In this document: piece by piece, positions 1-64,000 of the stretch | Position numbering within the stretch: position 1 is the first letter of the stretch | Layout of the letters: each line of letters starts with the position of its first letter | NCBI GenBank assembly: GCA_964619365.1 | Contig: CAZUDQ010000004.1 | Coordinates: 13,185 to 77,184, forward strand | Reading direction: 5' to 3' | DNA length: 64,000 nt | From: an uncultured archaeon | GTDB taxonomy: Archaea; Altiarchaeota; Altiarchaeia; JAFGQM01 | The notes under the pieces: generated by a model | Told to the model about the DNA's origin: nothing | What the model saw: only the letters and a program-made list of their open reading frames with translations | The model's database searches: none | Position numbers and translations under genes: made by a program

Positions 1-210
1 AATAAATTTGGCGTAGAAAAAACAGTTGCCATACTGTCCTTAAAAGACGAGCTTGTGGCAATCGGGCAATCACTTGAGGCAACAGAAGATATCGTGCGCC
101 TAAAAAACGGACTTGTAGTTAAGACAAGTAAGGTGTTTATGGAACCAGGCACTTATCCTAAATTATGGAAAAAAGAAGAGAGCGAGACTGAAGCGCAAAA
201 TGGAGAATGA
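1..210 (+). CDS. cbf5: C-terminal part (PUA domain) of H/ACA pseudouridine synthase Cbf5, truncated by the window start
   Basis: Frame 1 reads ...VAILSLKDELVAIGQSL...VKTSKVFMEPGTYPKLWKK..., the typical archaeal Cbf5 C-terminus; TGA at 208-210. Confidence 0.85.
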   Translation, partial: NKFGVEKTVAILSLKDELVAIGQSLEATEDIVRLKNGLVVKTSKVFMEPGTYPKLWKKEESETEAQNGE

Positions 211-805
211 TCATTATTTTACAAAAAATCCGACATCAGTCGAACATCCACGGACAATAAGCATTTTTGTCAACGGTAAAAATATTCTGTTTAAGACTTC
301 ATCGTCAATGTTTTCTCCAAAAAGAATAGACCCTGCAACACTTCTCCTAATCGAAAACATGCAGCTTCCGGAGGGAACTCCACGAGTCCTTGATATGGGG
401 GCAGGATACGGTCCAATAGGCATCTGTGCTGCAATAGGCCGCCCCTCAGCAGAGATTGTAATGGCTGAGATAAACGAGCGGGCAAGCAGGCTTGCAAAAG
501 AAAATGTAATTGCCGCAAGAACGACTAATGTTACTGTTGTTGAATCGGATTTTTTCTCGAATATAACAGGCAGTTTCGATGTCATACTTTCAAATCCGCC
601 GATTGCAATAGGCATGAAGTGCATTGAAGAGTTTATAAGAGAATCCAAGACTAGGTTAAACCAGGATGGCAGTTTACAGCTCGTCGCACGCCACAATAAA
701 GGTGGTTCGCGTATAGCGGGAATGATGGAAAATGTTTTTGGAAACTGCGATACAATAACAAAAGGCGGAGGGTTTAGGGTTTATATAGCATACAATTCAA
801 AATAA
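200..805 (+). CDS. Class I SAM-dependent methyltransferase, RsmC/MTS family
   Basis: HYF N-terminus, FS..RID..T.LL, VLDMGAGYGPIG motif I, ILSNPP motif IV, GGFRV C-terminus. Confidence 0.85.
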   Translation: MENDHYFTKNPTSVEHPRTISIFVNGKNILFKTSSSMFSPKRIDPATLLLIENMQLPEGTPRVLDMGAGYGPIGICAAIGRPSAEIVMAEINERASRLAKENVIAARTTNVTVVESDFFSNITGSFDVILSNPPIAIGMKCIEEFIRESKTRLNQDGSLQLVARHNKGGSRIAGMMENVFGNCDTITKGGGFRVYIAYNSK

Positions 806-834
806 TCACTTTTATCTCTTAACTAACTTTATTT

Positions 835-918
835 GCTGAGGTGGCGGAATTTGGCAACGCGCTAGACTGCTAATCTAGTTTCCTCCGGGAATTCTGGGTT
901 CAAATCCCAGCCTCAGCG
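835..918 (+). tRNA. tRNA-Ser(GCT)
   Basis: Acceptor GCTGAGG/CCTCAGC, anticodon arm CTAGA-CTGCTAA-TCTAG, long variable arm TTCC-TCCG-GGAA, T-loop TTCAAAT, G discriminator. Confidence 0.95.
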
Positions 919-963
919 CCTTATTTTTATTATAGTAGTCCTAACAGGAACTGACTTTTCCCC

Positions 964-1833
964 TTAGAAAAAAGTTGAAAGAGTCGCCTGCCGGCTTCCT
1001 CTTTGTGGGTGCACTCTGTTTTTCTGGTACATAGGCGGTTTTGTCTGAGTGAGAATCGCGATATCATGGCCCCCCTTAGGTGGCGAGTACTGCGCGCAGA
1101 CATCCTTAAAGAGGCAGTAATTGCAAAGCGGCCCTTCACACTTGGGAAACTCAATACACCCTTCAATTTCTTTTATCTTTGAGACAACGGTTCTTACATG
1201 AGTTGCGAGTTCGTCCTCAGTTCTTTTCGATGTGACTGCGCTTGCAAACTTTAGCATCTCCCACCTTAACTCGATTTCTTTTGCTTCGGGAAATTTTTCA
1301 TGTGCCCATTTTCCATACATTCCCAGCTGGCGGTCTTTGTCTGCGCTTGCCTGGTTAATCATGCGGCTTGAGGTCTTATAATCGCAAACTATTAGTGTAT
1401 CACCCCTCTTTGCAAGACGGTCAATTCGCACGTACCATTCGTTCCCGTCCGGAAGCTTTAACAAATCATTTGTTTCAAGGTCAAGGGTGACTTCAGAGTC
1501 AAATGGTGCATAATTCTTATAATATTCACTTAAGCATTTTTCGCCAGTCTTAAGGTAGTCTTCCATTCTCATCCCGGCTTTTGCGATTATAACCGAATCA
1601 GTCCATTTTTTGCCCCAAGCATCACTATAATCCGAGATAATATTTTCTAAAGTTGGAACGTCACCTTTCATGACATGGGCATAAACACCTTCAAGAGCAT
1701 CGTGTACCCGGCTTCCCATGAATGTTTCAACGGTATCGGGATATTTTACCTTTACCCTGTCAATGTATTGAAACTTGTACTTTAGGCGGCACTGCTCAAA
1801 TGAACCTATCCTCGAATTGGAGTAACGCGTCAT
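964..1833 (-). CDS. PD-(D/E)XK RecB/Cas4-like nuclease with Fe-S cysteines and a C-terminal PIP box
   Basis: YSNSRI..FEQC, GSRVH, RIDRL, CDYKT, QLGMY motifs; CNYC.....C cluster; ends in QATLSTFF. Confidence 0.8.
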   Translation of the reverse strand: MTRYSNSRIGSFEQCRLKYKFQYIDRVKVKYPDTVETFMGSRVHDALEGVYAHVMKGDVPTLENIISDYSDAWGKKWTDSVIIAKAGMRMEDYLKTGEKCLSEYYKNYAPFDSEVTLDLETNDLLKLPDGNEWYVRIDRLAKRGDTLIVCDYKTSSRMINQASADKDRQLGMYGKWAHEKFPEAKEIELRWEMLKFASAVTSKRTEDELATHVRTVVSKIKEIEGCIEFPKCEGPLCNYCLFKDVCAQYSPPKGGHDIAILTQTKPPMYQKNRVHPQRGSRQATLSTFF

Positions 1834-1864
1834 CGTCTTTAGTTTGAGCTTGACCTAACAAAAG

Positions 1865-3406
1865 CTATAAGTCCATCGTGCCGTTTTTAGACGGTATCCT
1901 AACATCGCTGTGAAAGTCGCAGAAGGCCTCAGGGTTAAGCGTATGGATAGGTATTAGGATATCAGGGCTTATGCGTCTTATCATCTCTTTAATGTCATTT
2001 GGTGCCGCGTGGCCCGAGCAATGAACCTTATGCATCTTAATATTATAATGTTCAAGCCAGTTTAGCATGACTGTCCTCATCTTCTTGTTATCCTCACCTT
2101 CGAGAAAGTGCTCGGATGAAGAATATATGTAATCCCCACCCTTTGGATTGATGTGAGCCAGTTCTATGAATCTTGTAAAATTAACAAATAGCACGTAGTC
2201 TTCTGGATTTTCTTGAAGCTCTTTATATGTCAGCGTCCATTTCCCCATATCCTCCTCTGTGCGATACATGCCAGGTTTTCTCCTGCCGCTTTTTTGAAGC
2301 CAGTCTTCAGGGAGCTCCCCTCCATAGTACCCTTTCCATACTTTGTCATAGTGCTTTTCGCTCCAGTCACCCTTGGAATTCAACCTGTAATAAAGACCAA
2401 ACTCATCACGCGAATCCGGAAGCCAGTCTATCTTCTCATTTAACGAGTCGATAAGAAACGCATAGCGCGGATCTATCACGAGTTTTCTTCCAGCCTCCTT
2501 TGCCGCTTCCCATATGCTTTTTAGGCGGTCAACATTACACATGGCAAAGTGAGCAAAGACAAGACCATTTGATTCAGATATGATATCAAAACAGCGCTTT
2601 TTAACTTCCGCCTCACTTTCAGAACTCTTTTTTTCATCTTCTTCCACCTCTTCTATTTCTCCAGCACTAAGTCCTGTTTTTTTAAGTTCTTTTTCGGGAA
2701 CTGGCATTCTGGTCCCTTCGCAAAGCATTATTTTTGGGCAGGATTTTTCTGCCTCTCTTATGAATTCCTCTGTCATACTTGCCATATGCCCATGCATCCT
2801 TAAGTCGCCGCTAAATGCAATATTTCCTTCTTCTTCGTTTTTGATGACATAGCCGTAAGCACCGGGTGTTGAATGCTCAACGTGGATAGGATTGAATTCA
2901 AGTCCCTTGACCCGCACAGAGTCTCCGCTCTTAAAAGGATGCATGCGTTTTCCAATAAATTCCTCATCACGCGAAAGGCAAGAATCGTCATACCCGTATT
3001 TACAGAATCGTGGGTAAAGTTCAGCATACGTGCGCATAATGTCTAAGGTCCCATGACCTAAGTGCACAGGAATTTGGGGGTCTAAGAACTTGAGTTCTCC
3101 TGTATGGTCTGAATGGTGATGCGTGAGGAATACTGCGTCAATATCCCCCTTTTGGTACTTAAGGTCTGTATGGTTTAACATCTCTTTTGAATAGAGTCCG
3201 GGAACTTTTGGAACAAGATTCCAGGCAAAATATGGAGCGAGGCCATCCCCGATTCTGGGACTTAAATTCTCTTCTTCAAGAAAGACACCTTCGCCAAAAT
3301 CAAAAGGCATCCCGAAATCAAGATAACACTTGGCACCTCCACCCTCAAGAAGTATTTTATTGCCGCCGATTTCCCCAGCACCTCCGTAAAAAGTGAATTT
3401 TGTCAT
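1865..3406 (-). CDS. Metallo-beta-lactamase/beta-CASP fold hydrolase, RNase J-like
   Basis: GEIGGN, LDFG, THHHSDH (HxHxDH), EHS, FSGDLR, CEGT, HCSGHA and IPIHT motifs. Confidence 0.8.
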   Translation of the reverse strand: MTKFTFYGGAGEIGGNKILLEGGGAKCYLDFGMPFDFGEGVFLEEENLSPRIGDGLAPYFAWNLVPKVPGLYSKEMLNHTDLKYQKGDIDAVFLTHHHSDHTGELKFLDPQIPVHLGHGTLDIMRTYAELYPRFCKYGYDDSCLSRDEEFIGKRMHPFKSGDSVRVKGLEFNPIHVEHSTPGAYGYVIKNEEEGNIAFSGDLRMHGHMASMTEEFIREAEKSCPKIMLCEGTRMPVPEKELKKTGLSAGEIEEVEEDEKKSSESEAEVKKRCFDIISESNGLVFAHFAMCNVDRLKSIWEAAKEAGRKLVIDPRYAFLIDSLNEKIDWLPDSRDEFGLYYRLNSKGDWSEKHYDKVWKGYYGGELPEDWLQKSGRRKPGMYRTEEDMGKWTLTYKELQENPEDYVLFVNFTRFIELAHINPKGGDYIYSSSEHFLEGEDNKKMRTVMLNWLEHYNIKMHKVHCSGHAAPNDIKEMIRRISPDILIPIHTLNPEAFCDFHSDVRIPSKNGTMDL

Positions 3407-3552
3407 AGCGCAGTTATTTTATACGGAGATTTAATAAGTCTATTTGCTATAAAAGCACTGGTCACTCGCCAAAACCCCCTTTTATATCCATTCCTTCTAA
3501 TAAATCGCTTTTTAATCCTAATTAAAACACATACAACAAAGGAGATAATCAA

Positions 3553-3969
3553 ATGGCAGAATGGGGAGGGTGGTGGACGAATAGAGGAAAAGACACCATC
3601 GTCAAATGCACTTTTTGTGGAAGAAACGTGCCTAAGCACAAAGCGGTAGAAGTTAAGGTCGGCGGGAGACTCTCGCGCGACGTATATGAAGTGGCAGAAG
3701 TGGTCTCAATGGCCTCAACCAAAGGTTATGCATGCATAAGCTGCGCTAAGCATCGTCACATAATAAAAGACGGTATCCATACGACTGAAAAAGAAAAGCG
3801 TCTGAAAAAACACGCAAAAGCTAAGCGTGAAATGGACAAAGTTCTTATAAGAATCAAGGAAATCGAAAAGGCTGAAAAAAGCGCAAAGCCAAAACCTTTG
3901 GATAATAAAACATCTGAAAAGAAGGTTGTTGAGGCAAAGAAAGCTCCAGTCGAAGAAAAGAAGGAGTAA
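3553..3969 (+). CDS. rps26e: 30S ribosomal protein S26e with a Lys/Glu-rich C-terminal extension
   Basis: VKCTFCGRNVPKHKA and YACISCAKHRHI zinc motifs; upstream AGGAG. Confidence 0.75.
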   Translation: MAEWGGWWTNRGKDTIVKCTFCGRNVPKHKAVEVKVGGRLSRDVYEVAEVVSMASTKGYACISCAKHRHIIKDGIHTTEKEKRLKKHAKAKREMDKVLIRIKEIEKAEKSAKPKPLDNKTSEKKVVEAKKAPVEEKKE

Positions 3970-4014
3970 TCCTTCTTAGTTTTTTATTTTCTATTAAACT
4001 CTAGTACTTTTTCT

Positions 4015-4097
4015 GCGAGGGTGCCGGAGTGGTCAAACGGGCCAGGCTTAGGACCTGGTGGCTTAGGTCTGCGCGGGTTCGAACCCCGTCCCTTGCA
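4015..4097 (+). tRNA. tRNA-Leu(TAG)
   Basis: Acceptor GCGAGGG/CCCTTGC, anticodon arm CCAGG-CTTAGGA-CCTGG, long variable arm, GGTTCGAACC T-arm, A discriminator. Confidence 0.95.
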
Positions 4098-4113
4098 CTC
4101 GTTTTCTTTAATT

Positions 4114-4860
4114 ATGGATGGCAACAATACAAAGGATATAGTCCGTAAGAAATATTCTGCCATAGCTTCTGCTCCTTCACCTTGTTCATGTTGTCAGCCC
4201 AGCGCTTGTAAATCTAAGGACGTAATGTCTGAAATCGGATATTCATCCGAAGAGCTTTCAAACGTCCCTGAGGCGGCTCTTGGCCTTGGATGTGGGAACC
4301 CAACTGCGTTTGCTCAGATACAGGAAGGTGACACAGTAATTGACTTTGGCTGTGGTGCGGGGATAGATTGTTTTCTTGCCTCTAAAAAGACAGGAGAAAC
4401 AGGCAGGGTAATTGGAATTGATATGACTCCAGCCATGATTGATAAGTCTAAAGAGTTCGCAGAAAAATATGATTATTCCAATTGCGAGTTCATACTCGCA
4501 GATATCGAGGATATCCTACTTCCTGATGATTCTGCAGATGTGATAATAAGCAATTGTGTAATAAATCTTGCACCATCAAAAGAGAAGGTATTCTCTGAAA
4601 CCTATCGTCTCCTTAAACCGCATGGGCGACTTGTAGCTTCAGACATGGTTCTTACAAGAGAACTTACAGAAAGCCAAAGAAATGACCCAGACCTTATTGC
4701 AGGATGCGTGGGTGCTGCGATACTGCGTGACGACTATCTAGACCTCATAAAAGCAGCTGGATTTAGTTCAGTAAAAATAGTTTCAGAGAACAAGGACATA
4801 TCAAAAAGCCAGTATCAGGCTATGCCTGTTTTAAGCCTGCGTTATATTGCTGAAAAGTAA
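4114..4860 (+). CDS. arsM: Arsenite S-adenosylmethyltransferase
   Basis: N-terminal [38 protein letters not shown]; start placed at ATG 4114 because the longer ORF runs through the tRNA. Confidence 0.9.
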
Positions 4861-4862
4861 GA

Positions 4863-6824
4863 TTATTGTTCTGTAAAATCAGAACTCATCCTTAGCTCTT
4901 CTTCAGCCTTAAGATCGTCTATATCCTTTAAGATTTCAGGGTCTATTATATACTCCAATTCCTGCTGCTTCTTTTTCTCAAGGAGTTTTATCTCATGGAT
5001 TTTATTCCTAAGTATGCGTTTTTCTCCACCTTTCTTTAGTGCGCGGCCCAAATGCTCAGAAGCTTCTCTACCGCCAAGTAATTTTAAGTGAATAACATAA
5101 TCGGCCCCCTCCCTGTAGAAGTCTATTGCATTCTCAAGAGTTTTTGCCGTGACAAATATTATTGCCTTGGGGTTGACGTCACTAGTCCTGTTAATGATGA
5201 ACTTTGAGTCGTCTTCATCGGGTACCGTGGATATCACAATCTTTGCATCGTGAAGTTTTATCTTCTCAAGAATCTCAACATCTTCTATGTCCCCGTAAAG
5301 GCAGTGGACTCCGCGTTTCATAAGTTTCTTTATTACTTCTGGATTATGGTCTACAACGACAAAATGAGTATCAGTCTGCTGCAGTTTATTAACAATCTCC
5401 ATCCCCATTATATGCGCCCCGAAAAGAACGACGTGATTTTTCATCTCACGATCCGGGAAATGCTCAAGCCTGTGTTTTTCTCCGTGTTTTTGCATGCGTT
5501 CAAAGCGTGAGAGTATACCTGAAAATGGCATATACATGGCGTTGCCGTATTTTATTAGGTATGGAGTAAGCGAAATTGTCACAATCGCCATAATCAAAGT
5601 CATTGGAAGAACATAGGCTTCGTCCCCCCCCGCAAGACTTCCACCAGCAATAGCCATAGGTATTCCCAGTACAAGGATAAGGGAGAATTCGCTTACTTGA
5701 CCTAATGCAACACCTGAGAGAAAAGACGTTCGTTTCTCATAGCCGCTCAAAAGCGAAAGTATTGTTATTACAGCAGGCTTTATTACCAGCAAAAGTCCAC
5801 AGAAGACAAGTGCGGGAATAAGGATTGCCCCATAATCTATGTTAAGGGTAAACTGCATTCCAAGAGACACAAAGAACATTATTGCAAAAAAGTCGCGCAA
5901 CGGTTTTATTTTTGAGGCGACCTCAATGTTATATGGGAAAACCGCAAGCGAGAGCCCACCTATAAAGCCACCTATCGCCATAGAAAATCCTAAGGAGTAA
6001 GCCATAAGTGCAAAGATAAATGCCATCGATAAAGCAAATAAAAAGACAAGTTCGCTAGACTTTGATATGGGTTTAAGGATTTTTGGCGATACATACCTGC
6101 TTAAAACAATGGCAATAGCGAAAAGTCCAAGAACCGTGATAATCGCATTTGCAATTGGTTCGATTGAAATTGCACCCATCTCTTCAGCCGAGGACAGTAC
6201 TGACATCACAATTACAACGAGAATATCCTGCATAAGAAGGATACCTAAGATTATTCTACCGTGAAGTGTTTCAATTTCATCACGATCAGAAAGTATCTTG
6301 ATTACAACCATAGTGCTTGAGAATGCAAGGATTAAACCAAGATACATTGCAGACATGGCAGAAAAGCCCAGTACAGCCGCGGCAAAATAGCCTATAACAA
6401 AGGTTATCGCAACTTGTCCTGTGCCTATTATAACTGCTGCCTTGCCAACATCTTTTAAGCGCGATAAGTCTAGTTCGATTCCTACTGTAAAAAGAAGGAA
6501 GGTTATGCCAAGTTCAGAAAGAGCTGTAACAAAAACCTGGTCTGCGATTATATTATGTTGGAATATGAGTGTGCTCCCTATCGGCCCTATTAGTATACCT
6601 GCGATAATATAAGCAGGTATGAGAGGTTGTTTTAGTCCCGTTGCAACAAACGCGAGAATTGTTGCCATGACAACAACGGCCCCCAGTTCGGCAATTATCA
6701 AGATTTCGCCATGGACGTCTTCACCCAAAAGCTCCTCTAGGCCATTTTGTTCACCATCCGAAAGGCCAAAAGCCATGGGGATTAGTATGAAAAGTGCAAT
6801 AATCGCAAAAAATATCTTTTTCAT
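4863..6824 (-). CDS. CPA2/Kef-type cation:proton antiporter with C-terminal TrkA-N (KTN) domain
   Basis: LKQP.I.AYI..G, FSST.VV.K.L, GILLMQD, LRDFF..MFF; many TM helices; C-terminal HVVLFGAHIMG. Confidence 0.9.
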   Translation of the reverse strand: MKKIFFAIIALFILIPMAFGLSDGEQNGLEELLGEDVHGEILIIAELGAVVVMATILAFVATGLKQPLIPAYIIAGILIGPIGSTLIFQHNIIADQVFVTALSELGITFLLFTVGIELDLSRLKDVGKAAVIIGTGQVAITFVIGYFAAAVLGFSAMSAMYLGLILAFSSTMVVIKILSDRDEIETLHGRIILGILLMQDILVVIVMSVLSSAEEMGAISIEPIANAIITVLGLFAIAIVLSRYVSPKILKPISKSSELVFLFALSMAFIFALMAYSLGFSMAIGGFIGGLSLAVFPYNIEVASKIKPLRDFFAIMFFVSLGMQFTLNIDYGAILIPALVFCGLLLVIKPAVITILSLLSGYEKRTSFLSGVALGQVSEFSLILVLGIPMAIAGGSLAGGDEAYVLPMTLIMAIVTISLTPYLIKYGNAMYMPFSGILSRFERMQKHGEKHRLEHFPDREMKNHVVLFGAHIMGMEIVNKLQQTDTHFVVVDHNPEVIKKLMKRGVHCLYGDIEDVEILEKIKLHDAKIVISTVPDEDDSKFIINRTSDVNPKAIIFVTAKTLENAIDFYREGADYVIHLKLLGGREASEHLGRALKKGGEKRILRNKIHEIKLLEKKKQQELEYIIDPEILKDIDDLKAEEELRMSSDFTEQ

Positions 6825-6875
6825 TCTTTTGGGCGCTTAATCACTCAGATATTAACGAGACAAGAAATTAAAGCA

Positions 6876-7562
6876 TTAGCCCTCAACCGTTCCGATTCTA
6901 GGTATTTTTCCAACTTTTCCAACATTCCTGCCTTTTACTATGAAAACACCGTCGATTTCTTTGCCCACGTATTCTTTAGCAAATAAGATGCCGTCCTCTA
7001 TTTCTCCCACTTTATTTGCAATAGCTGTTGCAAAGGCATCGGCAATTGCCGCGTTTTTGGCAAAGACAATTGTTGCGTCACAATTTCCAAAACTTATTGA
7101 ATGTCCGACTTTCCCTGACGATGTGCATATGGCATAACCGCTTTCTTTTGGGTTTATCTCAAATACGAGCCTCTCAGATACTGGATTATTGCCAGCGTGT
7201 ACAGATACTTTAAAAATTCTGTCCCCATAACAAAATATATCCCCACCGTTTTCAACTATTGCCCAGGAGCACCCAGATTCTTTTAGCTTTTTGCAAATAA
7301 GTTCAGATACAGTCCCTGCAACAGCAGCCATCGGCCCAACATCCGCTTTTTTACTTGCATCCAGCATTTCACGGATGATTTCAGGGAGATTTTCTTCACT
7401 TAAACTTATCGGCTCATGTGATGTTTGGAAATAGGGATCTTTTTTGATGACCCCCTCAAGAGTATGCCTTAGGTTTGCGATTTCCTCTCGTATGAGCTCT
7501 CCTGCGTCTGTTTGTGCTTCAACAGAGATAATAGAGTCCTTGTATCTGAATGTTTCGAGCAT
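6876..7562 (-). CDS. UPF0280/ApbE-like protein (MA1715-like, sulfide assimilation)
   Basis: VGPMAAVAG, IVENGGDI, ICTSSGKVGHSISFG, ADAFATA. Confidence 0.85.
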   Translation of the reverse strand: MLETFRYKDSIISVEAQTDAGELIREEIANLRHTLEGVIKKDPYFQTSHEPISLSEENLPEIIREMLDASKKADVGPMAAVAGTVSELICKKLKESGCSWAIVENGGDIFCYGDRIFKVSVHAGNNPVSERLVFEINPKESGYAICTSSGKVGHSISFGNCDATIVFAKNAAIADAFATAIANKVGEIEDGILFAKEYVGKEIDGVFIVKGRNVGKVGKIPRIGTVEG

Positions 7563-7948
7563 TAGAATTCAGGTTTTTTAAGGGCGCCTCTGGGACAAGC
7601 ATCAATACAGTTGCCACAAAGCGCGCACTTATCTTCATCATATTCAAGCTTACCTTCCTTGTTTATGCTAAATGCCCCAACTGGACAAATGGCGACGCAC
7701 GCTCCACAATTGATACACTTTTCTTTATCATAAAGCACAGCGTCTTTTTGTTCGCTTGTCGGAACTCCCCTTTCCTTTAAGAATGAAAGAATAGTTTTTT
7801 CTTTTTCTTTTGGGAACCTTATCAGAATATTCCCATTGGCATCAGCCCTGAGCATGTTTATGGGGACGCCTGTCTTAAGGATACATTCGGCAAGAACCGG
7901 CTCGTTTACTTGTTTTTCCGTTAATTTTATCAGGTATTTTTTAGTCAT
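7562..7948 (-). CDS. NIL-domain 2x[4Fe-4S] ferredoxin (MA1822/MJ0099-like)
   Basis: N-terminal EPVL...INMLRA; two CxxCxxCxxxCP motifs; adjacent to the DUF39 gene. Confidence 0.85.
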   Translation of the reverse strand: MTKKYLIKLTEKQVNEPVLAECILKTGVPINMLRADANGNILIRFPKEKEKTILSFLKERGVPTSEQKDAVLYDKEKCINCGACVAICPVGAFSINKEGKLEYDEDKCALCGNCIDACPRGALKKPEF

Positions 7949-7958
7949 ACTTTCCCCC

Positions 7959-9479
7959 CTATTTCCTTAATGCGGATGCTAAGTCCCCGTTTGTAATAAT
8001 ACCTAAGATCTCACCCTTTGCCCCTATCACAGGAAGTGCTGAGATATTGTTTCGCCTCATTTTTTCTGCGGCAATAATGGTTGTTTCCTTAGGACTTGTT
8101 GTGATGACCTTTCTTGTTGCAACTTCCTCTAGCTTTTCTTTTCCTTCAGCAAGAGCGCGCGCGAGATCCCAAGACGTGACAATACCCCAAAGCTTGTCCC
8201 CCCTTTCGATAAGTATGTGGTTTATCCCTTTCCCTATCATAAGTTTCGAGACCTCCGTTATAGTCCCGGTTTCCTTAATGGTAATTGCCCGTTTCATTAT
8301 GGAGGATACTTCCGGTCCGTTTTGTCTCATTGGACGCACAATGGATTTTTTCGGAAAGTATGAAATGGGTTCGGCAATACTAAAAGCATCTTTTTCCACC
8401 CAGGTTTTAAGCTCGTCTGCAATTTCCCTTGCGAGGTCTAAAGAAGCTAGAGATGAAGTCCTTACCTCCTTATTTCCGAGTTCAATTTTCCCCGAGCGAA
8501 GCTCTTTATAGTTAACTTCCTTTAGTATGGGTTTTCCCGGTGCCGAATAGTCAAGTACATTTGTAAAAATCTCTTCGTCCTTTATCGCGCAGCGTTTTGC
8601 GATATCCTCATTGAGTATTGGTATTGGTATTCCCAGTCCAACATAAAGACTTACGCCGTATCCAGTAAAGCTTCCACCACGAATGTATTTCGGACTGCAT
8701 CCTTTGAGGTCGCCTTTTACTGCAATAGTTCCGGCAGGTCCCACAGGAACGCCGTTTTTGCGCGGAACCTCGGTGTTAAATTGGGTACCTTCTCCAATCA
8801 CAAAGCCTTCACCACCACCTAAGAATATCCGAGTGCCAAACCCTATTGTCTCAAAGTAAGGGTCGTTTATCAAAGGCGAAAGTTGAGATGATGTAGTATA
8901 AGTGACATTACCATTATCTGGAAGAAGTTTCCCCATGTATGTGTATATGGGCGTTTCAGAGGAGTTTGTCGCGGCCGCATAGTTCTGGTATGCATTTCTT
9001 GGATTAAGGAGCCAGGCCTGGTTGAGGTCGTTTAGAGTAAAATCAGTCTTTACTTTCTTTCTGGGATAGCAGTCTGTTCCATTAGATGTTGCCCTAAGCT
9101 CGATTTCCTCGCCCTTAAGCAAGTCTTCGATGACATGGCCGCCTCCGTATGATATTCCTTCAGTCTCTGAGAGCTGAGTTGCGCCTAAGTATGCATCAAC
9201 GGCTGCAATCCCGGTATATGCCTCAACATCGTTAAGCCATACCTTCTGCATCTTGATAGGGGGGTCTGAATGTCCGAAATTAAGAAGGGCACCAGATGAG
9301 CACATGGCCCCAAAAGTACCTGTTGTTACTACATCAACCTCCTTTGCAGCAACACTCACGCCGTTTTCCTCGACAAAAGAGATCATTTCTTCAGCAGTCA
9401 GGACTAGCGCGTCCCCGCTTTTAATCTTCTCATTAATCTCTGCATAGCTTTTAGTATGCGCTTTGTTGCTCTTTGTCAT
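7959..9479 (-). CDS. L-aspartate semialdehyde sulfurtransferase (DUF39 + CBS; MA1821/MJ0100-like, homocysteine biosynthesis)
   Basis: EINEKI..G.A.VLTAEE, VDVVTTGTFGAMCSSG, YGGGHVIEDL, NPRNAYQNY; C-terminal CBS pair. Confidence 0.9.
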   Translation of the reverse strand: MTKSNKAHTKSYAEINEKIKSGDALVLTAEEMISFVEENGVSVAAKEVDVVTTGTFGAMCSSGALLNFGHSDPPIKMQKVWLNDVEAYTGIAAVDAYLGATQLSETEGISYGGGHVIEDLLKGEEIELRATSNGTDCYPRKKVKTDFTLNDLNQAWLLNPRNAYQNYAAATNSSETPIYTYMGKLLPDNGNVTYTTSSQLSPLINDPYFETIGFGTRIFLGGGEGFVIGEGTQFNTEVPRKNGVPVGPAGTIAVKGDLKGCSPKYIRGGSFTGYGVSLYVGLGIPIPILNEDIAKRCAIKDEEIFTNVLDYSAPGKPILKEVNYKELRSGKIELGNKEVRTSSLASLDLAREIADELKTWVEKDAFSIAEPISYFPKKSIVRPMRQNGPEVSSIMKRAITIKETGTITEVSKLMIGKGINHILIERGDKLWGIVTSWDLARALAEGKEKLEEVATRKVITTSPKETTIIAAEKMRRNNISALPVIGAKGEILGIITNGDLASALRK

Positions 9480-9599
9480 TTCGAAACCTTATTGATAGTG
9501 GATATAAAAAAGATTCTAAGTAAGGATATTACTATAAGTAATATAAAAAGTAGGTATCCAAATGCTTTTTAGGCCTATTTCTCAAATTAGGCACTTAGA

Positions 9600-10346
9600 A
9601 TGCAACTAATCGACACCCACGCACATCTGGATATGGCGGCTTTTGATGGAATCCGCAAAGACGTACTCAAACGAGCAGAAGACGCAGGGGTAAGCGTTGT
9701 TAATTGCTCACTTAGGGCGAGTGAGTGGGAAAAAGTCCATCCCTTGGCAAAGGATTTTGATAATCTGCACTTCACAATAGGTTCTTGTCCATATCGCCCT
9801 GAGTTTTATAACGAGCAAAAAAAACTCATGGAAAAGCACGCAAAGGATATTGTCGGGATAGGTGAAATAGGGCTTGATTACTATTGGGAAAAAACGACAG
9901 AGGGCCGAAATTCCCAGGAAAAAGATTTTAGGGGACTTTTAGAATTGGCCAGCGAACTAAAAAAGCCGGTTCTCATACATTCAAGGAACGCTGAAAAACA
10001 GAGCCTTGCGATTCTTGAGGAAATGGGTGTAAAAAAAGCGATTATGCATTGTTACTCAGGGGACATAATGTATGCAAAAAAGGCAATAGAACTGGGTTAT
10101 TTGATATCAATTCCAACCAATATCGTAAGTTCAAAGCAAAAGCAAGGATTTGCAAAGGACTTGCCCTTAGAGTCAATTGTTCTGGAAACAGATGCACCTT
10201 ATTTGTCCCCCGACCCGAAAAACACAATAAACGAGCCAAAAAATGTACTAGGGTCTGCTAAGGAAATAGCTAAAATCAGGGGTATTGATGTTGAAGAAGT
10301 GGCAAGGCAGACAACAAAGAACGCAAAAGCTTTCTTTGGAATCTAA
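9600..10346 (+). CDS. tatD: TatD family nuclease
   Basis: IDTHAHL, IGEIGLDYY, IHSR, MHCYSG, LETDAPYL. Confidence 0.9.
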   Translation: MQLIDTHAHLDMAAFDGIRKDVLKRAEDAGVSVVNCSLRASEWEKVHPLAKDFDNLHFTIGSCPYRPEFYNEQKKLMEKHAKDIVGIGEIGLDYYWEKTTEGRNSQEKDFRGLLELASELKKPVLIHSRNAEKQSLAILEEMGVKKAIMHCYSGDIMYAKKAIELGYLISIPTNIVSSKQKQGFAKDLPLESIVLETDAPYLSPDPKNTINEPKNVLGSAKEIAKIRGIDVEEVARQTTKNAKAFFGI

Positions 10347-10640
10347 AAGTCTGAGGACATAAGGCCCCCACCCAAGTCGTATACTTCCTTAAAACCGAGA
10401 TTGTCCATAAACTCTAAAGTTCTTGCGCTTCTTGCCCCCCTTAGGCAGTAGACAAGATATTGGATATCCCGATTCAACTTATTTGATTCTTCCTTAAACA
10501 AGGGAGAATAGAAATCAAGAAGAATCGCCCCGGTGATATGATTTAGCCAAATTCCCACGGGGTTCGCAGATCAAGAATTACAAGGCCTTTTTAGTAGAAA
10601 TTAGTTCTTTTGCTTCAGAAGAGTTTAAGACATTAAACAT
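10343..10640 (-). pseudogene. Rhodanese-like gene broken by two 1-nt frameshifts
   Basis: Three frames join to give MFNVLNSSEAKELISTK / GLVILDLRTPWEF / NHITGAILLDF..YLVYCLRGARS..GFKEVYDLGGG; ATG overlaps the ndk stop (TAATG). Confidence 0.75.
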
Positions 10641-11095
10641 TATTCTTCATAGACCCATATGCCTGTGGGTTTATTATAGATGAGTACCTCTTCATCAGAA
10701 AAAAAGATTGAAATCTCGCGCGCGGCAGACTCCTTGGAATCCGAAGCATGCACGAGGTTCTTTCTGATAAAAAGAGCAAAATCCCCCCTGATAGAACCTT
10801 TTTCGGCTGAAATCGGATCTGTTGCGCCAACCATCATTCGTACTCCTTCAATTGCACGGTAACCATCGATTACCATGACAACAACAGGACCAGAAGTGAC
10901 ATATTTTAGGAGGGCATCATAGAATTCTTTGTCCTTATGGATGCCATAAAGCTTGGATGCTGTTTCAAGGTCTAGCTGGATGAGTTTCATCGCAGCAATA
11001 TTAAGTCCTTTTTTCTCAAAGCGCCCGATAATATCCCCCACAAGATCGCGGGCAACAGAATCCGGCTTCAACATTACAAAAGCCTTTTGAATCAT
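10640..11095 (-). CDS. ndk: Nucleoside diphosphate kinase
   Basis: FVMLKPD, GSIRGDFA, NLVHASDS. Confidence 0.97.
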   Translation of the reverse strand: MIQKAFVMLKPDSVARDLVGDIIGRFEKKGLNIAAMKLIQLDLETASKLYGIHKDKEFYDALLKYVTSGPVVVMVIDGYRAIEGVRMMVGATDPISAEKGSIRGDFALFIRKNLVHASDSKESAAREISIFFSDEEVLIYNKPTGIWVYEE

Positions 11096-11116
11096 AAGAA
11101 AATTGAATTCTAGTTC

Positions 11117-11374
11117 TTATTCTTCCTTCTTTTTGACGACTTCCTTCTTTGAGGCCGTTGCCTCAGTGTCCTTTAAGTGCTGAATACGGATGTTTTTCTC
11201 CTTTCTGTATTCAGTCGTCCACTTGACTTTTCGCGCGCGCCTCTTTAGACCAGCGTTCTTTTCGCATTTTGAAGAGCAATAAAGGGAAATAGCCCCTGAA
11301 GCTTCGACAACCATCTTGCCGGTTCCTGGGTCAATTTCCTTGCCGCAAAAAGTACAGATCTTTCTTGTTATCAT
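11117..11374 (-). CDS. rpl24e: 50S ribosomal protein L24e
   Basis: CTFCGKEIDPGTGKM..YCSSKCEKN..KWT; conserved operon position. Confidence 0.95.
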   Translation of the reverse strand: MITRKICTFCGKEIDPGTGKMVVEASGAISLYCSSKCEKNAGLKRRARKVKWTTEYRKEKNIRIQHLKDTEATASKKEVVKKKEE

Positions 11375-11376
11375 TC

Positions 11377-11748
11377 TTAGATAGCTCTTGCATCACGCTC
11401 AGTTTCTTTGAGCATAAGTATATCGTTCTCTTTTACAGGACCACGAACATTGCGTCTAAGGAGGTTACCTTTATCGCGTCCCTCAACTATCCTTGCAAGG
11501 ACCTGGTAACATTCACCATAAAGTCCAGCTTTTTTAAAGACTTTGACAATCTGTGCGGGTGTTGCTCCTGCAACACTTGCATTACTCGTAGATTTTTTGA
11601 CTTCCTCAGTGGCCTTTGCAGATTCTTTTACCTCAGGTTTAATTTCTTTTACCTTGGGTGTAGCTTCCTTTACTTTGGGTGCCACATCCTTTACTTTTGG
11701 TGCGACATCTTTTTTGGAAGTTTCTTCCACAATTTTCTCTTCTGTCAT
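11377..11748 (-). CDS. rps28e: 30S ribosomal protein S28e with a repetitive N-terminal extension
   Basis: PAQIVKV..GLYGEC.QV..RNVRGPVKENDILML.ETERDAR; N-terminal KDVAPKV-type repeats. Confidence 0.9.
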   Translation of the reverse strand: MTEEKIVEETSKKDVAPKVKDVAPKVKEATPKVKEIKPEVKESAKATEEVKKSTSNASVAGATPAQIVKVFKKAGLYGECYQVLARIVEGRDKGNLLRRNVRGPVKENDILMLKETERDARAI

Positions 11749-11803
11749 TTTTACTAAATTTAACTATTTTACTAAGCTCTTTTTCCAAAAAGGTAAAACC
11801 TTT

Positions 11804-12169
11804 CTAAGCTTGGAGCTTTGCCACTTCTGCTACTATTGTCTCAATGTTCTTTTTCGCTTTGCCTTCATCAAGAACTGCAAGGGATGTCGTTCCAACCTTT
11901 AGTCCGGCAGACTTCCCAAGTTCGTCTTTTGTCTTGCAATATGCAAATGGAATCTTTTTCTCTGCGCAAAGTATCGGGATGTGAATCATGAGTTCCTGTG
12001 GGTCAACGTCTTCTGCCATTATGACAAATTTTGCGCGTCCGCGCTCAATTGCCTTTGTAACTTCGTTGACACCAACCTTTACTTTTCCTGATGCTTTTGC
12101 AATCTCTACTGCCTCAAGGGCATTGTCCACTAGTTCTTGTGGAGTTTCGAATTTGACGTATGTTGCCAT
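11804..12169 (-). CDS. rpl7ae: 50S ribosomal protein L7Ae
   Basis: YVKFETP, GVNEVTKAIERG, AEDVDP, ELGKSAGL; ATG 12169 preceded by TGAGG. Confidence 0.97.
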   Translation of the reverse strand: MATYVKFETPQELVDNALEAVEIAKASGKVKVGVNEVTKAIERGRAKFVIMAEDVDPQELMIHIPILCAEKKIPFAYCKTKDELGKSAGLKVGTTSLAVLDEGKAKKNIETIVAEVAKLQA

Positions 12170-12175
12170 TTTATT

Positions 12176-12251
12176 CCTCATTTGTTCATTTCAGGCAGTT
12201 AAGCCTGATTCCAAATTCATAGGCCGCATCAGACACTTGATATGTCAGCGG
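12176..12251 (-). promoter_or_regulatory. L7Ae mRNA leader with K-turns (autoregulatory element)
   Basis: Minus strand CCGC-UGA-CAU..GUG-UCU-GAU-GCGG and CC-UAU-GAA-UUUG..CAAA-UGA-GG fold as K-turns (3-nt bulge, tandem G.A pairs); the second includes the SD-like UGAGG. Confidence 0.75.
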
Positions 12252-12439
12252 AGTGCTTTAAGAATTTGTGCGAGTTTAGAAGCTGATGGTATAAAAGGCT
12301 TTAAGTTCCCACGGAGCTTATTTATTTTGGTTATTTATTCCTAAAAGAAAACACTATTTTGATATCTCGCGCGTCTCTTGACTGATTTATCGTCTTTTTA
12401 TTGGAGCTTACATTATATTAAACACCTAACGGAGTAAAA

Positions 12440-12625
12440 ATGAGTCATACACTTGTATTCGTAGCACAGCTCCTCATGGGTATCGTAAGCATACTACTTG
12501 GTGTCCTTGTACTTGTAATACCAGGAATGCTACAAGTACTTGTTGCAGCATACTTCTTTGCAATAGGACTACTTGCAATAGTAATGTCTTTTGGTACCCT
12601 CGCTGTAAAAAAGGCTGCTGCATAA
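12440..12625 (+). CDS. Small two-TM membrane protein (DUF3096-like)
   Basis: 61 aa, hydrophobic, GVLVLVIP..L..LVAAYF..IGLL; upstream GGAG. Confidence 0.6.
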   Translation: MSHTLVFVAQLLMGIVSILLGVLVLVIPGMLQVLVAAYFFAIGLLAIVMSFGTLAVKKAAA

Positions 12626-12717
12626 GTCCAAAATATCTGGATGTAAAAGCCTTACCCTTTCTTTTTTTATTTTAATATTCTCAGGAGTCCTTATGATAAT
12701 TCCTGCGATATAACAAG

Positions 12718-14391
12718 CTATTCGTGGGCAAAATAGCAGACGACATTGCCGTCTTCAGCGCTTTTTACACGGCAAAAGCCAAAGCGCACAAACTGTATCA
12801 TATCGCCATGTTCTAAGTGTCGACAGTCTTTTTCACAGAAGCCTGCGACTTTTCCGTCAGGCCCAAGCACCTCACATCCAAGCGAGTCCTCGGGAAGCCA
12901 CTGGAGTATCGGGACTTTTGTGTTTTTCTCTTCAAGGTAGCGTGCCATAAGCGGACGCACTTCATCTATTTGAATGTTACAGAAGTTCTTTAGACGCAAG
13001 ACATCCCCCTTTTTAAGGTTTTTGGTATCGTCTTTTGCCACTAGTAACCTGGTCATGCCTTCAGAATCACGTTTGATTTCAATATCACGGAAGCCCCGCT
13101 GCGGGTAGTTTGGATGAAGCGGTATTTTTATGACATCAGCATCCGAGGGCACACCCTTTATCCAAACCTCAACAGGCTTAGGCACAAAGAAATAGCGGTT
13201 TGCCCTATCCTCGATTAATTTTCTGTTTTCAGCATAGAGATTCTGCCACTCAAATTTTGAGTCGGTGTCCCCAATACCGATTGCCTTCATGACACTCCGT
13301 ATTGCTTCAGGTTCAATTCCCCTTCTTTTAAGCGCTCTAAGCGTTCCGAGATGAGGGTCCGCCCAGCTGGAGTATTCACCGCTGTCAATACCCTTTTTCA
13401 TGGCAGAAGTCGAAAGATTGACTCCTTCAATTGAAAGAAGTCCATTGTGTATGAATTCAGGAGGCTTCCAAGCAAAATAATCATAGATGTAAAGTTGTCT
13501 TTGGGTGTTTATTATGTGGTCCTTTCCACGCAGGACATGAGTCAGCCCTGAGAGATAATCATCAATTGCAACAGAAAAACTCATTAAAGGGTAAACGTCC
13601 CAGTCGCTTCCTGTTAATGGGTGCCTGTCTGTTGAGACCCTCATTATTGGAAAATCACGCATAGCCGGGTTCTTGTGCGCCATATCAGTTTTAAGATTAA
13701 GGACAAGGTTTGTGTCTCCCTCAATCATTTTATTCCAGCGCGAAATGTTCTCTTCAATACTATTGCCCCTACACGGACAGTTCTTTTTTGCGTCCTTAAA
13801 AGCTCTGAACTTTTCTTGCCCGCAGGAACAGGAATAAGCATGACCTTCCTTTATCAATCTAAGGGCGAAGTCGCGGTAGACAGCAAGCCTCCTGCTTTGA
13901 GTGATGATTTCATCAATCTCAACGCCAAGCCATTTTAAATCCTCCTCAATCATACGATATGCGTCCTTTTCAACGCGCTTTGGGTCGGTATCCTCAATTC
14001 TTAAAATAAGCTTTCCACCATACTTTTTCTTGTATTCATCATTAAGGACTGCGGTTCTTGCGTGGCCTATGTGAAGCGGTCCTGATGGATTTGGGGCAAA
14101 GCGCAAGACTACTTCACCGTTTACATTAGGGAGCTCCGTAATCCTACCTCTTTTCTTTTCTTTTTCTTCCGGCGTTCCGTAATGAGCGAGTTCTTTTTCG
14201 ACTTCCTCTTTTGATAATGAATTTACTTCGGCAATCACGTCCTTAACAGCCTTTATAGCCTTACTTGTATCCTTCCTATACTCTGGAAACTCCCCCAAAA
14301 GTTTTCCAAGGACGTTTTTTTCTTGCGCCGAGCCGTAGCTTGCCGCATTCTCGACTGCGTATTTTTTTGCTATCTTGTAGAGGTCGTCCAT
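12718..14391 (-). CDS. gltX: Glutamate--tRNA ligase
   Basis: RFAPNPSGPLHIGH, LRIEDTDP, THVLRGKDH, LSTS, QFVRFGF. Confidence 0.97.
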   Translation of the reverse strand: MDDLYKIAKKYAVENAASYGSAQEKNVLGKLLGEFPEYRKDTSKAIKAVKDVIAEVNSLSKEEVEKELAHYGTPEEKEKKRGRITELPNVNGEVVLRFAPNPSGPLHIGHARTAVLNDEYKKKYGGKLILRIEDTDPKRVEKDAYRMIEEDLKWLGVEIDEIITQSRRLAVYRDFALRLIKEGHAYSCSCGQEKFRAFKDAKKNCPCRGNSIEENISRWNKMIEGDTNLVLNLKTDMAHKNPAMRDFPIMRVSTDRHPLTGSDWDVYPLMSFSVAIDDYLSGLTHVLRGKDHIINTQRQLYIYDYFAWKPPEFIHNGLLSIEGVNLSTSAMKKGIDSGEYSSWADPHLGTLRALKRRGIEPEAIRSVMKAIGIGDTDSKFEWQNLYAENRKLIEDRANRYFFVPKPVEVWIKGVPSDADVIKIPLHPNYPQRGFRDIEIKRDSEGMTRLLVAKDDTKNLKKGDVLRLKNFCNIQIDEVRPLMARYLEEKNTKVPILQWLPEDSLGCEVLGPDGKVAGFCEKDCRHLEHGDMIQFVRFGFCRVKSAEDGNVVCYFAHE

Positions 14392-14392
14392 T

Positions 14393-17305
14393 TTATTTTG
14401 AGTAAGATATGAAAATCTGTGCTCCTTCTATTTCAGTTTTGCTCTTTAAATCCTTTGGGTCGATTTTATCAAGTTCTATTGCACTCGCGCCTGTTGCCTG
14501 TGCTATCTCAGTTTCTCTTTTCTTTATTAGTTTAAGCAGTTTCTCATCTCCGTCAAACCTAAGAACGATTTTTTCTGAAACATCAAGCCCCTCCTTTTTG
14601 CGCATGACTTGTATCTGCCTTAACAAGTCGCGGAGCATACCCTCTTGTATCGCCTCAGGACTCCTGATTTTTGATATCATGATGCGCCCGCTTGAGAACT
14701 CCTTTATCACCGGGGCGTTTGGTTCCTTGTTTGAGAATGCGACCTCATTTACATTTGCCATATTTTCAATTACTTCCCTTACCGTCTCTAGCTTCTCTTT
14801 CGTGTCAACTGTAAGTGCATCAAGCGGCCAGCGCAGTTTGATTCCAGCTTCATCGCGCGCGGCATTACTTGCCTCGACGATTTCTTTTGCAAATTGCATC
14901 TCGCGCTCAAGTGAAGCATCAATCTCAAAGTTGATTTCCGGCCAGCCTGATAAGAAAACAGAGTCGCCCCCCTCTAAGTCGCGGTGTATGTATTCAGCAA
15001 TAAACGGCGCAAAAGGTGCAATCATGCGCGCAGTCTTTGCTATAGCATACCACAATGTCGCAATTGCTGCGTCTTTGTCTTCTCCAGTGGCTGAGACCCA
15101 GGTCCTGTCCCTTATTATCTTGATATACCAGCGGGACAAGTCGTTTAATATGAAGTCTTCAATAGCTTTTGAGGCGCCGAATGGAAGGCAGGCATCAAAC
15201 CCATCTTTTACCAATTTCTCAACAGAAGCCAGTCTTGATAAAATCCACTTGTCCTCTGGTTTAAGGAAGTCCCGTAATCCTTCTATATCGACTACGCCCG
15301 CTTCAGAATAAGTCTTTGCAAATTGGTAGCAGTTCCAAAGGGTGTTCATAAGCCGGAAAGTTATCTTGACATCGTCTGCGTTGAATTTTAATTTTTCCCA
15401 AACTTCTGATTCTGAAACAAGGTAGAATCTTGTGATATCCGCGCCATACTTTTCCATGACCTCGTAAGGCGAAGTGACGTTGTTTAAGGACTTACTCATC
15501 TTGTCCCCTTTCTTATCAAGCACCCATTCGTTCATGAGGATTGTCTTAAACGGAGTTTTCCCAAACATGATTATGCCTTCAAGCATAAGGGTGTAAAACC
15601 ATCCCCTAGTTTGGTCAAGACCTTCTGTTATAAAGTCCATTGGGAAGAACTTGGTAAAAGGTTCTTTTTCCTTAGGATAATTCATCCCGGCCCAAGTTGC
15701 AGCACCAGATTCAAACCAGATATCTGTTATATCAGGTACCCGAGTCATTTCTTTTTGGCAATCAGGACAGCTAAGTTTTATCTTATTGGTATAAGGAACA
15801 TGTAAATCTGGCTCACCCTCAGGCATCTCTATTGCCTTTTCCTTTAACTCTTCAAAGGAACCGATTACTTCACGCGCGCCGCAGGAACATTCCCAAATTG
15901 GGAGAGGTATCCCCCAAAACCTCTGGCGGGATATGCACCAGTCGCGTGCTTCTTTTATCCAATTGGAAAAGCGCTTTTCACCTGCCCAGTCCGGATTCCA
16001 TGTAACTTTCTTGTTCTCAGAAATCATCAAATCTTTGACTTTTCCGACATTGATGAACCACTGGGGCGAGGCTCGTGTAATAATTGGGGTCTTGCAGCGC
16101 CAGCAATGCGCGCAGCGGTGCGTTATCTTTTGCTTTCCGGCAATGGCACCGCGATTTTCTAATTCTTCGATTACAATAGGATTTGCTTTCTTGACATAAA
16201 CGCCCTCAAGCTTCCCGCCTTCCTTTGTGTAACATCCGTTCTCTCCAACTGGCGAAAATGGCGGAAGACCGTATTTCATACCAACAGAATAATCGTCAAG
16301 CCCGTGGCCGGGTGCCGTGTGTACACAACCCGTCCCGTCTTCAAGAGTTACAAAATCCCCCAGAAGGATACTGTGTGTGGCAGGAGCCTCTTTTTCAATC
16401 TCCTTATTTTCAGGAATCCAGTCAGGAAGTATAAACTCGTATCCTACCCCCTCAAGCTCTTTTCCTTGCTTTATACTGTCTTCAAGAATCTCATAATCCC
16501 CATCTTCTATCTCACAAGCTTCCATTACCTGCGGGACTAACTCCTTTGCCATAAGCCACTTTTCATCGCGCGGAACTGAGACCAGACAATATTCATATTT
16601 TGGATTAAGTGTAACACCAAGGTTTGAAGGAAGCGTCCAAGGTGTTGTTGTCCAGATTAGGACAAATTCACCAGGCCTCTCCTTAAGCGGGAACTTGACA
16701 TAAACAGAGTCATCAGTCACGTCACGGTATTCGTCTGTTGCCTCGTAGCCGGCAAGCGCCGTCTGGCAGCGCGGACACCAGGCTGTTGATGCCTTGCCCT
16801 TGTAAAGAAGACCATCCTCCTCACATTTCTTGAAAAACGCCCAGGACGAACTTATATAACTGTTATCAAGAGTCTTATAAGGATGCTCAAAATCCCAGTG
16901 CATGCCAAAACGTTTGTAGAACTCAGTAAATACGTCAACTGTTTCAAGTGCGCGGGTACGGCAGATGTCAATAAATTTTTCTGCGCCATAATCCCAGATA
17001 TCTTCTTTTCGCTTAAGACCAAGCTCCTCTTCTACCTTGATTTCAATTGGAAGTCCATGGCAGTCATAACCCGGCTGAAGATTTACGTCTTTTCCTAGCA
17101 TCACCTGATACTTTAAAATCGGGTCGCGAATAGCGCGCGTCCTTGCGTGGCCCATATGGGGGTTCCCATTCATATATGGAGGTCCGTCTAAGAAGAAGAA
17201 CTTCTCACCTGCTTCATTTGCTTTTTTTATCTTCTCAAAAAGCCCTAATTTATCCCAGTACTCCGAAATCTCCTTTTCGATTTCAAGGGGTCTAAACGGT
17301 TCCAC
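14393..17305 (-). CDS. ileS: Isoleucine--tRNA ligase
   Basis: DGPPY.NG.PHMGH, WTTTPWTLP, GTGCVHTAPGHG, DWCISRQRFWG, EGLDQTRGWF, KMSKS. Confidence 0.97.
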   Translation of the reverse strand: MEPFRPLEIEKEISEYWDKLGLFEKIKKANEAGEKFFFLDGPPYMNGNPHMGHARTRAIRDPILKYQVMLGKDVNLQPGYDCHGLPIEIKVEEELGLKRKEDIWDYGAEKFIDICRTRALETVDVFTEFYKRFGMHWDFEHPYKTLDNSYISSSWAFFKKCEEDGLLYKGKASTAWCPRCQTALAGYEATDEYRDVTDDSVYVKFPLKERPGEFVLIWTTTPWTLPSNLGVTLNPKYEYCLVSVPRDEKWLMAKELVPQVMEACEIEDGDYEILEDSIKQGKELEGVGYEFILPDWIPENKEIEKEAPATHSILLGDFVTLEDGTGCVHTAPGHGLDDYSVGMKYGLPPFSPVGENGCYTKEGGKLEGVYVKKANPIVIEELENRGAIAGKQKITHRCAHCWRCKTPIITRASPQWFINVGKVKDLMISENKKVTWNPDWAGEKRFSNWIKEARDWCISRQRFWGIPLPIWECSCGAREVIGSFEELKEKAIEMPEGEPDLHVPYTNKIKLSCPDCQKEMTRVPDITDIWFESGAATWAGMNYPKEKEPFTKFFPMDFITEGLDQTRGWFYTLMLEGIIMFGKTPFKTILMNEWVLDKKGDKMSKSLNNVTSPYEVMEKYGADITRFYLVSESEVWEKLKFNADDVKITFRLMNTLWNCYQFAKTYSEAGVVDIEGLRDFLKPEDKWILSRLASVEKLVKDGFDACLPFGASKAIEDFILNDLSRWYIKIIRDRTWVSATGEDKDAAIATLWYAIAKTARMIAPFAPFIAEYIHRDLEGGDSVFLSGWPEINFEIDASLEREMQFAKEIVEASNAARDEAGIKLRWPLDALTVDTKEKLETVREVIENMANVNEVAFSNKEPNAPVIKEFSSGRIMISKIRSPEAIQEGMLRDLLRQIQVMRKKEGLDVSEKIVLRFDGDEKLLKLIKKRETEIAQATGASAIELDKIDPKDLKSKTEIEGAQIFISYSK

Positions 17306-17436
17306 GATTCGTTCCTTAGATATTCTTTAGATAATAGAGAATCTTAAGGGTTATTTTTGGCGATTATTGGATAAAAGTTAAAATAGCAAGGTAGGGGTGC
17401 TCTTATCTAGTGCAATAGCTACCCCCTTTTAAAAAT

Positions 17437-17642
17437 AAGATGGGCCTAATGGGATGTTAAGGTGGATGCAACGCTATGGCATATGACCTTAACAGAGATT
17501 AGGACCATCGGGCATAAGCTAAGAAAAAAGAAGATGAGCCTAATGGGACCTTGAGGTGGATGCATTGCCAATACCCATGACCTTAACAGATATTAGGGCC
17601 ATTGCTACTAAGGGTGTAAAAAATAAGATGGGCCTAATGGGA
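17437..17642 (-). repeat. tRNA-linked tandem repeat: two 94-bp hairpin units plus the tRNA 3' end
   Basis: AAGATG(G/A)GCCTAATGGGA starts at 17437, 17531 and 17625 (period exactly 94); units 1 and 2 also share AGGTGGATGCA and ATGACCTTAACAGA.ATTAGG.CCAT and are self-complementary. Confidence 0.85.
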
Positions 17643-17773
17643 TTTGAACCCATGACATCTGGCTAGCTCAGAGCTTTCGACTCCATTCTTGGGAATCTCA
17701 AAACAGACGCGTGGATTTACCACACGCATGCTCGTATAAGACCAGCGCTCTAACCAAGCTGAGCTATAGGCCC
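17629..17773 (-). tRNA. tRNA-Ile(TAT) with a 70-nt intron (17665-17734) at position 37/38
   Basis: Acceptor GGGCCTA/TAGGCCC+A, D-arm GCTC/GAGC, anticodon arm CTGGT-CT-TAT-A|A-GCCAG, T-arm ATGGG-TTCAAAT-CCCAT; strict bulge-helix-bulge (CUUA/UGAG central helix, GAGC/GCUC flanking helix). Confidence 0.92.
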
Positions 17774-17793
17774 ACAAAAATGCCTAATATCAA

Positions 17794-17926
17794 AAAGTAA
17801 GATTTTCTTATTTTCCAACGTTTGCTTATCTTGGGTTGCATAGCAACCCGACCATACTCCTCCGGTATCTCGGAGAAAGTAAGATTTTCTTACTTTTTGT
17901 TTTGCTCATCCCTCGGATATCCGAGG
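17794..17926. repeat. Cluster of palindromes in the divergent intergenic region
   Basis: AAAGTAAGATTTTCTTA(T/C)TTT at 17794 and 17876; GGGTTGC-ATA-GCAACCC at 17833; CTCCG-GTATCT-CGGAG at 17860; perfect CCTCGGATATCCGAGG at 17911. Confidence 0.75.
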
Positions 17927-18099
17927 CTTCTTATTTTGAGCCAAACTATTAAAAAACAAAACAAAATACCAACAAAGTACAAAAAACTCTCCAGGGCAGC
18001 TAAAAGTTACAGCTTTAGGCGACTCGTTTCACTCTTTCTTATAGGCTGTTTCATCACAAAGAATATAGAATCAGTTAAAAGAATTCAAATTTTAAGCAA

Positions 18100-19776
18100 A
18101 TGAACACAAACAAATCTAAAGCGACACTTGCGGTTTTTTTGTTGTCGGCCTTTTTAGTCGCATCACAATCCGCAATTGGATCAACAAGCGGAGCGCAGAC
18201 GCCAACGAGTCTGATTATCGACTTTTCGATAACTCCTTCAGACACAGAACTTGAACCAGGTGAAAGCAACATAATAAATGTTGCAATAAAAAACACAGGT
18301 GGTCAGCCCGCCGAAGCTGTAAAGCTTACTGTAAGCGGTACTGGGAGTGTGATTGCAGGAGGGGGCTATTATATCGGAGACATTCCTGCGGGAGACACAA
18401 AGACAGTCCCAATAACCGTCCGCGCATCAACTTCACCCCAAACAAGATTAAGCAGAGTCAATGTAATGATATACTACACAGGCTTTGATTCAAATGGAAA
18501 TTCTGACAGGACTTATGACAACTGGCAGATACCTGTTTTTGTAGATATCCCCTCCATGTTCTCAGTCGAGACAAGTACAAACACGCTTTTTGAAGGGGCA
18601 CCAATCCCAGTAACATTTTCATTATCCCCTTCAGATAACGCATTTAGTGTTTATGCAGAATTCGAATCGGATTGTGCAACGGTAATTGGTTCATCAAAAG
18701 TGTTTTTAGGCGATATTGTGGCCTTAACAAACGCCAATGACGAGCTTATCCCAGCTAAAGACGTCACCTTTGCATTGAGTCCAACAGGTTCAGATTCTTG
18801 TACTGGCAACTTAAAGCTTGACTACATAACAAAAGCAGGGTCAAACGCCAATGACGAGATTCCAATAGGCTTTAGTATCGGGGACTCTCCAGTCGATTTT
18901 AAGATTACGGGTGTCAACTACTCGACAATCGTTCCTGGCGGAACAACAGACCTTGAAATAACCCTCAAAAACGGGGGGAGTTTTACTGCAGAGGACACTA
19001 CAATCTCCTTTGAATTAAAAGACCCGTTTGTCCCTATAGAAAGCTCTGAAGTCTATATTGGGGACGTCGCACCTGATGAAACTGTCACAGCAGACTTTAA
19101 GATGGGTGTAACTTGGGACGCAGAAACAACCATATACTCAATGACCTTTAACATCTGTTACAAGCTTACAGGCACTGAGGTCTGTCAGGAAAAAATGATA
19201 GGTGTTGACGTGGTGGGTGACATAATCCTTGAGATTATCGGCACAAGTTCCACGTCATCAGGACTTAGTGTTGAAGTTGCAAATCTTGGGACAAGAAGTG
19301 CAGATGCCATCGTTGCAACATATTACTCTGGAAATCAGGGAGCGACAACAGGAGAGTTCCCAACGACACAAAGGTCTGATTTTTCAGGAAAACAGAACTC
19401 AAACACTACAAGACCCAGTTCCGCACCCGAATCTGATATGCCCAGTGGAAATGGTATTGTGGACTACAAGTCAGACATAAAGGCGGGAAATCAAGGAACC
19501 TTTACGTTTACTGGCGCATCATCAACCGAAGGTGGAACGGTAGTTTTTGAGTATACTGGAGCAGGAAACCAAAGAATCACCCAAGTCGAGACCTTACCTT
19601 CCTCAAGTGGCGGCTCTTCAGCCACGACAGGTGACATGAATGCAAAACGCTCTTCTAGTGGCGGATTTGGACTTGTAGAAATAGCTATAATAATAGTTGT
19701 CGTAATAACCCTCTACTATGCGTACAGGAAAAAATATTTCGATAGGTTCTTAAAGAGGGAAAAAGGTTCTGAGTAA
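18100..19776 (+). CDS. COG1361 S-layer-domain/Ig-like exported protein with a C-terminal TM anchor
   Basis: Signal peptide, repeated PG..I.V.IKN.G..A CARDB-like units, C-terminal TM with basic tail; first gene of an ABC operon. Confidence 0.8.
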   Translation: MNTNKSKATLAVFLLSAFLVASQSAIGSTSGAQTPTSLIIDFSITPSDTELEPGESNIINVAIKNTGGQPAEAVKLTVSGTGSVIAGGGYYIGDIPAGDTKTVPITVRASTSPQTRLSRVNVMIYYTGFDSNGNSDRTYDNWQIPVFVDIPSMFSVETSTNTLFEGAPIPVTFSLSPSDNAFSVYAEFESDCATVIGSSKVFLGDIVALTNANDELIPAKDVTFALSPTGSDSCTGNLKLDYITKAGSNANDEIPIGFSIGDSPVDFKITGVNYSTIVPGGTTDLEITLKNGGSFTAEDTTISFELKDPFVPIESSEVYIGDVAPDETVTADFKMGVTWDAETTIYSMTFNICYKLTGTEVCQEKMIGVDVVGDIILEIIGTSSTSSGLSVEVANLGTRSADAIVATYYSGNQGATTGEFPTTQRSDFSGKQNSNTTRPSSAPESDMPSGNGIVDYKSDIKAGNQGTFTFTGASSTEGGTVVFEYTGAGNQRITQVETLPSSSGGSSATTGDMNAKRSSSGGFGLVEIAIIIVVVITLYYAYRKKYFDRFLKREKGSE

Positions 19777-19807
19777 TTAGTCGGGCCTTTTCCAAAAAAT
19801 AACTGCC

Positions 19808-21043
19808 ATGTCAACAACGCTAAACATCGCCGTCAGAAATATAACGCGCCATAAGGCAAGAAGTGCACTTACAATATTTGGAATACTTGTGGGTATCGGT
19901 CTTGTTATGGTACTTGGTGGCATAACTGAAGGGCTTAATCAGCAACTTCAGGACCAGTTCCAAAACATGGCTGCGACAATTACAGTTTCAGACTCAGGTG
20001 GTGACGGTATTGATGACGATGTGGTTGAGGAGATTCGTGGCATACCTGGTGTCGAGAGTGTTGTTGAAACAGGGACTTATAATATAGAGCGAAATGTTCG
20101 GGGCAATGAGATGGGCTTTGGCACCAAAAGCGGAGGCATAATGATGGATGCCGGACGCATGCCTGGCGAAGGCTCCTTTGGTGTTTCAATAACTTTTACA
20201 GCAATACCAACAGAAGAGTTCTCAAGTATTGTAAGTGACGAGATAGGAGTACTAAGCGGTCGCAAATTAGAAGGGTCTGACGAAGGTACAAATTATGTGG
20301 TTTTGGGTTATAGCTTAGCAGAGGCCCAGGGATTAAATGTTGGCGATGAAATTGAGTACATCCGCGAGATTAAAAAATCCCAGATTGATGAAGATGAAAC
20401 AAGAGAGGAAACTCATTATTTTGAAGTAGTAGGCATTCTTGAAGAAGCGGATTCAGATGATATTGATAAGGCAGCATACGTTCCCCTTGACACCATGCAA
20501 AATATTGAGGAGGATGACAAAATATCAAAGCTAGTAGTAACAGTAACTGATGTGGATGTGGTTGAGGAGATATCTGAAGAAATTGAGAACAGGGTTGATG
20601 ATGTTTCTGTGCGCTCTGCAATAACAATGGTTCGCCAACTCGAATCGATGCTTGGCGGTGTTCAATTAGCACTTCTTGGAATTGGCGCAGTTGCAGTCTT
20701 TGTCGGCGGCCTTGGAATAATAAACACTATGCTTACTTCAGTCATGGAAAGAAGGCGAGATATGGGTGTTATGAAAGCGGTTGGCGCAACTGAAAAGATG
20801 ATTCTTTCCCAAGTGATAACTGAAGCCGTCATAATGAGTCTTATCGGAGGTATTGGCGGAATATTAATAGGGTACATTGCAGAGCGGACAATGCCCGGGA
20901 TTATAGGTATGGATGTTGTTATGTCACCCTTCTTGGTAATACTGGGACTTGGGTTTGCAGTACTCTTAGGTGTTTTCTCTGGAATTTATCCTGCCCATCA
21001 AGCATCAAAATTAGATCCAGTGGAGGTGTTGGCATATGAATAA
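19808..21043 (+). CDS. ABC transporter permease, MacB/FtsX family
   Basis: RN..RHK.RS.LT..GI..G, GIINTMLTSVMERRRDMGVMKAVGA, YPA..ASKLDPVE.L. Confidence 0.92.
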   Translation: MSTTLNIAVRNITRHKARSALTIFGILVGIGLVMVLGGITEGLNQQLQDQFQNMAATITVSDSGGDGIDDDVVEEIRGIPGVESVVETGTYNIERNVRGNEMGFGTKSGGIMMDAGRMPGEGSFGVSITFTAIPTEEFSSIVSDEIGVLSGRKLEGSDEGTNYVVLGYSLAEAQGLNVGDEIEYIREIKKSQIDEDETREETHYFEVVGILEEADSDDIDKAAYVPLDTMQNIEEDDKISKLVVTVTDVDVVEEISEEIENRVDDVSVRSAITMVRQLESMLGGVQLALLGIGAVAVFVGGLGIINTMLTSVMERRRDMGVMKAVGATEKMILSQVITEAVIMSLIGGIGGILIGYIAERTMPGIIGMDVVMSPFLVILGLGFAVLLGVFSGIYPAHQASKLDPVEVLAYE

Positions 21044-21824
21044 AAGTCGCGAGAGGGAACTGGCAGAAGAAGATCAGATTTCGATAAAATGCGAAGACCT
21101 TGTTAAGGTGTACAATAAAGGCAAACCAAATGAATGCAAGGCACTTGATGGAGTCTCTTTTGAAGTCAAAGAAGGCGAGTTTGTAGCAATTGTTGGCCAC
21201 TCTGGGTCTGGAAAGTCAACGCTTCTCCATCAGATAAGTTGTCTTGATACTCCAACAAGTGGAATTGTTAAGATTGGAGGGAAATTAACAAAAGGTCTTA
21301 GCGGCGATGGAAAGGCGCAGCTTAGACGGGACAAACTGGGTTTTGTCTTCCAGCAATTTAATTTAATTAAAAGTCTCTCGGCACTTGAAAACATCACACT
21401 TCCTATGGAATTTGCTGGAAAAAGCAAGAAAGTGTCTGAAAAGCGTGGCCGTGAACTATTCGCTCTTGTCGGACTTACTGGCAAAGAAGAAAACCTGCCG
21501 ACTCAACTTTCAGGAGGCCAGCAGCAAAGGGTGGCAATAGCGCGCGCCCTTGCAAACAACCCGCAGATAATAATGGCAGATGAACCCACTGGAAATCTTG
21601 ATTCGGTCACAGAAAAAGAGATATTAAGAATACTAATAGAACTTAATAGAAAAGAGAAAAAGACCCTAATCATTGTCACGCATGAACCGTCTCTGGCTGA
21701 AACGGCCGATAGAGTAATAAAGTTAAAAGACGGCCATGTTGAATTCGATCGCAAAGGAAAAGGTAATGCAGAAAAGCTTCTTGGTGTCGGTTCTTTAAAG
21801 AGAATAACCTTGCATGAGGATTAA
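21036..21824 (+). CDS. ABC transporter ATP-binding protein, LolD/MacB family
   Basis: GHSGSGKST, LSGGQQQRVAIARAL, ADEPTGNLD, VTHE. Confidence 0.95.
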   Translation: MNKSRERELAEEDQISIKCEDLVKVYNKGKPNECKALDGVSFEVKEGEFVAIVGHSGSGKSTLLHQISCLDTPTSGIVKIGGKLTKGLSGDGKAQLRRDKLGFVFQQFNLIKSLSALENITLPMEFAGKSKKVSEKRGRELFALVGLTGKEENLPTQLSGGQQQRVAIARALANNPQIIMADEPTGNLDSVTEKEILRILIELNRKEKKTLIIVTHEPSLAETADRVIKLKDGHVEFDRKGKGNAEKLLGVGSLKRITLHED

Positions 21825-22384
21825 ATCTCAATCAGATTCGCAGACTCTTCTTCGACCTCAAGAAATATGGCCTCAGAATTCTTGTGGCCCCCAGTGTTTA
21901 ATTTTTCTCTATAATCTTCATCCAAAAGATGCGAAAGCATTACTAGAAGAGCGCCGTTGTGACTTACAACAATTATTGTATCCTCACTATGCTCTTTTTT
22001 GATATCTGTTATGAACTCTTTGACTCGCATTAAAACTTCGTCCCAAGTTTCCCCACCCGGAGCTCCCCAATCAGATCTCATAAGACTTTCTGGAAAACAA
22101 TCAGAGCGTTTCTTTCCTGTATGAATCCCCAAATCCCTTTCTCTTAGTCTTTTGTCTGTCTTAAAAATCGTCTTTGGATGTTTGGATAGGATTTCTTCAG
22201 CCGTTTCTTTGGCTCGCCTAAGGTCGCTTGAATAAATGTAATCTGCGTTTTGGTTCTTTAACTCTTCTGAAAGTTCTTTGTTGCGCAACTTCCCTTCTTG
22301 ACTTAAAGTTCCTTGCAAATGGCCCTGTAAAATGTCATTGATATTCTCTTCAGTCTTACCGTGTCTAACAAGAATTAGCCTCAT
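21821..22384 (-). CDS. Histidine phosphatase (phosphoglycerate mutase family)
   Basis: LVRHGKT, SSDLRRA.ETA, LRE, GGE, VSHNG; start at MRLILVRHG. Confidence 0.9.
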   Translation of the reverse strand: MRLILVRHGKTEENINDILQGHLQGTLSQEGKLRNKELSEELKNQNADYIYSSDLRRAKETAEEILSKHPKTIFKTDKRLRERDLGIHTGKKRSDCFPESLMRSDWGAPGGETWDEVLMRVKEFITDIKKEHSEDTIIVVSHNGALLVMLSHLLDEDYREKLNTGGHKNSEAIFLEVEEESANLIEI

Positions 22385-22388
22385 GCTC

Positions 22389-23663
22389 TTAAATCTTTTC
22401 CCACTTACCCAGTTCAAGGATTTGCCCAAGACTCTTGCCACCCTCAATTTCAGCCTTTACACGTTCCTCTTTTTCCTTTACATAAAGCGCTCTTTTTGAG
22501 ATTTCAAGAGCACGCTTCTTTGGGATTATGACAACGCCGTTTTTATCGGCAAGTATGTAGTCGCCCGGACACACTTCCTGCCCCCCGCATCTTATTGGAA
22601 TATTAAGTTCTCCCATTCCTTTTGGCTCGCCGGCAGCAGGGCTTATGCAGCGCGCATAAACTGAGAACCCCATGTTTTTTATTTCATCAATATCGCGCAC
22701 GCCTCCGTCGATTACAAGTCCTGCAATCTTCTTTTTAACGGCACTTAGCGTCGCAAGTTCGCCCCAGAGGGCAACCTGGCTTTCATGTGCGTCAATAACT
22801 ATGACATCGCCTTCTTCAGCACGGTCTATTGACTGGACTGTTTTTGACCAGTCGCCGGGATACGCGCGCACTGTAAATGCCTTGCCAAAGAATTTATTGT
22901 TAAACGAAACTGGTCGCAGTCCATGCATTTCACCTCGTCTGTGCATGGCATCACTAACATGACATGTGCTGACCATTCCAAGAAGCTCTTCAACGCTTTG
23001 AGTCGCAATCTCGCCTTTTGTTTTGTGGGTCATGCGTGCATCGGCTATTGCTTTTTTGTATTCAGCAGCCTTTTCCTTTGCGTTAGCGGCTTTTGTTATG
23101 CCCCCGCCAACAACAATGACTTCAGCACCTGAAAGTATTGCATTTTTTGCACCCTCAACACTAAGTCCACCCCCAACGGCAATCGGAACGCTAGTAGTTC
23201 CTGATATTGCCTTTAAATCGCTAAATACGTTTTTTCCAATCATCTGCTGGTCGATTCCAGTGTGGACCATTACATAATCTGCTCCAAGCTCAACTGCGCG
23301 TCCTGCGGCCTCTTCAAGGCGCTTGACATTAAGCAAGTCAACGACAACTTCGCAGCCAAAGTTCTTTGCAGCTTCAACTGCCTGAATAAGTGTTTGTTCA
23401 TCGGCCGTACCCATCACAGTTACGATATCAGCCCCGGCTTTTGCAGCCATCTCGGTTTCAATGTCGCCGGTATCGGCAATCTTTAAGTCAGCAACAATCT
23501 TATGTTTGGGAAATGCTCGCCTAAGCTCGCGCACAACATCCATGCCACAGGCTTTTATCAGAGGAGTTCCTGCCTCAATCCAGTCTACAGAGTCCTTTAC
23601 TTCTTCAGCCACCTTAAGCGCGCGGTCAAGGTCCACAAAGTCAAGAGCTACTTGGAGAGTCAT
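22389..23663 (-). CDS. hxlA: Bifunctional 3-hexulose-6-phosphate synthase / RraA-like domain protein
   Basis: LQVALD, IEAGTPLIK, ADLKIADTG, HTGIDQQ; C-terminal VSDAM..WGEL..DGGVRD..PGDYILAD.NGVV. Confidence 0.9.
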   Translation of the reverse strand: MTLQVALDFVDLDRALKVAEEVKDSVDWIEAGTPLIKACGMDVVRELRRAFPKHKIVADLKIADTGDIETEMAAKAGADIVTVMGTADEQTLIQAVEAAKNFGCEVVVDLLNVKRLEEAAGRAVELGADYVMVHTGIDQQMIGKNVFSDLKAISGTTSVPIAVGGGLSVEGAKNAILSGAEVIVVGGGITKAANAKEKAAEYKKAIADARMTHKTKGEIATQSVEELLGMVSTCHVSDAMHRRGEMHGLRPVSFNNKFFGKAFTVRAYPGDWSKTVQSIDRAEEGDVIVIDAHESQVALWGELATLSAVKKKIAGLVIDGGVRDIDEIKNMGFSVYARCISPAAGEPKGMGELNIPIRCGGQEVCPGDYILADKNGVVIIPKKRALEISKRALYVKEKEERVKAEIEGGKSLGQILELGKWEKI

Positions 23664-23755
23664 TTGAATTCCTTTTTCTGTGTTTGGGCGAATTGAAACT
23701 ATAAGCTTAAAAAAGCATAGCATTTAAATCTGTAAATCTTATATCTAAGTAGATT

Positions 23756-24622
23756 ATGCCATTTAAAGAATCATTAATGAGACCTTGGCTGAAGTATGTG
23801 CAAAAAAGAAACGAACGCCTTGGTCTGGACTATAAAAAAGCGATAAATTCTGTCGGCGGATATAAACTCGTTATAACTACAGATTCTCATCAGTTTACAG
23901 CCAAGGATCATGACTTATACTATAAACATTCAAACCCCAAACTCCATGTTGCAATAAATAGTTACAGCGAGATGCCCGCGCTTGTAAGGTCGCTGGGTCC
24001 GTTTTTAAAAGAAAGAGATATAAGCCATAAATTCATTGATTCGCCCCTAGGTATGCGTATTATCAATTCTGATGTGAGTGCCGGAAAATTTCTTACAGTT
24101 TATCCAAAAAGTCCTGAGCATCTTGTGGACTTAGTTCCTGAGATTGAAAAAGAATTAAAAAAGACGGGAGTAAAAACTCGAAAGCGAGAGGCAATACTTC
24201 CTCTTACAAGCAGAGCCATTGGGAAAACAGGCCTTGTTTTTTACAGGCATCCAATGCCTGAGGAAACTGGTCACAGAGTATATGACACCGAGAAAGGCGA
24301 ATTATCTCATTCACCAATAGAGGATTCACGCGCAGCTAATTTACACAATCCAATATTTGGTCCAGACAAAGTTGCAGATATTGCCGCACAGAAAAAGATC
24401 CCCATAGAAGAATTGGACGGGATGCATGCAAGAAACCAAGAACAAATATCAAGAATTTTAAAGGAGAACAAAAAGAAGTTCCCTAGTTCTAAGGAAGTTG
24501 CTCGCCTAGCCCAAAACCAGAAAACTCTTAAGGATGTCCATAAGTTCAATAAACGAAACGAGAAGATGTATGGACCCAAAGGATCAATGCGAAATCGCCC
24601 AAAACAACACAGAAGAAAGTAA
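23756..24622 (+). CDS. Stand-alone protein resembling the lyase domain of class III/IV lanthipeptide synthetases (OspF-like phosphothreonine lyase)
   Basis: KLHVAI, HKFI, GKFLTVYP, IL..SR, LVFYR appear in the LanL/LanKC order; basic termini; no kinase or cyclase domain. Confidence 0.6.
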   Translation: MPFKESLMRPWLKYVQKRNERLGLDYKKAINSVGGYKLVITTDSHQFTAKDHDLYYKHSNPKLHVAINSYSEMPALVRSLGPFLKERDISHKFIDSPLGMRIINSDVSAGKFLTVYPKSPEHLVDLVPEIEKELKKTGVKTRKREAILPLTSRAIGKTGLVFYRHPMPEETGHRVYDTEKGELSHSPIEDSRAANLHNPIFGPDKVADIAAQKKIPIEELDGMHARNQEQISRILKENKKKFPSSKEVARLAQNQKTLKDVHKFNKRNEKMYGPKGSMRNRPKQHRRK

Positions 24623-24728
24623 CTCTCCCTTTTTATACCTTAGCTTAGAAATTTAGGGGGGAGGAAACGGCTTAGAATGCAAGAGATGCATTAGTACCCT
24701 TCTCACATGAGTCTAATTTTATTAGAAA

Positions 24729-25316
24729 ATGACAATGCCTTACTTTTCACGGATTTTAAAGGAGAGTATCCCTATTCTTTTTTTGCTCCTTTTAGGCGAG
24801 CTTATGGCAGGAGTAATCCTCCAAGAAGGTGAAGCATCATTTGCTTTAATTCCAGGTCTTCTAATTCTTCTTCCGGCAATACTTTCACTTAGGGGAAACG
24901 TATCTTCAGCCCTTGCAAGCAGATTTGGTTCTTACCTCCACATGGGTCTTGTCAAGCCGGAGATGGGTATGGGTATCTTTAAGAAAAAGGTCGTAAAAGA
25001 GAACTTCTATGCCTCAATGGTGCTTAATATCATAATGTCTGCGGCACTTGGCGTCTTTGCCTATTTTGCAGCGGTCCTAACTGGTGCAACAGACGCAAAC
25101 ATCATAGTTTTAACATTCATTGCTCTTGTCGCAGGCATCCTTTCAGGATTTTTCCTGGTTTTCTTGACAATATTCCTTGCACTTTTCACTTCATCAAAAG
25201 GGATGGACCCGGACAATGTATTGTCCCCTACAGTCGCAACAATAGGCGACATATTCACAGTACTTTTCTTATTCCTTGTAGCTGATATTGCAATAATGAT
25301 TTGGCCAATGGTATAA
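24729..25316 (+). CDS. MgtE/SLC41 integral membrane domain protein
   Basis: LPAILSLRGNV..ALASR...LH.G and G.DPDNV..P.V.TIGD. Confidence 0.85.
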   Translation: MTMPYFSRILKESIPILFLLLLGELMAGVILQEGEASFALIPGLLILLPAILSLRGNVSSALASRFGSYLHMGLVKPEMGMGIFKKKVVKENFYASMVLNIIMSAALGVFAYFAAVLTGATDANIIVLTFIALVAGILSGFFLVFLTIFLALFTSSKGMDPDNVLSPTVATIGDIFTVLFLFLVADIAIMIWPMV

Positions 25317-25365
25317 AGAAAGATTTTCACACTTAAAACACAATAAATATGTGATTTAACAAACA

Positions 25366-25992
25366 ATGGACGAAGTTGAATCGATTGAAGAGATCTCTGA
25401 TGAGGTTTTCGAAGAGAAGAAGTCGTTAAAAGACATTCTAGTCGAGATGAAAGACTTATCGGAAGCTACAACAGACTTGGCATATTCTGCAGTGCTCCTA
25501 AACAGCACTGAACTTGCCGAAGAAGTAGTTGAGATGGAAGTGCAGATGGATAAGCTTAGGATTGAAGCTGAGCTTAAGGCAATGCTTGCCTCACGTAATC
25601 AAGAAGACGCCGAGGATCTTGTTGCGATGCTTCATATTGCTGCAGCTGCCGAGAACATGAGTGATGCCGCAAAAAACATAGTCGAAGTCGTATTGCGTGG
25701 CGAAGGCGACCACCCTATTCTAAGGGGAATGGTGTCTGAAGCCGAAGAGACGACTATAAAGGCAAAAGTTTCAGAAGACTCAGTTCTTGCAGGAAAGACT
25801 CTTGGTGCATTATGCCTCTCTACACACACAGGTATGCTTGTTATTGCAATAAAGCGCGGAAAACGCTGGCTTTATCGCCCAAAGAAGCGTAGTGTGATAC
25901 AGGCAGGAGACCTCCTCATTGCCGTCGGTTCTCAGGAAGGCGCTGAACTTCTCCAAGAAATCGCAGAAGGCAAGATAACTGAGATTTGTTAA
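25366..25992 (+). CDS. PhoU + TrkA-C domain protein
   Basis: MKDLSE..DLAYSAVL..AEEV; C-terminal LAGKTL..L..TGM.VIAIKRG..GDLLIAVG. Confidence 0.85.
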   Translation: MDEVESIEEISDEVFEEKKSLKDILVEMKDLSEATTDLAYSAVLLNSTELAEEVVEMEVQMDKLRIEAELKAMLASRNQEDAEDLVAMLHIAAAAENMSDAAKNIVEVVLRGEGDHPILRGMVSEAEETTIKAKVSEDSVLAGKTLGALCLSTHTGMLVIAIKRGKRWLYRPKKRSVIQAGDLLIAVGSQEGAELLQEIAEGKITEIC

Positions 25993-26059
25993 AAAACAGG
26001 CATTATTTTTGCCTGTTTATACTTTTTCTATTTTTAAGATTTATTCGCATAAACTAGTT

Positions 26060-27001
26060 ATGTACGCGCCACCAGACCCGGTTTCAAATCACCAGACCCA
26101 GATGATTATGAACATGGTAGTTTCAATATTTCTCTTAATAGGGGTACTAATTGTTCTCCAATACTTCAATTTTATCTACCTCAATGATATACCAGTCTTT
26201 GGGGGGTGGGCAATGGACATATATGAACAAGTATTTGGCACCCCAAAAGTCCTGATACTTCATGGCAATGATTCGGTTGGAGATTGGAAGGAATTGCGGG
26301 ACCAGCTTAGCTCTGAGATGTCCATTAATGCGGGCATGTACTTTAACTATGAAGATATTGATATCCGGGAGTATGATGCGGGCATGGAAAGCAAACTTGA
26401 AAATTACGGTCTTGTTATTGTTGAAGATGCACTTGAAATAGACAAGGGCAAGCTCATAAACCTAGATAATTTCGTGAAAAATGGAGGTAATCTTGTTTGG
26501 GTCGGTGATGCAGGTACGATTGGTGTTGTTGAATATGAGGATACGCCCATTGCGATACAATATGGCTGGGAACGCTCTGTTGTTTGCGTAAATCCGGAAA
26601 CAAAAACTGAGTGTGATTGCTCAACAGTTGCAAAAAACTCGACTTGCAAATACCTAAACGAACAAGCAGAGCGCACAAAAGTAGATTTCGAAGCAAGACT
26701 TGGCGCGGCATTTGTAGAAGATGTCAATCTCACAAATCCACAAATAAAGATTGTTGATACAGACCACTGGGCAATGAGTGGGATAAACCAGTTATTTGGC
26801 ATAAATTCGACAAAAGCGGCCAAAGTCAAAAACGGATATGAGACAGAGCTTGTCGCAAATGTACTGCAGGGAGATGATACTTATCCTGGGGTATTTGTTC
26901 AGGAAGGGCCTGGAAGGACCGGAACTGTGCTTTACTTCGCATACCCTCCCGAGGATACATTAGAAGTGCTTTTACCGCTTATAGGGCGCATGAGATATTA
27001 A
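26060..27001 (+). CDS. Hypothetical membrane-anchored protein
   Basis: N-terminal TM; alpha/beta extracellular region (FVKNGGNLVWVGDAG resembles class I GATase-like folds). Confidence 0.6.
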   Translation: MYAPPDPVSNHQTQMIMNMVVSIFLLIGVLIVLQYFNFIYLNDIPVFGGWAMDIYEQVFGTPKVLILHGNDSVGDWKELRDQLSSEMSINAGMYFNYEDIDIREYDAGMESKLENYGLVIVEDALEIDKGKLINLDNFVKNGGNLVWVGDAGTIGVVEYEDTPIAIQYGWERSVVCVNPETKTECDCSTVAKNSTCKYLNEQAERTKVDFEARLGAAFVEDVNLTNPQIKIVDTDHWAMSGINQLFGINSTKAAKVKNGYETELVANVLQGDDTYPGVFVQEGPGRTGTVLYFAYPPEDTLEVLLPLIGRMRY

Positions 27002-27068
27002 CTTTAAACCCATTTGAATATTTATAGACTCAACCCTCTAAATTAGTCGGATAAAAACCACCCGTATA

Positions 27069-27479
27069 ATGGCAAAGGACCTAAGTTATCTTATTGGACG
27101 CTTGCAGGGACTAAATGAGCTTGTAAAGATTCTAAAAGGCGTCGTTGACAAAGATAAGAATGCAGACTCAGAGATGGTCAAAGTTATGACCGACCATGTA
27201 GCAGAGCAACTCACTTCAATACTTTCCGATCTTGATGAAATTGGCATGGACAACAATCAGCAAGTCGCTCTTGCTGATATAAAGGCAAAACATGTCATGC
27301 CAAACGAACCAGAATCAAAAGATGAGGAAGAAATTTCTGATTTAAAAGACGATGCAGAAGGGGCCGAATCTAAAACAGACGAACCAGCGCCTGACGAAGA
27401 GCAAAAGCCTGCCGATATTGATCAGCATCAAAAGACAGTTGACGATCTCCTGCATGACCTTGAAGCAATGCAGACTTAG
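27069..27479 (+). CDS. Hypothetical acidic protein
   Basis: 136-aa ORF, helical N-terminus and acidic low-complexity C-terminus. Confidence 0.6.
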   Translation: MAKDLSYLIGRLQGLNELVKILKGVVDKDKNADSEMVKVMTDHVAEQLTSILSDLDEIGMDNNQQVALADIKAKHVMPNEPESKDEEEISDLKDDAEGAESKTDEPAPDEEQKPADIDQHQKTVDDLLHDLEAMQT

Positions 27480-27528
27480 GCAATATAATCCCCAGTAAGG
27501 TTTTTCTTGGCAGTCCCATTTTATTCAC

Positions 27529-28062
27529 ATGGAAACTGCGTGCATGGGGGGCGCGGGATGTTTTGACCCATTATCATTAATAGTCCTTGTCCCACTCGTT
27601 ATACTTGCCATTATCTTTGTATGGGCAATACAAAAGAAATCGCGCGCAACAATTGCGATAAAGGCTTCATACATATTCATAGCTTTAGACCTTGTTCTTT
27701 TTTTAATAGTTCCTGTATGCTCCGTACCCTTCCCATGCTACGTTTGGACTCTCGTACCGCTTGTGATGTTTGGTATGCTGATATTTTTCCTCCTTAGGCG
27801 TTTTAAGCACGACTACGAGCATGAAAAGAGGCTTGTTCACGCGATGGTAGACGGTCACATAGACCCAAGAAACGTTTCAGAAGTGCTTGCCGTAAGTTCA
27901 AGCAAAAAACAAGATAAGAAAGCCAGCACGCAGGAAGAAAAAAAGGAGAAAGAGGAAAAACCCACCGAAGTTAAGCTCAATGAAGTTGAAAAGATAATTT
28001 CAGAGGCAAAAGCCGCAAACAAAAAACGCAAGGTTGCGGCCAGTAAAAAGAAGAAGGATTAA
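27529..28062 (+). CDS. Hypothetical membrane protein (3 TM, charged tail)
   Basis: Three hydrophobic segments and a Lys/Glu-rich C-terminus. Confidence 0.6.
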   Translation: METACMGGAGCFDPLSLIVLVPLVILAIIFVWAIQKKSRATIAIKASYIFIALDLVLFLIVPVCSVPFPCYVWTLVPLVMFGMLIFFLLRRFKHDYEHEKRLVHAMVDGHIDPRNVSEVLAVSSSKKQDKKASTQEEKKEKEEKPTEVKLNEVEKIISEAKAANKKRKVAASKKKKD

Positions 28063-29108
28063 TCAATTATTTTTGTCTCTAGTTTTTTAAGCTCACAAAA
28101 ATCAGTCGAAAAATTATATGCCCCGGCGTTAAGAAAAACAAGCTTGTCGCCAAGCTCTGGCGAGTCAAGGTATACCCTATATCTGAATAAGTCAACTGAA
28201 CACGGCGTGCAACCCTTTATGACATACGGTTTTGCACAAGAGTCGCCTTTTTTTAATTCTCCAGCCACAATCAGTTTTACAGGAACAATTACTGCGTCCA
28301 TGTCGCTATTGTAAACAGAAGCATCAATTATGATATTGTTGTCATAAATCTGCATTATATGTGTTATAAGTTTTCCTGAAGGTGCAGCAATAAAGCGCCC
28401 GGGTTCAACCATAAGCTTAATCTCCTTCTCATCAAGGAAACTACGCAGCTCAGCGATTTTCTTAAATATTGAGCTGACCACTTCAACATTGGTGTTTGCA
28501 TACTCACTTGGAAGTCCCCCACCAATATTTATTATAGATATTGCATCAAGTGATTCCTCGCTAAGCATATTTTTTATGTCGTAGATAAGATTCCATTCCG
28601 AAAGATTCTGGGTCTTTCTATGGAAGTGAACACCCAATACTGCAATCTTGGGCTTATCTTTTAGTTCAGCGATTTTCTTGTTGACAAGCTCGCTTTTCAT
28701 CCCAAATACAAAGTGGCGCTCAGTACGCAAGGTATTTTCTTTAAGTTTTATCCTAAGGAAAAGCTCTATTGCACAGCGGGGCGTGTTATTTTCAAGCCAA
28801 GAGCTTAGAATATCAAGGTCTGCTTCGTTATCGACTACAAAACGGAATACGCCAGAACCCACCAGCTCTGAAATGAACGCGTTGTCCCACGCCTGAGCCA
28901 AAAAAAGCACGCGGGATTTGTCCTTTACATGAATAAGCTCGCCTTCCATATGAAGCGAAAAAAGCGAGTCTGTTTCTTCTTCGAGAATTGGCACGATATT
29001 GGGATTTGTCTTTGAGCTGTATGAGACTATATCTGCTGCGTCTCTTGCCTTAGAGTATTGCGCAAGGACAGTTTTTTTTGATATCTCAAAATACGGCTTG
29101 CTTATCAT
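28059..29108 (-). CDS. PLP-dependent fold-III decarboxylase (ornithine/diaminopimelate family)
   Basis: YSSKTN (PLP Lys), NIGGGLP, VEPGRF, GCTPCSVD, NAGAY. Confidence 0.85.
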   Translation of the reverse strand: MISKPYFEISKKTVLAQYSKARDAADIVSYSSKTNPNIVPILEEETDSLFSLHMEGELIHVKDKSRVLFLAQAWDNAFISELVGSGVFRFVVDNEADLDILSSWLENNTPRCAIELFLRIKLKENTLRTERHFVFGMKSELVNKKIAELKDKPKIAVLGVHFHRKTQNLSEWNLIYDIKNMLSEESLDAISIINIGGGLPSEYANTNVEVVSSIFKKIAELRSFLDEKEIKLMVEPGRFIAAPSGKLITHIMQIYDNNIIIDASVYNSDMDAVIVPVKLIVAGELKKGDSCAKPYVIKGCTPCSVDLFRYRVYLDSPELGDKLVFLNAGAYNFSTDFCELKKLETKIID

Positions 29109-30067
29109 TCTTTGATTAAGTCTTCCTTAGAGAGCTCGTCAAGCGAACGGCACATGGCAAGGGGGAACATTATTGTTACGTCGCCCACAACCGTTGCAAT
29201 ATCGCTTTCGTCCTTTATCTTGCCCCAGCTTTTAGCTTCAGAAGTCGTTGCTCCTGACATGGAGCCAGAAGTCTTGTGTGCAGTTGTCATATAGACTGCA
29301 AGCTCCGCCCCGCCGTTAAGAAGCGTTGAAAGGATAGCATGATGTTTTGAGACGCTCCCGCCAAGTGCGATTACTGCCTTTTTTTCGTCGTGGTTTGTCG
29401 CAAATATTATGTTTCCAAAATCTGATACCACATCCACAATAAAGTCCTTATGGTCTTGCTGGAAAAGATAAAGTTGGAAACCAAACGAGCCGTCTGTTAT
29501 TGCAGGACAAAATATCGGGACGCCCTTTTTTGCCGCCTGGTATAGTATAGAATTCTCATCAGTTAGGCGCAGACCAATCTCGTAAAGAAGCTCTGAGACG
29601 CTCCACCGCGTTTTCTTTTTGTATAATTCTCCAAGTAGGGGTTGAAGCATCGCCTCAAGGTTTGCATAACTCTCGTTTTTTATCTCAAGGTTACCCACGC
29701 GGTTTATTCCCTGCTCGTGAAGCTCAACGTCATCAGAGTTAAAGCTTCCGATTGCAAATTTCTCACCTGACGCTTTCATGATATCTTCTTCAATAGCGCC
29801 AGCCGTTGTAACAATGATATGAGCCATATCAAGTCTTATTAACTGGGCAAAAAAGCCCCGAAGGCCTGATGTCACCATGTTTGAAGTGAACGTAAGAAAG
29901 ATTTTAGCGTTCTCGCGCTTCATCTTGCAAAATACCTCTGATGCACGGTAGAGCTCAACACTCTGAAAGCCGACCTCGCCAAGACCGTCAACAAGCTCGG
30001 AGACCTTTATCCCGTCTTTCCATTCAAAATCAGATACGTATTCCATTTCCCTTCTAAAGATTTTCAA
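29105..30067 (-). CDS. dys: Deoxyhypusine synthase family protein
   Basis: GFQ, FTSNMVTSGLR, NRVGN, FCPAITDGSFG, LGG.VSKHH, GSMSGA..EAKSWGK. Confidence 0.92.
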   Translation of the reverse strand: MKIFRREMEYVSDFEWKDGIKVSELVDGLGEVGFQSVELYRASEVFCKMKRENAKIFLTFTSNMVTSGLRGFFAQLIRLDMAHIIVTTAGAIEEDIMKASGEKFAIGSFNSDDVELHEQGINRVGNLEIKNESYANLEAMLQPLLGELYKKKTRWSVSELLYEIGLRLTDENSILYQAAKKGVPIFCPAITDGSFGFQLYLFQQDHKDFIVDVVSDFGNIIFATNHDEKKAVIALGGSVSKHHAILSTLLNGGAELAVYMTTAHKTSGSMSGATTSEAKSWGKIKDESDIATVVGDVTIMFPLAMCRSLDELSKEDLIKE

Positions 30068-30346
30068 GCAAGAAGAAGTGCTATTTTTGAGTATTAAGCC
30101 TTTAAAATTAGTGTTTAGTCCGGATGCGATATTAAAATGCTAAAAAGTCCAAGCTACCAAAAAAGAATTAAGGGATTTGAGGTAGCTGGCCACCTAAATA
30201 AAAAAAGAAAGAATAAAACTTTAGACTCTAGGGGAAAACTAAAGAAATTTTACATTATCCGCGGAAAGTCAGAAGGCTGGATTGAGAAACAAGTGGGGCG
30301 GGATTTGCGTTCCAGACCACAAGGCGCAAATAGAAAGAACTCTTAA

Positions 30347-30703
30347 ATGAAAATATTTAACAAAACCAGTGGGAAGTACATTTCAAAAGACGCAAAGGAG
30401 TGCAAGTCTATTCTTTCTCGCATGCGTGGCCTTATGCTTGCAAAAAAACCAAAGACCGTAGTTCTCATGAACCCGAAGATAAATATTGAAGGCGCGTCAA
30501 TTCACATGTTTTTCATGCGCTTTCCAATCGATGTGATATGGGTCAATGAAAAAGGAACGGTAGTTGACGTCTTTAGGGCTGCAAAGCCGTGGGCTCTTAA
30601 AATATACCGCCCAAAACTCTCGGCAAAATATGTGGTAGAGAGTCCTATTGGTATGATTGATGCAAGCGAGACAAAAGAGGGCGACATAATAAAATTTAAT
30701 TAA
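30347..30703 (+). CDS. DUF192 family protein
   Basis: RMRGLM, SIHMFFMRFPIDVIW, KPW, AKYVVE, GD. Confidence 0.85.
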   Translation: MKIFNKTSGKYISKDAKECKSILSRMRGLMLAKKPKTVVLMNPKINIEGASIHMFFMRFPIDVIWVNEKGTVVDVFRAAKPWALKIYRPKLSAKYVVESPIGMIDASETKEGDIIKFN

Positions 30704-30744
30704 GAAAACGAGGTTTTATTCAAATAGCCTCAAAATACTTTGCA

Positions 30745-31605
30745 ATGATTATATTCTCAAACCAAAAGTCAGCAGGAATCGCCCGGAGCGTCGCAAAAGA
30801 AACGGGAGCCGCGCTAGGGCAAATAGAAAAGAAAGTCTTTCCTGACGGCGAGATTTACATTCGCTTAATGACTCCAGTAAAAGGAAGCGATTGCGTCCTG
30901 ATTTCCAGCACGCAAACTAACGATGATGTCATAGAACTTTTGCTCACACTTTCAGCCATTAAGGAAAACGGCGCAAAAAAGATAATCTGCGTCATGCCGC
31001 ACATGGCTTACCAGCGCCAGGATCATGCCTTTAAGGAAGGCGAGGCAGTCTCTGCACGCATATTCCTTGATATGATTAAGACTTACGCCGACAAGATAAT
31101 TGTAATCGACGCGCATTTCCTTGAGGATATTGGCGACATGGATTTTATGGGAATACCAGTTATGAATCTTGATGCATTTCCATTACTAGGCAAATACTTT
31201 GCCGAAAAGAAAGGCGCAGAAAACCTAATCATATTTTCACCTGATGCAGGCTCAAAAGCTTACGCCGATGCCGCAGGAAAAGCAGTCGGCTGCCCTTCAG
31301 ACCACTTAATCAAAAAGCGCATTGACGGCGAAACTGTACAGATGCAGCCAAAAGAGCTTTGTGTTGATGGAAAAGACGCAGTAATCCTTGATGATATAAT
31401 CGCAACGGGAGGCACCATGAAAAAGGCCGCAGAGATGCTTATTTCCCAAGGTGCAAAGTCTGTTTCGATGGGATGCGTTCACGGTGTCTTTGCAAAAGGA
31501 ACTGACATTTTTGGCGACTTTGAAGTCGTTTCGACAGATTCGATTTTAGGGGAGCTCTCAAAAGTTCATGTTGCGCCGCTAATAGCAAAAGAGCTCTTAT
31601 CTTAA
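30745..31605 (+). CDS. prs: Ribose-phosphate pyrophosphokinase
   Basis: FPDGEIYIR, AYQRQD..F..GE, SPDAG, ILDDIIATGGTM, CVHGVF. Confidence 0.95.
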   Translation: MIIFSNQKSAGIARSVAKETGAALGQIEKKVFPDGEIYIRLMTPVKGSDCVLISSTQTNDDVIELLLTLSAIKENGAKKIICVMPHMAYQRQDHAFKEGEAVSARIFLDMIKTYADKIIVIDAHFLEDIGDMDFMGIPVMNLDAFPLLGKYFAEKKGAENLIIFSPDAGSKAYADAAGKAVGCPSDHLIKKRIDGETVQMQPKELCVDGKDAVILDDIIATGGTMKKAAEMLISQGAKSVSMGCVHGVFAKGTDIFGDFEVVSTDSILGELSKVHVAPLIAKELLS

Positions 31606-31622
31606 AATAAAATTATCCAATA

Positions 31623-32726
31623 ATGGAAAATAAAACTCTTGAGGATATTTTCCAGCTCAAAGAATATTCTCTTAGTTCTAAGGAAAAGGAAGAAGTTCTC
31701 TTGCCAATCATAAAAGAGGGCGTCAAAAGAGCCAGGAGAAACCCCCAAATAGACTCTTTTTTAGAAAAGGAATCATTTGATTCTGAAAAAATATCTTCCT
31801 TAAGTCAGATTCCTGGGGTACCTATACAGATGTTTAAGGATATTGACCTTTCGACTTGTGACAAAAAGGATATAATCCAGATACTAAAATCCAGTGGGAC
31901 AACATCATCAGAACAAAGCAAAGTGCCGCTAAACCAAGAAACCTTAATCAATCAGGGGCGAGCTTTCCAGAGCAGTATCGTGAATTATTTTGGTTCTGAA
32001 AAACGCGTATTTCTTGTAATAGACCACAAAGGCATAATTGACCCAAAGCGTGAGATAACTTCACGGACAGCAATAGTCCGTGCGCCCTTAAGATATGCCA
32101 AAGAGACATATTTTCTCTTAAAAGAAACGGAGGATGGGAGATTAGTCTTGGACATGGACGTAATCAACGAGGTAATCAGAAAACACTCAAATGATGATAT
32201 AATAGCATTCGGGTTTACTTACATTGTATGGAGCGTTTTTTATAAACAGGCAAAAGATGCAGGCATTTCCTTTAAATTTCCAAATCTCAAGCTTTTCCAT
32301 GCGGGCGGTTGGAAAAAGCTCTCAGAAGAAAAAGTATCAAAAGAGGCGTTCTCAAAAGAGCTTGCGAGACTTTTTGGAATATCCTATAAGGAAGTTTGTG
32401 ACTTTTACGGAATGGCAGAGCAAAACGGGGTAATCTTTATTGATTGTAAAGAAGGCAATAAACACGTGCCAAATTTTGCCAAGGTTATAATCCGGGACAC
32501 ACAGACATTAGAACCTGTACAAAAAGGCCAGACTGGGATAATTGAGATAATGAGTGCCCTTGGGACAAGTTATTATTCTCAGGCCATCCTGACAGAGGAT
32601 TTGGGTGAATACCTTGGCGATGATGATTGTCCATGCGGTCGGCATGGCGAATACTTTAGATTCAAAGGAAGGCTCAAAAAAGCTCCTCTTCGTGGATGTG
32701 GAGATACCTTCAAGGAGAAAAAATAA
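31623..32726 (+). CDS. LuxE-family acyl-protein synthetase
   Basis: SSGTT, FGFTYIVW, HAGGWKK, DFYGMAEQ, ILTEDLG, C-terminal acylation site LRGCGD. Confidence 0.88.
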   Translation: MENKTLEDIFQLKEYSLSSKEKEEVLLPIIKEGVKRARRNPQIDSFLEKESFDSEKISSLSQIPGVPIQMFKDIDLSTCDKKDIIQILKSSGTTSSEQSKVPLNQETLINQGRAFQSSIVNYFGSEKRVFLVIDHKGIIDPKREITSRTAIVRAPLRYAKETYFLLKETEDGRLVLDMDVINEVIRKHSNDDIIAFGFTYIVWSVFYKQAKDAGISFKFPNLKLFHAGGWKKLSEEKVSKEAFSKELARLFGISYKEVCDFYGMAEQNGVIFIDCKEGNKHVPNFAKVIIRDTQTLEPVQKGQTGIIEIMSALGTSYYSQAILTEDLGEYLGDDDCPCGRHGEYFRFKGRLKKAPLRGCGDTFKEKK

Positions 32727-34000
32727 TAAACTGTTATTTTCTTTCAGGGAAAAAAGTAGAGAAACAAATTACAGATTTTAGCGAAATAGAAATTGTCTTA
32801 GAAAAGAATCGAAAAGACCTTTATAATATGGGTCTTGAAGGTGTCATAAAAATTCTCTCAGAACTATCAAAACATATTCTTTCCAACCAAGAACTTCTTC
32901 AGATAGGATACATGGAATATCTTTCAGATTGGTTAAGCGAAAAAAACCTTAGAGAAATTTGTAACAATAATTATGGCGTTAAAAATCCTTTTGAGCAAAG
33001 CCAAGATTTAAATGGTCTAAAAATTATTGCCGCACCAAGAGGTATTGCTAGTCATTGGGTCGCCGAGAACATACCGACTATTGCAATTTTCTCACTTGTC
33101 CAGGGACTTCTTTCACTTAATGCCAATGTTATGAAAGTTCCAAAAAATTCAGTACACCCAATCTGTTTAATTCTGGAAATACTCTCCGGAATTGAACTTG
33201 AGTTTAATGGAAAGAAACTTTTAGGTTCAGACCTGTCAAAAAATGTGGTTATCACAACATTTCCCAGTTCAGAGACTTTCGCAGGGAACTCACTTTCACA
33301 AATAGCTGATGTAAAGCTAATTTGGGGTGGCAAAGAAGCAGTGAGCTCAATTACCCAAATGCCACAAAAAGAGCATTGCGAGATTCTAACATTCGGACCA
33401 AAATACTCATTTGGCGTTTATGCTAAGGATGCAATAGAATCAAATCTTGAAGAGAATCTAAAAGGTTCTGCCTTAGACATCGTACTTTTTAATCAGATGG
33501 CATGCTCATCCCCACATGTCTTATTTTTTGAAAAGAGCAAGTATCCTTTGGATGAAATAGCCAACAAGCTAGCTGAGGCATTTGACTCCACACCTAAAAA
33601 ATATTTTATGCCCCTAAATGATGAACTTGTATCAAAAATTATGAATAAACGGGGCGAATATCTTCTTGACAAAAAGAAGGTTATAAAAAAATCAAAGACT
33701 TTGGAATGGACAATTCTACTAGATAACAAGCTCTCCTTAGAAGAGCCGATAGCAGGTCGTTGCATTTTTCTAAAGGAAATAAACTCCATTTTGGATGTAA
33801 TCCCACTAATCACGCATAAAGTTCAAACAATAAGTCTGGCGTGCCTAGATGACAAATTAACCAACAAATTCTTTAAGTGCGCAGCTTATGTGGGAGTAAG
33901 TCGTATAACTCCTCCCGGAAAGATGCTAGATTTCTATTCGCCATGGGATGGCATGATGCAAGTTTCAAGACTCGTCAGATGGGTAAGTCTAAAAAATTAG
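32696..34000 (+). CDS. LuxC-family acyl-CoA reductase
   Basis: PRG..SHW.A.N.P, WGGKEAV, FGPKYS, FNQMACSSP (catalytic Cys), GVSRI..G.M..PWDG..RLVRW; exact start uncertain. Confidence 0.88.
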   Translation: MWRYLQGEKIINCYFLSGKKVEKQITDFSEIEIVLEKNRKDLYNMGLEGVIKILSELSKHILSNQELLQIGYMEYLSDWLSEKNLREICNNNYGVKNPFEQSQDLNGLKIIAAPRGIASHWVAENIPTIAIFSLVQGLLSLNANVMKVPKNSVHPICLILEILSGIELEFNGKKLLGSDLSKNVVITTFPSSETFAGNSLSQIADVKLIWGGKEAVSSITQMPQKEHCEILTFGPKYSFGVYAKDAIESNLEENLKGSALDIVLFNQMACSSPHVLFFEKSKYPLDEIANKLAEAFDSTPKKYFMPLNDELVSKIMNKRGEYLLDKKKVIKKSKTLEWTILLDNKLSLEEPIAGRCIFLKEINSILDVIPLITHKVQTISLACLDDKLTNKFFKCAAYVGVSRITPPGKMLDFYSPWDGMMQVSRLVRWVSLKN

Positions 34001-34049
34001 AATAATAGAGCATTATTTACTTTTTATTAATTTTAATATAGAATACACA

Positions 34050-37000
34050 ATGTCAATTAATGATAAATTATTACCTTTATTAGAGAAAATCCATCTTGCA
34101 GGGTTTTTTGAGGAAAAGAATATCCCGCCCATTGCGTTTCCAATAGGAATGATTGTTCTTATCGGAATTATCGCATTTTTGTTATTTTCTGGCGGGTCAT
34201 CTAATGTCATTTGTGGTGACGCTTTATGCGACTCTACAGAAAACTGTACAACTTGCCCTGAGGACTGTGGCAATTGCGCTGACAGTAAAAAAGAGTTTGA
34301 GGGCTTGCCTGCAACAAAAGAAGTAAGTGTAATTTTGACGGGCGCCCCCATACAATCCACACTTAGTGTTTCACTTCAGGATGATTCTGGAACGACTTTA
34401 CAAGGCAAGACGGGTAAATCCTCTGAATTCACCTTCCAGATTCCAACTACCGCAAACGTTGTAAGGGCCATAGTAAAAAACCTAGATACTGGCAATGCAA
34501 TCAATTCAGATTTTTTCTCTATCGAAGTTGGTGACCCCACAATTCCCGTAATGATTCCATCTGATTTTTTTGACCAGGGTCATGAAGAAACGGCAACGCT
34601 TATTGTGTCACTAAAAAACGCAAAAACGATGACGCCCATATCTGGCAAGATTTCAATTGTGCTACCCAGCGGCTCTTCTTATAGTGTGGTGGAGACTAAG
34701 CAGTCTACAGGCGGGGTTGCAAGTTTTTCTTTAGAACCAGGCACATATGCAGTCATTACAGAAGCAAGTGCTTACTCAAGTTATGACAACAGGAATAGCC
34801 CAGTTACCTTAAGCTCGGGTAGGACGCTTTCAATAACTGCCCCTATGGAACCTGTGACAAAGACAAGAACTATAAACTTTTGTGCAGGTCAAAACGCCCC
34901 GATTATCGCGGTGTATACTAGTTCAGGAACCTTACTCTCAGAACTTACAACAGATTCTTTTGGATGTGCCGAGTTTGAAATGGACGAGGGAACAACGGGT
35001 TATGCCAGAGCAATGGCCTTAGACCCCTCCTGCAGCTCATCTGATGCTATGTTTTCAGAAGATTCCTCAAACTCATTAGTAATCAGTGTAGTATGTGGAG
35101 ACATGGTTTCGCAAATACGTGCAGAAGTCATAGGGCTTAACAATGAAGTGCTCACGGAAAACGCTACAGTAAACCTTTTTTATGAAGACGGAACACGCAT
35201 AAGCGGAAGCGGGACGGCAGGCGCACTGATGCCCAACGGAACTGCTACAGAATATGTCCATGTCGACTCCACAGACACAGTATATTTTGTCGTTACAGGA
35301 GTTAATGGATACCTTGATTTTACCTCGAGAAAATACGAAGTGCTTCAGGGAGAAGCTAAGACTGTAAAACTTAATCTCATTGTCGCGCCAGAACCCAAAC
35401 CCGAGATGGAATTCAGGGAGCTATATTTTCCAACAACGGCAATCGCAGGAAAAGAGTTTAAGGTCAGTTTCCAAAAAGCGCTTTGCAATGGAGAAGATGT
35501 CACGGCAACAGAAAACTTCAAGGTTTCTTTTACAGGAGGTAATTGCAGCATACTTGGGACAACGATAACTTATCTACCCTCAGTCTCTCATTTAGGAGAA
35601 CAGACAATAGAGATATATAATAATGATAATGCAGACTGCATTGCACTAATAAAAAAGAACATAAGTGTTTTTGAAAGTGGTGAGAACCCCTTTGAAGTAA
35701 TACCTTATGCCATCACGGGGTTAGACGCCCCAGTGACAGTGCCCTTTGCAATAACCTTTAACGGAACTCCAATACTAAATGATTTTGATTACATATTAAA
35801 AGCAAAGTACAGTGAGGGTGGGATTGCCCTTCCCGAAGAACCTTTATTGTCTGAAGCAGATGAATATTTATATACAAAAATTGATTCACCCTTTACTGGA
35901 GATCATGCTTTGGAGATAAATCTTAGCAAAGTAGTAGGCGATGTCTATTACGCAGGCTCTTTTGAGATAAGTAACATCAGAAGCTATCCCAGAAACCAAA
36001 AGATAAAAATAGAGAGTACAGTTAGCCCCAGGTTCCCTTATCCAACGGAAGGATTTTATGTTGCAATCAAATTACAAGCGGGATCATGGATAATAAAAGG
36101 CTTGGAAAACGTTTATGCAGAATTTTACAGTACGACTCAAAAAATGTACTGGAACCCGGCATCACAGATTTATTCTACCTCGTTTGAAGCACCCCTTAGC
36201 GAGGGCATATTTCCAGTGACCTTTAAGGTGGGTGGGGCGACTCTTGCTGAAGAGAACGTTTATGTCGCAAATACCGCCCTTGAACGCTCTTCTACGTGTG
36301 AAATAGCAAACTGTGCGGATATAAATGATGTCAGAGCATGCGTATACTCACACAACAAGCAGTCCATGCACACAACGCGTGAAGTGATAGGTTGTTTTGA
36401 AAATGGGTGGGGCACAGTACTTTCATCTGAAGAGTTTTCACTACTTCATTGTACGGAGGACAGTGCCTCAAAAGGTGATTGGAACAACAACTGCTATCTA
36501 GACACGACAGGGGAACTTAGCGACCGTGCGATATTGTCTGAAGCCTTGTCACGACTGTCTGAAGATGAGCTTTACAGTTATCTGGGCTGTGGGGATATGG
36601 ACAATGACCTTGATGTGGATAAAGACGATTTAGTATGCCTTACAAACGTTGCTTCAGGCAAATGGTTTGGTGACACAGGTACTAGTTCAAATTCTGATAT
36701 ATGTTCCTCACAATTAATGGGTGGGTTTTGTTTTGATATCAAAACAAGCTCTGCAATCCCCGGTGATTTTAATAATGACAAGGATATCGATTCAGATGAT
36801 ATAGAACTAATGCAGGACATAATAAGGGCTGTTAGAAGTGGAGTCACACCACCTTCAAAATTACTTGCTTTTGCAGATTTTAATCAAGATAGGACAATAG
36901 GGCAAATCGATCTCGAGTGTCTTGAGAAATTTAAAAACGTCAATTTTGATTCCTATGAGGCATACGGACAACAGGTGTCGTTTATACCTTCAGAGTGTTT

Positions 37001-38840
37001 GGCTGTCTTTAACTTGGAATGTGGGAACAAAGGTGATATTAATGATGATGGTAAGATAGATGAAATAGACTTCACTATAATAAAACTAGCAGCAAATGGC
37101 CTTATATCAGAAGATGTAGTCGGAATTGAGTGTCTGGATGTGGATATAGATTCAAAAATAACTAAAGATGATGTTACGTGTCTAAGTGAATATTTCAACG
37201 GAGATATGGATGAGTGGATGCTTTGCCTTAATTGTGAAGAAAACTTACCTCCTGAGGCCTGGAGCACTCTTGAGATTTGCAATGACGGATATGACAACAA
37301 CTGTGATAACCTAAAAGATTTAGAGGACCCGATGTGTTCCTGCATAAATTCGACTTCATGTGATATGGTTTACGACACAGATCGCGGAGTTAATGTTGGT
37401 GTTGAAGATGATAAGTACGAAGTATGTCGCAGCGTCTCATGGGATGATCATAAGGGGTACACATGGTATGAATTTCCGTTCCCTCCAGAATGTGAAAAGG
37501 ATAATGAGTGTGAAACTTATTCTTGTGATGGGAATACCTGGCAATGCTCTACAGGCGAATGGTACAAGATAGCTCCAACCGATACTCTGCCCGGTGAGAC
37601 ATGTGGAGATGGCTGGGACAATGATTGTTCTGGCGGCGATGCAGCCTGTCCAAGCAGAGGCGGCGATGAGGTGCCGGATGGATGTCCCTTTATATACGCA
37701 TATGACGGCAAGAATTATGTCCTAGAGGCTGCAGGGTTTTCACTCGCATTAGCCAAGCCATTAGAAGGTTATAGCTATTCTGCCTTGCCGGATATGGCCC
37801 CAACAGAAAAAGGAACGTTAAACGTTTCGATAGCCCAGCAGCTTCCAGAGAAAACTCGTGTAAACACCATGCGCCTTTTTGCCATAAATCATTTGACTGG
37901 ACTTGAGATAGTCCCTGGGACACAAGGCGAGTTTTATACAATTTTAAATCCCGCCTCACCAGTCTCATGTCACGCAGTCCTTGCAGACGAGAATTGTCTA
38001 TCCGGAGTTTTGGAGCCCGAAGGCAAAACATATCTTTATAACTTGAGTACGCGTCCGTACCCATATGATTTTGATAAGAGTTTTGAATACATGGAACTTA
38101 CTTTTGACTTGCCCGAAGGCGCCAGTGAAGATGCAGTCATTATTTTAAAAGGAAAAGTTCAACACATGATGGTTTTTGCAACTTGGGCCATGTTTGAGAA
38201 TATGGGTAATGGAAACCTTGGCACCTTTGCAGTATCCTTTTTTACGGCCCTGCCCAGCTTCATTGACCGTAATGGTAAAGTCAAAGTAGACGTAGAACGC
38301 AACGGCAACTGGGAATTTGTAGGACATCAAATACTTGCACATTCAATAGCTGGCGACGCCGGGAAGATAGCAATACCCGTAAAGATTAACAAAGATTCAG
38401 ACGAGCTTAAAATCAGGCTAGGGTTTAGACAAGGTGGGTTTGAAATAGATTATGTCGCTCTTGACGCGTCAGGAAAAAGTCCAATAGAAGTCGAGGAACT
38501 TCCAATGCTAAGTGCAAAGAAAAATGATGGGAATGATGTCTTGGATGAGCTTCTAACAGACGATGACAAGTATGAGATCATAACACAAGGCGAGTGGATA
38601 GAAACTGAATTTGCACTCCCCGCACGTAATTCTGATTTACCAGAAACTTCATATGTTGTTTGGCCAAAAGGATATTTTACCTTTGAAATAGATTCGCAGT
38701 TTACTGTAGCACCCATGGACGTGTTTAGAACAGTTTTTGACGACAGTCTGATGCATGAATACGTGGCTAAGAACTATTTGCCAAATATTGAAGCTTTCAG
38801 GGACGTTTACTACTCAGTAGACATTGGAATAAACGACTAA
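34050..38840 (+). CDS. Giant (1596 aa) membrane-anchored surface protein with beta-sandwich, dockerin/EF-hand-like and Cys-rich repeats
   Basis: N-terminal TM; CGDALCDSTENCTTCPEDC; repeated GDxNxDxxIDxxD motifs; EICNDGYDNNCD and ETCGDGWDNDC; C-terminal GCPFIYAYDG domain. Confidence 0.8.
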   Translation: MSINDKLLPLLEKIHLAGFFEEKNIPPIAFPIGMIVLIGIIAFLLFSGGSSNVICGDALCDSTENCTTCPEDCGNCADSKKEFEGLPATKEVSVILTGAPIQSTLSVSLQDDSGTTLQGKTGKSSEFTFQIPTTANVVRAIVKNLDTGNAINSDFFSIEVGDPTIPVMIPSDFFDQGHEETATLIVSLKNAKTMTPISGKISIVLPSGSSYSVVETKQSTGGVASFSLEPGTYAVITEASAYSSYDNRNSPVTLSSGRTLSITAPMEPVTKTRTINFCAGQNAPIIAVYTSSGTLLSELTTDSFGCAEFEMDEGTTGYARAMALDPSCSSSDAMFSEDSSNSLVISVVCGDMVSQIRAEVIGLNNEVLTENATVNLFYEDGTRISGSGTAGALMPNGTATEYVHVDSTDTVYFVVTGVNGYLDFTSRKYEVLQGEAKTVKLNLIVAPEPKPEMEFRELYFPTTAIAGKEFKVSFQKALCNGEDVTATENFKVSFTGGNCSILGTTITYLPSVSHLGEQTIEIYNNDNADCIALIKKNISVFESGENPFEVIPYAITGLDAPVTVPFAITFNGTPILNDFDYILKAKYSEGGIALPEEPLLSEADEYLYTKIDSPFTGDHALEINLSKVVGDVYYAGSFEISNIRSYPRNQKIKIESTVSPRFPYPTEGFYVAIKLQAGSWIIKGLENVYAEFYSTTQKMYWNPASQIYSTSFEAPLSEGIFPVTFKVGGATLAEENVYVANTALERSSTCEIANCADINDVRACVYSHNKQSMHTTREVIGCFENGWGTVLSSEEFSLLHCTEDSASKGDWNNNCYLDTTGELSDRAILSEALSRLSEDELYSYLGCGDMDNDLDVDKDDLVCLTNVASGKWFGDTGTSSNSDICSSQLMGGFCFDIKTSSAIPGDFNNDKDIDSDDIELMQDIIRAVRSGVTPPSKLLAFADFNQDRTIGQIDLECLEKFKNVNFDSYEAYGQQVSFIPSECLAVFNLECGNKGDINDDGKIDEIDFTIIKLAANGLISEDVVGIECLDVDIDSKITKDDVTCLSEYFNGDMDEWMLCLNCEENLPPEAWSTLEICNDGYDNNCDNLKDLEDPMCSCINSTSCDMVYDTDRGVNVGVEDDKYEVCRSVSWDDHKGYTWYEFPFPPECEKDNECETYSCDGNTWQCSTGEWYKIAPTDTLPGETCGDGWDNDCSGGDAACPSRGGDEVPDGCPFIYAYDGKNYVLEAAGFSLALAKPLEGYSYSALPDMAPTEKGTLNVSIAQQLPEKTRVNTMRLFAINHLTGLEIVPGTQGEFYTILNPASPVSCHAVLADENCLSGVLEPEGKTYLYNLSTRPYPYDFDKSFEYMELTFDLPEGASEDAVIILKGKVQHMMVFATWAMFENMGNGNLGTFAVSFFTALPSFIDRNGKVKVDVERNGNWEFVGHQILAHSIAGDAGKIAIPVKINKDSDELKIRLGFRQGGFEIDYVALDASGKSPIEVEELPMLSAKKNDGNDVLDELLTDDDKYEIITQGEWIETEFALPARNSDLPETSYVVWPKGYFTFEIDSQFTVAPMDVFRTVFDDSLMHEYVAKNYLPNIEAFRDVYYSVDIGIND

Positions 38841-41191
38841 ATCTTTTTTATCTTAAGATTCTTGATTCTCCCGGTACCCTTGATATCCTCGATAAGTGGG
38901 GTAAGGAGCTCTGGTTCCTTTACTTCTATTTCAAGTTCGTCTAGCTCTGCCCCAAGACTTAGGTTGTTATCGCTCTTGTACTTCCGGATATAGTCAATCG
39001 CATCAATCATAGCTTCACAAGCTGCTTTTGCAGAGTCATCAATATTTGACTCATCAACTTCAGGGTATTTCTCCTGATGGATTGAATACTTACCGAAAAG
39101 TTCAGCGTATAATTCTTCAGTTATGTGTGGCGCGATAGGAGCAAGGAGCCTGAGAGATTTTTCAAGTGCGACATAAAGCGTATACTGCGCCGCACGCCGC
39201 GACTCTTCACCATATTCCTCAGGTTTATAAAGCCTGTATTTTACCATCTCGAGGTAGTAGTCGGCAAGGTCGTGCCAGATAAATGTTCGAATCCCTTGGA
39301 GAGGGACATTAAACGTTTTATTGTCAAAACCACGCCTTGCTTCGCGCGCTACTTCTTCAATCCGCGAAAGTATCCATTTATCGGTCATGCGAAGCTCTGG
39401 GACATCTGCCGTCGGGTCGAAATCCTCAAGATGCCCGGAGATGAATCTTGATACATTCCAGAGTTTGGTAAGGAACCTTCCTGAGTGTTCGCATTCATCC
39501 CATGAGAACTGGAAGTCTTCGCCTAAGGAACCTGATGCTGCCCACTGACGGATTGCATCCGCAGAGTATTTCTCAAGGACGGTTTCAGGCTCGATGACAT
39601 TGCCTAAGGACTTACTCATCTTCTTGCCATCAGGCCCTCCGACCATGCCGTTAATCATAAGCTCCTTAAAGCAGGGCTTGCCAGTTAAAATAAGATTGCG
39701 AAATATCGTGTAAAATGTCCAGGTCCTGATTATTTCATAGCCTTGTGAGCGCAATGATGCAGGATAAGTCTTACTAAAGAACTCTTCATCCTCATGCCAT
39801 TTTGTTATTGTAAGTGGTGACATTGACGAATCAACCCAGCAGTCACAGACGTCAATCTCTCCGTGGGCAACACCGCCGCACTCGCAGTCTTTTGTCGTCC
39901 CCCGCGGGTCTACCGGAAGTTCGTCTATTGTAGCAGGAATCGCTTTTTTGCACCTGTCACAAACCCAAAATGGGATGGGTGTTCCAAAGACTCTTTGACG
40001 TGAGATTATCCAGTCCCAGTCCATAGCCTCAGTCCAGTCTTTCAAGCGACCTAACATGTACTCCGGGCGCCAGTCCATAGTGTCTGCCGCGTCTTCAATA
40101 TCTTTAAGAGAATCCTTGATTTTTATGAACCACTGTTCGGTCGGAAGGAGTTCAATCGGGTTGTTACACGAGCTCCTTTCAGTATGGCATAAGACGTTGT
40201 GTTGGTATTCCTCAACTTTCCTTAGACAGCCAAGCTTTTCAAGTTCTTCAGCGACATGTTCGCGCGCGTCTTTTAGCTTCATTCCAGCAAGCATACCGCA
40301 CGCTTCAGTCATCTTGCCATATGGGGTTATAGCGATTATAACGGGGAGCTTGTATTTCTTCTGCCAGCGGATGTCTTGCTCATCACCAAAAGTACAAAGA
40401 TAGACAACACCCGTTCCAAACTCCATATCGACGTCTTCATCAGCAATGATGGGTACGCGGTTGCCAAATATTGGCATTGTCGCTTCCTTTCCGACAAAGC
40501 TTTTGTAGCGAGAGTCTTTGGGGTTAACAAGAACTGCAACGCATGCAGGCATCATCTCTGGACGACTTGTTCCGATTGTGAATTTGTGCCCACCTTCAAC
40601 TGCGATATCAATATGATAAAGTTTGCCGGTGCCTTCAATATGACCTACTTCAGCCTTTGCTAGAGCAGTCCCACATTTTGTGCACCAGAGCACCGGATGC
40701 TTCTCACGGAAAAGGAGATCTTTTTCATAGAAATCAAGCAGGCTCTTTTGAACGCGGAGTTTGTAGGAATCATCCATGGTTCTATACGAATGTTCCCAGT
40801 CCGTGCTGTAACCAAGGCTCTTAAACTGAGATTTCATGCGAGTGATAGCTTTTTCAGTCCAGTCGCGGCAGGCAAGAAGGAACTCGTCCCTGTTTTGCTT
40901 CTTTACCTTCATTTTCTTTTCAACGGCAAGCTCTGTTGGAAGGCCGTGACAGTCAAAGCCCTGTGGGAGAAGGACAGAGTGCCCTGTCATGCGCTTATAC
41001 CTTGCGACAAAGTCAATCCATGCGTGATTATAAACGTGACCTAAGTGAAGGCTTCCTGAGGTAAACGGCGGAGGCGTATCGATAGAATACACAGGAAGCT
41101 CGCTTTTGACATCAAACTTATAGATGCCGTCAGCTTCCCACTTATCCTGCCACTTCTTCTCAATCTCCGTCCCGAACCTTTTTGGAAGCAT
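38837..41191 (-). CDS. valS: Valine--tRNA ligase
   Basis: IDTPPPFTSGSLHLGH, FGTGVV..CTFGD, WDWIISRQRVFGTPIP, QGYEIIRTW, KMSKS; start at MLPKRF. Confidence 0.97.
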   Translation of the reverse strand: MLPKRFGTEIEKKWQDKWEADGIYKFDVKSELPVYSIDTPPPFTSGSLHLGHVYNHAWIDFVARYKRMTGHSVLLPQGFDCHGLPTELAVEKKMKVKKQNRDEFLLACRDWTEKAITRMKSQFKSLGYSTDWEHSYRTMDDSYKLRVQKSLLDFYEKDLLFREKHPVLWCTKCGTALAKAEVGHIEGTGKLYHIDIAVEGGHKFTIGTSRPEMMPACVAVLVNPKDSRYKSFVGKEATMPIFGNRVPIIADEDVDMEFGTGVVYLCTFGDEQDIRWQKKYKLPVIIAITPYGKMTEACGMLAGMKLKDAREHVAEELEKLGCLRKVEEYQHNVLCHTERSSCNNPIELLPTEQWFIKIKDSLKDIEDAADTMDWRPEYMLGRLKDWTEAMDWDWIISRQRVFGTPIPFWVCDRCKKAIPATIDELPVDPRGTTKDCECGGVAHGEIDVCDCWVDSSMSPLTITKWHEDEEFFSKTYPASLRSQGYEIIRTWTFYTIFRNLILTGKPCFKELMINGMVGGPDGKKMSKSLGNVIEPETVLEKYSADAIRQWAASGSLGEDFQFSWDECEHSGRFLTKLWNVSRFISGHLEDFDPTADVPELRMTDKWILSRIEEVAREARRGFDNKTFNVPLQGIRTFIWHDLADYYLEMVKYRLYKPEEYGEESRRAAQYTLYVALEKSLRLLAPIAPHITEELYAELFGKYSIHQEKYPEVDESNIDDSAKAACEAMIDAIDYIRKYKSDNNLSLGAELDELEIEVKEPELLTPLIEDIKGTGRIKNLKIKKI

Positions 41192-41318
41192 TTTAATAGT
41201 TAGAATCAATCCTTGCATGTACAAGAAAAGAAATCGTAAATTTTGAACCTTTGAATTAAAATACTGTTTTCCCGCTAAGCAGGTTTTATATAACAAAACA
41301 TAATCTAAACCGCTAAAA

Positions 41319-41918
41319 ATGGAAAAGAACATTATGATTGTAATGGGAGCCGTTGTGATTGTGGCAGTAGTAATTGCTGCAGTTTTACTAATGGGTTCTG
41401 GAACGACACCAACACAGGATAAGCCGATACTAATAGAGAAAACGACACCAGCTGAGAAGCTGACTCCAACAACTACACCAGAAAAAAACGAGTCGGACGA
41501 CAATATCCCAGAAGAGCCTCAGACAGTTGAAGGATGCAAAAAATTAGGTGAAGTCAACCTAACAAATGCGTGCCTTAGTGTTGTTGCAATGAAAGAAAAA
41601 AACGCGACAATATGTGAGATGGTAAGCACTGATTGGCAGTCTGAGTGTTATCAGAACGTGGCCCACATGTTTAAGGATAACATTACAAAGTGTAAAGGAA
41701 TGACTGACAATACAACAGAGTCCTGTCTTGAACTTCTTGCAATGAAGACAAAAAACCCATATATCTGCACTGAAATCTCAGAGAAATGGCAAAACGAGTG
41801 TTACAATAATGTTGCAGTCGCATCAAAAGACGCTATAATCTGCGGGGAAGTCAAAGGTGACAACTGGCTTATGAATTATTGCAAGGCATACATTGCAAAC
41901 GAAACTAAGTCTAGTTAA
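41319..41918 (+). CDS. Membrane-anchored Cys-repeat protein
   Basis: N-terminal TM, Thr/Pro linker, repeats of C...VA..K...IC..I...Q.ECY. Confidence 0.75.
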   Translation: MEKNIMIVMGAVVIVAVVIAAVLLMGSGTTPTQDKPILIEKTTPAEKLTPTTTPEKNESDDNIPEEPQTVEGCKKLGEVNLTNACLSVVAMKEKNATICEMVSTDWQSECYQNVAHMFKDNITKCKGMTDNTTESCLELLAMKTKNPYICTEISEKWQNECYNNVAVASKDAIICGEVKGDNWLMNYCKAYIANETKSS

Positions 41919-41930
41919 TAATTTAGTTTA

Positions 41931-41949
41931 GGCAGGTTTTTTACCTGCC
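41931..41949 (+). terminator. Stem-loop downstream of the Cys-repeat gene
   Basis: GGCAGGT-TTTTT-ACCTGCC, 12 nt after the stop codon. Confidence 0.45.
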
Positions 41950-42033
41950 AACTCCCATTTTATTTCTAAATTTTCAACTTAGAACCTAGCTAAAAACACT
42001 TTTATTCTTAGAGCGCCAAAGAGGGGGACACAA

Positions 42034-43437
42034 ATGGATTTTGAAGGTTTCTGGAACAAGTGCAAGAGTCTCGCGGGGCAACTCAAAAAAGAAAAGAAGA
42101 TAACTGTCATCGGGCACTATGACGCTGACGGTATTGCCTCAACAGCGATAATGGTAAAAGCCCTGCGCCGTGCAAATATTGAGACAGATTTCATAAACAC
42201 ACGCCAAATAGATGCGGCTCATATTAGTGAAGTCAATTCTACTGATTCTCCAACCGTCCTTTTTGTTGACATGGGTTCGGGACAGCTTGACTTTCTTCAG
42301 GCAGAACTCAAAAAAGAGCGTTTTTATATAATTGACCACCACCCCCCAGTCCGGGAAACTGACAACCAGGTAAACCCATTCTTTTATGGAATCAACGGGA
42401 CAACTGAACTTTCTGCAACAGGCGCCTGCTACTTTGTGGCAAAAGCAATGGACGAGAAAAACATGGACTTATCGCCTATCGGCATTGTCGGCGCCGTCGG
42501 CGATATGCAAGACCTTCATGGAGGCCTTAAGGGGGCGAACAGAAAGATACTAGCTGACGCTGAGTCAATAGGATATTGTGACTCCGAGCGCGGCCTTAAG
42601 CTTTTTGGAAAGCAATGCAGGAGCCTTCCAAAGATGTTAGAATATTGTTCTGAACCACTCCTTCCAGGACTCACAGGAAATTATATGGCATGTGTTAATT
42701 TTATCAAATCCAAAGGAATTCTGCTAAACGACCCTGCAAGTGGCGAACCGAGGCGGTATTGCAACCTTTCCCACGAAGAAAAAAAAGCTCTGACAAGCGC
42801 TCTTTACATGCTTCTTTTAGACCATAACGCGACTCATCTTGTAACTGATATGCTAATTGGCGAAGTCTATGAATTCCCAAAGGAAAAAAATGGTTCAGAG
42901 CTGCGCGATGCAAAGGAGTTTGCAACAGTTCTTAACGCTTGCGGGCGTCATGACAAAGGAGAAGTCGGGGTTACTGTATGCATGGGTGATCGCTCGCGCG
43001 CCTGGTCTGATGCGGCAACACTTCTTGAGCGACATAGAAAAGAGCTTAGGGAAGGCATCGAATGGATTAAGGAAAATGGACTTGAGGAGTTCCCCCACAT
43101 GTATTTCTTTGATGGGTCAGGTGCCATAAAAGAGACCTTAGTGGGTATCATTGCCGGAATGAGTTATGGTGCGATGCCAATATCCCAAAACAAGCCGATA
43201 ATCGCGATGGGTGAAACTGATGAAGGCGAGATAAAGATATCAGGACGTGGCAATAAAGACCTTGTCAAGCGCGGCTTAAAATTAGGGCAAGCCTTAAGGA
43301 ACGCAACCCAGCCACTTGGTGGAGATGGTGGTGGACACGATGTTGCCGCAGGAGCAAAAATCCCGTCCGGGAAAAAAGAAGAGTTTAAAGTGGCAATTGA
43401 TGCTGAAATAGCAAAACAGATAGGTGAGAGCAAATAA
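42034..43437 (+). CDS. RecJ-like DHH/DHHA1 nuclease (GAN/Cdc45-related archaeal family)
   Basis: HYDADG, FVDMGSG, IIDHH, GAVGD, EFAT.LNACGR, SGR, GGGHDVAAGA. Confidence 0.9.
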   Translation: MDFEGFWNKCKSLAGQLKKEKKITVIGHYDADGIASTAIMVKALRRANIETDFINTRQIDAAHISEVNSTDSPTVLFVDMGSGQLDFLQAELKKERFYIIDHHPPVRETDNQVNPFFYGINGTTELSATGACYFVAKAMDEKNMDLSPIGIVGAVGDMQDLHGGLKGANRKILADAESIGYCDSERGLKLFGKQCRSLPKMLEYCSEPLLPGLTGNYMACVNFIKSKGILLNDPASGEPRRYCNLSHEEKKALTSALYMLLLDHNATHLVTDMLIGEVYEFPKEKNGSELRDAKEFATVLNACGRHDKGEVGVTVCMGDRSRAWSDAATLLERHRKELREGIEWIKENGLEEFPHMYFFDGSGAIKETLVGIIAGMSYGAMPISQNKPIIAMGETDEGEIKISGRGNKDLVKRGLKLGQALRNATQPLGGDGGGHDVAAGAKIPSGKKEEFKVAIDAEIAKQIGESK

Positions 43438-43487
43438 CGCTTTTATTGTGCGCCAAGTTAAGAAACAAAGATTTAATAGAATAAAAA

Positions 43488-43865
43488 ATGGCAGGAAAGA
43501 ATCCTCAGGGTCAAAATGCATCAGGAGTTATAATGATGTTTCTCATATTCTTTTCGACATTCATGTTGATTTCTCTTTTTATCGGCTTACTTTTCCCCAT
43601 TGAAGACGAAGCTCTGATTGAAGAGGGGCTTAACAAGACTGGAGAACATAATCTATCAACGATAGGTCAGATTGAGGCTGAATTTGGTGTGGAGAACCTT
43701 TCTTCAGAAAGCGGTCTTGAGAACACAACCCAGGTAATTGTGATAAATAAGACAGTTGAAGTCACCCCGGAGCGCGCCGAGACAAGTATATTAGCAATAA
43801 TTCTGATAGCAGCCTTCATGTTACTTGTGGCCGTATATATCTCAAAAGACAGCAAGAAGAAATAA
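43488..43865 (+). CDS. Hypothetical two-TM membrane protein
   Basis: TM segments at both ends with an acidic loop carrying N-x-T/S sequons. Confidence 0.6.
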   Translation: MAGKNPQGQNASGVIMMFLIFFSTFMLISLFIGLLFPIEDEALIEEGLNKTGEHNLSTIGQIEAEFGVENLSSESGLENTTQVIVINKTVEVTPERAETSILAIILIAAFMLLVAVYISKDSKKK

Positions 43866-43940
43866 ATGTTGCTTATCCTGTACCGATTCCTTAAGCAACC
43901 ATTAGTTCGAATTTATTAAAGTTGCCAGCTTTAATTTAAC

Positions 43941-44828
43941 ATGTTAGAGTCTGTTATATCTCCCTGTTGTGCAGAAAAAAATCCCTGGGACATGATTATT
44001 CTTGCAATAATCCTCTCAACAATAGGCATATTCTGTGGGCATTACCTTTCGCCCCTACTTGGCGTTCCTGCAAGCATGCTTTCCCTTGCAATAACTGTCA
44101 TGGCTCTTGCTCCTTTGATACACAGACTTATTGTGATGGATGAGCGAGTTGAGGAGGATGCCGACCATTCTTCAGTCTTTGGTTTTGTCACAAGGCATAT
44201 AGACATAATAATGGTTTATTCCTTTATATTTATTGGTCTTCTTTGCTCATTTTGTTTCTGGTATGTCTTCTTACCGCCATCAACCACAGATTTTCCAAGT
44301 GCAGAAGGGATTTTTGGCGAACAGGAACTCTCGGTGGGGGCAGTGCGCCAAAAGATTGCAACAAGCGTTCCAACCGCAAAGGCAATATCCACAAATGCCA
44401 TACTTGAAAATAAGATGAGTAATTATGTCGCAAACAATCTGTGGGTAATGGCGCTATGTTTTGCATCTTCGCTTCTTTTTGGTGCAGGAGCCCTCTGGAT
44501 AACAACATGGAACGCCTCAACAATAGGTGTAGCAGTCGGCGCAAGCATCAATTCGGCAACAGCTGCAGGGGCAGACAAGGTGGCGGCTTTTGCAACAGGC
44601 TTTCCGACACTTACTTTAGGTATGGCGGCATGGGCGATACCTGAGATACTTGCATACCTTCTTGCAGGAATCGGAGGGGGTATTTTAGCTGCTGCCGTAA
44701 TCCGCCACAACTTCAAGGACGAAAAATTCATAATTGCCGCATTTGACGGCTTAGTCTTCCTTCTTTTAGGCTTTGTGTTGGTGATTGTTGCGGCACTCGT
44801 CGAAACATACTTACCTACAATGGTTTAG
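43941..44828 (+). CDS. SpoIIM/DUF95 family membrane protein
   Basis: NNLWV..F..SLLFGAG..WNAS.IG, IPEILAY..AGIGGG, AALVE. Confidence 0.8.
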   Translation: MLESVISPCCAEKNPWDMIILAIILSTIGIFCGHYLSPLLGVPASMLSLAITVMALAPLIHRLIVMDERVEEDADHSSVFGFVTRHIDIIMVYSFIFIGLLCSFCFWYVFLPPSTTDFPSAEGIFGEQELSVGAVRQKIATSVPTAKAISTNAILENKMSNYVANNLWVMALCFASSLLFGAGALWITTWNASTIGVAVGASINSATAAGADKVAAFATGFPTLTLGMAAWAIPEILAYLLAGIGGGILAAAVIRHNFKDEKFIIAAFDGLVFLLLGFVLVIVAALVETYLPTMV

Positions 44829-44876
44829 GGTGCAGTTTTTCAGTATATATTAATTAAGCGTAAAATATAGCGAAAA

Positions 44877-45446
44877 ATGGGAAAAATCATCATTCTTGAT
44901 AACGGCGGCCAGTATGTACACAGGATATGGCGCAGCCTTCGGGAAATCGGCCAGGAGTCTGAGATAGTACCCCGGGACAAAATAATGGATAAGCTTCACA
45001 GCGAAAAGCCAATAGGCCTAATCCTTTCTGGCGGTCCGACATCAGTTTATAACGATGACCTTGGACTCTCAAAAGAGCTGCTCTCACTTAATATACCAAT
45101 TCTTGGTATCTGCTGGGGCCACCAGTTCATCGCGCATTCCCTTGGTGGAAAAGTAGAATATGGCGACAAAGGTGAATATGGCCACTCAGAGATATTTGTC
45201 GATACTGAAGACACTATACTTAAAGGCATGCCCGAAAAATTCCAGGCGTGGGTATCCCACAGAGACGAAGTTGTAAGCCTCCCCAAAGATTTTCTCCCTC
45301 TTGCCCATTCAGAGCGCTGTAATATAGAGGCTATGTCGTGTGAAGAAAAGCGCATGTACGGCGTTCAGTTCCACCCAGAGGTTTTTCACACCGAAAACGG
45401 TAAACTCATACTTAGTAATTTCACAGATGTCTGCAAGAATGGCTGA
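44877..45446 (+). CDS. guaAA: GMP synthase, glutamine amidotransferase subunit A
   Basis: DNGGQY.HRI, ILSGGP, PILGICWGHQ, SHRDEV, GVQFHPEV.HT. Confidence 0.92.
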   Translation: MGKIIILDNGGQYVHRIWRSLREIGQESEIVPRDKIMDKLHSEKPIGLILSGGPTSVYNDDLGLSKELLSLNIPILGICWGHQFIAHSLGGKVEYGDKGEYGHSEIFVDTEDTILKGMPEKFQAWVSHRDEVVSLPKDFLPLAHSERCNIEAMSCEEKRMYGVQFHPEVFHTENGKLILSNFTDVCKNG

Positions 45447-46014
45447 AGATAACAAAGACTTAATTGATCTTCTTGACAAGCTTAAGAAGATGGGTCCTGA
45501 GGACGAAAAGCAAGAAGACTCGGTCGCGCCAAAGGAAATTGTCCCTAAAAACGATAAGGACGATGATTTAGATATAGCCACAATAGAAAGCCTCCTTCCC
45601 CCTCCAATGAAAAAAGAGGAGTCAATAGAACCTGACATAAAAAAAGTAGTAAAAGAAGCGCAAAAAGCCGAAAAGAAAATGGAGGCGGCTCAAGAAGTCC
45701 TTGAAAATGTCGAAAAAACCGAGAAAAACGCCCAAAAAACAATAGGCAAAGATGTAACAAAGCCAAAAGGTGGCGACATACTCACAGATGACATAAAAAA
45801 GAAGATTGAGGCAATAGAATCCGACATCAGGACAAAAGAGGATAAGATAAACATTGACCTTGAAAAACTTGATGCCCTTCTTGAGGCTCTAGCCGAGCGC
45901 GAGGGCGAGATGCTTGAACATGAAAAGATGCTAAAAGAAAAGGACGAACTTCTCTCAAAACAGCTTTCTGACATGCGCAAGATTCGCGAGGAATTATCAA
46001 CAGTCCTAAAATAG
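45439..46014 (+). CDS. Hypothetical coiled-coil protein
   Basis: Glu/Lys-rich heptads; ATG 45439 overlaps the end of the guaAA gene. Confidence 0.6.
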   Translation: MAEDNKDLIDLLDKLKKMGPEDEKQEDSVAPKEIVPKNDKDDDLDIATIESLLPPPMKKEESIEPDIKKVVKEAQKAEKKMEAAQEVLENVEKTEKNAQKTIGKDVTKPKGGDILTDDIKKKIEAIESDIRTKEDKINIDLEKLDALLEALAEREGEMLEHEKMLKEKDELLSKQLSDMRKIREELSTVLK

Positions 46015-46349
46015 TTAAATACAGCGGCGATTGTTGCTCTAAAAAACATGGGTTCGATAGGGGTTTTTATAGGCTCTTTATCTAATATAAACACCCCAAC
46101 TGGAGAATTGGTTAATCAAAAACACCTAAAAAAAGCCACAAAAACACTAAGCTTTTTATAGGATGAACGATTAACTTACACGTTCAAATTGATGGCCCGA
46201 ACATCATGTAACCGAGCTGCAAAGGCAGTAGCCACGACTCACGGCGTTTTCGTTGCAGTAGTTCAGACGTCAAAAAGAGCATCAGATATCATGTTTTATG
46301 GGCATTTTGCCTCGTTATCTATATAAGAACCAAAATTTTGGTAAAAAAA

Positions 46350-49300
46350 ATGAAAACCACAACAATTGGAAGGATTGGAGCCGTAGTGGCCGGTGCTGCA
46401 ATGTTGGGTACCGCTGTCGCGAGCGCCTTTGCGGGCGCAGCCGTTGATGCAAACCTTACTAAGGGCTTCTTCTTCGATGCCAACATGAACCCACAGGTTC
46501 AGATGGTCGTCGGTGAGAAAGCAATGGCATCAGATGGTGCAGCAGCAGGCCAAATTGCAGCCATGATCGGAAACATGGCATATACCACCGAAACAAAAAC
46601 AATCGGAGGTACAGAAAAAACAGTATCCGGAGGCACAGCAACATGCACACCCTCAGCAGCAGAGTGTGCAAAAGGCGGTGTAGCTAAAGGAACCGTTATC
46701 CTCAGTTATGAGGCAGCGGGAATGATTGGAGAACTCCAGCAGAAAGCGATGGATTGCGAAATCTACACATCCTCAGGGATGGAGATGAACAACCTCACAG
46801 ACGGCGGAGATTCAGGATCTTGGTGCTCGGACAATGAAGTGTTCACATACAAGACGAATGTCGGAACAACACTTGTTGGCGCATGTGCAACAGTATCTGG
46901 AGCAGACGTTGGCCTTCTTAAGGACGGCGAATTCGCAAACGAGATTTGCACAATCTGTTACAACTACTGTGATATCGCACTAGGATGTGAGCCACACAGG
47001 ATGTATGAGTGGATAAACCTCTCATGCGACAAAGTCGGTGTGACATACGACTGTGATGACGAGAAGCTAGAGTTTGACATCAAAGATGGAGCAATAGTAT
47101 ACAATGTCTTTACTGACGATATACTTTCAGGCGACGTCGAAAACGATGAGACAAACCCAAAGCTTGTTGGTCAGTCTTACCTTGGTAAGATAATCCTCGG
47201 TCAGCAGGAGTACTATGTAGAAGATTTAAAAGATGACAAGATCACAATAGTTTGTGGTGCTACAGGAACCGCGACAACTTCAGCATCAATGGAGTATACA
47301 ACTCCAGCCGAAGGTGGTGTCAATGGTGTTGCTTGTGCTCCAGCTGTCGGTGCAGATGCACAGACATACAGCATAAAGCTTGTCGGCGCACAAACAATTG
47401 AAGAAAAAGGTGTTGTTGATGTAACTCTTGAAGTAACAAAGCCAGACGGAACAGTCGAGCAGGTAACATCCGGAATGTCCGGAACGCCCGTTGTCGGTGA
47501 CGTCAAGGTAAAACTCCAGAGAGGAACCGCAGCATCAAACGTCATCACAGGTGAGCAGTCTTTCTCAGCTGAGATTCTTGTTTGGTACGTACCATCAGAA
47601 TACGTATTCGAAGATGATGAACAGTACGATGAGATGGGCCGTGACACAGAAGACATGGACGACGACGACGTACGCGCAGAGTACTCAATTGCCTTCAACG
47701 GTGGAGAGCCTTTAGATATAACAGATCTTTGTTTCCCATCAGGGGATAACCTAGAAGACAAAGAGATACTCTATAATGGCAGCACATCACTTGGCGACCT
47801 TGACATCAAGGAAAACAAGCAGTGTACAGATTGTTACGACGAAGCCAATACAAATGACTTGGACACAGCAGTCCTACGTTTCTTGGAGTTCACACTCCAG
47901 AATGTTGACGAGGATCTAGCAGAAGGAGACTACCTCAGCCTACCGTTTAACGATGGCAAGTACCTCCTTTCCGACATCAAGTTCGGTTACGCAGGCCTAT
48001 TCGACGACAACTTCGTAAGCTATGCAAATCAGGACAAAGTAGAGATGACCTTTGAGATTTCAGATATTGATATCTGGAATGCAACAGAGAGTGAATCCTA
48101 CTCTTGGAGAAGCAAGCTTACTGTGAAGTACAAGGACAAGTACGACGAAACCATAACGGCACGTATGGATCAGGGACCATTCCTCACGACAAACGAAATC
48201 GTGATGATTGAAAACATACCTGTAAAGATCCGCAAGCTGCAGTGGGACAGTGACCTAGGAAACTGGGTACTTAAGTACCGTGCAAAGGATGGCTCAAGCT
48301 GGGATGACAGTGACACACTTGTGAACATTGCAGGTACATCCACAGCAGCCTTAGTTGTTGACGCACAGGTCATTAACGCAAATGCGACTGCAAATTACGC
48401 AAACACATCAACGACAATCGCAGGAAAGGCAGTTGACTTGTATGTTGTGAACACCACAGATTCGGATGACAAGGAGCTTTATATCATGTCAGATGGATCA
48501 ACTGAGGCGCTTCTTGCAACAACAGCTAACCAGGACGTACAAACGCAGTTTAAGGACAAGGTAGTCTTTAGTGCAACAGGAAATATCATAACAGTAGACG
48601 GTGCATCAACAGCTGGTGCAGCAAACGCAGTTACGATAAACTTCTATGAGCACTATGGCAACGCCAGTGCTTGTATACCAGGTGCAGTTCAGACAGAGTG
48701 CTCGCTTGAGAACAACTCAAACGTAAGCGTGTCTTGCTCGCTCTCTGGCGACTGTGCAAAGATTTCAACCGGTAAGGACGACGGAAAGCTAATTTCGCTC
48801 TCTGGCGCCATGATCGATGTTGAAGGTGACGAAGACGTTGAAGTAAACAGTGAGCAGGAGTACCCACAGGCATCAGACGCAATCACAAAGGTTGTTATGA
48901 CTGTCCCTGAAAAGAAGGTACGCCCAACATTGTTCCTCGGACTTGACAGTTCAGTCAACTCGAGCACCGTAATCATCACTGAAGAGCTTGTTGAAACAAT
49001 AGTTTCAATTGGCGGCGTTGAAGTCTTAGTCGAAGAGTTTGGTATTGAAGCCATTATAGCAGGCGTTGAAGTAATCGGCGGTGAACCTGTAACAGTAGCA
49101 TGTGACCCAGTCACAGTAGCCTGTGATACAGAAACCCTCGAGGTCGGAACACCTGTAAACATTGGTTACAAGCTCGTAGTCGTAGAAGGCCAGCAGAACT
49201 CTGCAAAGAACCTCGTACTTGTCGGTGGTCCGGCTGTAAACAGCCTCACAAAAGACCTCGTCACAGTCGACGACCTTTGTAAGGGTGCTTCGCAGGTCAA

Positions 49301-49397
49301 ACTCTATGGCAACAAGCTACTTGTTGCAGGTTGCAGTGCATCAGACACAGCAGCTGCCGCGACAGAGCTTGAGGCTTGGATATCAGCAAATCTCTAA
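46350..49397 (+). CDS. Major S-layer-like protein (Methanococcus-type N/C domains) with a large Cys-rich acidic insert
   Basis: MK..IGRIGAVVAGAAMLG signal, VVGEKAMASDG..A..IAA N-domain, NLVLVGGPAVNSLT..LLVAG..DT..AA C-domain; long leader and strong terminator. Confidence 0.85.
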   Translation: MKTTTIGRIGAVVAGAAMLGTAVASAFAGAAVDANLTKGFFFDANMNPQVQMVVGEKAMASDGAAAGQIAAMIGNMAYTTETKTIGGTEKTVSGGTATCTPSAAECAKGGVAKGTVILSYEAAGMIGELQQKAMDCEIYTSSGMEMNNLTDGGDSGSWCSDNEVFTYKTNVGTTLVGACATVSGADVGLLKDGEFANEICTICYNYCDIALGCEPHRMYEWINLSCDKVGVTYDCDDEKLEFDIKDGAIVYNVFTDDILSGDVENDETNPKLVGQSYLGKIILGQQEYYVEDLKDDKITIVCGATGTATTSASMEYTTPAEGGVNGVACAPAVGADAQTYSIKLVGAQTIEEKGVVDVTLEVTKPDGTVEQVTSGMSGTPVVGDVKVKLQRGTAASNVITGEQSFSAEILVWYVPSEYVFEDDEQYDEMGRDTEDMDDDDVRAEYSIAFNGGEPLDITDLCFPSGDNLEDKEILYNGSTSLGDLDIKENKQCTDCYDEANTNDLDTAVLRFLEFTLQNVDEDLAEGDYLSLPFNDGKYLLSDIKFGYAGLFDDNFVSYANQDKVEMTFEISDIDIWNATESESYSWRSKLTVKYKDKYDETITARMDQGPFLTTNEIVMIENIPVKIRKLQWDSDLGNWVLKYRAKDGSSWDDSDTLVNIAGTSTAALVVDAQVINANATANYANTSTTIAGKAVDLYVVNTTDSDDKELYIMSDGSTEALLATTANQDVQTQFKDKVVFSATGNIITVDGASTAGAANAVTINFYEHYGNASACIPGAVQTECSLENNSNVSVSCSLSGDCAKISTGKDDGKLISLSGAMIDVEGDEDVEVNSEQEYPQASDAITKVVMTVPEKKVRPTLFLGLDSSVNSSTVIITEELVETIVSIGGVEVLVEEFGIEAIIAGVEVIGGEPVTVACDPVTVACDTETLEVGTPVNIGYKLVVVEGQQNSAKNLVLVGGPAVNSLTKDLVTVDDLCKGASQVKLYGNKLLVAGCSASDTAAAATELEAWISANL

Positions 49398-49421
49398 AGA
49401 GACTAGCTACTACCTGAACAA

Positions 49422-49458
49422 TAGCCCCCGTAAAAAGGGGCTAGCTTTTTTATTTTTT
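49422..49458 (+). terminator. Hairpin plus T-tract terminator after the S-layer gene
   Basis: TAGCCCC-CGTAAAAA-GGGGCTA followed by GCTTTTTTATTTTTT. Confidence 0.7.
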
Positions 49459-49588
49459 AGTATGTACGACCGGGTGACCTCCAAGCGGGGCGCCTAGTCT
49501 GTCTACTCTTTTTCTATTAAATTAACTCTTTTTTATATCCAACTTCTAATTTCACGCATCTATTTACTCTATTTACTCTGGGGTATCC

Positions 49589-50602
49589 ATGGCAAAAACA
49601 CCTGTAAAAAAGGCCCCAAAGGGGGATTTTTCAGCATATGAGGATAAAGACCTCAAAGTTTCGCACATAGAAGACATAATTCCGGAAAAAGCAAAGAAAG
49701 GATTTAGGATAGGAAACAATGTCCTTTGGGCGGCATTTGCACTAGTTCTTATTATATTTATAGCATACCCATTTTTTGGGAATATTGTCACAAAGGAACC
49801 CTCACAGACAACAACGATAAATGGTATTAAAGTATCGGCTGACGGAGACCCAATCTCTGCGATAAAATCAATGCCGCAAATGCATCTTAGCGCAAAGCGC
49901 CTTGATGATTATGACGACTCACACGATGCGATAAACGAGATATATGTTACACTCGCTCAGACAAGCGGACAGGCAATAGCCGGGTCAAAAACGCTTCTTG
50001 TTGGAATCGACAAAAACGAGCCTGCGGGCATCACTTTCGGAAAGGATACGATAAAAGTAGTTGGCGCCGATGGCTCATCTCTCTGGAACGCCGTCTGGGC
50101 ACTTACCTCAACTTTACAGGATTTAACGATAGATTCGGGCGGAATGGATCTTTATGAGGTTAAGGACTCTTTTGCAGGAAAGAAAAATATCTATTTTATT
50201 CAAAATCTAAGCGACACGTGCGTTAATTATGGCAGTATAGTTTCAGCTGAAGGCGACATCTTCACATCCATTGGACTAAAACAGGCTGAGTATGGCGCCC
50301 TTGTAACCCACATATACTCTGACGGAAATTTATGTTGGAACGCAACAGATTTAAACGAGAGCAAGTTTGATTGCCCAAAAGCCAGCCCTGATGATTATGT
50401 TATATGGATGACACGCGGAGATTCAGCCCGCCTTGACATAAGTCCGGATGACATGACATTTACATACGTATCCTGTTCTCAAGTACCTCTACAATCAACA
50501 ATAGTCGCTGACATAATAGAACCGACACGCGTGAGTGCGATTGCAGGCATAGTATTCCCTGAAAACTCAGGTTCTCTAAGTTACGGACTTGAAGAATTCT
50601 AA
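49589..50602 (+). CDS. Hypothetical membrane-anchored protein
   Basis: Basic N-terminus, single TM, extracellular domain with 4 Cys. Confidence 0.6.
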   Translation: MAKTPVKKAPKGDFSAYEDKDLKVSHIEDIIPEKAKKGFRIGNNVLWAAFALVLIIFIAYPFFGNIVTKEPSQTTTINGIKVSADGDPISAIKSMPQMHLSAKRLDDYDDSHDAINEIYVTLAQTSGQAIAGSKTLLVGIDKNEPAGITFGKDTIKVVGADGSSLWNAVWALTSTLQDLTIDSGGMDLYEVKDSFAGKKNIYFIQNLSDTCVNYGSIVSAEGDIFTSIGLKQAEYGALVTHIYSDGNLCWNATDLNESKFDCPKASPDDYVIWMTRGDSARLDISPDDMTFTYVSCSQVPLQSTIVADIIEPTRVSAIAGIVFPENSGSLSYGLEEF

Positions 50603-50623
50603 ATTTAACAAACCTTTTTTGAA

Positions 50624-51700
50624 ATGGCAGACAACGGATCACTTGTGGACGGAAAAGTAGTAAAAGAGATGTATGAAGACGGTGCAGTTTATACTTCTTT
50701 TGGAGACTATTGGCGGCGCAGGTACGGCTACAAAGTCTTTAAGATACCTCTTAACGGGAATTTCACATGCCCTAATTGGGACGGACGACTTTCAGACTCT
50801 GGGTGCACATTTTGCCCTTCTTTTGCACGCCAGTTCACATACGAAAGCTTCCGCGACGTTCTTGACAAAGAAGTAAAAGAGCAGGTAAAACACCAGATAA
50901 ATCACTATAAGTCAATGGGCGCCGGAGAAAAAGCGCAGGTGTATGTTGCATTTGGAACAAACACATATAAGCCACTTCCCGAACTAAAAAAACTCTTTGA
51001 TGCGTGTCTTGACCACCCTGATGTAATAGGGTTATCTGTCGGAACGCGCCCTGATTGCCTTCCTGATGAGGTTCTTGACCTTCTTGGAAGCTATGTTAAA
51101 CAGGGAAAAGACGTATGGATAGAGCTTGGAACGCAGTCAGTTCACATGCACACTCTTGAGCGCGTACAGCGAAGGCATGGCTTTGCCGAAAACATCCGCG
51201 TTGTAAATGAAGCACACAAACGTGGCATCTCAGTAATTGCATTTATCATAATGGGAATGCCCTATGAGACTCCTACTGAAATGAACGAAACTGCAAGAAT
51301 TGTTTCTGTAATGGGTTTTGACGCAGTAAAGTTCTATCCCCTTGTAGTAATGGAAAATACAATCCTTGCAAACCAGTTTCGCGAGGGCGACTACAGGCCT
51401 CTTGGGAGGGATGAATATGTTAATATAACCGCAGATTTCCTTGAACACCTTGATAAGGATGTCATTATACAAAGATTATCAAAGGATTGCGGCATGGAGG
51501 GAAAGCTTGCTCCGGAATGGGACACATACCGCCTTAAGATAGCGCCACGTGTTGAAAAGGAACTTAAACGCAGGGGAACCCACCAAGGAGACAAGTTAAA
51601 GCTCACACTAAGCGTTGAAGAGCTTGTCCCGCTAAAAGATGCAGAAACAAACATCATTCGCCGCGAAAAAGCTGATGATGCAAAGCGAGTAAAGCTTTAA
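50624..51700 (+). CDS. Radical SAM protein, YhcC/YtqA (TIGR01212) family
   Basis: FTCPNWDG..GCTFC, TNTY, GLSVGTRPDC, ELGTQS, R.HG. Confidence 0.88.
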   Translation: MADNGSLVDGKVVKEMYEDGAVYTSFGDYWRRRYGYKVFKIPLNGNFTCPNWDGRLSDSGCTFCPSFARQFTYESFRDVLDKEVKEQVKHQINHYKSMGAGEKAQVYVAFGTNTYKPLPELKKLFDACLDHPDVIGLSVGTRPDCLPDEVLDLLGSYVKQGKDVWIELGTQSVHMHTLERVQRRHGFAENIRVVNEAHKRGISVIAFIIMGMPYETPTEMNETARIVSVMGFDAVKFYPLVVMENTILANQFREGDYRPLGRDEYVNITADFLEHLDKDVIIQRLSKDCGMEGKLAPEWDTYRLKIAPRVEKELKRRGTHQGDKLKLTLSVEELVPLKDAETNIIRREKADDAKRVKL

Positions 51701-51840
51701 TTCCGCCAATCGGATTGTTAAGGGCGTAAAAATAGGACTTCTTTGAAAGCAAAATGAGTAATAGCTCTTGCTAAGTTTACAGCAAAAGCTAAGGTGCAAA
51801 TAGAACAAAAGAAAAGGAACTAATAGATAAGTCCCTTAGT

Positions 51841-52752
51841 TTAGTCTAAATCCTGTAAGAACAAGAGATCCTCAGTCTTAATGACTCCACCGCCCTTAAG
51901 TGCGGACATAAGATCGTCGGTCTTTTCTTCTTGGTCCTTCTTGAGCTTTTCAATCTGCTCGCGCCTCTCTCGTGTTCTCTTGATGCCTTGTGCATCTTCT
52001 TCAGCACGGAGTTCATTTAAGGCGACAACAAATTTTTCATGGGCAAGGTCGACTTCCCTTTTTGTCTCAAGGAATATTTCCTCAGCCTTTTTTGCTTTCT
52101 CACGCTTGCCGTCTACTTTTTTGTAGATTTCATGCATGGCCGCATGGGCTTCTTCACCCCTGTCGGATTGTCCAAGAAGTTCCTTGTGAAATTGATCTGC
52201 CCGTGTTCTAAGAGTTTTTAGTTCTTTGTCAAGGTTTTTTGCCTCAGAAGTTACGGGAACCGATTCTTCGTAGTCTGCAAGCTTTATTGCAAGTGTTTCA
52301 ATCTGGCGCACCATGACCTTTTCACGGGCTTTTGAGACTGGTGAGGTCTGAAGTTTCCATTCAAGGCGCTCAGCTTCTTCCTTGGTTTTTTCGTACTCTC
52401 TGCGGTTCATGCCGCCGGTACTTACACCACGCATGCTTGAGAGGGCTTTGTTCATCTCAGCAATCTTAGCGTTTGCTTCGTCGCGTTTAATCTTGAATTC
52501 CGAGACTTTCTTATTTGCGTCGTCTCGAGTCTCCTTGTGTACTCTAGCCTCTTTTAGGAGCTTATCAATCTCATTGTAAAAACCCATGATACTGTCGCGT
52601 TTTGAGCGCAACTTGGCGTTAAGGTCGTCGCGCTCCTTTTTTGCAGCGTTGACTTTAACCCTCAAAGTATCTAGTCTCTTTTTACCGTCTTTCTTACCTT
52701 CTTTTGGCACATTTGCCTCTACCGTCTTGTTGTTCGTCGTTTCGGAAGCCAT
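51841..52752 (-). CDS. Archaeal coiled-coil protein (COG1340-like)
   Basis: Repeated RD.LN/RD.AN heptads, LEWKLQT, AD.FH, C-terminal G..I.TEDLLFLQ. Confidence 0.75.
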   Translation of the reverse strand: MASETTNNKTVEANVPKEGKKDGKKRLDTLRVKVNAAKKERDDLNAKLRSKRDSIMGFYNEIDKLLKEARVHKETRDDANKKVSEFKIKRDEANAKIAEMNKALSSMRGVSTGGMNRREYEKTKEEAERLEWKLQTSPVSKAREKVMVRQIETLAIKLADYEESVPVTSEAKNLDKELKTLRTRADQFHKELLGQSDRGEEAHAAMHEIYKKVDGKREKAKKAEEIFLETKREVDLAHEKFVVALNELRAEEDAQGIKRTRERREQIEKLKKDQEEKTDDLMSALKGGGVIKTEDLLFLQDLD

Positions 52753-52815
52753 TTACATCGAGCCTCGTTTATAAAATTAATACAAATCTAAGGATTATCG
52801 AGTAGTTAGAGGATT

Positions 52816-52833
52816 AGGGTATTTAAATACCCT
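52816..52833. promoter_or_regulatory. Perfect 18-bp palindrome centred on a TATA-like core
   Basis: AGGGTATTTAAATACCCT, about 65 nt upstream of the COG1340-like start. Confidence 0.45.
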
Positions 52834-52919
52834 GGTTCCACCCAATCCATTTAAAGAGAGATTATTAAATAAAAAAATTAAAAAAGAGGCTTTTGCCTCC
52901 CTTCTTTTTCCTTAATTAA

Positions 52920-53186
52920 TTATATGTCAAAGGAAATGTTTTCTTCTAAGAATTGTTCCACTTCATCTAATTCGGCAATCATGCCATCTATTTTTTGCAG
53001 TTCTTCTTCAAGGGCGCTTAAATCTAAAGTTTCACTTTTGTCCTCAAGACCGGTGATACCCGTTACTATGGGTTCTTTTTCCTTTGGCGTGTTTGTGCCA
53101 CCCATAAGCAGTACAGAGACGATTACCAATATAGCAACAAGGGCGATTGCACCAATAATTATTCTTTTGTCCATTTTGATAGTCAT
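52920..53186 (-). CDS. Small membrane-anchored protein
   Basis: N-terminal TM and acidic amphipathic helix; overlaps the stop of the upstream gene. Confidence 0.6.
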   Translation of the reverse strand: MTIKMDKRIIIGAIALVAILVIVSVLLMGGTNTPKEKEPIVTGITGLEDKSETLDLSALEEELQKIDGMIAELDEVEQFLEENISFDI

Positions 53187-54055
53187 AGTGTATTATCTGT
53201 CTTAAGTTCTGTAATCAAATCAGACAGAAGACCTCTTGCCGTTTCTAGTTTTTCTCGGGTCTGCGTTATGTAACGATTGACCAGCCCTTCTCCCAAGTCC
53301 GATAAGTTGCCAAGACTAAGACCCGCTTCATCCATAGCAGAATCAAACTTGTCAATAACTGAACTTATCTTATCTGAGCTGTTTCCCGCAGTCAAGCGAG
53401 TCTTTATTTGCTCACGCAGGGCTCTAGTCAGATTTTTTGTGACATCTGTCGCATTTTTTATCCGTTCCCTAATCCTAACGCTTTCTTGCAACGCGATTTC
53501 TTCTCTTAACCTGGCAAACTCTTCTTTGACCTTTGGTGCAACTTCCCTTAGTTGCCCCATAGTCTCAGAGTTCATGACCTTTTCCCTATAACTATCAAAG
53601 GTTGTAACTATTCCGGAAAGCGTTCTATTTTTGATTTCCCCCGCGCTTGCGTTTCCTGCGACCTTGCGCATTTGAGCCTCAGCCATCTTAAGCGAGTCGT
53701 TTACGGCGCTGAACAAATACCCCTTCGCATTCCTGAAATAGTCCTGTGAATTGTTATCGGCCTTTAGCGTCTGGTACTGTTTCTCAAGTTCGCCAAGACG
53801 TTTAGTCTCCGTCTTCATGTTTGTGGCACTAACAGCCTTCAGGGGGGCAGAATCTGTATTTCTTACCGCAACAATGTTTGCATTTTGCACATTTTTTACA
53901 CTGTCGTTTACCTGTATTGCAACGGCCGTGATGCTTTTTGCATTAGTTGTTTTGGCAGTCTTTGCATCAAGTATTGGCGCGCCGAGTGCGCATGGCATGG
54001 CAAAAGATAAAAGAACTAAAGCCAAAACCATTCCCATTAAATAGTTTTTTTTCAT
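53183..54055 (-). CDS. Exported helical/coiled-coil protein
   Basis: MKKNYL.. signal peptide followed by an all-alpha region. Confidence 0.65.
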   Translation of the reverse strand: MKKNYLMGMVLALVLLSFAMPCALGAPILDAKTAKTTNAKSITAVAIQVNDSVKNVQNANIVAVRNTDSAPLKAVSATNMKTETKRLGELEKQYQTLKADNNSQDYFRNAKGYLFSAVNDSLKMAEAQMRKVAGNASAGEIKNRTLSGIVTTFDSYREKVMNSETMGQLREVAPKVKEEFARLREEIALQESVRIRERIKNATDVTKNLTRALREQIKTRLTAGNSSDKISSVIDKFDSAMDEAGLSLGNLSDLGEGLVNRYITQTREKLETARGLLSDLITELKTDNTL

Positions 54056-54056
54056 T

Positions 54057-54401
54057 TTATTTTTTAGATTTATGTTTAACCTTGACTGCGGTTCCATATG
54101 CGACAAATTCGAGAAGGTCGCCTCCCGGTGAAAGGGCTTCTAACCTGACTGAGACAACACCATTTGCACCCATATTCTGGGCTGAAGCAATCATTCGCTC
54201 ACTTGCCGCCTGACGCGCTTCAGAAGCCTGCGCCTGCGCCACTTCTAAGAACTTTTTCTTGTTTCTTTCACGAACAGGACCAATCCAGCTCTGTTTTTTC
54301 TTGAGGCGCACCTCAGTTCCCCAGCAAATGCCAAGAGTCTTTTCTAAAACATAACCCTCCGGAACGTCGCTTGTCGCGAGCAATATGAATTTATCAGCCA
54401 T
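54057..54401 (-). CDS. YbjQ/UPF0145 family protein
   Basis: T.DVP.GY..LG..G, EAR..A.ERM..A..MGANGVV.VR, AYGTAVK. Confidence 0.85.
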   Translation of the reverse strand: MADKFILLATSDVPEGYVLEKTLGICWGTEVRLKKKQSWIGPVRERNKKKFLEVAQAQASEARQAASERMIASAQNMGANGVVSVRLEALSPGGDLLEFVAYGTAVKVKHKSKK

Positions 54402-54449
54402 TTTTCTATACTTTTATTAGCTCTTTATGTAAATAAAGTCGTTTTAGAA

Positions 54450-55400
54450 ATGGAACTTGAGACTCCGTGGGTGGAGAAGTATCGTCCTCAGACAATTTCA
54501 GACGTCTCGGGGCACGATGAAATAAAACAGAGGCTTGAAGCTTATTCGCGCGAAAGTTCAATGCCGCACCTTCTTTTTGCAGGTCCTGCAGGCACTGGGA
54601 AGACAAGTAGCGCCCTTGCTCTTGCCAAGCAGGTTTTTGACGGTAGGATGGAAGGAAACTTCCTAGAACTCAATGCAAGTGATGAGCGTGGGATTGATGT
54701 CGTGCGAAACAATATAAAGGATTTTGCAAGGACAATGAGCCTTGGCGAGGCTCCATTTAAGATAATCTTTTTAGATGAGGCTGATGCTCTTACAAACGAC
54801 GCCCAAAACGCCCTTAGGCGCACTATGGAGCGCTATACAAGGACTTGTCGCTTTATCCTCTCATGCAATTACTCATCAAAGATAATCGACCCATTGCAGT
54901 CAAGATGCGCACTTTTCAGGTTCACGCGAATTCCAGACAAGGCGATTTCAGAGCGTCTTGAGATGATATCCCAAAAAGAAGGCGTGTCCTTTGATGCTGG
55001 CGGAATCGAGGCAGTTCTTTATGTTGCTGACGGTGACCTTAGGCGCGCAATAAACGTCCTTCAGGCAACAGCGGCCTCAGCCAAAAACGTAACAGAAAAA
55101 GACGTTTATCTTGTCGCGTCGCGCGCAAGACCTGAAATGGTGAGGGAGCTTATGGAAAAAGGAATATCAGGAGATTTTTTGGCCGCAAGGAAAATGCTCG
55201 ATGATCTTCTTATAACAAGGTCAATCTCAGGCGAGGAGATACTCTTGCAGATGCATAAGGAAATTGAAAACCTAAACATATCAAACGAAAAAAAACTCGG
55301 TATGGTCAAGCTTATAGGGGACTACAACTTCAGGCTTGTTGAAGGTGCAAACGAGAAGATACAGCTTGACGCGCTTTGTGCGCAGATGGGAACCCTATAA
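54450..55400 (+). CDS. rfcS: Replication factor C small subunit
   Basis: PWVEKYRP, GPAGTGKT, LELNASDERGID, LDEAD, QSRC, GDLRRAIN; no intein. Confidence 0.97.
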   Translation: MELETPWVEKYRPQTISDVSGHDEIKQRLEAYSRESSMPHLLFAGPAGTGKTSSALALAKQVFDGRMEGNFLELNASDERGIDVVRNNIKDFARTMSLGEAPFKIIFLDEADALTNDAQNALRRTMERYTRTCRFILSCNYSSKIIDPLQSRCALFRFTRIPDKAISERLEMISQKEGVSFDAGGIEAVLYVADGDLRRAINVLQATAASAKNVTEKDVYLVASRARPEMVRELMEKGISGDFLAARKMLDDLLITRSISGEEILLQMHKEIENLNISNEKKLGMVKLIGDYNFRLVEGANEKIQLDALCAQMGTL

Positions 55401-55437
55401 TCTATTAACTAAAAACACTAACTAGTAATACAATAAG

Positions 55438-55686
55438 ATGGAAGTAACACTCTACCACAGCCCCACATGCCCATACTGTAAGATGGCAAAAGACATGCTT
55501 GATAAAAGCGGGATTAAATACAAGTCAGTAGACGTTTCTGCATCAAAAAAAGTAGCAGAGGGGATGATTGAAAAATCCGGCCAGATGGGAGTTCCAGTCA
55601 TATTCTTTGGCGAAGAAAAAGTGATAGGATTTGACGCATCATCAATAGAAGCTGGAATAAAACTGGCAAAAAAGGAATCTAAATGA
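55438..55686 (+). CDS. Glutaredoxin-like protein
   Basis: CPYC active site, SGQMGVPVI, IGFD. Confidence 0.9.
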   Translation: MEVTLYHSPTCPYCKMAKDMLDKSGIKYKSVDVSASKKVAEGMIEKSGQMGVPVIFFGEEKVIGFDASSIEAGIKLAKKESK

Positions 55687-56618
55687 CTGTGCAAACAGAC
55701 TTAGTCATTGTGGGTGGTGGACCCGCAGGCCTTAGTGCCGCGATATACGCCGCAAGATTCAGGCTTGATACTGTAGTTGTTGCTCAGGAACCGGGAGGAA
55801 CGCTTGCAAAGACTCATCTTGTTGAAAACTGGCCCGGGGAAAAGTCAATTAGCGGAGCTGACCTTATGTCAAAGATTCTCGAACATGCTGAAAGTTCGGG
55901 CGCAAAAATAGAGTATGACCTAGTTAAGTCCGCTGAAAAGAAAGGAGCTGTCTTTTCCTGTGAACTGGATTCAGGAGAAAAAATAGAGTCAAAAGCCATA
56001 ATTCTTGCAACAGGTTCAAAACCAAGAAAGCTTGGCGCCCCCGGAGAAGACGAGTTCTTTGGAAAAGGGGTCTCATACTGTGCAGTATGTGACGGCATGT
56101 TTTTTAAGGATAAGACAGTTGCCGTCCTTGGGGGGAGCGACTCAGCCGCAAAAGCCGCGATATACCTTGCAGATATCGCAAAAGAGGTTTATGTGATATA
56201 CCGTCGCGAGAAGATACGCGCTGAACCAATAAACCTCGAGCGTCTTGAATCAAAAAAGAACGTTACAATAATCACAAAAACTAATGTTACCGGGATAATG
56301 GGTGAAAATCTTGTCAAGTCCCTTAAGCTCGATAATAAGTATAAGGGAAGCGATAGTTTGTCGGTTGACGGGGTATTTGTCGAAATAGGCCACGAACCTC
56401 AATCTGAACTTGCCCGCGAGCTTGGCGCAAAATTATCTGAAAATGGAGAAGTTATTACAGGCCCACATGGCAAGACGAATATTGACGGCTTGTTTTGTGC
56501 AGGGGACTTGTGTGCAGGAAGCTTCAAGCAGGCGATAACTGCCGCTGCGGCAGGAGCAAATGCCGCAGATTCTGTCTATTCTTTTTTGTCAGGAAACGAG
56601 GTTAAAACAAGCCTTTGA
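55683..56618 (+). CDS. trxB: Thioredoxin-disulfide reductase
   Basis: GGGPAGLSAA, ATGS, GVSYCAVCDG, GVFVEIG, AGD. Confidence 0.92.
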   Translation: MTVQTDLVIVGGGPAGLSAAIYAARFRLDTVVVAQEPGGTLAKTHLVENWPGEKSISGADLMSKILEHAESSGAKIEYDLVKSAEKKGAVFSCELDSGEKIESKAIILATGSKPRKLGAPGEDEFFGKGVSYCAVCDGMFFKDKTVAVLGGSDSAAKAAIYLADIAKEVYVIYRREKIRAEPINLERLESKKNVTIITKTNVTGIMGENLVKSLKLDNKYKGSDSLSVDGVFVEIGHEPQSELARELGAKLSENGEVITGPHGKTNIDGLFCAGDLCAGSFKQAITAAAAGANAADSVYSFLSGNEVKTSL

Positions 56619-56645
56619 TTTTTTCTGGGATACATTTAGGAACTT

Positions 56646-57323
56646 TTATGCCCTAAATTGTTTGTAGCTTAGATTCAGTTCCCTAGAATTTTCACCATCT
56701 TTATAGTAACTATAAGTACTCCCTTTTGTGATGCTATCTTTATCAGTAAGCTCTCTTATGAGTGGTTTACCTGGAAATGGATTAGCTAAATACTCTTTTT
56801 TACCTATCCTGAATTTGACATATGAATGTCCAACACCAGAATGTCCGTCGTAACTATACCCACTTCTAACATACGACACGTCCCGAATTTTGCCACGTCT
56901 TGCCATAAGGGCTGCTGCAAGCGCGTCGCACGCAACTTTACACCCCCATACAGGTCTCCCATCTTTACTAAAGCGCGTTCCTATCTTTTTTGTTGTCACG
57001 ACATCATGAGCAGTTGTCTTATCATATATTTTTTGCCAGGCATCCCGATTTTTTTCAGGGGTGTAAAAACTAGCAATTTTTTTTGTCATGTCAAAAACAC
57101 CGTTACGTGTGTCAGGAAACTTATTTGCAAAGGTCTTTATGGCCACAGTCTCACGTGTCGGATCAAGAAGTCCTTTTGCCATCCATTTATGTTCCCCCTT
57201 ACGGAGTTCTCTCATCCGGGCGGCTCGTTCCTTTCGCCAGGCAGAATCAAAATAAGTCTTGTTGACGTATTCATTCAAAGGCTGCTTTTTAGGTACGGCC
57301 GCAGGTTTCTTAGGTCTTGCCAT
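56646..57323 (-). CDS. Transglutaminase/papain-like fold protein, paralog A
   Basis: WGC.VAC..LAAAL, GHSYVKF, YLANPF (Cys-His-Asn); basic N-terminus. Confidence 0.55.
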   Translation of the reverse strand: MARPKKPAAVPKKQPLNEYVNKTYFDSAWRKERAARMRELRKGEHKWMAKGLLDPTRETVAIKTFANKFPDTRNGVFDMTKKIASFYTPEKNRDAWQKIYDKTTAHDVVTTKKIGTRFSKDGRPVWGCKVACDALAAALMARRGKIRDVSYVRSGYSYDGHSGVGHSYVKFRIGKKEYLANPFPGKPLIRELTDKDSITKGSTYSYYKDGENSRELNLSYKQFRA

Positions 57324-57346
57324 TTGGTAATTTGCAAAATATTTAT

Positions 57347-58039
57347 CTATTTGAGTGCTTGCTTTCTTTGCCCGCGCAATTTTTTATAAGTAAGCCCAAG
57401 TTCTTTAGAATCCTTTCCCTCTTCATAACTGTAAACCATGGGGTCTCCTCCAAGTTCCCTTTTTGTATTGGGGCGCAAAGGCATTAGATGTGCTTCACTT
57501 CCTGGAAACGGGTCTGCTAGATATTCATGGTCCCCCATCTTAAACTTTACGTAGGAATGCCCAAAGCCCCGGTTTGTCTCACGGACGTAAGTTACGTCAC
57601 GAATGTCTCCGCCTTTTGACTTGAGTGCCGCAACAAGCGTGTCACATGCCGCTTTGCAACCCCACTCGGCCCCGAGTTTAGGGTGGAACTCTGCCCCTAT
57701 CTTTTTTGTCGTCACGACATCATGGGCTGTTGTCTTATCATATACTTTTTGCAAGGCGTCCCGATTCTTTTCGGGGGTGTAAAAACTAGCAATGGTCTTT
57801 GTCATATCAGATATGCCCCCAGGTGTCTCAGGAAACTTTTTTGCAAATGCTTTAACTGCAGGAGTTTTAAGTGTTGGGTTAAGGAGTTCTTTTGCCTTTA
57901 ATTTCTCCCCCTTCCGGCGAAGTTCCCATATCTGGGCGGCTCGTTCCTTTCGCCCGGCAGAATCAAAATAAGTTTCGTTGATACGCTTGTTTAAAGGCGG
58001 CTTTTTCTGTGCGGCAGGGCTTTTCTTTTTTGTGGCCAT
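57347..58039 (-). CDS. Transglutaminase/papain-like fold protein, paralog B
   Basis: WGC.AAC..LVAAL, GHSYVKF, YLADPF (Cys-His-Asp); tandem duplicate of 56646-57323. Confidence 0.55.
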   Translation of the reverse strand: MATKKKSPAAQKKPPLNKRINETYFDSAGRKERAAQIWELRRKGEKLKAKELLNPTLKTPAVKAFAKKFPETPGGISDMTKTIASFYTPEKNRDALQKVYDKTTAHDVVTTKKIGAEFHPKLGAEWGCKAACDTLVAALKSKGGDIRDVTYVRETNRGFGHSYVKFKMGDHEYLADPFPGSEAHLMPLRPNTKRELGGDPMVYSYEEGKDSKELGLTYKKLRGQRKQALK

Positions 58040-58141
58040 TTAAGAAGCTAAATCCTATGGAATTATATTAAGATTAAAAAGAGATAAACGGGACAAGCTA
58101 ATGTTTTTATATATTTAACCCCAATATTCGCCACAATAATA

Positions 58142-58954
58142 ATGGATAAAAAAGTAATTGTTACAATTGCAATCACATTGTTACTCACTTTACCCTTAGC
58201 AAACGCTACATCGAGTTGTGTGACGTTTCTTCCAAATGATGCCCCTGGAAAAGAGATGGGATACATGGATGCATCTGTACTGGATGGGTATATGGAAGAC
58301 GTAATAATGATGGTCGCCGATGAAGACTCTGATGGGGATTACGAGATTGGTGAGGAACTTGCAATACAACCAACCGTCCCACACCCAAGTTCAGGTCAGC
58401 AGGTCATGGTGCAAAATCTCCTTGTTAGAATATATAAGAACGGCGCTCTTGTTTTCTATGAGTATACTGATGAGGACTTTGGCATAGTCTCATATGAGAT
58501 TCCGGCATATGGAAGTTTTGAAATTGTTGCAGGCGATGCCAAGTTTGATTTCATCCCCGAATTTGAATTTGATGGCGAGACTGAGGAAGAGGAAAGTGCA
58601 GAAGAGTTAACAGAAATCGAAACAACCCTTCCAGAAAATCCCCTAGAAGACTCTCAGGAACAAGCAGAGGAAGCAACAGAAAGCGCCGCTGGAGTAGACA
58701 CGGCTGAAATTGAGTCTGGAGAACAAGACGCATTAAATGATACATTACCCGCAACAATAGAAACCTCTGCTGGAAATCCGTTTACTCTGGATGAGGGCAC
58801 GATACTCTACATAGGAATAGCGCTTGTAATAATAGCCGCGATTGTAGCAATATATTTTGTTCTTTTTTCAGGACGTGGCAAGAAAAAAGGTTTAAGTGGC
58901 ATAAAATATAGGGATAAGAGAAGACGTGGTCACTCGTATGCAACAGGAATCTAA
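58142..58954 (+). CDS. Exported acidic protein with a C-terminal TM anchor
   Basis: Signal peptide, DEDSDGDYE Ca-loop-like motif, Glu-rich linker, TM with basic tail. Confidence 0.65.
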   Translation: MDKKVIVTIAITLLLTLPLANATSSCVTFLPNDAPGKEMGYMDASVLDGYMEDVIMMVADEDSDGDYEIGEELAIQPTVPHPSSGQQVMVQNLLVRIYKNGALVFYEYTDEDFGIVSYEIPAYGSFEIVAGDAKFDFIPEFEFDGETEEEESAEELTEIETTLPENPLEDSQEQAEEATESAAGVDTAEIESGEQDALNDTLPATIETSAGNPFTLDEGTILYIGIALVIIAAIVAIYFVLFSGRGKKKGLSGIKYRDKRRRGHSYATGI

Positions 58955-59512
58955 ATGATGCTTCCAACAGCTCAGGAATTCAGGCACATGCGCACAAAAG
59001 TAGGCCTTACTCAAAAAGACCTTGCAAGAAAAGCGGGAGTCTCCCAGGCACTTATCGCAAGAATTGAAGGGGGCTCAATCGATACAAAACTTTCAACTGC
59101 TCAGAAAATACTCGATGCTCTGAAAACAAGCCCGACAAGAAAAAAGTCCCTCGACATAAAAGATTATATGCACTCCCCCGTCACTTATTGCCAACCAACT
59201 GACATTCTCAGACGCGCGATTTCCATAATGGAAGAAGAAGGCATATCCCAGATGCCTGTTATGGAGGGTGGCAAGCAGGTAGGTTCTATAGTCGATACAA
59301 AAATCGTAAAGATACTTTCAAAAAAGGGAAGCCGCGCAACAAAGGCAAAAATCTCACAGATTATGGCGTCTCCCTTCCCAGAAATTGACTCGAGCGCACC
59401 GATAGACAAGGCAATAAGGCTTCTTGGAAAAAGTCCGGCTATCCTAGTTATGAATGGTCCCCATGTCTCAGGGATAATCACAAAAGCCGATGTTTTGAGA
59501 ATGGCACTCTAA
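58955..59512 (+). CDS. XRE-family HTH regulator with CBS domains (COG3620)
   Basis: GLTQKDLARKAGVSQALIARIE.G.ID; CBS pair ending GIITKADVL. Confidence 0.9.
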   Translation: MMLPTAQEFRHMRTKVGLTQKDLARKAGVSQALIARIEGGSIDTKLSTAQKILDALKTSPTRKKSLDIKDYMHSPVTYCQPTDILRRAISIMEEEGISQMPVMEGGKQVGSIVDTKIVKILSKKGSRATKAKISQIMASPFPEIDSSAPIDKAIRLLGKSPAILVMNGPHVSGIITKADVLRMAL

Positions 59513-59544
59513 GAATCTGTAATTGTGGCGAGTTTGAACAAAAC

Positions 59545-59560
59545 ACACAACATCTTGTGG
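59545..59560 (+). promoter_or_regulatory. NrdR box
   Basis: ACACAACATCTTGTGG fits the acaCwAtATaTwGtg consensus; adjacent to a TTTTTAT TATA-like element; a second TTGTGG half-site lies 32 bp upstream. Confidence 0.75.
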
Positions 59561-59591
59561 TTGTTTTTATTCCCGGTGCTCAAATATACTC

Positions 59592-60044
59592 ATGAAATGT
59601 CCTTTCTGCAGCTTTTCGGAAACCAGAGTTGTTGATAAAAGGGATTCTGGCGAACAAGACTGCACGCGCCGCCGCCGCCAGTGCCTAAAATGCCATCAGC
59701 GTTTTACTACTTATGAGCGTCCTGATATCTCCCAGATAATGATTGTAAAAAAGGACGGACGCATGGAAGCTTTTGACAGGTCAAAAGTACTAAAAGGAAT
59801 CATCCGTGCATGTGAAAAGCGTCCAATCTCAGTTACTGCGATGAATAAGATGGCTGAAGAAGTTGAAATAGAAATCAGAAAGGACAATTCTCGCGAGATT
59901 TCTTCAAAAAAGATAGGCAACATAATAATGCGTAGACTAAAGAAGCTTGATAAAGTTGCGTATTTAAGATTTGCTTCAGTGTACCGTGAATTCGATGACT
60001 TAAATGATTTTGAAAAAGAGTTCACAAAACTTTCGGGGGGATAA
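59592..60044 (+). CDS. nrdR: Transcriptional repressor NrdR
   Basis: MKCPFC..V.D.R..RRRR.C..C..RFTTYE zinc ribbon, ATP cone, DKVAYLRFASVYREF. Confidence 0.96.
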   Translation: MKCPFCSFSETRVVDKRDSGEQDCTRRRRQCLKCHQRFTTYERPDISQIMIVKKDGRMEAFDRSKVLKGIIRACEKRPISVTAMNKMAEEVEIEIRKDNSREISSKKIGNIIMRRLKKLDKVAYLRFASVYREFDDLNDFEKEFTKLSGG

Positions 60045-60047
60045 GAA

Positions 60048-60944
60048 ATGGAGATAAAAGGAACAATAGTAGAAGATACTTACGCAGAGGCATTCGACGG
60101 TCTTTTTGCAAGGATGATTGTTACCGCAAAGAATTCTAAGTTGCTAAAAAAGGCGGTTTATGACGCAACAGCCCTTCCCTGTACTGTATTTGGCGAGGCA
60201 GAGGGTGGCGTAGAGGCCTTTCTTAGCCCTCAGGAGACCCCAGACGGCCGCATCGGAGCAATAATCCAGCTTTGGGTCGCATATACTAAAAATGCTAAAG
60301 ATAAGCTCACACGCGAGCTTGGGAAGAGAATAAGACAAGGAATTCTTGTTGTCCCCACAACGCGCGTCTTTGATGCCCCAATGGGTGAGAAAAAGGACGA
60401 AGTGAGTATGATGGAGATTGTCGGCCATTGCGGGGACGGTCATGAGTGGACTGAAGAGCGCTTTGGAAGAACTTTAATAAATGTCCCACTGATGATGGGA
60501 GAGTTTCTGATAGATGGGAAGATAACTGCTCAAAAAGGGGTTGCTGGAGGAAACATCTGGCTTTTTTGCGAGTCTGAAGAAGACGCACTTAATGCAGCCG
60601 AGAAATGCGTGCTCGCGACAGACAAGGTTCCCGGCGCAATTGCCCCCTTTGATATATGCTCTGCCGGCTCTAAAGTCGAGACGAATTTCCCTGAGATAGG
60701 GCCAACGACAAACCATCCCTTTTGTCCGACATTAAAAGGTAAAATAGCTGATTTTAAAGTGCCCGAAGGAATCGTTTCAATCCCGGAGATTGTAATAGAC
60801 GGAACTTCCTTAGACGCAGTTAGGGATGCGATGAAGGCTTGCGTGGACGCGGCCGCAGGAATGGATGGCGTGCGCATGATATCTGCAGGCAACTTCGGCG
60901 GGAAACTTGGGCGACACCACATATACCTAAAAGACTTAATCTAA
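60048..60944 (+). CDS. Formylmethanofuran:H4MPT formyltransferase-family protein (divergent, EhaS/Ftr-2-like)
   Basis: EDTYAEAF, ETPDGR.G, GVAGGN, SAGSK, PTTNHPFCPTL, PEIVIDG, ISAGNFGGKLG. Confidence 0.88.
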   Translation: MEIKGTIVEDTYAEAFDGLFARMIVTAKNSKLLKKAVYDATALPCTVFGEAEGGVEAFLSPQETPDGRIGAIIQLWVAYTKNAKDKLTRELGKRIRQGILVVPTTRVFDAPMGEKKDEVSMMEIVGHCGDGHEWTEERFGRTLINVPLMMGEFLIDGKITAQKGVAGGNIWLFCESEEDALNAAEKCVLATDKVPGAIAPFDICSAGSKVETNFPEIGPTTNHPFCPTLKGKIADFKVPEGIVSIPEIVIDGTSLDAVRDAMKACVDAAAGMDGVRMISAGNFGGKLGRHHIYLKDLI

Positions 60945-60968
60945 AAGTTTAAGGAAATCTAATTAAAA

Positions 60969-61994
60969 ATGATTTTTGTCTTTGACCTTGAGGGACCACT
61001 TTCTCCGATGGACCACGCGGCAGACTGCATGAAGTTAATCGGCGAGAACCTGGGACGTGACGATTTCTTTGACCTTTTTGGCATGCTTTCCCTTTATGAT
61101 GACGAACTTACTTTGGAAGGAAAGCCCGGTTATAATCCTGGGGACACTTTACGCCTTATAGCCCCTATTGTCTCGACGCACCTAAGTCGTGAGGAAATGA
61201 TTGGGATAAGTGAAACAGCGACTCTTACTCCGGGCGCAAAAGACCTAATGGCACGACTTGACCTTGACAATGTCTATGTCGCGTCCACATCATATTCAGA
61301 GCACGCCCACACAATTGCAAGACGTCTTGGAATCTATCCTGAAAACGTCAATTGCACAAAACTTCCCGATTTTAAGAGTTTCCCATACATGGAGGATCTT
61401 GAGAATATCTTTGCAAAGTATAAGGACACTGGCTCAGAGATAAGCGCTGTTAAGGCGGACCTTGATTCTTTCTTTTGGTCCAGGCTCCCTTCAGAGTATC
61501 TCACAACAAAAGTCTGTGGCGGGGCGCGCAAGCTTGATGTAGTAAAACGTCTTGTAGAAGAGAGGCGCGAACCAAGTTCTAATTTTGTTTGCGTGGGTGA
61601 CTCGATAACAGACATCAATATGCTTGAAGGTGTCGCCGAAGCAGGCGGACTTGCAATATCTTTTAATGGAAATGGATACAGCGCGCCTGTTGCAAACCTT
61701 TGCGTATCCTCAAAATCGCTTATGGCGATATATCCTCTTGTGGAAGCAGACGACCCATGGAAAATTGTTTCTGACTGGCGTGAGATTCAAGACAGGCTAA
61801 AGCTTCTAACACCAAAAACACGCGAATATTTCAGGGACAAAGGAATCTTACCATCTTATGACGAAGTAAGAAAATCTTACCTCACAGGAGCCTATCCAAA
61901 AGAGGAAGTAAGAAAATCTTACTTATGTGAAGTCGTAGTCAGGCAAAAGACTGCGCGAAAAGAGATGAGAAAACAGTATGGAGACCTGACATGA
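60969..61994 (+). CDS. HAD-superfamily protein, EhaR/COG4030-like
   Basis: FDLEGPLS..D, LS.YDD.L..KPGY.PGDTL.LI.P, STSY, GG..K, VGDSITD, SFNGN.Y. Confidence 0.82.
   Translation: MIFVFDLEGPLSPMDHAADCMKLIGENLGRDDFFDLFGMLSLYDDELTLEGKPGYNPGDTLRLIAPIVSTHLSREEMIGISETATLTPGAKDLMARLDLDNVYVASTSYSEHAHTIARRLGIYPENVNCTKLPDFKSFPYMEDLENIFAKYKDTGSEISAVKADLDSFFWSRLPSEYLTTKVCGGARKLDVVKRLVEERREPSSNFVCVGDSITDINMLEGVAEAGGLAISFNGNGYSAPVANLCVSSKSLMAIYPLVEADDPWKIVSDWREIQDRLKLLTPKTREYFRDKGILPSYDEVRKSYLTGAYPKEEVRKSYLCEVVVRQKTARKEMRKQYGDLT
61863..61922. repeat. Two direct copies of the palindromic GAAGTAAGAAAATCTTAC inside the HAD gene
   Basis: Copies at 61863 and 61905 (42-bp period), each encoding EVRKSY(L). Confidence 0.8.
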
Positions 61995-63016
61995 TAACAT
62001 TTAGCAAAAAAGATTACGCAGAACGGTTCAGCGCCTTACGGGAAAAATTATCTCCAAAAGAAGTCTTCTTAGTAAATAGTGGTGCAAATATGCGTTATCT
62101 TACAGGCTTTAATTCCGGACGTATGATTGTGTCTAAGGAGACTGCCACATACTGGCTAAACGAGGCCTATTCCGGGCTTTCAAAAGACGCCCCGCTTGAA
62201 GCAACGCCATATTCTAAGGATTGCATAAAAAATGCGATATTCGCCCTTAATCCAAAATCCATTCTGATTGACGAGATGAGTTTTCCAACTTACGAGTACT
62301 CAGATTCCAAGTTAAAAGGACTTTACAAGAGCTCAGAAATCCTAACTGACCTTAGGATGATAAAATCCGAAAAGGAAACTGAACTTATAAGAGAATCCGG
62401 AAAGCTTGCAGCCGAAGTTATCAAAGCCGCAGAAGAGATGACTCTTATCGGTATGAATGAATTTGAACTGGCTGGAGAGCTTGAGGGGATGATACGAAAA
62501 GGGGGTTCGGAGTGGCCGCCATTTGAATCGGGGATGCTTTGTCTGGCAGGACCAAACACAAGATACATTCACGCGCCACCATCAGAAAGAAAGATTAAGG
62601 GGGGTGACCTTGTTGTCCTTGATATCGGAGCCTCAATCGGAGGGTATCACTCAGATATGACGCGCACACTTAAAATCGGCAATATAAGCGAACCAGCATC
62701 AGAACTTCGCGATTTTGTAATGGATCTTGAGGCAAGCTGCATTGAGCGCTGTGAGATTGGCGGGAAAATATCTGAAGTGCACAAGTACGCCGAGGAGCAA
62801 ATTGAAGCATATGGGCAGAAGTTTTATCATCTGCTTGGGCACGGCGTTGGACTGAATATCCATGAATCGCCGTCCATCGGACCAGACTGCGAGCTTGTCT
62901 TTAAAGAAGGCATGGTATTTACAATAGAGCCAGGCATTTATACAAGTGAGATAGGTGCAAGATTTGAGGATACGATTACGTTTAAAGATGGCAAGAAAGA
63001 AATCCTGACAAAATAA
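61991..63016 (+). CDS. Xaa-Pro peptidase, M24 family
   Basis: RYLTGF, LRMIKS, DIGA..GGYHSDMTRT, H.LGHGVGL.IHE.P, FTIEPGIY, RFED. Confidence 0.92.
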   Translation: MITFSKKDYAERFSALREKLSPKEVFLVNSGANMRYLTGFNSGRMIVSKETATYWLNEAYSGLSKDAPLEATPYSKDCIKNAIFALNPKSILIDEMSFPTYEYSDSKLKGLYKSSEILTDLRMIKSEKETELIRESGKLAAEVIKAAEEMTLIGMNEFELAGELEGMIRKGGSEWPPFESGMLCLAGPNTRYIHAPPSERKIKGGDLVVLDIGASIGGYHSDMTRTLKIGNISEPASELRDFVMDLEASCIERCEIGGKISEVHKYAEEQIEAYGQKFYHLLGHGVGLNIHESPSIGPDCELVFKEGMVFTIEPGIYTSEIGARFEDTITFKDGKKEILTK

Positions 63017-63082
63017 CTGTGCACATCCTAAAACCATTCATTTATATATAAAGAACCAATTATATTCCACTTACTATTTAAA

Positions 63083-64000
63083 ATGGACAATAAACTGATT
63101 TTTGCCGCCATTATTGCAATTGTAGTGGCTTTAGTAATGATATTTGTTTTATTTGTTGGTGATCCTAGTGAACTTTCAAGCATATCGAGTTTTGTTTTGA
63201 TGGATTCTGCCGATACGCAAACCGGGGACATCGATGAATGCGAGGAAAGACTCTTGAAAGTAGAACGAGAGTTGTGCTATATGGAGTTTGCAGAAAAAAA
63301 TGGAGATTTAACTTTATGTGAAAAAATCGAATATGATACAACTAAGGCTAGGTGCATTGTTGGTGTTACCAAAGATCCGCAAGATTGCTTAAGATTTAAA
63401 GATTATGATTTTCAACAAATATGTTTAGCAAAACTTACCAATAATCCAGATATTTGCAAACAATTCACTGACGAATGGAATAACAGAAATTGTTATACTG
63501 ACGTTGCAGAAGAAAACAACAGACCTGAACTTTGTGAAAAAATAATTAATGCAAGTGAGGTTTCCTATTGTTATTGGGGGGTAGCAAAAGAAAACAACAG
63601 ACCTGAACTCTGCGAAAAAATCAAGTCACAATATGATAAAAATAACTGTTATTTTCACATTGCAATGGACTATTCACGCCCGGAACTCTGTAATAAAATA
63701 AAAGATTCTGAAACTGGAGATGTCTGTTATGCTGTCATTTCAGAAGATTCCAGTAGACCGGAACTCTGCGAAAAAATCACAGACATGGGAATTAAAGATA
63801 GTTGCTATTCTGATATCGCAAGGAATTCCAATAGACCAGAACTCTGCGAAAAAATCACAGACTCAGATAGTAGGGATTACTGTTATTCTAATATTTCAGA
63901 AGATTCCAGTAGACCGGAACTCTGCGAAAAAATCACAGACATGGAAATTAAAGATAGTTGCTATTCTGATATCGCAAGGAATTCCAATAGACCAGAACTC
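63083..64000 (+). CDS. Membrane-anchored Cys-repeat surface protein, truncated by the window end
   Basis: MDNKLIFAAIIAIVVALVMIFVLFV TM, then 26-aa repeats CY..IA....RPELCEKI; open to the end of the window and absent from the supplied ORF track. Confidence 0.85.
   Translation, partial: MDNKLIFAAIIAIVVALVMIFVLFVGDPSELSSISSFVLMDSADTQTGDIDECEERLLKVERELCYMEFAEKNGDLTLCEKIEYDTTKARCIVGVTKDPQDCLRFKDYDFQQICLAKLTNNPDICKQFTDEWNNRNCYTDVAEENNRPELCEKIINASEVSYCYWGVAKENNRPELCEKIKSQYDKNNCYFHIAMDYSRPELCNKIKDSETGDVCYAVISEDSSRPELCEKITDMGIKDSCYSDIARNSNRPELCEKITDSDSRDYCYSNISEDSSRPELCEKITDMEIKDSCYSDIARNSNRPEL

Follow-up and report, generated by a model that had tools for sequence, protein, structure and literature searches.

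The question raised by this locus is what two tandem sequences, each ending in a copy of a tRNA 3' end, are doing between a tRNA-Ile(UAU) gene and ileS on the minus strand of the analyzed window (the whole stretch of 64,000 nucleotides, from an uncultured archaeon). The tRNA-Ile(UAU) gene (17629..17773, minus strand; Rfam tRNA, 58.5 bits), as read from the sequence, has the anticodon TAT and an intron of about 70 nt 3' of the anticodon loop; ARAGORN miscalls it, and calls its orthologue in the related genome G005 tRNA-Ile(tat). Its last ~24 bases, together with the trailer, are the sequence duplicated in each of the two units. The next gene on the strand is ileS (14393..17305, minus strand), encoding an isoleucyl-tRNA synthetase of 970 aa (identified from the ORF, its translation and clusters with PF00133, PF08264 and PF09334); it is a neighbour of the repeat family and not a member of it. 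An assembled contig of DNA run X2, which may derive from the source sample, spans positions 17200-17684 and shows no difference from the window sequence, and no joints or copy-number variants were detected at the locus in three DNA runs.

The exact 94-bp period described in the original prediction was recovered by Tandem Repeats Finder (17431-17642, period 94, 2.3 copies, 77% matches, 0% indels), and the repeat search returned the two units as 94-nt copies with 73% identity. Each period comprises a linker, a rod and a T-run, and was delimited by the repeat search and the covariance model R1: unit A, proximal to the tRNA, at 17525..17618, and unit B, proximal to ileS, at 17431..17524, both on the minus strand. 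The reported copies of the tRNA 3' end and T-run correspond to a 30-nt block occurring three times (17431-17460, 17525-17554 and 17619-17648; 83-93%), and the acceptor-like 5' arms are likewise present in the sequence (GGTCCTA and GGCCCTA, against GGGCCTA in the tRNA). In both units of the window, a run of 5-6 T directly follows the rod.

Unit B is well formed. Its 5' arm (17498..17509; fold and alignments A2 and A5), its conserved core, AAGGTCAT ... TCCACCTT (17459..17490; alignment), and its 3' arm (17439..17454; sequence and repeat search), all on the minus strand, belong to a rod with Watson-Crick pairs in 24 of 24 positions; the 3' arm and T-run are identical to the tRNA 3' end and trailer, and the unit is the top match of the genome to model R1 (window 17438-17511, 82.5 bits). 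Unit A is partly decayed: its match to the model, at window 17532-17605, scores 68.6 bits, and its 24 rod pairs include 16 Watson-Crick, four G-U, two A-C and two others. Its 5' arm (17592..17603, minus strand; alignments A2 and A4, the latter for helix 1, and comparison with the tRNA 5' end) is complementary to the 3' arm of the same unit; it reproduces the 5' strand of the tRNA acceptor stem and the beginning of the T-stem, and carries a pyrimidine where the tRNA has nucleotide 3. The 3' arm (17533..17548, minus strand; repeat search and the test of cognate against non-cognate tRNAs) duplicates the end of the T-loop, the 3' strands of the T-stem and acceptor stem, and the discriminator, with one change (C to T), and the 30-nt block that includes the T-run is 83% identical to the reference copy. 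The conserved core of unit A, AAGGTCAT ... TCCACCT, with its variable apical loop (17553..17584, minus strand; invariant columns of alignment A2), was found behind other tRNAs too. The claim that each unit folds as a rod thus held for unit B (-26.4 kcal/mol, z -5.96, matched or beaten by 0 of 200 shuffles) and failed for unit A (-14.0 kcal/mol, z +0.90, matched or beaten by 164 of 200 shuffles), and the claim that the stems are conserved between the units was only partly true, because the inner stem of unit A is partly broken. The interval between unit B and ileS was also considered as a decayed third unit and rejected, its fold being no better than that of shuffles (z -0.75).

The pair is not peculiar to this locus. 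The units form an apparently undescribed family of folded sequences of about 92 bases, present in a few related tiny archaea. The covariance-model search that the original prediction had proposed brought up copies behind other tRNAs, both in the same genome and in relatives. In the 1.2-Mb genome of the window, 15 copies lie behind 12 of the 34 tRNA genes found by ARAGORN; 14 of these matches begin 16-28 nt past a tRNA or a preceding unit, and the fifteenth is cut by a contig end. Six of the seven other genomes of the same family carry 5-18 copies each, and 27 of 29 units from relatives have a tRNA on the same strand at most 500 nt upstream. No copy was detected by the model in 53 genomes from other families of the phylum. 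G003 (genus g3) also gave no match to the model, and a copy of the tRNA's own end was found downstream of only one of its 23 tRNAs. The units persist behind the same tRNAs from one genus to another (Ile-UAU, Val-GAC, Ser-GGA, Glu, Lys, Gly-GCC, Arg-TCG and Ala-GGC), and every unit seen is on the strand of its tRNA. No match was found at the DNA level in the protein-coding DNA of these genomes. Rfam, which we take to include the RtT model, gave only tRNA matches in the window at the gathering threshold; at E <= 1, eight unit-bearing loci yielded tRNA matches and two chance matches overlapping tRNAs, and no unit family. No description of such units in archaea was found in the literature searched, and the passages of a preprint on Nanohaloarchaea that contain the word 'tRNA' hold nothing on such repeats (10.1101/2025.02.15.638363).

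All units follow a common plan, in which a short linker leads into a 5' arm, the conserved core and a 3' arm complementary to the 5' one. The 3' arm copies the last ~16 bases of the adjacent tRNA, starting at the final base of the T-loop and running through the discriminator into a few trailer bases. The 5' arm corresponds to the acceptor 5' strand that pairs with it, extended by two or three T-stem bases, so that each unit mimics the upper half of the tRNA it follows. Where a tRNA would have its T-loop, the unit has a long hairpin, which combines a conserved internal-loop motif, AAGGUCAU ... UCCACCUU, with a variable tip rich in purines. By reading, the linker contains none of the box motifs present upstream of tRNA genes, a point against expression of the units. 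The dependence of the arms on the neighbouring gene was consistent over 40 units: the 3' arm matched the last 14 nt of the cognate tRNA at a mean of 13.3 positions, compared with 9.0 for non-cognate tRNAs, the cognate match was at least 12 of 14 in 37 units, and it exceeded the non-cognate mean in all 40.

The predicted pairing of the rod is strongly supported by covariation in the alignments. In 29 units from six relatives, 88.5% of cells were paired, against 70.4% in shuffles (0 of 500 reached the observed value) and 33-39% with slid partners; the covariation score was 0.530 vs. 0.198, and compensatory base changes were frequent in these homologs, 19 of the 24 pairs being altered on both sides. 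The genome of the window showed 73.4% of cells paired vs. 61.7% in shuffles (0 of 500). Among the Ile units of three genomes, 90.6% of cells were paired, with double changes at six pairs; in G006, where the tRNA pair 7:66 has changed from A-U to G-C, both arms of the unit have changed likewise. Helix 1, made of seven acceptor pairs and two T-stem pairs, was paired in 86% of cells in relatives, and the drop of the outer helix to 62% in the genome of the window, from 86% in relatives, amounts to decay. An extension of the rod by pairing of the flanks (bulge-helix-bulge) was tried and rejected (duplex -4.57 vs. -4.17 kcal/mol in shuffles, with only 19 of 40 units doing better than the mean of the shuffles).

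The relatives contain 63 G-U against 23 A-C combinations, mostly in the apical helix and with a weak difference elsewhere (26 vs. 18), and the genome of the window has no G-U excess (23 G-U vs. 30 A-C). The excess in relatives, together with the location of all units on the tRNA strand, would point to folding of the sense strand, a signal that is weak in places. The units are, moreover, imperfect mimics of a processing substrate: they lack the T-loop, and 24 of 29 have both the discriminator and the base after it engaged in pairs. Where the tRNA has pair 3:70, only 17 of the 29 units form a pair, and in 22 the 5' arm carries a pyrimidine. CCA-adding enzymes tag tRNA-like RNAs that have weakened acceptor stems with CCACCA.

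The position of the array between tRNA-Ile and ileS, all on one strand, had suggested that the units might be IleRS decoys or operators by which ileS regulates itself, in the manner of the thrS leader, and tRNA-Ile(UAU) adjoins ileS also in G002, G004 and G006. This reading is already contradicted, and we regard it as scarcely credible. The same type of unit occurs behind 11 other tRNAs, no synthetase gene follows at the two such sites scanned (Gly-TCC and Arg-TCG), and the units include no mimic of the anticodon arm. In G004, ileS begins 14 nt past tRNA-Ile without any unit; G006, of the same genus, has one unit at that site, and G002 a different apical module. Since the ~125 nt between unit B and the start of ileS contain A/T-rich boxes, resembling by eye those upstream of tRNA-Ile in relatives, ileS probably has a promoter of its own. 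A search of contigs with IleRS added one relative, L051 (66% identity), in which no tRNA and no unit precede the gene. Because the family follows a third of the tRNA genes, with ends taken from each one's own tRNA, the pair in the window is not an ileS-specific device. Given their absence at tRNA-Ile of G004, the other module in G002 and the lack of any in G003, the units are dispensable and turning over.

A repeated tRNA 3' end downstream of a tRNA is the classical mark of integration (PMC9897764), and the units share with displaced tRNA 3' fragments a direct repeat of the 3' part downstream of an intact tRNA gene. The original prediction offered as one possibility that they are scars of repeated integration, which in a fuller form would make them the decaying remains of viruses or plasmids that entered at the tRNA gene and were lost again, time after time. 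The lineage does undergo such events, as indicated in L193 by a displaced fragment of tRNA-Ser, beginning within the T-loop and lying beside a HicAB cassette. The known fragments, however, border 9-23 kb of foreign DNA that includes an integrase, and they have ~44 bp in common (PMC9897764), whereas the 16-24-nt repeats of the units enclose only ~70 nt of conserved, folded, non-coding sequence without an ORF. Furthermore, the copy begins past the T-loop and is preceded by the conserved core, the 5' arm pairs with the copy and covaries with it across three genera, and length and plan are alike behind 12 tRNAs. No tyrosine recombinase was found in the genome of the window (G000; no PF00589 match at E <= 1e-6). 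Conservation of structure already contradicts the integration-scar reading, which is left very improbable.

In the main rival explanation, which we consider possible if on balance doubtful, the units are mobile hairpin cassettes, small and non-autonomous, for which tRNA 3' ends are the target. The arms of a folded single strand may recreate a double-stranded tRNA end, and recombination with the target would leave the cassette between two copies of that end, a route to which we give only restrained credence; folded integron attC sites and the attachment hairpin of CTX phage follow the same logic. Such cassettes would account for both arms matching the target and for the uniform unit length, with spacings of 91-94 behind many different tRNAs and across genomes. 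They would also fit the variable presence at tRNA-Ile within one genus (G004 vs. G006), and the exchange of apical modules on one scaffold in mixed arrays of up to four units (L186), with at least four behind tRNA-His in G004. Toxin-antitoxin cassettes adjoin units in L193 (HicA/HicB) and in G006 (PIN and a MazE-type antitoxin), and in the genome of the window blocks of 4.8 kb and 1.9 kb are flanked by repeats whose edges fall inside a unit; when relatives were searched at the DNA level, no empty counterpart of the 4.8-kb site was found. The fixed pyrimidine-pyrimidine mismatches and asymmetric loops of the rod can be read in the same way. Integron attC sites, which measure 60-140 nt, are palindromes with imperfect pairing, in which certain positions are always unpaired and the tip varies; they are arranged in arrays and sometimes lie beside toxin-antitoxin cassettes. 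The units resemble them in all these respects.

The likeness to attC sites does not extend to their R'' and R' boxes (RYYYAAC and GTTRRRY), a consensus present in 0 of 40 units, and no integron-type integrase was found in the genome of the window. Nor was a candidate enzyme of another kind evident in these incomplete genomes (63-87% complete): no tyrosine recombinase at E <= 1e-6 in G000, G001, G004 and G006, no Y1 transposase in G000 or G002, no reverse transcriptase in any of five genomes, and TnpB above the cut-off only in G006. Unlike the copies of miniature inverted-repeat elements, the units have arms that vary from copy to copy, following the neighbouring tRNA, and no common terminal repeats. 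No true copy turned up among the viral contigs examined: a loose core pattern hit 120 stretches, none of the 80 retrieved being genuine by the covariance model, and a stricter pattern gave one match, inside a phage gene. Recent spread left no sign, as the identity of the regions flanking the core was 0.70 within genomes and 0.69 between genomes, and units clustered neither by genome nor by tRNA (0.70, 0.69 and 0.71, with no clear signal). In addition, variable presence is equally explained by loss through recombination between direct repeats, and the near-identical tandem pair of units in G002 by unequal crossing-over.

Another alternative is that the units are back-up terminators or insulators of strongly transcribed tRNA genes, tandem copies stopping read-through into genes such as ileS. 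The rods of the window stand directly before 5-6 T, repeating the 'acceptor helix plus T-run' end of the tRNA itself, and the unit trailers are pyrimidine-rich, as in ordinary tRNA genes of the same genome. Archaeal termination is generally held to require only oligo-T, which counts against this explanation, and neither the conserved internal-loop motif nor tRNA-matched arms are needed for such a function. In GC-richer relatives the unit trailers contain no long T-run; a simple terminator scan left the units unflagged, the loop of the unit exceeding the limit of that scan. The unit-free G003 has, as read from its trailers, a different, generic hairpin after six of 23 tRNAs, and E. coli rRNA-operon repeats sit between two terminators (PMC8144298), both in favour of terminators. 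Overall, we judge a terminator or insulator role improbable.

The closest known thing is the tRNA-linked repeat of the E. coli tyrT type, a parallel that the original prediction had correctly named. The E. coli repeats (distal to tyrT, and rrA, rrB and rrF behind rRNA operons) and the archaeal units lie directly downstream of a gene, in its orientation, and end in a sequence identical to its 3' end. This identity covers 18-19 nt of the upstream tRNA or rRNA gene in E. coli and 16-24 nt in the archaea, and a locus holds one to five copies in the former and one to at least four in the latter. According to PMC8144298, the bacterial repeats have been known since 1978 without agreement on their function, and for three of them read-through transcription and processing are described. 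The two groups come from different domains, with no sequence relation found and no Rfam match at E <= 1. Each archaeal unit carries an inverted copy of the tRNA end, and therefore forms a rod, and all share one common core. A second likeness is to minihelices and to the tRNA-like t-elements found with 5S rRNA in Haloferax, which are cut by RNase P and tRNase Z (PMC4326828 and PMC3296008): in both cases a helix mimicking the stacked acceptor stem and T-stem lies beside another RNA. The units differ from t-elements in that the mimic copies a particular neighbouring tRNA, has no T-loop, usually has its discriminator paired and is often mismatched at 3:70.

We therefore tentatively favour, with a confidence somewhat short of even, the reading of the units as a lineage-restricted archaeal counterpart of the E. 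coli tRNA-linked repeats, that is, hairpins mimicking the acceptor and T-stem within the tRNA trailer, with arrays generated by unequal recombination. The units would be transcribed on the sense strand as part of the tRNA 3' trailer, and the tRNA-like base of the rod could lead end-processing enzymes or the terminator to treat each one as a further small tRNA gene. The conserved core would be the part that is bound or used. Arrays could expand and contract by unequal recombination between the repeated tRNA ends, and the match between arms and tRNA may be maintained by conversion from the neighbouring gene, combined with selection on pairing. The anatomy and covariation of the units fit the suggestion, already made in the original prediction, that they could give rise to small structured RNAs based on a mimic of the tRNA acceptor. 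The idea that loss of RNase Z had called for an alternative 3' processing device was discarded, because RNase Z was found in all 41 genomes searched, that of the window included.

The reading as trailer repeats leaves unexplained how one core spread behind many tRNAs with matched arms. A self-retargeting hairpin element, or a small-RNA family of a new kind, whose core spreads from tRNA to tRNA and at each new site picks up the end of that tRNA in direct and in inverted orientation, in a host with no recognisable recombinase, transposase or reverse transcriptase, is conceivable, albeit unlikely. The acquisition by a single core of arms matched to many different tRNAs is a puzzle concerning the origin of the family. 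For annotation, the units call for caution, as they resemble tRNA fragments or integration scars and are neither. An archaeal lineage with a genome of 1.2 Mb keeps more than a dozen of these tRNA-linked units, and the features under constraint stand out unusually well: the base of the rod is a minihelix specific to the tRNA, the internal-loop motif is conserved, and a pyrimidine is fixed where the tRNA has nucleotide 3. These features provide experimental handles on a protein that binds the core and an enzyme that cuts the rod.

Downstream of the window's minus-strand tRNA-Ile(UAU) gene (17629-17773; Rfam tRNA, 58.5 bits; an intron of about 70 nt; anticodon TAT by reading), two repeated units precede ileS (isoleucyl-tRNA synthetase, 970 aa; 14393-17305, minus), the next gene on the same strand. 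Tandem Repeats Finder reported a period of 94 with 2.3 copies, 77% matches and 0 indels at 17431-17642, and a repeat search of the window resolved a tRNA-proximal unit A (17525-17618) and an ileS-proximal unit B (17431-17524), each of 94 nt and sharing 73% identity, together with a 30-nt block in three copies, consisting of the tRNA 3' end and a T-run. The original prediction of two tandem rods ending in copies of the tRNA end was borne out for the tandem arrangement and the copied ends, but only unit B is a convincing rod (-26.4 kcal/mol, z -5.96), the fold of unit A being no better than that of shuffled sequences (z +0.90). The pair is real, with one unit well kept and the other decaying. 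The tRNA gene itself was missed by ARAGORN without intron search and called Gln(ctg) with it; the same program named the orthologue in G005, a relative genome of the same family (f1), tRNA-Ile(tat), and introns of similar length were also seen in the orthologues of G001, G002, G004, G005 and G006, all of this family.

In a similarity search of the source genome (G000, a 1.2-Mb assembly), the inner part of unit B gave weak matches on other contigs. The same core, AAGGTCAT followed by approximately 15-17 variable bases and TCCACCTT, was present at the other G000 sites read, and at every site a repeat of the 3' end belonging to the tRNA just upstream lay 4-5 bases past the core. A covariance model (R1), built from 13 aligned units with the rod entered as structure, returned 15 matches in G000 (82.5 down to 35.2 bits), 14 of which begin 16-28 nt past a tRNA or the preceding unit. 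Copies behind other tRNAs, envisaged in the original prediction, thus exist as a family: the matches trail 12 of the 34 tRNA genes detected by ARAGORN, namely Ala-GGC, Gly-TCC, Gly-GCC, Arg-TCG, Arg-TCT, Ser-GGA, Val-GAC, Glu-TTC, Lys-TTT, Thr-GGT, Ile-UAU (two units) and Ser-TGA (at least two, the array being cut by the contig end). Given this spread, the location of the pair ahead of ileS is incidental, and the proposal that the units are IleRS decoys becomes one of the weaker explanations.

Read 5' to 3' on the tRNA strand, the units follow one plan. A linker of ~22 nt leads into the 5' arm, which a short asymmetric internal loop separates from a middle stem including AAGGT/ACCTT. Then come another asymmetric loop, with CAT facing CC or TCC, and an apical stem capped by a loop that is variable and rich in purines; the 3' arm and a fresh trailer complete the unit. 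The linker opens with the pyrimidine-rich trailer that typifies all G000 tRNA genes, and in the relatives it carries a CTTAGC motif, with CTCG a few bases on. The arms are tRNA-specific: in the 40 units whose tRNA was identified, the 3' arm matched the last 14 nt of the cognate tRNA at 13.3 positions on average, vs. 9.0 for other tRNAs, and 37 units reached at least 12/14. The copied stretch opens at the last T-loop base. The 5' arm is complementary to the 3' strand of the acceptor, to two bases of the T-stem, and to the discriminator together with one or two bases of the trailer, so that the outer helix mimics the stacked acceptor and T-stem of the unit's own tRNA, without the T-loop.

Pairing exceeded that of shuffled controls in every set analyzed. 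In the 13 G000 units 73.4% of cells were paired (shuffled 61.7%, 0/500 as high; slid partners 27-41%; covariation score 0.390 vs. 0.213), in 29 units from six relatives 88.5% (shuffled 70.4%, 0/500; slid 33-39%; 0.530 vs. 0.198), and in four Ile-UAU units from three genomes 90.6% (shuffled 86.4%, 6/500; slid 24-43.5%; 0.285 vs. 0.200). The compensatory changes sought in homologues were found, with changes on both sides at 19 of 24 pairs in the relatives' set, whose model-fitted alignment favours its structure, and at six pairs in the Ile-UAU set. Moreover, pair 7:66 of tRNA-Ile is G-C rather than A-U in G006, and both unit arms have changed to match. The position of tRNA pair 3:70 was paired in only 17 of the 29 relatives' units, its 5'-arm base being a pyrimidine in 22 of 29 regardless of the tRNA, and one middle-stem position in only 19. 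The outer helix was weaker in G000 (62% of cells paired vs. 86% in relatives), in keeping with the poor folding of unit A. All units seen lie on the same strand as their own tRNA. G-U outnumbered A-C cells in the relatives (63 vs. 23, with 37 G-U cells in the apical helix; 26 vs. 18 when this helix is excluded), and the counts in G000 were 23 and 30, respectively; judged from such counts, the tRNA-sense strand would be the one that folds, as RNA or single-stranded DNA, a reading that is favoured, not strongly.

The distribution of the units is restricted. Among 41 genomes, R1 matches were confined to f1 (G000 and six of the seven other f1 genomes, 5-18 each), and the 33 genomes from five further families gave no match; across 61 genomes of the phylum, searched with stricter filters and many of them incomplete, seven were positive and 0/53 outside f1. 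No match was found in G003 (f1, genus g3, 79% complete), where, of 23 tRNAs, only one had its own end repeated downstream. In our own reading of the trailers, a generic hairpin of another kind, CAGCCTTTT..AAAAGGCTG, comes after six G003 tRNAs (L225, L227, L229, L236, L237 and L241) and represents another tRNA-trailing hairpin family. In G029, a complete genome of another family, a downstream direct copy occurred at 2/22 tRNAs and an inverted copy at 0/22; the same strict test gave 9/34 in G000. A pattern scan of metagenome contigs yielded 14 loci, approximately ten with true units. The source organism is a small archaeon. The window DNA occurs in salt-lake metagenomes, and the Atlas clusters nearest to the IleRS were labelled Iainarchaeota and Nanobdellota, both taken as leads only. 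Supplements aside, no account of such units in archaea was found in the literature searched.

Four genomes, from three genera, have tRNA-Ile(UAU) and ileS side by side on a single strand (window, 17305-17773, minus; G004:C1, ~31910-32171; G002:C68; G006:C16). In G004 the tRNA is followed by 14 nt and the ileS start, with no unit, a gap that suggests an ancestral tRNA-Ile/ileS transcription unit. In G006, of the same genus, one unit is followed by ~850 bp carrying genes for a PIN-domain protein and a MazE-type antitoxin, and then by ileS; G002 has a unit with another apical module and then 600 nt before ileS, G001 a unit with two extra hairpins past the core, and G005 one unit. Other apical modules on the same scaffold were seen in relatives at L022/L029 (G002 tRNA-Arg), L027, L032, L044, L045, L058, L047 and L186, including a hairpin around GCTAAG..CTTAG and a form with two extra hairpins, ending GGTTCA..TGAACC directly before the 3' arm; short forms occur past tRNA-His and tRNA-Val. 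Modules are mixed in the array of four units past tRNA-Val in L186 and in that of at least four past tRNA-His in G004. The tandem pair at tRNA-Val of G002 is near-identical, indicating that simple unequal crossing-over between repeated tRNA ends can lengthen an array.

Unit sequences also flank larger blocks in G000. One block, 4.8 kb of redox and transport genes (C2:~124677-129580, locus L053), lies between direct repeats of ~50 nt that correspond to the tRNA-Arg(TCG) unit's right half, starting exactly at TCAT of the core; a Pfam scan identified a CoA-binding/TrmB regulator, a CobW-type GTPase and an ABC ATPase, and our reading of the translations added two thioredoxin-like genes and a membrane transporter. 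A 1.9-kb block (C2:106005-108085, L052), with a cysteine-rich 619-aa gene containing a CARDB domain on the opposite strand, separates two tRNA-Gly(TCC) genes, both followed by the same or a similar linker and 5' arm and having similar promoter regions; the acceptor stem is weakened (GCGGATG vs. CGCCCGC) in the gene copy that the complete unit follows. At L193, a classical displaced tRNA-Ser fragment, starting in the T-loop, stands beside a HicA/HicB pair. This fragment shows what a true integration scar of the lineage looks like, and it differs from the units. The earlier suggestion of scars left by repeated integration at the tRNA 3' end is also among the weaker explanations.

Further sequence features were observed near tRNA genes. 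Most G000 tRNA genes have two upstream boxes, TTTTTAAT and, ~12 nt on, an AAAT(T/A)AGCGC-like box, which probably constitute the promoter of this lineage; a similar A/T-rich pair lies between unit B and ileS (~17330-17385). Palindromes AAAGTAAGA, three bases, TCTTACTTT occur upstream of tRNA-Ile (~17876-17896 and ~17792-17812) and of tRNA-Val(GAC) (G000:C7, upstream of 3783), and may serve as a common site of protein binding within tRNA promoters; the stretch upstream of tRNA-Ile was matched by many metagenome contigs of other organisms (depth to ~69). Across many genomes of the phylum, short repeats of the GTCTTCGG or GTCTGCAG type trail tRNA genes or come after the last unit, as at the relatives' loci and at L214, L216 and L220 of G029.

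The closest known kind is the E. coli tRNA-linked repeat. PMC8144298 describes 22 such repeats at ten loci, 1-5 per locus, whose last 18-19 nt exactly repeat the upstream tRNA or rRNA gene's 3' end, an end copy that the archaeal units share, and reports that three are transcribed by terminator read-through and processed. Elements of tRNA-like structure are likewise cut in Haloferax, whose t-elements are substrates of RNase P and tRNase Z (PMC4326828 and PMC3296008); RNase Z was found in 41/41 genomes here. By analogy with both, the likeliest reading of the units is therefore as sense-strand hairpins in the tRNA trailer, a reading preferred to that of back-up terminators, in which the hairpins would serve to end transcription. 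Against it stand the imperfect mimicry (discriminator paired, 3:70 mismatch, T-loop absent) and the fact that units are dispensable and turn over; nor does it account for how one core acquired matched arms behind many tRNAs. Matched arms, uniform length and turnover would all be explained by the main rival, a small mobile hairpin cassette that would recreate its target through the folding of its arms, yet there is no sign of recent spread, and in these incomplete assemblies no enzyme for it was found: tyrosine recombinases were not detected in G000, G001, G004 or G006 (E <= 1e-6), nor Y1 transposases in G000 or G002, nor reverse transcriptase in any of five genomes, and TnpB exceeded the cut-off in G006 only.

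As sense-strand hairpins within the trailer, the units would be handled like small tRNA genes through the tRNA-like base of the rod, and their arrays would arise by unequal recombination. The data establish the family, the layout of the unit, the tRNA-matched arms, the pairing and the restricted distribution; we infer that the units are transcribed and processed, and that the conserved core would be the functional part of the unit.

Follow-up and report, generated by a model that had tools for sequence, protein, structure and literature searches.

Why should nrdR, the gene of an ATP/dATP-sensing repressor, be followed after a spacer of only 3 nt by genes for a formyltransferase and a HAD-superfamily protein, with no ribonucleotide reductase gene among them? 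A first-pass annotation of the window (the whole 64,000-nt stretch of archaeal DNA that was analysed) had read the locus as an NrdR-controlled operon in which an EhaS-like and an EhaR-like protein form a hydrogenase-independent module of nucleotide metabolism. The nrdR, formyltransferase, HAD and overlapping M24 genes were all found at the positions it had given, and the features of the locus are as follows.

58955-59512, + strand: gene of a transcription regulator with HTH_3 (Pfam, 4.4e-12) and a CBS pair (2.7e-17)
59513-59528: relic NrdR box 1, 16-mer score -17.3, C4 and A6 absent
59545-59560: intact NrdR box (box 2), ACACAACATCTTGTGG, weight-matrix score 20.1
59564-59571, + strand: TATA-like element TTTTTATT, read from the sequence, 21 nt ahead of the nrdR start codon (ATG)
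59592-60044, + strand: nrdR, ATP/dATP-sensing repressor, TIGR00244 186 bits (cut-off 124.65)
60045-60047: deletion junction, the position of nrdJ and cobA in relatives
60048-60944, + strand: Ftr-family gene (PF01913 and PF02741), Ftr2-type (EhaS-like), proposed GAR formyltransferase
60969-61994, + strand: HAD-superfamily gene, EhaR/COG4030/AF1437 family
61991-63016, + strand: M24 metallopeptidase gene (PepQ/prolidase-like), Peptidase_M24 1.7e-51, 4-nt overlap with the HAD gene

Contigs from two public runs (X1 and X4) span the nrdR-ftr junction with no difference, and contigs of X1, X2 and X3 span the promoter region; as these are independent, the assembly is sound at this locus. The upstream HTH_3-CBS gene is a conserved neighbour, present in all 5 relatives with a visible upstream flank. 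A profile search found the Zn_ribbon_NrdR and ATP-cone domains in the nrdR product, and its translation holds D15, R17 and the RRRR motif, an architecture shared with the repressors of nrdR-nrdJ operons such as nrdRJ of Streptomyces coelicolor as described in PMC9110341.

The formyltransferase is the sole Ftr homologue of the genome, and its type is the only one in the family. It passed NF002554 (352 against a cut-off of 297) and failed the equivalog model TIGR03119 (254 against 292.6). Its alignments with solved Ftrs reached 175-196 bits, as against 274-322 bits for proteins on the Ftr1 side, and it is 64-66% identical to second copies in Archaeoglobus veneficus, A. profundus and Ferroglobus. 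In the phylogeny it fell into a clade, Ftr2, with 99/98 support (the split between the clades has 99/98 and 100/99), which includes second copies of Archaeoglobales and ANME archaea. Compared with Ftr1 (PDB 1FTR, 1M5S and 1M5H; FhcD, 6S6Y) it agrees in its two-lobe fold families, its length and the conserved Glu column (E247), and differs in clade, in these scores, in the Ftr2-specific residues P44, R96, C128 and G218-P219, and in belonging to a genome in which we found no fwd genes. The annotation had picked out two non-canonical peptide segments; both exist (residues 41-57 and 94-100), and they contain P44 (A in Ftr1) and R96 (G in Ftr1). The protein is an Ftr2/EhaS-type paralogue from an uncharacterised clade and not the canonical enzyme, as had been supposed. 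Its EhaS membership is based on a published tree and on shared relatives: in the tree of Chadwick et al. (2022, PMC9012536) the Methanothermobacter copy lies in the same clade, and the paper reports Ftr2 from Archaeoglobales, M. kandleri, M. marburgensis and ANME-1/2a/2b.

That the protein is nonetheless an ordinary Ftr, moving formyl groups between methanofuran and H4MPT in the C1 pathway next to neighbours without functional meaning, seems unlikely to us. The absence of any other Ftr, the NF002554 score, the Glu column and the presence of MtdA-like and Mch-like genes in the genome would all suit such a role, and a modified Wood-Ljungdahl pathway has been described for published Altiarchaeales genomes in PMC4975002. 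However, in this genome, which is 85% complete, we found no FwdB and no CdhC of the CODH/ACS complex, and FwdA reached 30 bits against a cut-off of 392.75, hence formyl-methanofuran would have neither source nor sink. The protein also misses the TIGR03119 cut-off and is not a member of the clade closest to all solved Ftrs, and across the phylum its type is strongly coupled to the HAD and anti-coupled to PurN (see below). Further, in the loci examined Ftr2 was never beside fwd or mch genes, where a third Ftr type, in genome G007, is located. Ftr1-type copies in the phylum adjoin CitG-like and DUF371 genes.

The HAD protein has homologues of 36-63% identity that carry the JGI label 'energy-converting hydrogenase A subunit R' (EhaR), and a family profile combining the window protein with 19 homologues matched the structural-genomics HAD AF1437 (PDB 1Y8A) over its full length at 2.4e-49. 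The motifs in alignment A1 are D6-x-E8, S106-T107-S108, K188 and G210-D211-S212-x-x-D215, with motif I reading D-x-E in all 20 aligned members of the family instead of the usual D-x-D. It is an EhaR/AF1437-type protein, which bears out the EhaR-like reading. By labels and the published tree, the families of HAD, Ftr paralogue and ribokinase-like PfkB match EhaR-EhaS-EhaT, whose genes close the Methanothermobacter eha operon (PMC3087415); the studied genome differs in having no Eha/group-4 hydrogenase, in the order ftr2-HAD, in a PfkB gene on a separate contig (C8) and in the attached M24 gene. The hydrogenase search with PF00346 gave no match in the studied genome; of the 8 family genomes 3 do have one, each time on a contig other than that of ftr-HAD. 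The pair is therefore independent of the hydrogenase, as the annotation had it.

To score NrdR boxes we trained a weight matrix on the boxes at eight related promoters, all of them in other genomes, and scanned the whole 1.2-Mb genome. The annotated box at 59545-59560 was the second-best site genome-wide, and hence is beyond chance. The best (21.8) and third (15.9) sites are the two tandem boxes ahead of nrdD on another contig, and the next unrelated match scored 15.6; the intact box differs from the proximal box of nrdD at a single one of its 16 positions. A second half-site had been noted 32 bp upstream. What is left there is the 3' half alone, TTGTGG at 59523-59528, exactly 32 bp before its counterpart in box 2, the same distance as separates the tandem boxes that relatives have kept intact; the full 16-mer is not a box by its score. 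The nrdR operator is thus half-eroded, with one box intact and the other a half-site. In the promoters of relatives and of nrdD the TATA element TTTTTATA sits upstream of the boxes: in relatives it is followed by two boxes 31-32 bp apart, and at nrdD of the studied genome by box, 16-nt spacer and box, the canonical layout. At the studied nrdR the surviving box instead precedes the TATA-like element, which is present as annotated and could drive a leaderless nrdR transcript. In the last part of nrdR, some 40 nt ahead of the ftr start codon, CTTAAATG may be an internal promoter.

The comparison with relatives explains how nrdR came to lie next to ftr. In 5 of the 7 nrdR-bearing family genomes (G054, G055, G056, G057 and G059) the order is nrdR-nrdJ-cobA-ftr, with HAD and M24 also following in G054, G055 and G056, the three whose fetched stretch reaches that far. 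Only the studied genome (G000) and G058 have nrdR directly before ftr and HAD. Of the 8 family genomes, 6 have a match to PF02867 (nrdJ) and the other 2 a match to PF13597 (nrdD), two exactly complementary sets, and cobA is absent from G000 and G058 only. These two are also the only family genomes with class III nrdDG, which in both adjoins a SAM-synthetase gene and stands behind perfect tandem NrdR boxes; the annotated lack of a reductase is thus true of the operon and not of the genome. Their junctions are unlike, with an nrdR-ftr spacer of 3 nt in the studied genome and about 55 nt in G058, and neither NrdR box was found upstream of nrdR in G058. We conclude that the adjacency is a deletion scar, left where nrdJ-cobA was removed from an ancestral string.

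That string read HTH-CBS / nrdR-nrdJ-cobA / ftr2-HAD-M24, and the present locus is its remnant. With nrdJ and cobA the genome lost a B12-dependent class II reductase and its adenosyltransferase, and dNTPs are now supplied by nrdDG, the real NrdR target. The deletion joined nrdR to ftr2 and took away the AT-rich cobA-ftr spacer, which in relatives holds TATA-like elements. Probably ftr2-HAD-M24 are now read through from the one-box nrdR promoter, and any NrdR control over them would be a by-product and probably weak. The nrdRJ systems show the same 16-bp palindromic boxes 31-32 bp apart; they are matched by the autoregulated nrdR-nrdJ operons of close relatives and by the intact tandem operator at nrdD. 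The studied operon differs from them in its deleted reductase genes, the non-RNR genes behind nrdR, the lost box and the archaeal promoter (TATA/BRE), in which the TATA-like element comes after the surviving box and not before it.

The view of the first-pass annotation, a selected extension of the NrdR regulon in which NrdR would act at the intact box (59545-59560) to tie formyl/purine supply by ftr2-HAD to dNTP status, seems to us quite improbable. In its favour, the box is genuine and adjoins the TATA-like element, the nrdR-ftr2 spacer is short, and ftr2 follows nrdR-nrdJ-cobA on the same strand in 5 relatives, with spacers of 33-37 nt in the two measured; further, nrdR lies about 1.1 kb from purD in G032, and G019 of another family also has nrdJ-cobA-ftr, but with an Ftr1-type copy. 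Against this, the fusion occurs in just 2 of the 7 nrdR-bearing genomes and derives from deletion, G058 has the same fusion with no box, and box 1 is destroyed, while NrdR tetramers as described in PMC9110341 span two boxes some three helical turns apart. Among genomes having both genes, cobA-ftr adjacency was seen only in the studied family and G019, and in three other genomes of the phylum (G017, G025 and G045) nrdR and ftr are on separate contigs. The adjacency thus falls away as evidence for a link to purine formylation. The first-pass annotation had itself counted an unconserved adjacency or a separate promoter downstream against its reading, and the TATA-like elements in the relatives' spacers go part of that way.

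The link to purines is supported by other evidence, that is, by the distribution of PurN and the neighbours of the HAD gene. The genome has PurF, PurD, PurL, PurE, PurB and two PurP paralogues in tandem; we found neither PurN nor PurT, an ATP-grasp formate ligase, though at 85% completeness their absence is not proven. Among 61 genomes of the phylum PurD occurred in 56 and PurT in none. PurN was absent from 23 of 29 genomes with Ftr2 and present in 29 of 32 without it, and the HAD occurred in 25 of the 29 and 2 of the 32; it should be noted that related genomes are not independent, so these counts overstate the support. Ftr2 and PurN occur together in G005, G008, G009, G014, G043 and G049, and according to Chadwick et al. 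(PMC9012536) also in ANME-2a/2b, while ANME-1 is given there as having neither PurN nor PurT.

What stands immediately upstream of the HAD gene depends on the lineage: Ftr2 in Altiarchaeota-like loci (5 of 6), true PurN in G035 and G043, and a gene for a PurN-like formyltransferase in every one of the 32 Chloroflexota loci. Of 14 Asgard loci, 13 have PurD no more than 3 kb away from the HAD gene, with PfkB, PurE and PurF also close by, and five Asgard/Bathyarchaeia genomes with purF-purD-HAD-PfkB clusters each have an Ftr2-type copy and neither PurN nor PurT. A gene of the Ftr2 clade is directly upstream of purS/L in G023. Outside the studied family Ftr2 is mostly not beside purine genes, and its neighbours in 13 loci are miscellaneous.

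From these patterns we tentatively suggest, with a little less than even confidence, that Ftr2 formylates glycinamide ribonucleotide (GAR) with formyl-H4MPT in place of PurN/PurT, and that HAD and PfkB act at the same step. MtdA and Mch would make N5-formyl-H4MPT, Ftr2 would use it to formylate the primary amine of GAR in place of methanofuran, and the HAD and the ribokinase-like PfkB, encoded elsewhere, would join in at this step. Against this, Brown et al. (PMC3261824) write that formyl-H4MPT is not believed to be a formyl donor, although what they say concerns the N10 isomer. The same paper lists Archaeoglobi, Methanobacteriales and M. kandleri as lacking purN/purT with pathways otherwise intact, and reports that purine C8 of M. 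stadtmanae comes from C2 of acetate. Ftr2 would share with PurN/PurT the reaction GAR to FGAR, the slot beside the HAD gene and a complementary distribution, a likeness in working and not in membership, as its fold is unrelated and its proposed donor differs from 10-formyl-THF or formate and ATP. The reading as a whole, a deletion remnant whose Ftr2 may act in purine formylation, appears to us the probable one; comparative genomics suggests that the Ftr2-HAD pair is the long-missing purine formylation step of many archaea.

It is very unlikely that the EhaS/R/T set of Ftr2, HAD and ribokinase-like protein instead serves synthesis or salvage of a cofactor, for example H4MPT or methanofuran, or of a ribose-phosphate intermediate. 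A HAD phosphatase fold with a ribokinase-like kinase suggests sugar-phosphate chemistry, the module is found mostly in H4MPT-using lineages, and the CitG-like and DUF371 neighbours of Ftr1-type copies would fit. But in all 32 Chloroflexota loci the same HAD-PfkB pair stands beside the PurN-like gene, and Chloroflexota are not known to use H4MPT; one Dehalococcoidia genome searched had no Ftr homologue, and in Asgard archaea the pair lies inside purF-purD...purE-purB clusters. Equally doubtful is a second PurP-like ATP-grasp enzyme as the missing GAR formyltransferase, using formate and ATP like PurT and leaving Ftr2 another role: the tandem purP pair speaks for it, as does the remark of Brown et al. 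(PMC3261824) that many archaea carry two purP-like genes to which no function is assigned, but it is not a general solution, since Methanobacteriales are given there with a single PurP and yet neither PurN nor PurT, and it leaves the Ftr2/PurN anti-correlation and the adjacency of the HAD to PurN or Ftr2 unexplained. The peptidase gene recurs too: in 5 of 6 Altiarchaeota-like loci, and in 27 of 32 from Chloroflexota, an M24 gene was present no more than 3 kb from the HAD gene.

The first-pass annotation had described a string of NrdR box, nrdR, Ftr-like gene, HAD gene and M24 peptidase gene, and this string was confirmed by ORF listing, family scans, a weight-matrix scan and bridging contigs. 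The features are as follows:

58955-59512, same strand as nrdR: HTH_3 plus CBS regulator gene (ORF listing and family scans)
32 bp upstream of the box at 59545-59560, intergenic: TTGTGG half-site
59545-59560, intergenic, upstream of nrdR: NrdR box ACACAACATCTTGTGG
59564-59571, intergenic, upstream of nrdR: TATA-like element TTTTTATT
59592-60044, same-strand string: nrdR (TIGR00244, 186 bits against a cut-off of 124.65)
60048-60944, same-strand string: Ftr-family gene (PF01913 and PF02741)
60969-61994, same-strand string: HAD-superfamily gene (family scans)
61991-63016, same-strand string: M24 peptidase gene (family scans)

The window lies on contig C4 of a genome of 1.2 Mb in 17 contigs (85% complete), whose best protein matches point to Altiarchaeota. 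An assembly artefact is ruled out as the source of the layout, as contigs from separate public runs span both the promoter and the nrdR-ftr junction with zero differences. The HTH_3 and CBS-pair regulator lies directly 5' of nrdR here and in all five relatives with a visible upstream flank, and perhaps regulates the locus as a second nucleotide sensor.

Judged by its translation the NrdR protein looks intact, with an N-terminal Zn ribbon carrying two CxxC motifs (C3/C6 and C31/C34), an ATP-cone, matches to PF22811 and PF03477, and the residues D15, R17 and R26-R29. We built a weight matrix from the best box pair of each of eight related promoters, leaving out the window's genome, and scanned that whole genome with it. 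The proximal nrdD box ranked first (21.8), followed by the box before nrdR (20.1), the distal nrdD box (15.9) and the next match (15.6); the genome scan proposed in the first-pass annotation thus returned the two nrdD boxes and the nrdR box as its top three. On contig C12 the two nrdD boxes are 32 bp apart and lie between TATA and ATG, in the order TATA (TTTTTATA), box, 16 nt, box, ATG. This is the layout expected of a repressor blocking an archaeal promoter, and relatives have the same TATA-box-box arrangement before nrdR. The true target of NrdR is predicted to be nrdDG.

The passages on operators in PMC13584703 describe a functional operator as two 16-bp boxes with a linker of 15-16 bp and C4, A6, T11 and G13 in each, C4 and A6 being critical by mutational work. 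Before the window's nrdR the proximal box keeps all four bases, while at the distal position the score is -17.3, C4 and A6 being replaced by T4 and T6, so that one box of the pair is left and the other is eroded. No TATA was found upstream of the boxes in this promoter, the sole TATA-like element being 3' of the proximal box. The box before nrdR is real, with half of the operator gone.

The NrdR profile matched 15 of the 61 phylum genomes; four of these were weak ATP-cone matches within very large ORFs, leaving 11, of which seven belong to the window's family of eight. In five relatives (G054, G055, G056, G057 and G059) only a few bases separate nrdR from a downstream class II reductase gene with an ATP-cone (nrdJ); cobA (ATP:corrinoid adenosyltransferase) and ftr come next, and HAD and M24 come after ftr in G054, G055 and G056, the ones whose fetched stretch extends far enough. 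Within the family nrdR lies directly before ftr only in the window's genome and in G058. Exactly these two lack nrdJ (PF02867) and cobA, each of which is found in 6/8 family genomes, and these two alone of the eight have nrdD (PF13597). In both, nrdDG adjoins a SAM-synthetase gene and has tandem boxes. The window junction (nrdR stop, 3 nt, ftr ATG) resembles the relatives' nrdR-nrdJ junction, and the G058 junction keeps about 55 nt resembling the cobA-ftr spacer; no NrdR box was found upstream of nrdR in G058. In a switch from class II to class III reductase nrdJ-cobA was lost by deletion, and nrdR came to abut genes that have no relation to it. As the cobA-ftr spacers of relatives are AT-rich, with TATA-like elements some 10-25 nt upstream of the ftr start codon, ftr probably once had its own promoter. 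We infer that the deletion removed this promoter in the window's genome, and an internal promoter in the 3' end of nrdR is possible.

Beyond the family, cobA adjoins ftr only in G019, where the copy is of the Ftr1 type (the canonical formylmethanofuran:H4MPT formyltransferase), and in G017, G025 and G045 nrdR and ftr are both present on separate contigs. This makes the nrdR-ftr adjacency a historical accident of local extent rather than a conserved regulon. The described features all stand; their reading as an NrdR-controlled operon is largely a deletion artefact, with the distal box lost and the adjacency confined to two genomes of the family. An NrdR operon without RNR hereby gets a plain, checkable history in a reductase-class switch, and the case illustrates how motif-plus-adjacency reasoning can take a deletion scar for a regulon.

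Some minor features of these regions were also seen. The scanned nrdJ of G054 (L058:1959-5252, 1097 aa) contains a LAGLIDADG intein; the open frames in G055 and G059 have a comparable length (1104-1112 aa), and the copies of G056 and G057 are intein-less (694-701 aa). The same-genus relative G054 also has a PemK/MazF-type toxin gene between ftr and HAD (L058:6959-7348). In G019, of another family, the order nrdJ-cobA-ftr (contig C10, L056) recurs with an Ftr1-type gene, whereas the window's family has the Ftr2 type there, and is followed by a CLC channel gene and a CitG-like gene. In a single case, G032 (contig C92, L012), which has no Ftr, purD is found about 1.1 kb downstream of nrdR, and a single gene on the opposite strand separates the two.

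The window Ftr has both the FTR and FTR_C domains (PF01913 at 5.1e-45 and PF02741 at 3.1e-54) and scores 352 on NF002554 against a cut-off of 297, and it failed the TIGR03119 equivalog test with 254 bits against 292.6. It shares 64-66% identity with proteins from Archaeoglobus veneficus, A. profundus and Ferroglobus and 60-64% with ANME-1 and Methanosarcinales copies. Against the solved Ftrs in the PDB, that of A. fulgidus included, it reaches just 175-196 bits, and the A. veneficus relative just 210 bits against the A. fulgidus structure; the Archaeoglobales relatives are second copies. The second Ftr type of the phylum and two cluster representatives, all on the Ftr1 side, reach 274-322 bits against the solved enzymes. 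In a maximum-likelihood tree of 80 Ftr sequences, from which three long-branch or fragmentary representatives were left out, a clade of 27 rows (99/98) holds the window Ftr, the Archaeoglobales second copies, ANME-1, Methanosarcinales and the Altiarchaeota 'type A', while all sequences nearest the solved Ftrs form the sister clade (100/99). The phylogeny of Ftr versus EhaS suggested by the first-pass annotation hence puts the window protein in the Ftr2 clade, the EhaS-type paralogues, opposite to the characterised enzymes. Residues separating the clades include P44, R96, C128, C174, I217-G218-P219 and P246, and the two segments that had been called non-canonical contain P44 and R96. A Glu column (E247) is common to both clades and aligns with the Glu that we take to be catalytic in the M. 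kandleri enzyme.

Ten named Ftr cluster representatives are Thermoproteota and Aenigmarchaeota MAGs, with no Methanothermobacter among them. In the section on Ftr in Chadwick et al. (2022, PMC9012536) the Ftr2 clade comprises ANME-1, ANME-2a, ANME-2b, Archaeoglobales, M. kandleri and M. marburgensis, and Ftr1 alone is described as characterised, Ftr2 as uncharacterised. Kaster et al. (2011, PMC3087415), in the part on the eha operon, give the second Methanothermobacter Ftr copy as an eha-operon gene (EhaS) and EhaT as annotated ribokinase. By the tree description in PMC9012536, the window Ftr would fall in the clade of the Methanothermobacter EhaS. No eha hydrogenase operon surrounds the window Ftr; PF00346 is absent from this genome and occurs in 3/8 family genomes, always on contigs other than that of Ftr. 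A third Ftr type (33-36% identity) in G007 (contig C1, L055) lies in a cluster fwdA-fwdB ... ftr-fwdC-mch, arranged like bacterial fhc genes and unlike the context of Ftr2.

As the window's genome is 85% complete, each absence in it is provisional. PurF, PurD, PurL, PurE and PurB are present along with two tandem PurP genes of the formate-dependent AICAR formyltransferase family (contig C2, L156:3601-5802), both below the NCBIfam equivalog cut-offs. No PurN was found in the genome, nor PurT, for which the best match was 46.6 bits within a 1077-aa ORF. The purine pathway would then, subject to completeness, lack only the GAR formylation step. Further we found an MtdA-like gene, present in 8/8 family genomes, a Mch-like gene (81 bits on Pfam; TIGR03120 67.8 against 228.8) and a ribokinase-like PfkB that shares 39% identity with the Odinarchaeota copy adjoining HAD. 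FwdB, CdhC and a group-4 hydrogenase large subunit were not found in the genome, and tblastn with the bacterial-type Fwd/Fhc cluster of G007 gave nothing convincing there. With the same proviso, this gene pattern suggests a chain from methylene-H4MPT to formyl-H4MPT ending at Ftr2, with no formylmethanofuran dehydrogenase.

In the phylum set a genome was scored as having Ftr2 when its copy was at least 52% identical to the window protein (28 genomes), and G023 (48%, placed in the Ftr2 clade by the trees) was added, giving 29; PurN was counted from 127 bits (35 genomes), excluding a 29-bit match in G059. PurT is found in 0/61 genomes and PurD in 56/61. PurN is missing from 23 of the 29 Ftr2 genomes and present in six, whereas 29 of the 32 genomes without Ftr2 have it, the three exceptions being 57%, 79% and 87% complete. 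Because these genomes are related to one another the counts are not independent; the pattern does recur over about a dozen genera on each side. HAD follows Ftr2 as well, being found in 25/29 Ftr2 genomes versus 2/32 of the others, though beyond the window's family the two genes are on separate contigs.

At JGI, homologues of the HAD protein with 36-63% identity are labelled 'energy-converting hydrogenase A subunit R', and the family profile matches AF1437, a structural-genomics protein (PDB 1Y8A), at 2.4e-49. Motifs II-IV are present, and motif I is D6-x-E8, invariant in 20/20 aligned sequences, instead of the usual D-x-D. The family has 563 confirmed loci, of which the best 80 are named in Altiarchaeota-like MAGs, Asgard archaea, Bathyarchaeia, ANME-1, Methanosarcinales and Chloroflexota, the last being most numerous; with the HAD alignment as query, no Methanobacteria locus was among these 80.

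Among the best 80 of the 563 loci, the gene directly 5' of HAD is Ftr2 in 5/6 Altiarchaeota-like loci, the sixth being cut by a contig end, and a divergent PurN-like formyltransferase in 32/32 Chloroflexota loci, with PfkB downstream in 27. The best model for this formyltransferase is PurN, at 68 bits and below cut-off, and no Ftr was found in the one Dehalococcoidia genome searched. Of the 14 Asgard loci in the same set, 13 have PurD within 3 kb upstream of HAD, with PfkB (12), PurE (10) and PurF (9) nearby, and the sole Bathyarchaeia locus has the same context; Ftr2 is within 3 kb in only 1/13 ANME-1 loci. In five genomes of Asgard and Bathyarchaeia that carry such clusters, no PurN (one 41-bit match) and no PurT was found, and each has one Ftr copy of the Ftr2 type (50-61% identity) and one of the Ftr1 type (35-38%). 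In the phylum, a true PurN lies directly 5' of HAD in G035 and G043. The survey of EhaR and EhaS neighbourhoods that had been proposed thus turned up purine genes around HAD; the surroundings of Ftr2 beyond the family are miscellaneous, with no purine link apart from G023, in which purS/L, for the next enzyme of the pathway, comes immediately after the Ftr2-clade gene.

The passages of Brown et al. (2011, PMC3261824) on these genes report that purN and purT were not found in two Archaeoglobi, four Methanobacteriales (given in one place as 'Methanomicrobiales') and M. kandleri, that Methanobacteriales have a single PurP, and that in M. stadtmanae purine C8 comes from acetate C2 by label evidence. 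ANME-1 is also without both PurN and PurT according to the corresponding section of Chadwick et al. (PMC9012536), and those parts of the two papers give the GAR formyltransferase of Archaeoglobales and Methanobacteriales as unidentified. The lineages reported without purN and purT are the lineages with Ftr2. The two are not connected in these passages of either paper, and a full-text literature search, with most subscription journals outside its reach, returned no paper joining Ftr2 to the missing GAR formylation.

From distribution and gene context throughout, we tentatively suggest that Ftr2 (EhaS) could be the missing GAR formyltransferase of archaea without PurN and PurT, passing the formyl group of N5-formyl-H4MPT (made by Mtd and Mch) to the GAR amine and not to methanofuran, with the EhaR-type HAD and the EhaT-type protein as partners in the same step; EhaR, EhaS and EhaT would be purine-synthesis genes and not hydrogenase subunits. 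We regard this as plausible, if somewhat short of probable. It would extend to Archaeoglobales, Methanobacteriales, Methanopyrus, ANME-1, many Altiarchaeota and the examined Asgard and Bathyarchaeia genomes. MtdA-like and Mch-like enzymes would convert methylene-H4MPT to N5-formyl-H4MPT, and Ftr2 would run the Ftr reaction from formyl-H4MPT to a primary amine, the glycinamide amine of GAR replacing the aminomethyl group of methanofuran. The product would be FGAR, and PurL would pull the reaction forward. Further, we speculate that GAR could be held through its 5'-phosphate by Arg96, a residue specific to the clade; in what manner HAD and the ribokinase-like protein would act at the same step we leave unspecified.

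The six phylum genomes with both Ftr2 and PurN count against a purine role, and the two also occur together in ANME-2a/2b by the relevant passage of PMC9012536. It is possible that Ftr2 serves in the canonical Ftr role, being the sole Ftr of the window's family; the formylmethanofuran dehydrogenase belonging to that role was not found in the 85%-complete genome (FwdB 0 matches, FwdA 30 bits against 392.75). In the window's genome the missing formylation could also be the work of the second PurP. The hydrogenase-independent EhaS/EhaR-type module feeding formyl into purines, as first proposed, draws substantial independent support from the Ftr2/PurN distribution and the HAD neighbourhoods, comparative evidence that makes it a sharply testable hypothesis. 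It offers a concrete candidate for an open gap, the GAR formyltransferase of Archaeoglobales and Methanobacteriales, and, if true, would give EhaR/S/T and the AF1437 structure a new assignment and show the route of H4MPT-bound C1 units into purines.

Other contexts of HAD were also observed. At four loci of ANME-1 and Methanosarcinales MAGs (L113, L119, L132 and L142) the HAD gene and a DtxR-type repressor gene point away from each other. At the first three the order is HAD, TPR gene, FBP aldolase/phosphatase, PFK, aldolase-like gene and Ftr2, and at the ANME-1 locus L142 a second TPR gene takes the place of the PFK and aldolase-like genes, with Ftr2 after; an isocitrate/isopropylmalate dehydrogenase gene comes after Ftr2 in 2/4. 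This HAD-Ftr2 context is gluconeogenic rather than purine. An M24 gene lies within 3 kb of HAD in 27/32 Chloroflexota loci (L083-L144) and 5/6 Altiarchaeota-like loci of the best 80, the Chloroflexota order being M24, EF-P, PHP, PurN-like, HAD, PfkB. M24 and EF-P form a common gene pair, which could alone explain the M24 link in Chloroflexota.

Next to the locus, the minus strand at 56646-57323 and 57347-58039 has tandem paralogues of 225 and 230 aa with Lys-rich N-termini, and a Pfam scan of the 57347-58039 product gave zero matches. At 63083-64000 an open-ended ORF encodes an N-terminal membrane anchor and many Cys-containing repeat units ending in 'RPELCEKI'.
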